The notes under the pieces were generated by a model, which had not been told where the DNA came from, made no database searches, and saw nothing but the letters and a program-made list of their open reading frames with translations. 26,516 nt of DNA from a virus (taxonomy: Duplodnaviria; Caudoviricetes): IMG/VR virus record IMGVR_UViG_3300027804_000196, positions 1 through 26,516 of that record; one strand, given 5' to 3'. The translations under genes and the position numbers were made by a program. How positions within the stretch are numbered: position 1 is the first letter of the stretch; the number at the start of each line of letters is the position of its first letter. Below are positions 1-26,516 of the stretch, one piece after another.

Positions 1-27
1 TCTATTGAGAAATACAACAAATCGTGA
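1..27 (+). CDS. 3' end of upstream gene (...SIEKYNKS*), possibly a holin
   Basis: Frame 1 is open to TGA at 25-27, which overlaps the endolysin GTG (GTGA coupling). The holin guess rests only on position and the SxEK-type tail. Confidence 0.3.
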   Translation, partial: SIEKYNKS

Positions 28-491
28 AAGAGGCAAAGAAGCTTTGCAAGGATGTATTAATTAAGCCCTTTGAAGGCTTGGCAAAGCGTTTGCCTGACGG
101 ACGAGTAACGGCTTATCCCGACCCCGGAACCCGTGGGCATCCTTGGACTATTGGATGGGGTGCAACCGGCCCTGAAATTAATCCCGGCACGATCTGGACG
201 ATGCAGCAGTGTGAAGATGCGCTGGACCACCACGTTGAATACTTTGTCAGGGGACTTTTTAAGATGTCTCCCAAACTTCAGACTGCATTACCAAGACGCA
301 TTGCCGCCGTGACAAGCTGGGCTTACAATTGTGGCTTAGGGAACTATCGGGTTTCCACGTTCAAGAAACGAATTGATGCAGGGGACTGGGATGGTGCAGC
401 AGACCAATGTATGCTCTGGAATAAAGCTGCCGGTCGAGTTCTCCCCGGTCTTACCCGTCGCCGTGCGGCAGAAGCTGCCTTAATGAGGTGA
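24..491 (+). CDS. Endolysin, GH24 phage lysozyme (muramidase)
   Basis: FEG...AYPD...WTIGWGAT catalytic E/D/T region, SWAYNCG, and C-terminal WNKAAGRVLPGLTRRRAAE typical of GH24 lysozymes. Confidence 0.93.
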   Translation: MKEAKKLCKDVLIKPFEGLAKRLPDGRVTAYPDPGTRGHPWTIGWGATGPEINPGTIWTMQQCEDALDHHVEYFVRGLFKMSPKLQTALPRRIAAVTSWAYNCGLGNYRVSTFKKRIDAGDWDGAADQCMLWNKAAGRVLPGLTRRRAAEAALMR

Positions 492-494
492 TCG

Positions 495-2420
495 ATGCCA
501 TTCCTCAAACTCAATTTTAGACCAGGGGTCAACCGCGACCAAACGAGCTATTCAGGCGAAGGTGGTTGGTATGAGTGCGACAAGATTCGATTCTTTTCAG
601 GCTACCCACAAAAAATAGGTGGTTGGTATAAATACAGCACTAGGTTTTTCTTTGGGACATGCCGACAGTTATTTAACTGGATAACGACTTATACGGATAA
701 TTTCCTTGCGTTAGGGACTAATAACCACGTCTACATCGAAGCAGGCGGCTCGTACTACAACATCACACCGCTAAGCGCAACGACAACAGGTACTGCAACG
801 TTTACCTGTGTAAGTGGTAGTTCAATTATTACAGTCACTGATGCAAGCTACCCAGCGGATCTAGCGGTTGGGGATTTTGTTACGTTCAGTAGTGCCGCAA
901 CACTAGGTGCTAGCAACATCACTGCGACGGTGCTTAACCAAGATTACGAAGTGTTATCTGTTACCGCAGGTCCACCAAAGACTTTTACGATACGCGCACG
1001 TAGTGATGATTTGGCGCAGATTGTTACGGTAACCGCAAACGCTAGTGTGTCTGGCGGCGGGGGTGGGGCTACTGTTGCGAAGTATGCGATTTCTTCTGGG
1101 TACGTATCAACAACCTACGGTTACGGTTGGGGTACTGGTGGTTATGGTTCAACAGCCTGGGGTTATGGCAGTACTGCGCCAATATCGTTGCAGCAGCGTG
1201 ATTGGTGGTTTGATAATTTTGACAATGATCTTGTCATGAATATCCGCAACGGTAAGATTTATTACTGGGAGCGCGGTTCTTTAACTAGCCCATCGACGGC
1301 GCTTAACACTAGAGCAGTGTTGTTATCCTCACTTACCGGCGCTCAAAGTGTGCCGGAAGCTGCTATGCAGGTGCTCGTATCTCAGAATGACAAACATCTT
1401 CTGGCGTTTGGGTGCCAGCCTTATGCTGGTGCAGCAACTGACTTTGACCCTCTTCTTATCCGCTGGGCCAACCAAGACGAGCCGCAAAACTGGGCACCTA
1501 CAACATCTAATTCAGCAGGGTTCATAAGAGTCTCTCGTGGATCTAAAATTATTCGTGCGTTTGCGACCAGACAAGAAATTTTGGTGTTTACCAACTCAAG
1601 TCTTTATTCGTTACAGTTCGTTGGAACTACAGATGTTTTTGCACTTCAAGAACTTGCAGACAACATAACTATCATTAGCCCCCGTGCTGTGGCTACCGCC
1701 AATAACGTTACCTATTGGATGGGGCAGGATAAGTTCTACGTTTATTCAGGGCAGGTGCAGACCTTGCCTTGTACGCTTCGACAGTTTGTTTTCCAAGATC
1801 TCAACTACAATCAAGTCGATCAAATTGTTTGCGGTACTAATGAAGGCTTTACTGAAATATGGTGGTTTTATCCAAGTCAAAACTCTAATTGGAATGACCG
1901 CTACGTCATATTCAACCATTTAGAAAACGCATGGTATTACGGAGAACTTGTACGTACAGCTTGGCTTGATACTGCACTTCGCAGCTACCCAACAGCATCA
2001 GTAACTGAAGAAAACGCCTCGGTTGGTTATCAGTACGTACATGAATATGGTATCAATGACGGTGATGCCGCCATGACTTCTTACATAGCGTCGTCTGACT
2101 TTGATTTAGCGGACGGTGAGCAGTTCATGCTTACTCGTAGGATTATTCCTGATCTTAACTTTACTGAATCCACAGCAGCTTCACCAACAGTGACACTAAC
2201 GGTAGAGCCAAAACGTTTTTCTGGGTCAGCTACAAATACGATGGCATCCAATACCCAAAGTGTGGCGTCTAGCAGTGCTACGCTGGACCAGTATACAGAG
2301 CAGGTATTTATCCGTGCCCGTGGTAGGCAGATGTCGCTTAAAGTTGAGTCCACCGATCTTGGGGTGCAATGGCAGTTAGGTTCACTACGTCTTGACGTTC
2401 GACCGGACGGCAAGCGATGA
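495..2420 (+). CDS. Podovirus tail nozzle / DNA-stabilization-like protein (P22 gp10 / T7 gp12-like role inferred)
   Basis: 641 aa and beta-rich. Starts with the F.PG motif, carries IRW..Q, YWMG...FYVY, EIWWFYP and C-terminal RARGRQ motifs, and has a Thr-rich inserted domain followed by GYGWGTGGYG. GAGG RBS upstream. Confidence 0.65.
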   Translation: MPFLKLNFRPGVNRDQTSYSGEGGWYECDKIRFFSGYPQKIGGWYKYSTRFFFGTCRQLFNWITTYTDNFLALGTNNHVYIEAGGSYYNITPLSATTTGTATFTCVSGSSIITVTDASYPADLAVGDFVTFSSAATLGASNITATVLNQDYEVLSVTAGPPKTFTIRARSDDLAQIVTVTANASVSGGGGGATVAKYAISSGYVSTTYGYGWGTGGYGSTAWGYGSTAPISLQQRDWWFDNFDNDLVMNIRNGKIYYWERGSLTSPSTALNTRAVLLSSLTGAQSVPEAAMQVLVSQNDKHLLAFGCQPYAGAATDFDPLLIRWANQDEPQNWAPTTSNSAGFIRVSRGSKIIRAFATRQEILVFTNSSLYSLQFVGTTDVFALQELADNITIISPRAVATANNVTYWMGQDKFYVYSGQVQTLPCTLRQFVFQDLNYNQVDQIVCGTNEGFTEIWWFYPSQNSNWNDRYVIFNHLENAWYYGELVRTAWLDTALRSYPTASVTEENASVGYQYVHEYGINDGDAAMTSYIASSDFDLADGEQFMLTRRIIPDLNFTESTAASPTVTLTVEPKRFSGSATNTMASNTQSVASSSATLDQYTEQVFIRARGRQMSLKVESTDLGVQWQLGSLRLDVRPDGKR

Positions 2421-3781
2421 TTCTACTTAAAAACTTTGTCGCTCCAGCATTACCACTGCCGCCCCCGCAATACGATGTACGGCAACAGAATGAACTTATT
2501 CGGGCGCTTCGTTTGTATTTTAACTTGCTGGATAGGTATTTAAATCAACTTACTAACGAGGTCAATGGCAACATGGAACCGTTTTCCGCCACATCACTAG
2601 ATGCCTTTGGTCGGTTGCGTGTTAGCCAACCCTATACGCTTTTTGATAGCCAAAATAGGTACGCCGCTGACAATCAATTTGATGTATCAACCACAGGAAC
2701 AGGTACAACCTCTTTCCTGACCAATGAAGCAGCCGTCAAAATGGAGGTTACTGGCGCGGGTGTAGGCTCAGTCATCCGTCAGTCTTATCGGTCTTTCCCT
2801 TACCAACCAGGAAAAGGGTTATTGGTGCTTGCGACCTTTGTGATGGATAGCAGCACTAGTGCAAATTTGACGCAGCAAGTTGGCTACTACAACGCACAAA
2901 ACGGCGTGTTCTTTAAACGTAACGGCTCAACAAATTCATTTGTTTTACGTTCTTATGTCACAGGCACTGTATCTGACGCTCGTACAGTAAATCAAGCAGA
3001 TTGGAACGGCGACAAGCTAGATGGTACAGGTGAGTCGGGGTTTACGCTTGACCCTAGCAAAGCGCAAATTCTTTGGATGGATTTTGAATGGCTTGGTGTT
3101 GGTTCGGTGCGTTGTGGGTTTATTATCAACGGCGAATACATTGTTTGCCATACCTTTAATAACGCCAACGATATTTCCAACGTTTATATGACTACGGCTA
3201 TTCTGCCGGTAAGGTATGAGATCAGCACGACTACATCAGCCGTTGCTGCTAGCATGAAAGCTATTTGTTCTTCTGTTGTGTCCGAAGGTGGGTTTGAACA
3301 AATATCAATTGACCATGTGGCGCGTCGCACTACATCGTTTACTAACATTGATACGGCAACGTTTTATCCTATTGTATCCATTCGTCTTGCTTCAGGTCGT
3401 ACTGGGGCAGTAGTGCTACCAAACCGCGCTCAATTTTTGCCGCTTACAAGCCAAAATTATGAAGTAGCTCTACTTAAGAACCCTACACTGACGGGAGCTA
3501 CTTGGGCTGCAACGGTGCCTTCAGACTCTAATGTGGAATACGATGTTGCAGCTACGGCTATTTCCTCGGTGGGTACGATTTGCCAAACCGATTACGTCAC
3601 TTCTTCTGGTAGTGGTGGTACAACTGAAACAACGGCTCCTACTGGGTTTAACTGGGATTTGCAGCTAGGTGCAACTATTTCGGGCACTAGCGATATTTAT
3701 ACACTTGGCGTACGGACAGTATCTGGCGCTACTAAAGGTGATGGTGTAGGGTCCATCTCCTTCTATGACCTTACGCAATAG
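2417..3781 (+). CDS. Probable virion tail-associated protein: short N-terminal anchor (APALPLPP...LRLYFN.LD) fused to a beta-rich DAFGRLRVS-type domain
   Basis: 454-aa ORF coupled by ATGA overlap to the previous gene. Beta-strand-rich and Thr/Ser-rich; lies in the tail module. Confidence 0.55.
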   Translation: MILLKNFVAPALPLPPPQYDVRQQNELIRALRLYFNLLDRYLNQLTNEVNGNMEPFSATSLDAFGRLRVSQPYTLFDSQNRYAADNQFDVSTTGTGTTSFLTNEAAVKMEVTGAGVGSVIRQSYRSFPYQPGKGLLVLATFVMDSSTSANLTQQVGYYNAQNGVFFKRNGSTNSFVLRSYVTGTVSDARTVNQADWNGDKLDGTGESGFTLDPSKAQILWMDFEWLGVGSVRCGFIINGEYIVCHTFNNANDISNVYMTTAILPVRYEISTTTSAVAASMKAICSSVVSEGGFEQISIDHVARRTTSFTNIDTATFYPIVSIRLASGRTGAVVLPNRAQFLPLTSQNYEVALLKNPTLTGATWAATVPSDSNVEYDVAATAISSVGTICQTDYVTSSGSGGTTETTAPTGFNWDLQLGATISGTSDIYTLGVRTVSGATKGDGVGSISFYDLTQ

Positions 3782-3790
3782 AGGTAAATC

Positions 3791-6784
3791 ATGGCACTTA
3801 AACTACCTGCTGATTGGGCGGACCCAACAAAATACGACGCTCAAAAAAAAATTGATTGGTTTAATGACAACGATATAACAGCAAAAGATTTAAAGAGTGC
3901 TGGTATTGACGACGGTACCATTAATTGGATGCTTGCTAACGGGCTGAATAAAACGCCCAGTGCAGCGGAAGAAAGTGCGGTCACCGCAGATATTGCCCAA
4001 GATCTTTATTCACAAGCTAATGATGCGTACACCGCTAGAATTAATGCGTTAGCAACTGCTACAGGACTTGCGAGATCCACGGTTGCCGCCAGAGTTAATA
4101 GTGGATTAACCGACGCACAAATAAGAGCTTTAGCCCAACCAAACACTGGGGCTACAAACACTGGGGTTACAAACACTGGGGTTACAAACACCACAACTAC
4201 TACAACCCCCACAACTACTACAACCACTGGAACAACTAACGTCAAACCTTCAACCGTTTATACGGGTACGTCTGTATCCGGTCCTACTGCTACAGGTTCT
4301 GGGCTATCTGCACTCAAAGCTCAAAATCAAGAACGCCCTGTTTATAAGGACGCGACGTTTGGGTTTCGTGCGCCTTACGAAGCACCTACAGAGTTAGCTC
4401 CTGCAAAAGGATTAGGACAACTTGTTTCTCAATATGTAGGGCAACCTAATCTGCGGACGATGACTCGTTCGATTGGGCCTGGGGGTATGGGGGTGCTGAC
4501 TGAACAGCCTTCCGCAGGGCTTTCTTATGCAACTCGTCCTGGGGGCATCGGGGAGTCTCAGTATTTCCAAAATATTGCAGATTACTTTTCAGACCCGACG
4601 ATTACACCGCAGTCTGCCGCGTACGAAATGTACAGGTACAACATCCCAGAGACTGACATACAAGCTGCAATTGGGATGACCCCTACAGAGTTTTTTGCCC
4701 AACGTGCTGCACAACAAGTTCAACCTGCCGCACCAACAGTGACAACGAATACAGGTATATCTGCACTTGCGCCACCGCCAATAAGTTATGAAAAGCCTGG
4801 GTTCTCAACACCGTTTACAGGTGGGTTATCGTTTGCTATGCAGCCTGGGGGTATCGGTAGAACTCAGTATTTAAATAACATTGCTTCATATCTTAATAAG
4901 GGTGTATCACCTGGGTCACTAGCCGCAGACATGGCGCAGTATGGTGTGACTTCGGATGACTTAATTGCAGCCCGTGCGATGTTCCCTGGCGGTGCGCCAA
5001 GCCAAGCGGGGATGCCTATTTCGATTGCTACGTCTACAGGAACTACAGGAACGCCGGAAGCACCTCCTGTAATAGAAGGGGACCGTGCAGGGGGACCAAT
5101 AGCCCTTGCCGAGGGTGGCAAAACAGAAATGGCTGGTGAGAAGAAGTTTTCAGTAACAGATTTTATAAAGCCTAACGTAGCCGGGTATCAATGGGATGCT
5201 TCTAAAGATTTGGCAACAAAACAAGGATATATAAAAGATTTACTGGAAACATATGACCCGTATCAGATAAGGTCTGCGATTCAGTTTTTTGATCCTACTA
5301 ATGCAACAGAAGATAACTTCAGACGTTTAGGTATAGCTAGAAATCAAGCCCCAGAATTCAGAAGTAATGTTGTATTTGGCCCTGAGCTTAAAGGCTTAGA
5401 AGCTGCTGCTTTGGCAAACATGAGTCCTGCTGATAGAGAGATGGCGTTACGGGAGATGATGATTCGCCAAGGACTTACGGGGCGTGAGTATTTCCCAGAA
5501 AGTATGTTTGGAAGCACAAGTGTTGCTCCTGCAATTGGATACATCCCTGGCGTTTTTGGTGATCGTGATCGTGATGAAAAGGGTCGTCCACTCCGTGCTA
5601 TGTATCGCTATGCCGAAGGCGGTGGTGTCGGTCGTGGTCTAGGCAGTATTGCCATGAAAGGCTACGCTCAAGAGATGGCACAAAAGGGTCGGTTTGGCGA
5701 CACGATGCTAGCCCACATTAGCCCCGAAGAAGCTCAGATGCTACAAGCCGCAGGCGGTGCGGGTACTATAAATCCACAGACTGGCCTGCCTGAGTATTTC
5801 AGTTGGAGGAAATTGTTAAAGAAAGTAGCCCCAATTGTTCAATTTGCTGCTCCATTCATACCTGGGATTGGGCCATTAGCTGCTGCGGCTATTAGTGGTG
5901 TTGCCGGTGGGTTTTCTGGGCCTGGGGGATTTAATTTTAAACGTGGGTTGATGTCAGGCTTGATGTCTTATGGCATGGGGCAAATGGCAAAAGGAATAGA
6001 AGCAGCGGGGCAAGTAGGTCAAGCTCCTGTAGTAACTCCTGATGTTGCTGGTAATGAAGTAGCAAATCTTGCAAGTAGAGTACCACCATCAGTAACTAAC
6101 GCGTCAATTGATTTAGATCCAATAACAAATATGCAGCCTCCACCAACCACCTATGCTCCTATATCTCAAGCAAGTCAGCCAATAACTCCTTCTATTGGTG
6201 ATTATTTTTCAAGAGGGGCAGACAGACTTAATCAGTTGTATACCGGTGCATCTAATCTAGCTACAAACGTTCCAGGCGCGTACGATGCGGCAAAACAAGC
6301 TATGGGTATGACGTTTGGACAGGCAGGTATAGCTGCTGGAACAGGGGCGCTCGGTATTATGGGTGAAAATGAGCGCCTGAAATATCTTGAAGAGCAAAAA
6401 GCTAAAGGTCTTTTAAAAGCTGAAGAAGAAAAAGAATATGAAGATCTTTTCCGTAGATTGATGGGTAATTTTGCTGGAGGCGGTGAGATTGCCGCAATGG
6501 TTGCTGGAGGTGCTACTGGGCCTGCTAACGAACCACGCACAATAAATGGCGCAGGGGATGGCATGAGTGATAGTGTGCCTGCTACCATCGAGGGTGTTCA
6601 AGAGGCGCGTCTTGCCGATGGAGAGTTTGTGATCCCTGCCGATGTTGTTGCAGATTTAGGTAACGGCTCCAGTAACGCTGGGTCTAAGAAACTTTACGCC
6701 ATGATGGATCGAGTTAGAAAAGCACGACATGGCACAACAAGACAACCGCCCGAAGTTGATACGGGTCGTTTGATGCCTGCTTGA
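3791..6784 (+). CDS. Modular internal virion / ejection protein candidate (997 aa)
   Basis: GAGG RBS. Thr-rich linker, duplicated ~50-aa domain, GRFGDTMLAHISPEEA...GTINPQTGLPEYF module, Gly/Ala hydrophobic segment, and C-terminal GAGDGMSDSVPA...ARLADGEFVIPADVV module resembling motifs in phage tape-measure/ejection proteins. Confidence 0.6.
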   Translation: MALKLPADWADPTKYDAQKKIDWFNDNDITAKDLKSAGIDDGTINWMLANGLNKTPSAAEESAVTADIAQDLYSQANDAYTARINALATATGLARSTVAARVNSGLTDAQIRALAQPNTGATNTGVTNTGVTNTTTTTTPTTTTTTGTTNVKPSTVYTGTSVSGPTATGSGLSALKAQNQERPVYKDATFGFRAPYEAPTELAPAKGLGQLVSQYVGQPNLRTMTRSIGPGGMGVLTEQPSAGLSYATRPGGIGESQYFQNIADYFSDPTITPQSAAYEMYRYNIPETDIQAAIGMTPTEFFAQRAAQQVQPAAPTVTTNTGISALAPPPISYEKPGFSTPFTGGLSFAMQPGGIGRTQYLNNIASYLNKGVSPGSLAADMAQYGVTSDDLIAARAMFPGGAPSQAGMPISIATSTGTTGTPEAPPVIEGDRAGGPIALAEGGKTEMAGEKKFSVTDFIKPNVAGYQWDASKDLATKQGYIKDLLETYDPYQIRSAIQFFDPTNATEDNFRRLGIARNQAPEFRSNVVFGPELKGLEAAALANMSPADREMALREMMIRQGLTGREYFPESMFGSTSVAPAIGYIPGVFGDRDRDEKGRPLRAMYRYAEGGGVGRGLGSIAMKGYAQEMAQKGRFGDTMLAHISPEEAQMLQAAGGAGTINPQTGLPEYFSWRKLLKKVAPIVQFAAPFIPGIGPLAAAAISGVAGGFSGPGGFNFKRGLMSGLMSYGMGQMAKGIEAAGQVGQAPVVTPDVAGNEVANLASRVPPSVTNASIDLDPITNMQPPPTTYAPISQASQPITPSIGDYFSRGADRLNQLYTGASNLATNVPGAYDAAKQAMGMTFGQAGIAAGTGALGIMGENERLKYLEEQKAKGLLKAEEEKEYEDLFRRLMGNFAGGGEIAAMVAGGATGPANEPRTINGAGDGMSDSVPATIEGVQEARLADGEFVIPADVVADLGNGSSNAGSKKLYAMMDRVRKARHGTTRQPPEVDTGRLMPA
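4141..4226 (+). repeat. In-frame tandem repeats: 15-nt unit x3.4 followed by 18-nt unit x2
   Basis: AAACACTGGGG(C/T)TAC at 4141, 4156 and 4171, partial at 4186. CCACAACTACTACAACC(C/A) at 4191 and 4209. They encode NTG(A/V)T and poly-Thr. Confidence 0.9.
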
Positions 6785-6794
6785 GGAATTAATT

Positions 6795-7940
6795 ATGTCT
6801 ACTACAGCCGTTCAATATAGTGCCGACATTCCTGACGTACTTAAACCGTTCTATGCAGGGGTTGCTGCAAAAGATGGACAACCAGCCGTTCCAGGGCTTA
6901 TCGAACGGGGCATTGGAGCAATCTATCCAGGCGGGTTAACAGGACAAGCTGCTTATCAAGCTCAGTACGCTCCAGTCATTCAAGCAGGACTGATGGGTGC
7001 AGGCAGTGTTGCCGGTCTTTCTCCGTTTCAAACGTCAGTAGGTCAGCAACTCGGCACAATGACAACACCTGGGCAATATGCTCTAGGTACACAAGCTGGG
7101 CAAGCTGCTGCCGCTGGATTACAAGGGCTTCAAAATTACCAATCGATGGGAGTTGCTGCACCGCAGCTAACGACTTATCAACTTGACCCTGCTCGGCAAT
7201 TTACATCGGCTGAATCCCAAGCCTATATGTCGCCGTACATGCAGGCGGTCGTAGATAGACAGCAGGCAGGTGCTATCAAAGCAGCTAAAGAAGCGCAGTT
7301 AGGACAAAATCTTGCTGCGGCGCGTCAAGGCACTTATGGTGGTGCTAGGCAAACGCTTCTCCAAGGTCAACGTGAACTAGGTTTGCAATCGACACTGGCA
7401 GATATTCAGGCTAAAGGTCTACAGTCTGCGTTTGAAAACGCCCAAGCCCAATTTGAACGTGATCGTGCTGCACAGATGGGTATCGGTAGTCAGAATCTGC
7501 AAGCAGCACTTGGGGTTCAGCAGCTTGGTGCAGGGCAAAATCTTCAAGCACAGTTAGCAAATCAAGCAGGGCAGCAGCAAGCCGCACAGACTCAACTTGC
7601 TGCGGCTCAAGGGCTTGGCGGGTTGGCAGGTACGTTTGGTCAGCTTGGCACACAACAACTTGCAGGTCAGCTTGACCTACTCAAAACGCAGGGTGCCTTT
7701 GGTGACTTACAACGTGCCATTGAGCAACAGAAGATGGATGCCCAACGGCAATCACTCCTTGACCAAGCACAGTACGGGCAGACTCAGGTTGGTCAACTAT
7801 CTAACTTGCTGCGTGGTATACCGACAACTGCGGCAACGCAGACAACGACAACGCCCCCACCGAGCTTTGCTAGTCAGTTGACTGGCTTGGGCTTGACAGG
7901 GATTGGACTGTATAACATGCTTGGCGGGGGTACTAAATGA
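6795..7940 (+). CDS. Gln/Ala/Gly-rich DNA ejection (pilot-like) protein candidate
   Basis: 381 aa with GAGGA RBS. YMSPYMQAVV and GTYGGARQ motifs, long Q/A-rich helical region, hydrophobic Gly-rich C-terminus (LTGLGLTGIGLYNMLGG). Confidence 0.6.
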   Translation: MSTTAVQYSADIPDVLKPFYAGVAAKDGQPAVPGLIERGIGAIYPGGLTGQAAYQAQYAPVIQAGLMGAGSVAGLSPFQTSVGQQLGTMTTPGQYALGTQAGQAAAAGLQGLQNYQSMGVAAPQLTTYQLDPARQFTSAESQAYMSPYMQAVVDRQQAGAIKAAKEAQLGQNLAAARQGTYGGARQTLLQGQRELGLQSTLADIQAKGLQSAFENAQAQFERDRAAQMGIGSQNLQAALGVQQLGAGQNLQAQLANQAGQQQAAQTQLAAAQGLGGLAGTFGQLGTQQLAGQLDLLKTQGAFGDLQRAIEQQKMDAQRQSLLDQAQYGQTQVGQLSNLLRGIPTTAATQTTTTPPPSFASQLTGLGLTGIGLYNMLGGGTK

Positions 7941-9793
7941 GCCTTCGGACACTAGAAAAAGCGGTCAATAGGACCGCAGATCGTACGGTTGGTGACATTG
8001 TTGCCACTTATGGATCTAACGTGCAACGCCTAAAGATGGACGCTGCTGCGGGAAAGATTGACCCCACGACGGCACTTATGGCGATGATGACGATCCAACG
8101 GATTGTTGCTGCAAACACTCAACCACCGTCCGGCACAACTGTGGCACAAGATACCGGGATGGCACCGCCTCCACAACCAATGGGCATGTCTGCTATGGCT
8201 CCCCAAGCTGCACCGCAACAAGCTCCAGTCGGTATGGCCTACGGCGGTCAAGTTGCTGTCAGTAATAACCAAGTGCCGTCACCTGCGATGGAGCGTGGCA
8301 TCTCCGGCCTACCTGTGCCTGACAACATGTTTGACTATGCTGATGGCGGCATGATTGCATTTGCTGGTGGTGGTGATGTGCAGCGGTTTGCTCCGGGTGG
8401 TCAGATGGAGTTATTTCCTGAACTAGATAGATTCGGGCAACCTAAACCAAGGCTGAGTGGTGCTCCAAGACCTACTGGCACGACGTTCGCGCAAGCGTTT
8501 CCAAGTGCAGCGGCAACACCTGCTGCTGCGACACCATCGATGTTCTCTCGTGGATTGAGCTATTTAGGGCGTGCGTTTCCAGGTGCAGCGGCAATAGGAA
8601 CTGCCTTGTTCGGCTCGGATGACCTAAATGCTAATGAAGCAGAGACATTAGCAGTACTTAAACGTCTATACGCTTTGGGTTATACGCAAGAACAAATTAA
8701 CGCAATGAAGCCTGAAGAGGCTAAGCGTGTTGCCATTGCAAACAAACCACCTCAAGAAACATTCCCGCAAGCTGCGGAGCAACAAGCTGTAGCAGAAGCC
8801 CAAGCTGCGGCTAATAAACCACCACCCCCGAAAGTTCCGTCTGCGGCACCGGCGGCACCGGCACCTGCTAAACCTGCTGAACTTGGGCCTGTACCCATGT
8901 TTTCTGCTGCACGTTCCGCAGCCGAAGGTACATTACAAGCAGAAGGGGGCAAAGATATTCCGGTGGTTCCTGGGCTTTCGCAGATCAGAAGTGAGCGAGT
9001 CAAACAGCTTACTGATGAAGGCTATGACTTCAATCTTCTCAAAGATATGGTTGCTGAGAACCGCAAAGATATTGAAGCGATTCCACAAAAACGAAAAGAA
9101 GCTGCCAATATGCGGGTTCTTGAAGCAGGGTTAGCCATTCTAGGCGGCGCGTCGCCACATGCGTTTGTCAATATCGGTAAGGGTGCCGAAGGTGCCGTAA
9201 AAGGTTACGCACAAGATATTAAAGAGCTTGATAAGCTTGAACGTGATTATAAGTTACAAGATCGTCAGATCCGTACCCTCCAGAACAAAGAAGCCGCAGA
9301 GTTTACGAAAGCAGATCAATTACGTTTGGATAAAGCTATTGAACGACGCGACAAAGCTCTGGGTGAATACAACCTGCGTGTTGATAGACTTGCCGGGATT
9401 ATGTATGAAGGCGAAATGGGTCTATACAAGCAGAAGGCACAAGACGCTGCGGCTATGGAGCGCACCAAAGAACAAGGTAGAACGCAGCTAGCAGCGGCAA
9501 GGATAGGTGCTAGTAGACCTTCACAACTCTCAGAGTTGCGAGATTTATTCCGTAGTAGTGATCCTAAAGATAGACAACTTGCCGAATCGTTTATTGGTCA
9601 GAACAAGATGGGCAAACTCACATACGAAGAAGCCATGAAGCTTGTATCTGGTGATCCAAGAAATCTGAGTAAAAATCCCGCTGAATTATCAAGGTTAGCT
9701 AGAGAATATATGCGGTTGTCCGAAGGTGGTGCAGAAGCAGCGCCATCTAAACCCCCAGCAAACAGGGCACCTCTATCAACGTTTGGTGGTTAA
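7937..9793 (+). CDS. Internal virion / ejection protein candidate (618 aa)
   Basis: ATGA overlap with the previous gene. Clustered AxGG motifs, Pro/Ala linker, hydrophobic LEAGLAILGG segment, charged coiled-coil C-terminal half. Confidence 0.55.
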   Translation: MSLRTLEKAVNRTADRTVGDIVATYGSNVQRLKMDAAAGKIDPTTALMAMMTIQRIVAANTQPPSGTTVAQDTGMAPPPQPMGMSAMAPQAAPQQAPVGMAYGGQVAVSNNQVPSPAMERGISGLPVPDNMFDYADGGMIAFAGGGDVQRFAPGGQMELFPELDRFGQPKPRLSGAPRPTGTTFAQAFPSAAATPAAATPSMFSRGLSYLGRAFPGAAAIGTALFGSDDLNANEAETLAVLKRLYALGYTQEQINAMKPEEAKRVAIANKPPQETFPQAAEQQAVAEAQAAANKPPPPKVPSAAPAAPAPAKPAELGPVPMFSAARSAAEGTLQAEGGKDIPVVPGLSQIRSERVKQLTDEGYDFNLLKDMVAENRKDIEAIPQKRKEAANMRVLEAGLAILGGASPHAFVNIGKGAEGAVKGYAQDIKELDKLERDYKLQDRQIRTLQNKEAAEFTKADQLRLDKAIERRDKALGEYNLRVDRLAGIMYEGEMGLYKQKAQDAAAMERTKEQGRTQLAAARIGASRPSQLSELRDLFRSSDPKDRQLAESFIGQNKMGKLTYEEAMKLVSGDPRNLSKNPAELSRLAREYMRLSEGGAEAAPSKPPANRAPLSTFGG

Positions 9794-9805
9794 CAGGGGA
9801 CTTCG

Positions 9806-12800
9806 ATGGCCTTTGATGTCCGACGTGCATTGCAAGAAGGTTATAGCTACTCAGAGATAGCCGAGTATCTTGCTGGTAAACGTAAATTCAATCTTGTTGG
9901 AGCGCGTAACGAGGGGTACTCTGACGAAGAGATTGTTAAGCACTTATCTTTTGAACCGACGATTGGCGGGCAACTCAAGGAAGCCGTCAAGGGTATAGTG
10001 CCTGGAGCGATTGGGCTTGTTGAGCAAGCTGCTGTTGGTGCGTCTGCGCTTTTACCTGACCAGTATGAAGCTGGTGCACAGGAAGCTATTCGTGGGGTTG
10101 CTGCCGCAGCGAAGAAACCATTTGCACCTGAAGCTGGATACGAAGAGTCAGTAGGTCGTAAGTTTGGCGAAGCCGCAGGCTCGTTTGTGCCGTTTCTCGG
10201 TCTTGGTGCTCTCGGTGTTGCGGGTCGTGTTGGAGCAGGTGCACTTGCTACGGGGTCTGGTGCGGGTGAAGCGTTAACACGTGCACAACAAGAAGGTGCG
10301 ACTCCTGGGCAGCAGTCTCTATCCACAGGACTTGGTGCCGTTGTTGGCTTGTCTGAACTTATTACACCGTTCAGAATACTATCGCGTATCCCTGAAGGGG
10401 AAGTGCTGTCTGCGGCTAATCGTATTAAGCGGGTTGCTATGGCTGGCGGTGAAGAAGCCGCACAAGAAGCTGCTGCTGGGCTTGCACAAAACCTGATTGC
10501 TCGTGGCGTTTATAAACCTGAGCAACAACTTATTGAGGGACTAGGCGAACAGGCTGCGTACGGTGGTGCTGTTGGTGCGTTGGCGCAAGGTCTTTTAGAT
10601 GTTGCACTTGGACGTAGAGCAAAAACTGCGGCTACACCTGCACAACCAACTACCCCTGCGGTAGAAGAACAACCTGCTATAACTACCCCTGCCGCACCTA
10701 CGGCACCCACGACATTTGCTCCTGCACGCGGTGTACCTGAGACTGCCACACAGCAAGACCTCTTTACAGAAGAAAACATCCAACGCACAGCGCAATCGAC
10801 ACGTGAGGCTCAAGATCGTCTGTTTAAGCTGAGAGATGAATTTGATCTTTATCAGCGAGAGAACGAAAGACTTGCAGCAGCCTATGAGCGCGAGGCTGAT
10901 CCTGTTAAGAAACAGCAGATCTACGACCAAGCCGTAGCACTTGCGAAACCGCTAAATGAACTAAAGACTCAGATCGAAGCTGTAAAAGGTACGCTAGGTG
11001 CAGCAGAAGGTGCACGTCCTGGCGCTGGAGAACCACAATTAGATTTTGAAGCTCCGTTGCCTAGTATCGGTGATCGTGTTGGGCAAGTTGCTAAAACTGA
11101 GTACCGGCCAGATACAGGGACCGTGATTGGTGAGGAAGCCGCAGCTCCACGTTTGAACGAGCAGCAACAACGCATGCTGGAAGAACAGCGTGTGCAAGGT
11201 ATTCGTGACAAGATCGCAGCAGGAGAACCCGTAACCCAAGCAGACATGATGCGGGTTAAGTTCTTAGAGCGTGATCAGTATCAAGAGGAAGCGGCTAAGC
11301 CCACCCCTGCCTTAGACCTATCACAGCAAAAGGTAACTAGGTTTCCATTAACGCTTCAGCGTACGGATATCGAACAACCTAAGATGAAAGTGCAGAAGCA
11401 ACTTGCTGCACCAGAAACTCGTCCTGTAACGGAGCAGGACTTTCGTACGATGGGTATTGGCGCGACTAATAAGAAGTTACGTGAAGAGATACTGGGTAAA
11501 GATCTTGCCAACTCTGAAGACCGTAGGTTCGTAAAAGAGCGTCTTGAGGCATACGCTAGTAACCCCAATCGAAGCCCTGCGATAACTCAAAAAGTTAACA
11601 GCTTTTTAGAAAATTCTATCTTCTTAGAACAGATGGAGTTACCGTTAGCTCCAAGGAGAGATGAGGATGTCAAACAACCTGAGCAACCTGTCGCCGGAGC
11701 AAGTGAGCCAAGCGTTTCTGTACCTGACCAAGGAGCTGCCGTCGCTGCCACCGGATCTGAAGCACCTGTCGCAACTGGAGTGGGCGAACCTGCACTACGC
11801 ACTGAGCCACGTGATGTGGCAGAAGGAAAACAGCCCCGTCCATTAACAGAAATACAGCAGCGGGCTGCGTTTAGTAAAAGTATCGGTGCTACTTATGGGG
11901 AGCAATTACGCACCCGCCAGAATCAGCAGGCAGGAAAAGCCGTGCAGCAAGGCAGTTTCTCTGGCGTTCTTGATGCGCTTGAGAAAAGCAAGAACCCTAT
12001 TGTTCAGCAAGTAGCCAAACTCGCTAGAAATCTAAAGACTAAGATCGAAGTCTCTAAAGACGCGTTTGAAACTTTTAAAGACGAGACGTACACGTCCCGT
12101 CAGCGGTCCATTGACTATGCAAAGATGCACCTCGGGGCGCTTGACTATATTCGGCAGGTTGCGCCACAGATAGAGAAGTTGCCAGACGGCGCCGCACTCC
12201 CAGATGAAGTGCTGGGACGAAACATCCAAGCCTACGAAGACGGAGAAGCTACAAGTAAGTATGGATTGCGGACGATTGTTGATAACAACAATTCCATGTT
12301 TGCGCTTTTAGGGTTACAAGACGGTGCAAAGTTACGTACTAAAGAGGACTTCTTAAACCTACGGGACGCGATTGAACGTGTTACAAAAAATATTGGTGAG
12401 AACAAGATACGACTTACGTCAACTGCGGTAGCTTTTCCTCAGATGGGTGTCGGTGGGTTGTATGACGTTGGGTCTGACACGATTAAGGTTAGTGATTACA
12501 AATCTAAAGATGAGAATGTGCTGGCACATGAAATAGTGCACGCCCAAGTTGCCAATATAGTTGCCGACCCAAAACCAGCGCAGCGTCCAACCGTGCAGCG
12601 GTTGAACAAACTATACGAGCACGTTAAACAGCAATATAAAAAAGCAGGGGCAAACGAAGATCCAGATTTTTATCGTCTCCCTTACGGTGTGTCTAGCATT
12701 CAAGAATTTATTGCAGAAGGTATTAGTGATCCTTGGTTCCAGTACGAACTATCGCGTATCAAATACCAGAACACAACCGCTTGGGATAAGTTTACTGAGT

Positions 12801-15800
12801 ACATTGCAAAACTTCTTGGTCTGAAGAACGACAACGCACTAACCGAACTCCTTACCATTTACGGCGAGCTAACGCAGCCTGGGGTGAAAGCTAAGACCAA
12901 AGGTCAAGGCAAGTTGTTCATGGGTGCGGAGAAGGGACAGCCACAAGAACTGACTCCTGAATTTAAGAAATGGTTTGGTGATAGTAAGATAGTTGATAAA
13001 AATGGTGAGCCGTTAGTTCTGTACCGTGGGGTACGAGGTAACAAAGAAGGTGCAATTAACGCTGAACCAAGGGAAGGCTACAATGTTTTTGTATCAGACA
13101 GTCCAGATGTCGCTGCCTCATACGGTATGCCAGACGAAACTCATGGAATTCCCGGTTCTATTGTCCCGATTTACGTTAAAGCAGATAAGCTAATTGAGTT
13201 TCCTGTAACTGTAGATCGTTACGGATTTCGTAGTTTTGACAAGATAGGGTTTGATCGCCGCGCAAGATCCCTTGCCCCAGGCGAAGTTCTTGTGGCTAGG
13301 CAGGTTGTTGATATTGGCCCTATGGCCTCAGAAGCTTACCAAGTAGACAAAGAGAAGAAATATTCCCACTACAGCGATATCTACGCACTTGGTAGAGGAA
13401 CTCCAGTTAAGTCAGCTATAGGTAATGTTGGTAAAGCTAAAGTGCCGTTCCCTATATCGAGAGAACAGTCTGCTGAACCTGCTGTTGATCCTACAAACAA
13501 TCTGCCAGATCAATTATTTTTCAGACAGACCCCAGCCCCCATACTAACTGTGGCGGGGCAGCAAGCACAAGCAGCGGTAGCTGCTATGGCGGGTATAACA
13601 AACGCCAAGCCCAAGGGTCCGCAGATGTCTACGCTTCAGAAAGTTGGAGCGTTCTTCCAAGACCCATCGTACCGTCAAGATCAGATCGATAAGTTCCGTG
13701 TGCAGGTGGCGTACAAGGGTGCGGCTGCTGAGTCTAAGCTTGCCATGCTCAACCAGTACAACGGCAAGATCCGTGATGCGTTAGGCAACATTCGTCCTGA
13801 TGTGTTTATGACTGCTGCGGAACATGCCGATACGATGGCTGTTGCCGTGATGAAGGATGGTAAGTTAAAGCTTGATCCAAAGGTGGGTTGGGTTGCAGAG
13901 AAGGGCACTGCCTCCTTCCAAGGTGTTATTGATAAGATCAAAGATCTTGGCACCAAGCTAGGCGATCAGCAGCTCGCGTTTAAATTAGCAAACGATGCGT
14001 TCATTGCTCGTCGTGCGAACTACTTCAAACAGCACCCACAACTGGGTATCTCTGGCCTGCCTGATGATGCGAAGATCAAAGCAGGTATGCAAGCCTTTAA
14101 GGACTTCCCCGAGTTAGAGGCTGCGTTCAAAGAGTTCACCACGTTCAAGAACAACTTAATCGATGCAGGTGTCGATGCAGGGCGCTTTAGTAAAGAGCAA
14201 GCTGCCGAGTGGAAAGAAGCTGCGGACTATGTGCCGTGGAACCGTATCAAAGATTATGAGGACAAGATCGCTACAAGTCCTCAAGCGTACTTCCGTGGGC
14301 TGACCAACCTCAAGCAGATGAAAGAGATCCGAGGCGGCACCGACGAGATCAACGACATCTTTGACAACATGGTGGGCCTGTCCTTCTGGCTTGTTAACGG
14401 TGCGATACGCAACCATGCTGCGGTGCAACTCACTGACGCATTTGTATCCAACGGGTTAGGTGCGCGGCGGGTACGCCAAGGACAGCCTGGAGTTGACCCC
14501 AACAAGACAATCTATATCTACCGCGATGGCAAACCTGAAGTCTATGAGTATGAGTCGATAGCAGATGTTTATGCGTTTAAGGGTGTGGAAAGCTTGGGGG
14601 GTCCGATCCTCAGCAGCTTCACTGCGTTCGCTAACATCTTACGGCGCACGACCACAGCTACTCCCCAGTTCGCATTAAGTCAGTTGTTCCAAGATTCGTA
14701 CCGCGCCACGGTGACATCAGGCGTGAAGAATCCGTTTGAAGCCGCATCTAAAGTTATAAGCGGTGCAATAAGTGCGTACCGTGGAGATGCCACGACACAG
14801 CAGCTTGAGAAGTTTGGGATTGTGGGCGCATATGATCTGATGCCTGGACGTGCCAAGGATGAGATTGAGAAAGAGTTTGGGATTCGGCAGCGGTCTGTGC
14901 TTGAGAAGGGGCTGTCGTTCATGGAGTCGTTCTCCATCGCCTCTGATGCTGCGTTGCGTAAGGCAGTCTTTGAGCAGACGTTAGAAGAAACTAAGTCGCC
15001 GCAGTTCCCCGATGGTGACGTGCTGCTTGCACGGTATCGCGCTCAAGAAGTTATCAACTTTAAACGGCAAGGGGCAAACCGGACGGTGGGTCTAATGCGC
15101 CAACTCATTCCGTTTATGAACGCCTACATCCAAGGTATGGATGTGTTCTACCGCACAATGACCGGACGTGGGGTTGCAGCTACCGAGCGTAGTGAAGCCT
15201 TTAAGATGTTCCTCAGTACGGGTGTGAAGCTTGCCGCGCTTACCACGCTTTACACGATGTTGGTGGGTGGTGATGACGAGTACGAAGGACTGCGTGATTA
15301 TGAGAAGGATAAAAACTTTATCATACCGATTGGGCCCGGAGTAAAGATACCAGTTGCTCCCGAAGTTGGGTTCTTCTTCAAAGTTATTCCTGAGCGTTTA
15401 TATAACTACATCACTAGCCAAGGCACCGAACGTCCGCAGGATGCGGCGGCACTACGCAAGGCTATTGGCACCGCTGCATTTGATGCGTTTAGTGGACCTA
15501 ACTTGACACCCCAAGCTGTCAAGCCTGCGCTTGAGTTGCTGGTGAACTACTCGTTCTTTACGGGCACACCGATAGTTGGACGGGGGCTGGAGAAGTTAGA
15601 ACCTGCACAGCAGTTCACAGACTCGACCTCTGAGATTGCAAAGATGATCGGCGCTCTGGCTGGCATCTCTCCGATGAAGCTTGAGTATTTTGTGCGGGGC
15701 ACCACGGGTATTGCAGGTGGCACGGTGCTGGATCTGTCGAACATGTTGTTCACTGATAGGCCCGACAAGCGGCTGTATGAGATGCCTGCCTTTAAGACGT

Positions 15801-16150
15801 TTATGTATGACAAGATCCCAGGCGGATATAAAGAGCAGTACTACGATCTGCGGGAGAAAGTTGAGCAGGTGGTCTACACCATGAACGGGTTGAAGGCTCA
15901 GGGACGTGCGGAAGAATTGCAGGAATACCTGAACGATGACCGTATCAATCTGCTTGCCTTGCGGCGGTCCATGAATCAGATCGATCAGCAGTTGGAGAAG
16001 ATGCGAGCTTTCCGCAAGCTAATCTCTAACGACCCAACCATGACGGGTGCTGAGAAGAAAGATCGGTTGGATGAGATTGAACGAACGGAGAATGAGTTGC
16101 TCCGTGCCTACAATATTCCAGCGTTACGCAAAGAAGTAGCAGGACTTTAA
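9806..16150 (+). CDS. Large polyvalent virion protein: Gly/Ala-rich N-terminus, zincin-like metallopeptidase, ART-like domain, C-terminal LPD38-like region
   Basis: 2114 aa. HEIVH at 12527-12541 with downstream QEFIAE (12701). FKKWFGDSKIVDKNGEPLVLYRG...VKSAIGN (12962-13430) resembles ART-PolyVal. YEKDKNFIIP...KIPVAPE...KPALELLVNYSFFTG resembles LPD38. Confidence 0.8.
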   Translation: MAFDVRRALQEGYSYSEIAEYLAGKRKFNLVGARNEGYSDEEIVKHLSFEPTIGGQLKEAVKGIVPGAIGLVEQAAVGASALLPDQYEAGAQEAIRGVAAAAKKPFAPEAGYEESVGRKFGEAAGSFVPFLGLGALGVAGRVGAGALATGSGAGEALTRAQQEGATPGQQSLSTGLGAVVGLSELITPFRILSRIPEGEVLSAANRIKRVAMAGGEEAAQEAAAGLAQNLIARGVYKPEQQLIEGLGEQAAYGGAVGALAQGLLDVALGRRAKTAATPAQPTTPAVEEQPAITTPAAPTAPTTFAPARGVPETATQQDLFTEENIQRTAQSTREAQDRLFKLRDEFDLYQRENERLAAAYEREADPVKKQQIYDQAVALAKPLNELKTQIEAVKGTLGAAEGARPGAGEPQLDFEAPLPSIGDRVGQVAKTEYRPDTGTVIGEEAAAPRLNEQQQRMLEEQRVQGIRDKIAAGEPVTQADMMRVKFLERDQYQEEAAKPTPALDLSQQKVTRFPLTLQRTDIEQPKMKVQKQLAAPETRPVTEQDFRTMGIGATNKKLREEILGKDLANSEDRRFVKERLEAYASNPNRSPAITQKVNSFLENSIFLEQMELPLAPRRDEDVKQPEQPVAGASEPSVSVPDQGAAVAATGSEAPVATGVGEPALRTEPRDVAEGKQPRPLTEIQQRAAFSKSIGATYGEQLRTRQNQQAGKAVQQGSFSGVLDALEKSKNPIVQQVAKLARNLKTKIEVSKDAFETFKDETYTSRQRSIDYAKMHLGALDYIRQVAPQIEKLPDGAALPDEVLGRNIQAYEDGEATSKYGLRTIVDNNNSMFALLGLQDGAKLRTKEDFLNLRDAIERVTKNIGENKIRLTSTAVAFPQMGVGGLYDVGSDTIKVSDYKSKDENVLAHEIVHAQVANIVADPKPAQRPTVQRLNKLYEHVKQQYKKAGANEDPDFYRLPYGVSSIQEFIAEGISDPWFQYELSRIKYQNTTAWDKFTEYIAKLLGLKNDNALTELLTIYGELTQPGVKAKTKGQGKLFMGAEKGQPQELTPEFKKWFGDSKIVDKNGEPLVLYRGVRGNKEGAINAEPREGYNVFVSDSPDVAASYGMPDETHGIPGSIVPIYVKADKLIEFPVTVDRYGFRSFDKIGFDRRARSLAPGEVLVARQVVDIGPMASEAYQVDKEKKYSHYSDIYALGRGTPVKSAIGNVGKAKVPFPISREQSAEPAVDPTNNLPDQLFFRQTPAPILTVAGQQAQAAVAAMAGITNAKPKGPQMSTLQKVGAFFQDPSYRQDQIDKFRVQVAYKGAAAESKLAMLNQYNGKIRDALGNIRPDVFMTAAEHADTMAVAVMKDGKLKLDPKVGWVAEKGTASFQGVIDKIKDLGTKLGDQQLAFKLANDAFIARRANYFKQHPQLGISGLPDDAKIKAGMQAFKDFPELEAAFKEFTTFKNNLIDAGVDAGRFSKEQAAEWKEAADYVPWNRIKDYEDKIATSPQAYFRGLTNLKQMKEIRGGTDEINDIFDNMVGLSFWLVNGAIRNHAAVQLTDAFVSNGLGARRVRQGQPGVDPNKTIYIYRDGKPEVYEYESIADVYAFKGVESLGGPILSSFTAFANILRRTTTATPQFALSQLFQDSYRATVTSGVKNPFEAASKVISGAISAYRGDATTQQLEKFGIVGAYDLMPGRAKDEIEKEFGIRQRSVLEKGLSFMESFSIASDAALRKAVFEQTLEETKSPQFPDGDVLLARYRAQEVINFKRQGANRTVGLMRQLIPFMNAYIQGMDVFYRTMTGRGVAATERSEAFKMFLSTGVKLAALTTLYTMLVGGDDEYEGLRDYEKDKNFIIPIGPGVKIPVAPEVGFFFKVIPERLYNYITSQGTERPQDAAALRKAIGTAAFDAFSGPNLTPQAVKPALELLVNYSFFTGTPIVGRGLEKLEPAQQFTDSTSEIAKMIGALAGISPMKLEYFVRGTTGIAGGTVLDLSNMLFTDRPDKRLYEMPAFKTFMYDKIPGGYKEQYYDLREKVEQVVYTMNGLKAQGRAEELQEYLNDDRINLLALRRSMNQIDQQLEKMRAFRKLISNDPTMTGAEKKDRLDEIERTENELLRAYNIPALRKEVAGL
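11667..11846 (+). CDS. Candidate overprinted 59-aa protein in the +1 frame of the polyvalent gene
   Basis: AAGGAG at 11653-11658, 8 nt before ATG 11667. The product MSNNLSNLSPEQVSQAFLYL...EWANLHYALSHVMWQKENSPVH looks like an amphipathic helical protein, while the host frame here is a low-complexity linker. Confidence 0.5.
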   Translation: MSNNLSNLSPEQVSQAFLYLTKELPSLPPDLKHLSQLEWANLHYALSHVMWQKENSPVH

Positions 16151-16174
16151 AAAAACCCCGGCAGAGGGCCGGGG
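16149..16174 (-). terminator. Rho-independent terminator for minus-strand transcripts
   Basis: Minus strand reads CCCCGGC-CCTCT-GCCGGGG followed by T7 (A-run at 16149-16155 on +). Confidence 0.85.
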
Positions 16175-16221
16175 ACAACCTAGCACTAATTGGGAGGAGC
16201 GCCAGGAGAGTGAAGAATTCC
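16149..16221 (-). ncRNA. Candidate ~73-nt anti-RBS small RNA
   Basis: Lies between a sigma70-like promoter (16228-16257) and the terminator. Has a 9-bp stem with two G-U pairs (16206-16198 with 16187-16179), loop CCUCCCAAUU, and 5' seed UUCACUCUCCU. Confidence 0.55.
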
Positions 16222-16227
16222 GAGCGG

Positions 16228-16257
16228 ACTATATCACTTTATCCGCCAACAGCGCAA
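16228..16257 (-). promoter_or_regulatory. Sigma70-like promoter for the candidate sRNA
   Basis: Minus strand TTGCGC-N18-TATAGT with extended -10 (TGaTATAGT). The TGA doubles as the stop codon of the upstream 66-aa gene. Confidence 0.55.
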
Positions 16258-16434
16258 CCCATACATACCCTGCTCTACAACTTGTTTACAGATAAGCTCA
16301 TATCTGAAGCGAGCAGCCTCCCATCGTACTTTCTCGGCAACCTCGTCGGTGTTCGTGCAGGGTATGAAGAAAGACATACCGACATCAAACGTTGACCAAG
16401 GGACTATCATCGTCGCGCCTAAGACTTTTATCAA
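16234..16434 (-). CDS. Small conserved-type phage protein (66 aa), last gene of the replication operon
   Basis: TTG start with perfect SD AGGAGGT (16440-16446). W..F.VG.SFFIPC...G..GLRCWR pattern. Overlaps the primase 3' end. Confidence 0.7.
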   Translation of the reverse strand: MIKVLGATMIVPWSTFDVGMSFFIPCTNTDEVAEKVRWEAARFRYELICKQVVEQGMYGLRCWRIK

Positions 16435-19240
16435 GAATCACCTCCTCTGAGAACACGTTGAGTTTCGAGCTATCAAACTCTAGTGCGTTGACTGCGCTTG
16501 CATCACTAGCAATCGTGCCCTTCAACATGCGTTTGCGCTTGATGCCTAAGAGTGAGCCGTTCTTTTTATAGGGCTGCAACGATCCGTCGAAGTCAATATA
16601 GTCTTTGGATACCGCTGCACGCCAGTCTCGCACATCGATGTATATACGCTTGGTATCTGGCTCGTATCGCACAACGACCTTGCCCTTGGGTTCCCGCAAA
16701 GGAGCAACTGCGATCCCTGTGCGTTTGTCTGCCTCGTTGTTGATAACAAGTATGTCGTGGTAATGCTGCTGCAAGAACCCACCCAGATAGTCATTGACGT
16801 GTGAGAACTCTTCACGGTTCTGCTCGCGGGTGCGCTTCACAAGATCTACTGCGTGTTTAAAGACTGGCTCGACGGCAATGTCGTGCAGTCCTAAGTTCTT
16901 GGCAATGATGCCGCCCGTAATCGCAATCGCTATACCGGCAGACCAGAAGCGTTCTGTGTTAACGATGTTGGCTGCTTTATCTAGCTTCTCGTTGATCCGG
17001 TTTAGCAGTTCAATAACAGTGGGCAAGTTCATAGCGATATACCGGATGTAAGGATCTATCGCATGCCCGTAGTTGTTTGTCAGTCTGCCAAAGTGAGCCT
17101 TAGACCATGTCGGGTCATCGTGCGGATCAGGCAGGATGTAGTCCTCCAGTATGCGTAACAGCTCCGCTTCAGGAAACGACTTAATGGTTAACAGCGCGTC
17201 CTTGATACGCCGGTTGGATGTTGTTACGACAGGGATCGACCACGATACATTGTTTACACGTTCGACGTTCGCCTTGGAGGACATGCGGTTCTTGCCCTTG
17301 CCTGACGTGATGTCATAGACCAGATTCGACATGATCTTGGGTTCCATGTTCGTCAACTCGTCAATCGTCGGAGTCAGACTCTGCATGACACCCAACCGTT
17401 GCAGCCTGTGGTTGTGCGTATCTTTGTAAGACAGGAGAAGTTCTTTAGGTCTGCCGTATATGGAGTTAATGCCATGAAGCAGCGTCGTTTTGCCCGAGCC
17501 ACCCTTCTGACTGATGAGGTTCAGCACAAATCCATCGAGCATCCCGCCACCTACAAACTTCATCAGTGGGCCACCGAATCCCATGAAGAAAGCAAACGCT
17601 CGCTGCTCCATGTTGGGCCTACCCCATGCGTTGATGACATCTTTCCATACGTGGAAGTCGCCCTTCGACTGCATCATCGGCACGATAGGTAGTGTGGCAC
17701 TTGTGGGCGGGCTGTAAACCTCTTCGCCTGTTGCAAGAATCTCACGTTCGCCAATCACAAAGCTGCTGTTGTCATCGAGCCAACCAAATTGTTTACGTGC
17801 AATCTCTGACTTGCCGATTGCTTGCAGTTCTTCAACCCATCTTGTGACATACAACATAAGCGCATCCTGTTTCTTACCTAGCACTGCCATACCCTGGGCA
17901 GCAATCGTGTTAACAAATCGTTCTTTAGAAAGTGCGGCGTTCAAAGGAATCATAAATTCTCTGGTGCCATCCTTGGGTAGATGGAGGCGCAGCCACAATG
18001 TTTCACCTTCTTCGGGATCGTGGATACGCTTCACCACATAGAAATCATATGGGTATATGAGTTCGTCTTCCTCGTCGGCACTTGATGCCTTGCGGTAAAT
18101 ACCGCCGACACGCCCCCTAAAGAACGGGAACGGATACTGCGGGATCTGATAAGTCTTTTCTTCTTTTGTTATAGGTTCTACAGATACGACAACACGTTCT
18201 TCTTCAGTCGCTGCTACCACCTCCCGATCAAGAAGAATAGGCGACGAAACTTTTTGCGGACAATCCGCGCATAACGCTGGGTTTTCTTTACGATACCAAT
18301 CACAGGTGTACGGTCCTTTGGTTTTAGCAGCTTTATCCTTAGTGCGTTGTGGGTTGTACTCTGGGTGCTTTTTGGACAGTAGCTGGATAGCCTTTTCACC
18401 ATCGACGCACCGTAACGCTACGGACAACGCACCACGCCATAAAGGTTCTGCTAGGGTTTCTTGATTCTCGTAGGCGTATGCGATCTGAGCGCATCCTTCA
18501 CCATTGAGAGACTTTATTAATATGTTCTTGAACTTAGACTGATAGTTCCCCATGAGTGCCATTGTCGTTGCGTCCATCTGGCGCACAAAGGGCTTTTCTC
18601 CAGGGATGTCAAGGATTGACTCAACCGTAGCTAGTTGATCTTCAAAGTCTTCAAAGTTAATACGCTTGCCCCACATCAGCACGGTCACAGCTTGTGGGCT
18701 GTCGGGGTTTTTAAAGTTCAGTGTTTCTGGGATTCGCAGGATGCGTGCTGTATCTGCTGTTACTGCGGGGTCTGCGAAAAGCCCGTGCGTATTGCACAGT
18801 GCCTTGAGTCCTTCTGCTTTGGGTTTCCATGTTGCGGCACTCAGCGGTCTGTCGGCCACCCAGTACACGTGCAGTCCACGCCCTGAGTTAATGACTGCTG
18901 TAGGCTTAGGAAGTTTTGCTTGCTTTACAAACGCTTTGAGTGCGTTTAGTCCTTCGGTTTGATCTTCGTATTTTTTACCTGCGCCACAATCGATGTCTAG
19001 ATACAGTGATCCAAGCTCTTTAACGTTTGTGCCTTTGCGCCCCTCCTTGGCATTGTTGTATGAAGCTGTTGCGAAGTATGCGTCGTAACCATCATGAACC
19101 AGCACATCTGCTTGGTCTGACAACTCCTCAATGGTATCGACGAATATTTGTTTTGGTGATCTGTCGCTGTGTAATCCCACCGCACAGTATGGCCCCGTTG
19201 GGGGGAGCACTGCCGCTAGGAAGTCATTCCTTGAAAACAT
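16385..19240 (-). CDS. AEP (RepB'-like) primase fused to a DUF927 / AAA+ helicase
   Basis: 951 aa. LYLDID, SGRGLHVYW and DTARILRIP.T.N.K primase motifs; Cys cluster C..(8)..CADC; KQFGW; Walker A GGSGKTT; Walker B PTIDE. Confidence 0.85.
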   Translation of the reverse strand: MFSRNDFLAAVLPPTGPYCAVGLHSDRSPKQIFVDTIEELSDQADVLVHDGYDAYFATASYNNAKEGRKGTNVKELGSLYLDIDCGAGKKYEDQTEGLNALKAFVKQAKLPKPTAVINSGRGLHVYWVADRPLSAATWKPKAEGLKALCNTHGLFADPAVTADTARILRIPETLNFKNPDSPQAVTVLMWGKRINFEDFEDQLATVESILDIPGEKPFVRQMDATTMALMGNYQSKFKNILIKSLNGEGCAQIAYAYENQETLAEPLWRGALSVALRCVDGEKAIQLLSKKHPEYNPQRTKDKAAKTKGPYTCDWYRKENPALCADCPQKVSSPILLDREVVAATEEERVVVSVEPITKEEKTYQIPQYPFPFFRGRVGGIYRKASSADEEDELIYPYDFYVVKRIHDPEEGETLWLRLHLPKDGTREFMIPLNAALSKERFVNTIAAQGMAVLGKKQDALMLYVTRWVEELQAIGKSEIARKQFGWLDDNSSFVIGEREILATGEEVYSPPTSATLPIVPMMQSKGDFHVWKDVINAWGRPNMEQRAFAFFMGFGGPLMKFVGGGMLDGFVLNLISQKGGSGKTTLLHGINSIYGRPKELLLSYKDTHNHRLQRLGVMQSLTPTIDELTNMEPKIMSNLVYDITSGKGKNRMSSKANVERVNNVSWSIPVVTTSNRRIKDALLTIKSFPEAELLRILEDYILPDPHDDPTWSKAHFGRLTNNYGHAIDPYIRYIAMNLPTVIELLNRINEKLDKAANIVNTERFWSAGIAIAITGGIIAKNLGLHDIAVEPVFKHAVDLVKRTREQNREEFSHVNDYLGGFLQQHYHDILVINNEADKRTGIAVAPLREPKGKVVVRYEPDTKRIYIDVRDWRAAVSKDYIDFDGSLQPYKKNGSLLGIKRKRMLKGTIASDASAVNALEFDSSKLNVFSEEVILDKSLRRDDDSPLVNV

Positions 19241-19324
19241 GCCGTCGTTCCAATGCGCCGTCGTAAATTAAGGTAGGCAGGGATAGGACGGCGGACTACC
19301 CTTTTCGGGTGCCCCCTAGCCTCC
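19241..19324 (-). promoter_or_regulatory. Structured primase leader (candidate pseudoknotted cis-RNA or ssi-like priming site)
   Basis: Outer stem 19314-19324 with 19272-19282, inner hairpin ACCC-GAAAA-GGGU (19298-19310), and loop CGCCGUC complementary to two downstream GACGGC copies. Confidence 0.5.
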
Positions 19325-19345
19325 TCAAACTTTTAAGTATCCGTA

Positions 19346-20239
19346 TCAGTCATCCCACTCTTCAAGAACTTTGCTGAGATCTTTCTTGGGTGCAGGCTCT
19401 TCTTTCTTCACGCTGCGTTTGGTAGGCTCAGCGGTTGCTTCCACTTCGGCTGTAGCAGGGGTAACTGCTGCGGCTTGTGGGGGTGCACCAGGAATATCAA
19501 GGTCAGCGGTTTCCGGTACACCGTCTACTTGTGCAACCGTCATGGTAATCGCTTTCTGAGCGGTTTCGGACTTACCCTTCTCAATGACCGTCGTGAACTC
19601 GTTGGTCTCCAAATAACGCACAGGCTTGAACGTCAGCTTGGGCGATTGGCTACTTGTATCGAAACGCATCTCAGTAACCACGGCAGAGATAGGAATACCC
19701 TTGGTGCCAATCAAACGAGCATAGGTTTGCAAAGGCCACTTCCCAGGTTCACCTTCACCAAAGATAGACATGCTAGGCAGCGTAAGCTGATAGACCTCGC
19801 CATCAAGATCATGTCCAAGCACCACAGCAAGACGTTGTTGGAAACGGCAAGCACGTGAATCACCAGCGCCAGAGCCTTTAACATCTTGTGGGCAACCTTT
19901 GCAGGTTTTGTTCTGCGGTTCCTTCACAGACGGGTCAGGGGTTTCACCATCAGGAGACCAGCAAGTGGGACGGGTTATAGCACCCTTCTTGTATGTACCC
20001 ATATAAAAGATACGAGATACCTTGGGCGCTGCGTTTACGATAACTACGTTCATCGCACGATCTTCGTTCTTGGCAACTTCTTTGCCGTTGAGCATCATGC
20101 GGAACACACCACCCTCGATGGAGATGCGGGGGACACTGCCTCCGCTACCCATAAGCGCACGGGTTACATCGTCTAACCCTCCCAACTGTGCAAGGTGTGC
20201 GGGAAGGTTGCTACTTAAAACAGTTAATTCACTCATCAT
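19346..20239 (-). CDS. Putative single-stranded DNA-binding protein
   Basis: 297 aa. Beta-rich core with four Cys (CWS...CKGC...RAC), Ala/Pro linker, acidic aromatic tail EEWDD, and position next to the primase. Confidence 0.55.
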   Translation of the reverse strand: MMSELTVLSSNLPAHLAQLGGLDDVTRALMGSGGSVPRISIEGGVFRMMLNGKEVAKNEDRAMNVVIVNAAPKVSRIFYMGTYKKGAITRPTCWSPDGETPDPSVKEPQNKTCKGCPQDVKGSGAGDSRACRFQQRLAVVLGHDLDGEVYQLTLPSMSIFGEGEPGKWPLQTYARLIGTKGIPISAVVTEMRFDTSSQSPKLTFKPVRYLETNEFTTVIEKGKSETAQKAITMTVAQVDGVPETADLDIPGAPPQAAAVTPATAEVEATAEPTKRSVKKEEPAPKKDLSKVLEEWDD

Positions 20240-20625
20240 TTTCTCCGAATGGTGACAGCGTACTTGCTGTCGATGTTAAGACCAGGGGGAAGCAGGTCAG
20301 GGTTTTCTTCAAGGAACACGGACATGTTGGTTTGGGCAATACGCTTTTCCAACAGTTCTAAAGCACTGTGCTCTTTGATGAAGTTGTGGAACGAGTGCCA
20401 GTCGCTTGTCCAGTATCGTTTGGCAACCTTGCGAGTAACCGTACCATACTCGGTTTTGAAACCATCAGCACCCATGTGTTTGCATACCTCAAGCAGTTCG
20501 CTCTCGATAAGCTCTAGACTTTCTTTTAGTTCTGCATCCTCCTTCTCGTACTGCTCTGCAATCTCTTTGCGTTTGTCGCGTATCTTAATGTACGTCTTGA
20601 CAAGCTTATCAGCTTTCATATCCAT
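20236..20625 (-). CDS. Conserved-type phage coiled-coil protein (129 aa), function unknown
   Basis: Start moved to ATG 20625 based on SD AGGAG. N-terminal coiled coil, then KTEYGT...DW..F..FI...LLEKRI...PPGL. ATGA-coupled to the SSB. Confidence 0.75.
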   Translation of the reverse strand: MDMKADKLVKTYIKIRDKRKEIAEQYEKEDAELKESLELIESELLEVCKHMGADGFKTEYGTVTRKVAKRYWTSDWHSFHNFIKEHSALELLEKRIAQTNMSVFLEENPDLLPPGLNIDSKYAVTIRRK

Positions 20626-20652
20626 TTTCACTCTCCTAGTTATTACAACTAA

Positions 20653-20681
20653 ATATTACCAATAAACTTTATGGATGTCAA
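20653..20681 (-). promoter_or_regulatory. Strong sigma70-type promoter for the 129-aa gene / SSB / primase operon
   Basis: Minus strand TTGACA (20676-20681)-N17-TAATAT (20653-20658), with TG extended -10, in an AT-rich gap. Confidence 0.8.
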
Positions 20682-22225
20682 CTCTCCTTCATGATGTTGT
20701 CGTAAAGGTCAACCAATCTCGTGTGGATGTCCACTTTGGATTGGAGCATGGCATACATCTTTCTCTCTACCGGCGAGCCTTGAAGGTGCACCACCGTACA
20801 TGGATTACGTTGGCCTGCTCGATGCACACGTGCGTTCGCCTGTAAATAAGTTTCTACAGACATCACTGGAGACCAATAAATCACAACGTTCGCTGCGTGA
20901 AGTGTGACACCGTGCGACGCTGCTTGCGGTTGGATGATAAGCACCTTGGGGTCAGGCTGCGTTTGGAATCGATTAAAGATATCAGTGCGTTTGTTAACAC
21001 TAACCTCACCGTTCACAATTTCGCAGGAGTAGCCCGACTTGGTAAGCTCTTCATTAACAAGTTGTATGGCATGTCGGTACGGTACAAAAACAATCACCTT
21101 GTGACTTGCCTCGTCAATCACTTCTTTCAACGCTTCAATACGATTAGACGCATCGAACGACACCACCTCACCACTGTCTGAGTAAACTGCACCACAAGAT
21201 AATTGCAGAAGTTTGTTCAGGTTGGCTGCGGCATTGACTGTTGTGATCTCTTCACCCGCTGCTATCGTTGTCATGTGCTTGCGGATGTGCTCGTAGTACT
21301 GCATCTGCTGTTTAGTTAGCGGCACGTCCCGAGTCACATAGGTCATGTCCGGTAAATCTAAGCACTGCTCTTTAGTAAACCTGATAGCTGGCTGTAGCAC
21401 TTGATGCACGATGTCCTCTGCGCGGGGCTTGGGTACCCACTTGAAGTTCGTTATCTTTTGCATCACTTGGTCTTTGAATGAACCAAAGAAGCGTGGTACG
21501 CCAGAAGGATTGATGATCCTTGCTAATCCGTATGCGTCTGTTGGTGCCTGTGCTGCGGGTGTGCCCGTTAACATCCAGATCCATGTATCTGCTTTGATGA
21601 TTGATTGAAGTGCCTTCCATCTTTTTGTACTCACTGTTTTGTATGCGTTAGCTTCATCGACCACGATCAGATCGAAGTCGTTTTGGTTAACTGCATCTTT
21701 TATAATTTCTAGACCGTCGAAGTTACAGATCACAAAGTCAGAGTCTGTGTTCACTGCCTCAATGCGTTTCTTTCTGTCGTAGCTGTGGGCCACCGTCACT
21801 GTGCGGTGCATGGCAAATTTAAACAGATCATTCACCCATGCTGACTGCATGATGGATAGTGGGCACAGCACAAGAACTCTACGGATCATGCCGATGTTCA
21901 TCAGGTAATCCGCTGCCCAGATAACACTGCCAGTCTTGCCGGTGCCCTGCTCGTTAAAGCAAAAGCCTCGTCGATGCAACGTTAAGAACTCTGCCGTTGT
22001 GCGTTGATGTGCAAACGGTTTGTGTAGTCCAGGCCAATCGTACTGTGCAGTGATGGGGGACGGGACGTTTTTGATTCGCAGGTTCTTGAGGACTTGTGCT
22101 TCTTCTAGCCCCCACTTAACTAGCACCTCCCCACTGTCTAAGATCTTGCTCTTTGGTATGACCGTTGTGATCCGGTTCGGTTGCCTGACTCTCAGGAGCA
22201 GGGCTTTGTTAGCGACTATCTGCAT
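20678..22225 (-). CDS. SNF2-family (SF2) helicase
   Basis: 515 aa. NEQGTGKT (I), VLCP (Ia), VVDEAN (II), LTGTP (III), HGVTL (V), QANARVHRAGQ (VI). Confidence 0.92.
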   Translation of the reverse strand: MQIVANKALLLRVRQPNRITTVIPKSKILDSGEVLVKWGLEEAQVLKNLRIKNVPSPITAQYDWPGLHKPFAHQRTTAEFLTLHRRGFCFNEQGTGKTGSVIWAADYLMNIGMIRRVLVLCPLSIMQSAWVNDLFKFAMHRTVTVAHSYDRKKRIEAVNTDSDFVICNFDGLEIIKDAVNQNDFDLIVVDEANAYKTVSTKRWKALQSIIKADTWIWMLTGTPAAQAPTDAYGLARIINPSGVPRFFGSFKDQVMQKITNFKWVPKPRAEDIVHQVLQPAIRFTKEQCLDLPDMTYVTRDVPLTKQQMQYYEHIRKHMTTIAAGEEITTVNAAANLNKLLQLSCGAVYSDSGEVVSFDASNRIEALKEVIDEASHKVIVFVPYRHAIQLVNEELTKSGYSCEIVNGEVSVNKRTDIFNRFQTQPDPKVLIIQPQAASHGVTLHAANVVIYWSPVMSVETYLQANARVHRAGQRNPCTVVHLQGSPVERKMYAMLQSKVDIHTRLVDLYDNIMKES

Positions 22226-22460
22226 AATATTTTCTATATAGGTTGCTAACCGCCCCTTTGCGGGTCTTCATAAAATCACTTGTCCGAAATATTTTCCTAC
22301 CGTTAGGGGTAGTAACGTATGCGCTCCATCCAAAATCACATGTCCATGATGGAGGGTTTGTTTGAACTAACCGCTTACGTTCTTCCTTAAATACTTCTAA
22401 ATATCTACCTTCAATCTTTACCAAAGCCGCAAACTCGTCTTCACTTATTTTCGCTTTCAT
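22209..22460 (-). CDS. Hypothetical protein (83 aa, MKAKISEDEF...)
   Basis: ATG 22460 preceded by GGAGAGTGAAA. AT-richer than its neighbours; overlaps the helicase start. Confidence 0.6.
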   Translation of the reverse strand: MKAKISEDEFAALVKIEGRYLEVFKEERKRLVQTNPPSWTCDFGWSAYVTTPNGRKIFRTSDFMKTRKGAVSNLYRKYYADSR

Positions 22461-22483
22461 TTTCACTCTCCATGACACCAACA

Positions 22484-22510
22484 GGCCGAAAGTGAATTTT
22501 CACTCCGGCC
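22484..22510 (-). promoter_or_regulatory. Intergenic hairpin upstream of the 83-aa and helicase genes
   Basis: Minus strand GGCCG-G-AGTGA-AAAT-TCACT-TT-CGGCC. No poly-U tail. Confidence 0.55.
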
Positions 22511-22538
22511 CACCCAAAAACTTGTACTACGGTACTGC

Positions 22539-22850
22539 TTACTTCTTGCGTTCGCGCTTGCTAGTTTCTGAAACCAACTTGCCCGATGAATTACGTTTGA
22601 ACGATCTATTTGTTGAAGCTGATGTTACGCTATAACCGTCTTTATTGCTACCCCCCTTACTGAGGGCACGCTTGTGTGCAATGTCTTTACCTTCGCGGGT
22701 ATCGGCTTTGCCATTACCGTTATTGTCTTTACCGTTCTTATCTACTGCACGACGGGCACGTTGCCGCTCCATACGGTTCTCATGCTCACCACGCTTCAGT
22801 TGCATCTGGTACTCGTGCTTGTACGGACGAGGACTTTTTGTATAGGGCAT
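22539..22850 (-). CDS. Small basic HNH-like protein (possibly degenerate), 103 aa
   Basis: Start reassigned to MPYTKSPRPY with GGGAG RBS. GKDIAHKRALSKGGSN...STNRS resembles phage HNH proteins. Confidence 0.65.
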   Translation of the reverse strand: MPYTKSPRPYKHEYQMQLKRGEHENRMERQRARRAVDKNGKDNNGNGKADTREGKDIAHKRALSKGGSNKDGYSVTSASTNRSFKRNSSGKLVSETSKRERKK

Positions 22851-23058
22851 AGTATTTCTCCCGTTCGATTTCGTACTTCTTCGTCCCAACGCTAAAGATC
22901 TTAACGATCTTAACCCCAGGATGATCCTCAGCAACCCAATCCCTAACCATGTACATCTTGGGCGCTATGTAGCTATACACCGTCACGCTTTTCCCAGGCG
23001 TTTTCGACTCAACCAGCACCATCGCTTGGTGCATGTACCGCTCAATTATGTCGTCCAT
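22786..23058 (-). CDS. Hypothetical protein (90 aa)
   Basis: Fills the gap between the nuclease and HNH-like genes on the operon strand, overlapping both. No motif recognised. Confidence 0.45.
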   Translation of the reverse strand: MDDIIERYMHQAMVLVESKTPGKSVTVYSYIAPKMYMVRDWVAEDHPGVKIVKIFSVGTKKYEIEREKYYALYKKSSSVQARVPDATEAW

Positions 23059-23704
23059 TATGGGGGCAGCTTGTCACAGCGCAGTATTGTTTACAGGAGA
23101 AGTTAGGACGTGCGTTCCACACATCGTTTTCATACGCCGCTTCCAACTGTGCTGTGTCTCGCATCCATTTTACCCAGTGAAGCTGCGGTGCGCTAGTGTC
23201 GTAATCCACCTTTACAAAATCGTTTGCAACAACAAACAACAGTCCCGCCTTGATGCGTTTGATCTGCGGGAAGTGCACGAACAAGGCAAGTGCCAGAATC
23301 TCTAGCTGCTTGGTGTCCGCATACTTGGAAGACTTGCCTGTCTTGTAGTCCACCAGAAATGCCTTGTCATCTTTAATAATCACAAGATCAGCCACACCAC
23401 GCCACCACACGTCGGGTGCGAAGAAGTCACATGCCTTAAGATCTTTGGTCAGCCCCATGCGGTATTCGCACAGGTACTCTCCACCAATCTGCTTGAGCGC
23501 GTCCAACGGCTCCTGCATGAATCTGAACTGCGGGGGGATCGGCACGTCATTCTTGATGTAGAACTCTGCCGCTTCGTGTACAAGCTTGCCATAGGTGAGG
23601 TGCTCGGTCTCAGGCTCCCTGAAATCCTTTGCCACCCGCAGGTGATAGTACTTCTTGGGACACTGTTGGAACAGTGAGAGGGAGGAATAAGACCAAGCAG
23701 CCAT
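23042..23704 (-). CDS. PD-(D/E)XK exonuclease, Cas4/AddB-like with probable Fe-S cysteines
   Basis: WSYSSL...CP, GKLVH, RGVADL, VDYKTGK, and C-terminal CKQYCAVTSC. Confidence 0.85.
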   Translation of the reverse strand: MAAWSYSSLSLFQQCPKKYYHLRVAKDFREPETEHLTYGKLVHEAAEFYIKNDVPIPPQFRFMQEPLDALKQIGGEYLCEYRMGLTKDLKACDFFAPDVWWRGVADLVIIKDDKAFLVDYKTGKSSKYADTKQLEILALALFVHFPQIKRIKAGLLFVVANDFVKVDYDTSAPQLHWVKWMRDTAQLEAAYENDVWNARPNFSCKQYCAVTSCPHNGRHN

Positions 23705-23705
23705 G

Positions 23706-23894
23706 TTATATCCCAGAGTCTACGTGACTGAGCAGTGCAATCTGAAGCTGCCGAACATCTGCGATCAACTCATTGACGATCAGCAACGCTTCCTCAAACT
23801 TCTTATCATTTGCCGCGACGTACAACTCCTTAAGATGTTGCTGTGCACTAATGTAAAACGGGGAAAAATCAACAGTCTCCGTAACTCTCACCAT
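23706..23894 (-). CDS. Small helical hypothetical protein (62 aa, MVRVTETVDFSPFY...)
   Basis: ATG 23894 overlaps the polymerase 3' end and the ORF abuts the nuclease start. The longer 103-aa version overlaps the polymerase too far. Confidence 0.6.
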   Translation of the reverse strand: MVRVTETVDFSPFYISAQQHLKELYVAANDKKFEEALLIVNELIADVRQLQIALLSHVDSGI

Positions 23895-25692
23895 ATCCTG
23901 CCTCACAATTAAGGGGTAAATCAATGCACCACTGAGGGCGACTTCGCATGCACTGTTCAACATACGCTTTGGCTTCCTCAGCTTCTTCCTTCGGTGCAAT
24001 ACAAGCAACTGCGTCATGGACCGTTAGCACCACCTTGTAGCGTTTAGCGATCAACGTCATCTGCTCGGCAATCACACAACGTGCAATAGCTTGGCACAGA
24101 TTCTCAATCACTTTACCACCATACGTCTTGGTTGCGCCTTTTCGAGTGGGGTACTCGTACTGCGTCTTGCCATCGGTAGTTACTTTGTGCAGCCCCTCAT
24201 ATCGTAGCCACAACTTGTTAGGCAGCATGAAGCCCTGCTTCAGGGGATCGAATGTCAGTACACCTTCGCGCCCAAGGGACGCAGACTGCTTTTGAATGAT
24301 CGCTTCTAGGCATCGTTGGGCACTCGACCATAGCTCGGGGATCTTGGCATAGGTGCTGCGGTACACATCGATAATGCGTTTACATTCAGCTTCCTCTACC
24401 TCAGTGCCAAGCACCTTTAGCTGAGCGGCAAATTTTGCCGCCCCCATGCCGTAACCTGCACCCAAGATTGTCGTCTTACCGACAAACCTTTCGTCCTTGC
24501 TGATCTCTTCAACCGGCTTACCGTAGATGGCACTAGCCATAATCTTATAGACATCCTCACCTTTCTCGAAGGCTTCTACGAGATCGTTCTGCTCAGCAAG
24601 CCAAGCCAGCACCCGTGCCTCGATCTGCGATGAGTCCGAGTCGATAATCACAAACCCTTCCGGTGCGCGTATCGCTCGCTTTAACTTGTTAGCGTTCTGT
24701 CCACGGCTCGGTAGATTCTGCAAGTTCACCTTGTCGTCACCACCCCAACGCCCCGTGTGGGCAGCGTAATACTTAAGGGGCACAGGCATACGCCCACGTT
24801 TAGCGATGTCGATGAACCGTTGTGTGCGGGTCTCTTCAAGGGTTGTCTTGTTACCAAGTCTGGCACCGACCAGGATCTGCACCCGAGGGTCAGGGTGGTT
24901 AGCTAACTCTTTAAACGCCTCGTCTGTCTTGGCAAACGCCCATGCTTCCTTACCCGTCTTAGCACTGATCTTGACAGGAGGCTCGACGCCCATCTTCTTG
25001 AGCAGTTCTGCAAACTTGTCATTGGACATCAGGTCATCACGGTTAGCCGCAGCCATCTCAAGCAGTTGCTCTTTCTTAGCCTTGACATTCTCCAGGTGCT
25101 GCTCCAAAAGCAGCAAGTCAAGCTCAAGCGTAGGTTCGGTAAACATCTTGATGGTTGTGTCGATAACTTTCAATTCCTTGGTGGGGAAGTTTTGAATCAA
25201 GATATCGAACAAGGCACGGGTCAGATTGACATCATTAATACAGTACCCGCTGTACGCCTCTAACTCATCAGGACTGAAGTCTGCCCTACGTTTACCAAGC
25301 GCATTAACTACCTCCGTTCCCTTCTTTCCAAGCTGGTACTTCTCAGCAAGAAATGCGAGGCTTCCTCCCACATCCACACCGTGCCACGCACGAGCCATAG
25401 ACAGAGTGTCGAGAATACCTTTAGGGTAAATATCAAAACGCCAAGAAAGAATAGAGGCATCAAACACAGCATTGTGAGCAAGAAGAAAGCTATTTTGCCA
25501 GTCAAACTCATGGAGCCAATCGTACGTCTGCTGATGGTCCCCCGAAAACCAAATGGTCGGTTCGTCATTGACTTGCACTCCTACACCAATAGCTTCAAAC
25601 AATTCGCTGCGAACGTACTCTTCAGTTGTGATCTTTGATAGGCTGTATTCTTTATCGTAATAAGTTTCAAAGTCTAGTGCAATGATGTTCAT
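23869..25692 (-). CDS. polA: Phage DNA polymerase, family A, with 3'-5' exonuclease
   Basis: ExoI LDFET, ExoII HNAVFD, ExoIII YCIND; HTGRW; motif A DSSQIEARVLA; motif B RFVGKTTILGAGYG; motif C VHD. Confidence 0.95.
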   Translation of the reverse strand: MNIIALDFETYYDKEYSLSKITTEEYVRSELFEAIGVGVQVNDEPTIWFSGDHQQTYDWLHEFDWQNSFLLAHNAVFDASILSWRFDIYPKGILDTLSMARAWHGVDVGGSLAFLAEKYQLGKKGTEVVNALGKRRADFSPDELEAYSGYCINDVNLTRALFDILIQNFPTKELKVIDTTIKMFTEPTLELDLLLLEQHLENVKAKKEQLLEMAAANRDDLMSNDKFAELLKKMGVEPPVKISAKTGKEAWAFAKTDEAFKELANHPDPRVQILVGARLGNKTTLEETRTQRFIDIAKRGRMPVPLKYYAAHTGRWGGDDKVNLQNLPSRGQNANKLKRAIRAPEGFVIIDSDSSQIEARVLAWLAEQNDLVEAFEKGEDVYKIMASAIYGKPVEEISKDERFVGKTTILGAGYGMGAAKFAAQLKVLGTEVEEAECKRIIDVYRSTYAKIPELWSSAQRCLEAIIQKQSASLGREGVLTFDPLKQGFMLPNKLWLRYEGLHKVTTDGKTQYEYPTRKGATKTYGGKVIENLCQAIARCVIAEQMTLIAKRYKVVLTVHDAVACIAPKEEAEEAKAYVEQCMRSRPQWCIDLPLNCEAGYGESYGDC

Positions 25693-26000
25693 AGTTTGCC
25701 AAGGTACGTGAAGAGGTCTTGAGACTTGGCACCAGACGATAGCAGTCTGCCCCTTGCGTCATCTTTAGACTTGGTCTCACGTATAAACTTCTTGGGGATC
25801 AGCTTCTTATTTAATCTGTTATACACCGTCGCAACAGACATAGACTTAATACCGGATGCAACCGTGGACTTGTTTATGCCACCGTCCATTTCGTTACATG
25901 CTACGTGGTTGATGATCCGCAGATCAGTTTCATCCAGGTTGTACTTAGTTTGCACACCGTTCAGTGTGGTGACAAGGTCAGCAAGTTTGGCAATACTCAT
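25689..26000 (-). CDS. Winged-helix (MarR-like) DNA-binding protein
   Basis: 103 aa. MSVATVYNRLNKKL recognition helix and SKDDARGRLL wing. AGGAG RBS; ATGA-coupled to polA. Confidence 0.6.
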   Translation of the reverse strand: MSIAKLADLVTTLNGVQTKYNLDETDLRIINHVACNEMDGGINKSTVASGIKSMSVATVYNRLNKKLIPKKFIRETKSKDDARGRLLSSGAKSQDLFTYLGKL

Positions 26001-26248
26001 TTCACTCTCCTAATTGCGTAATAATAAACAGGACGTTTGGCTACATAGTTTGTGAATGTAAAGTTTACTACAACTATTCGTTTTTCTAAAAGAGGTGCCA
26101 TGTATCTTCGCACTGTTCTTTCGCTAACTTTCATAATTTTTGCAAGATCCTTGATGGTCAGTCCGTGCTGATTCTTCAGCCTACGTACGATCTCCATCTG
26201 CCTACCAATAGAATCACGTCGTGTGTAGGACTTGGGTTTGGATCTCAT
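25997..26248 (-). CDS. HTH DNA-binding protein
   Basis: 83 aa. GLTIKDLAKIMKVSERTVRRYM is a classic HTH. Confidence 0.75.
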   Translation of the reverse strand: MRSKPKSYTRRDSIGRQMEIVRRLKNQHGLTIKDLAKIMKVSERTVRRYMAPLLEKRIVVVNFTFTNYVAKRPVYYYAIRRVK

Positions 26249-26516
26249 TTAGCATCTCGCCAACAAGGTGAATGTTGTTCTCGTTCACCACGATTGCTTT
26301 GCCGTCGGCTTGAATAATTTTCGTGAGTTCTCGATCTTGGAGGGCAGTGGTCTTGCCAGCACCCGCTTTGCACTCGATAGCAAAGAACTTACCGAGAAAG
26401 CAACCGACAATATCAGGCACACCACTGCGACCATACCCACCAGTCGCAGGCATAAAGTAATAAACTCCATCACGTCTCTCCAGTTCAGCACGTACACGTT
26501 TCTTAACCTTTGCTTC
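26214..26516 (-). CDS. VRR-NUC domain nuclease (5'-truncated by the window edge)
   Basis: The frame stays open to the window end: EAKVKKRV...GVPDIVGC..GKFFAIECKA...TALQ. Confidence 0.85.
   Translation of the reverse strand, partial: EAKVKKRVRAELERRDGVYYFMPATGGYGRSGVPDIVGCFLGKFFAIECKAGAGKTTALQDRELTKIIQADGKAIVVNENNIHLVGEMLNEIQTQVLHTT

Follow-up and report, generated by a model that had tools for sequence, protein, structure and literature searches.

The window, the whole 26,516-nucleotide stretch of DNA analyzed here, is part of a tailed phage genome with convergent arms, the plus strand carrying the late genes and the minus strand the early and replication genes. The plus arm includes an endolysin, virion proteins, and a 2114-aa LPD38 polyvalent protein. 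The minus arm encodes DNA polymerase A, a PD-(D/E)XK exonuclease, an HNH-like protein, an SNF2 helicase, a Gam/Gp157-like protein, a 297-aa protein that matched no family and that we take, from gene order, to be SSB-like, a DUF927 primase-helicase, and a small conserved ORF of 58 aa, for which a weak DUF7303 lead was obtained (score 0.84). The Gam-like identity is a lead only: PF22709 scored below its cutoff, Atlas clusters gave 0.91, and a single-sequence model of the protein, of low confidence (pLDDT 54), had a long N-terminal helix. The sequencing runs that contain the window DNA are aquatic, and the bacterial genomes scanned for phage relatives or prophages yielded none. Upstream of the primase gene, at 19258-19326 on the minus strand, lies a stretch resembling the int-alpA RNA motif RF02996 (27.5 bits in the window); this motif exceeds its 35.8 cutoff in two relatives, L149 and L150 (38.7), and a small HTH gene is situated just upstream of it in some relatives (L170:14731-14961, L181:1895-2137).

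The gap between the two arms contains a predicted RNA gene on the minus strand, the components of which are listed in Table 1. An earlier note on this DNA had described a candidate small RNA (sRNA) here, and every part that it listed was found in place: TTGCGC, an 18-nt spacer between the −35 and −10 boxes, TATAGT, the seed, a 9-bp stem, and the terminator. The second anti-Shine-Dalgarno (anti-SD) stretch that it placed in the stem loop corresponds to the CU-rich loop of hairpin 1. The promoter is missing from a consensus promoter scan because its score falls below the threshold of that scan. The minus-strand fold of the element has a predicted energy of −26.9 kcal/mol (z −3.3), in which the single-stranded part of the seed is unpaired with a probability of 0.6-0.9, and the plus strand reaches −23.8 kcal/mol without forming the first hairpin. 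Minus-strand-only folding, as originally claimed, therefore holds within the window but not across 56 representative relatives, in which a comparison of sense and antisense folds (25 versus 30) gave no family-wide strand bias; given that the sense strand does not fold better among these relatives, the strand argument is local only. Four RNA runs, available as assembled contigs in which a 70-nt species is not resolvable, gave scattered low-depth pieces over 15000-21000, and one such contig, X7 (15946-16201), overlaps the 3′ half of the predicted RNA from the late-gene side. The 58-aa protein, encoded immediately upstream of the predicted RNA across the whole family, could be a partner of it.

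Table 1. Positions of the predicted RNA gene, its parts, and the sites complementary to its seed in the window
Feature	Position	Strand	Remarks
Whole element (promoter-like signals, seed, hairpin, terminator)	16147-16257	minus	
Predicted −35 box, TTGCGC	16252-16257	minus	inside the GLRxWR codons of the 58-aa ORF
Predicted extended −10, TGn-TATAGT	16228-16236 (hexamer 16228-16233)	minus	overlaps the stop codon of the 58-aa ORF
Predicted sRNA, ~70-75 nt (seed, hairpin 1, intrinsic terminator)	16147-16221	minus	5′ end inferred
Seed, UUCACUCUCCU	16204-16214	minus	mostly unpaired; stem 1 begins in its final CCU
Hairpin 1, 9-bp stem	16179-16206	minus	CU-rich loop is a second anti-SD stretch
Intrinsic terminator, 7 GC pairs (16156-16174) and U7	16149-16174	minus	common to the convergent late arm
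Small conserved ORF, 58 aa (SFFIPC...YGLRxWR)	16234-16410	minus	promoter in its 3′ end
Target 1, RBS tag of the 129-aa Gam/Gp157-like gene (20236-20625)	20627-20637	minus	
Target 2, RBS tag of an 83-aa ORF (22209-22460)	22462-22471	minus	ORF is an insertion at the start of the SNF2 helicase unit
Conserved hairpin just upstream of target 2	22484-22510	minus	62 loci; A-rich loop, variable stem
Target 3, RBS tag of a 103-aa ORF (25689-26000; no family match)	26001-26011	minus	directly upstream of the DNA polymerase gene

As the earlier note had stated, exact complements of the seed are present at the ribosome-binding sites (RBSs) of three minus-strand genes, and the 13-bp extension with a G-U pair that it proposed for the Gam-like RBS was seen in a near-identical locus, L089. 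When one mismatch or fewer was allowed, the 11-mer gave four matches against an expectation of 0.39, a number reached by none of 100 shuffles. One of the four is antisense and lies inside the candidate RNA; the other three are sense and lie 0-1 nt before start codons. The predicted cofold gain at the three targets was −11.8, −16.0, and −10.0 kcal/mol, compared with −0.2 to −8.9 kcal/mol at five other starts. The Gam-like gene is the first behind a TTGACA-17-TAATAT promoter (20653-20681), in agreement with the claim that a target is the first gene behind a TTGACA promoter. The second target is defined by position: it is the RBS behind a conserved hairpin, and the gene that it serves varies. In many relatives that gene is the helicase, elsewhere an inserted ORF takes its place, and in the window the 83-aa ORF has captured the RBS. 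The third target is also present in the close relatives L003 and L006.

Several further features were observed around the helicase unit. The arms of the hairpin upstream of target 2 resemble, in the window, the tag and its complement, and this hairpin may be a protein-binding leader element. A promoter-led hairpin motif with common flanks (GTAAGGTG...AACCGCATCAG-like) occurs between the HNH-like and helicase genes in L063, L148, L049, L150, L143, L041, L056, and L084, and no Rfam match to it was obtained in L063 or L150. In L125, a tRNA-like cloverleaf is inserted downstream of the HNH-like gene, before the helicase unit.

Three scans for relatives gave 165 loci, of which 24 were without flank and 141 had the primase end and enough flank. 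The element was found at the equivalent position in 136 of these 141 loci, down to ~50% primase identity. L052 is the sole locus seen without the element, and there the convergent gene abuts the small ORF; L064, L065, L066, and L158 were dropped in script parsing although the element is visible. Two cultured relatives, Rollin and RHph_TM3_14A, have primases of 25-28% identity and carry, at the corresponding place, either a terminator or no gap, without a CU-rich seed; the element is absent from this position in both. Clustering of the relatives at 90% primase identity gave the 56 representatives, all of which have two or more hairpins; CUCC is present in 53 and CACU close to the 5′ end in 46, these counts being uncorrected for kinship. 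The RNA measures 50-79 nt in 53 of the 56 representatives, CACU is entirely unpaired in 34 of 46 relatives, and a CU-rich loop is found in 30 of 56. In an AT-rich lineage (L072, L109, L163, L164), the RNA is longer, at 100-115 nt, and the anti-RBS stretch lies inside a large loop. An A-U/G-C compensatory change was observed in the stem of hairpin 1 (alignment A3). A covariance model (R1) captured four terminator pairs and was left unused.

The promoter is conserved together with the RNA. In 53 of 54 relatives, 17-18 nt separate the −10 from a −35-like box, a count that is uncorrected for kinship and in which the −10 was picked by score, and TGn precedes the −10 in 39 of 56. Given that the scoring script picked the −10, the count of TAnnnT is partly a product of construction. 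The promoter spacing is unchanged where the stop codon of the 58-aa ORF shifts 27-51 nt downstream. Where the −35 overlaps the ORF, Leu is encoded by TTR in 50 of 51 relatives (again uncorrected for kinship), compared with 756 of 2323 (33%) in their primases; the −35 region of the 58-aa ORF is under synonymous constraint.

Perfect complements of at least 9 nt were counted in the 40 loci for which 7 kb or more of upstream sequence was available. On the strand of the RNA, 31 of 127 fell at gene starts, the start zones covering 4.3%, compared with none of 69 on the opposite strand. The 31 start matches comprise the Gam-like gene (14), the helicase (7), an inserted small ORF (2), the SSB-like gene (2), and six singles. 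Two targets are conserved, one at the Gam/Gp157-like gene and the other at whichever gene opens the helicase unit. The predicted pairing spans the SD and spacer, and for many helicase genes it reaches over the GUG start codon as well. The tagged genes mostly head early or replication units, and late-strand starts seldom match. In the window, none of the lysis or structural genes on the plus strand has an 8-nt seed match at its start, and the proteins scanned from the near-complete relatives G001 and G004, a subset of ORFs, included no integrase. The lysis or dormancy switch suggested in the earlier note thus has no direct support, and early-gene shut-off or negative feedback is favored over a lysogeny switch.

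Predicted pairing at the Gam-like RBS was stronger with the phage’s own RNA than with those of others (−18.5 versus −14.5 kcal/mol; z −8.3, n = 49, and z −5.5, n = 21, kinship ignored). In permutations that likewise ignore kinship, own-RNA preference was also observed at the helicase-unit RBS (z −5.7, n = 30) and, with weaker effects, at SSB-like and helicase starts; control starts (primase, small ORF, exonuclease, polymerase, HNH) gave no such preference (absolute z ≤1.3). Because these permutations disregard kinship, columns flanking the CACU/AGUG anchor were scored. For the Gam-like targets, pairing at the column 5′ of CACU is complete (35 of 35: G-C in 23, U-A in 9, G-U in 2, and A-U in 1), and among 27 helicase-unit targets the third column 3′ of CACU forms a Watson-Crick pair in 16, all four types being represented. 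A tree-aware test, in which independent drift was simulated along the tree from a paired root and for which the columns were chosen after inspection, gave P values of 0.0005 and 0.015 for these two columns, respectively; four columns were tested in all, and the other two fell short of significance (P = 0.54 and 0.20). Sister-pair swap tests were also not significant (11 versus 8; 7 versus 11), and in a further test of this kind only one of five clustering levels gave P < 0.05 (nominal P = 0.047). The seed-target co-variation on which the original proposal had been staked is thus borne out at two columns but not at two others or in sister-pair swaps, and the signal therefore rests on a moderate number of deep changes. 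Short-term drift between close sisters is often unmatched, pairing is poor in some lineages (L148, L072, L109), and part of the seed-tag match is ordinary SD/anti-SD complementarity.

In a clade of 12 representatives, the helix is shifted to the 5′ side of the SD. Here, the RBS reads CUUGGAGA in 12 of 12, and the RNAs carry the stretch UCUCC(A/G)AG in 10 of 12. Two near-complete genomes of this clade, G003 and G004, have CTTGGAGA before eight and seven distinct early-strand starts, respectively, with an antisense copy in the RNA of each genome; the tagged genes include an AAA ATPase, a DUF3150-like gene, the helicase, and the Gam-like gene. The RNAs of G003 and G004 match 31 of 202 early-strand starts within their own clade, a count that includes two genes duplicated in a terminal repeat, versus 6 of 352 outside it. 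Outside the CUUGGAGA clade, genome-wide counts of matched starts are much the same for own and foreign RNAs. At the end of the tailed-phage contig of G004, a 223-aa ORF (L180:380-1051, minus strand) scores above the Pfam Gemini_coat cutoff and may be a chimera or a passenger.

Comparison with known systems qualifies the earlier statement that the RNA belongs to no named family: all Rfam scores are below threshold, but the architecture is that of the RF02278 double-hairpin RNAs. The RF02278 model scored 30 bits in the window and at most 30 bits in 19 further loci, against a gathering cutoff of 50, and anti-hemB (RF02837) scored 23 bits in the window and at most 28.3 elsewhere, against a cutoff of 49.5. 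RF02278 comprises betaproteobacterial “toxic” sRNAs, the double-hairpin RNAs of Burkholderia (ncS03, ncS05, ncS27, and ncS62; PMC5688073, PMC4603805), which are predicted to occlude numerous RBSs and impair growth on overexpression (PMC5688073). As described in the accessible parts of these sources, they share with the present RNA a length of 57-92 nt, a CU-rich 5′ end and first loop, a terminator hairpin, and predicted RBS occlusion by both patches; the present RNA is likewise predicted to fold into two hairpins, with unpaired regions that carry CU-rich anti-RBS stretches. By contrast, they are chromosomal, multi-copy, and aimed at host metabolism, whereas the present RNA is phage-encoded and has a lineage-specific seed extension that follows the phage’s own RBSs. 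Given that the build is alike but the RF02278 score falls short, capture from a betaproteobacterial host can be put forward only as a hypothesis.

Two regulatory precedents are closer in function. The c4 RNA of P1 and P7 is a 77-nt trans-acting antisense RNA that blocks translation by pairing close to an RBS of its own phage and the specificity of which underlies heteroimmunity (PMC12197685, PMC8198154). The likeness lies in a trans-acting phage RNA that pairs, here by prediction, near an RBS of its own phage. According to the accessible text of those sources, c4 acts on one antirepressor operon in a temperate phage, whereas the predicted targets here belong to several replication and early units, namely Gam-like, helicase-unit, and ATPase-cluster genes; the C4 Rfam model had no match in the window at E values up to 5. 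OppZ and CarZ are RNase E products of operon 3′ ends that pair with their own transcript in negative feedback (PMC7398697). The predicted pairing with the RBS of the RNA’s own upstream operon (Gam-like), with co-variation, is similar, but OppZ and CarZ act, as far as the accessible part of that report goes, on one operon, whereas for the present RNA an internal promoter is predicted, and its predicted targets extend to other units. In sequence, the RNA has one mark of a trans-acting base-pairing sRNA, an accessible, conserved seed with compensatory changes against distant targets, although the sister-pair swap tests were not significant. The RNA is a member of none of these three groups, its closest functional precedents being c4 and OppZ/CarZ. 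The accessible supplements of a survey of 10,006 phage RNAs (PMC10690425), alignment archives excluded, contained no match, and the RNA may be among the candidates of that survey. A literature search covering few subscription papers found no published description of the element.

Several other explanations of these observations were considered. The same pairing might be exerted by a seed that is merely the 3′ end of long early mRNAs, either processed by RNase in the manner of OppZ/CarZ or folding back in cis on the 5′ RBS, instead of being made from a promoter of its own. The seed does sit at the terminator that closes the Gam-SSB-primase unit, the small ORF reads through into the RNA in about half of the relatives, and autoregulation by 3′-UTRs is established (PMC7398697). 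Nevertheless, the conserved −35/−10 spacing and the synonymous constraint at the −35 point to a primary transcript, and the targets lie on several units, tens of kilobases distant, which makes this explanation unlikely. A host-directed anti-SD RNA, captured from or convergent with the double-hairpin “toxic” sRNAs and damping host translation, would treat the phage RBS matches as secondary. Such an origin would fit the build of two CU patches and two hairpins seen in RF02278 (PMC5688073) and the weak Rfam matches that recur among relatives, but phage genes would then be expected to escape, and the observed match instead extends past the SD and co-changes; this possibility is considered decidedly unlikely.

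The remaining two explanations dispense with antisense pairing as a function. If the gap held a bidirectional terminator beside an old inverted copy of an RBS cassette, pairing would have no function. A convergent-arm gap does require a terminator, and the drift between close sister pairs is unmatched, but several separate co-changes are distributed along the tree, and the distant cultured relatives make do with a terminator or no gap and lack the CU-rich seed; an inert cassette is thus very improbable. It is hardly credible that the 11-mer serves in DNA as an operator or in RNA as a protein-bound tag, with the inverted copy just one more site: HTH genes are present in the phage and the sites follow promoters at a distance of 10-20 nt, but orientation is fixed, sense at start codons and antisense within the RNA gene, and of the departures in the three core columns six are G-U and one is C-A, the outer columns containing several C-A.

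A possible parallel exists in cluster K mycobacteriophages. The SAS of this cluster, reported in 2011, is an extended asymmetric RBS tag before a subset of genes, the RNA or protein partner of which was left open, and K1 genomes have a single SAS copy on the complementary strand (PMC3203893). The likeness to the present family consists of a repeated extended RBS tag with an opposite-strand copy; the sequence, phage, and host are unrelated, and the accessible part of PMC3203893 does not propose an antisense partner. In Adephagia, the opposite-strand copy is situated in a hairpin loop of a promoter-led, structured noncoding region at 58.6 kb (L190:33580-33760) that matches 149 phage records. Among 11 phages, the anti-SAS loop carries a CCUCCUAUCCC core in four, is degenerate and CU-rich in two, and is absent from five (TM4, Pixie, Keshu, Marshawn, and Nergal), of which TM4 and Pixie still have SAS. 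The anti-SAS loop of cluster K is therefore regarded as a lead to the same design and not as proof of it.

Taken together, the conserved element is real and is very likely an sRNA predicted to pair with the early RBS tags of its own phage. The earlier proposal of a trans-acting sRNA on operon-entry RBSs holds as regards predicted pairing, on the evidence of conservation, enrichment at starts, and co-variation. On the preferred reading, judged from sequence, the locus probably encodes a 70-nt phage sRNA with its own promoter, the seed of which pairs with early-RBS tags and would block translation. Such an sRNA would be transcribed as a separate species from a σ70-type promoter at the end of the replication arm, and its seed would base-pair over the SD and start codon of early transcription units. 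sRNA pairing over an RBS blocks entry of the 30S subunit, and the pairing predicted here would in this way repress translation. A U tail is a general hint of Hfq help, and the tail of the present RNA suggests that a host chaperone such as Hfq may assist pairing. The RNA level would rise with template copy number in lytic growth, so that early and replication-entry genes would be shut down. This early-gene shut-off is preferred to a lysogeny switch because the heads of early units are tagged, late matches are few, and no integrase was seen. Given that tag and mirror have changed together between relatives, one RNA likely turns off a set of early genes.

A wider proposal, possible but doubtful, is that these phages operate an RNA-level regulon in which each early gene bears a private RBS extension and one antisense sRNA serves as master switch. 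Lineage re-coding would then create RNA “immunity groups”, the sRNA could silence superinfecting kin, and the SAS of cluster K would be explained; the SAS question in any case becomes testable in cultured K1 mycobacteriophages. The phage sRNAs reviewed in PMC12197685 act, in the accessible part of that review, on one phage operon or on host genes, from which a single RNA reading a co-evolving tag on a whole set of its own phage’s early genes would differ. The family provides natural orthogonal seed/RBS pairs and, if the preferred reading is true, the sRNA would give phages dependent on host RNA polymerase a post-transcriptional means of turning their early genes off.
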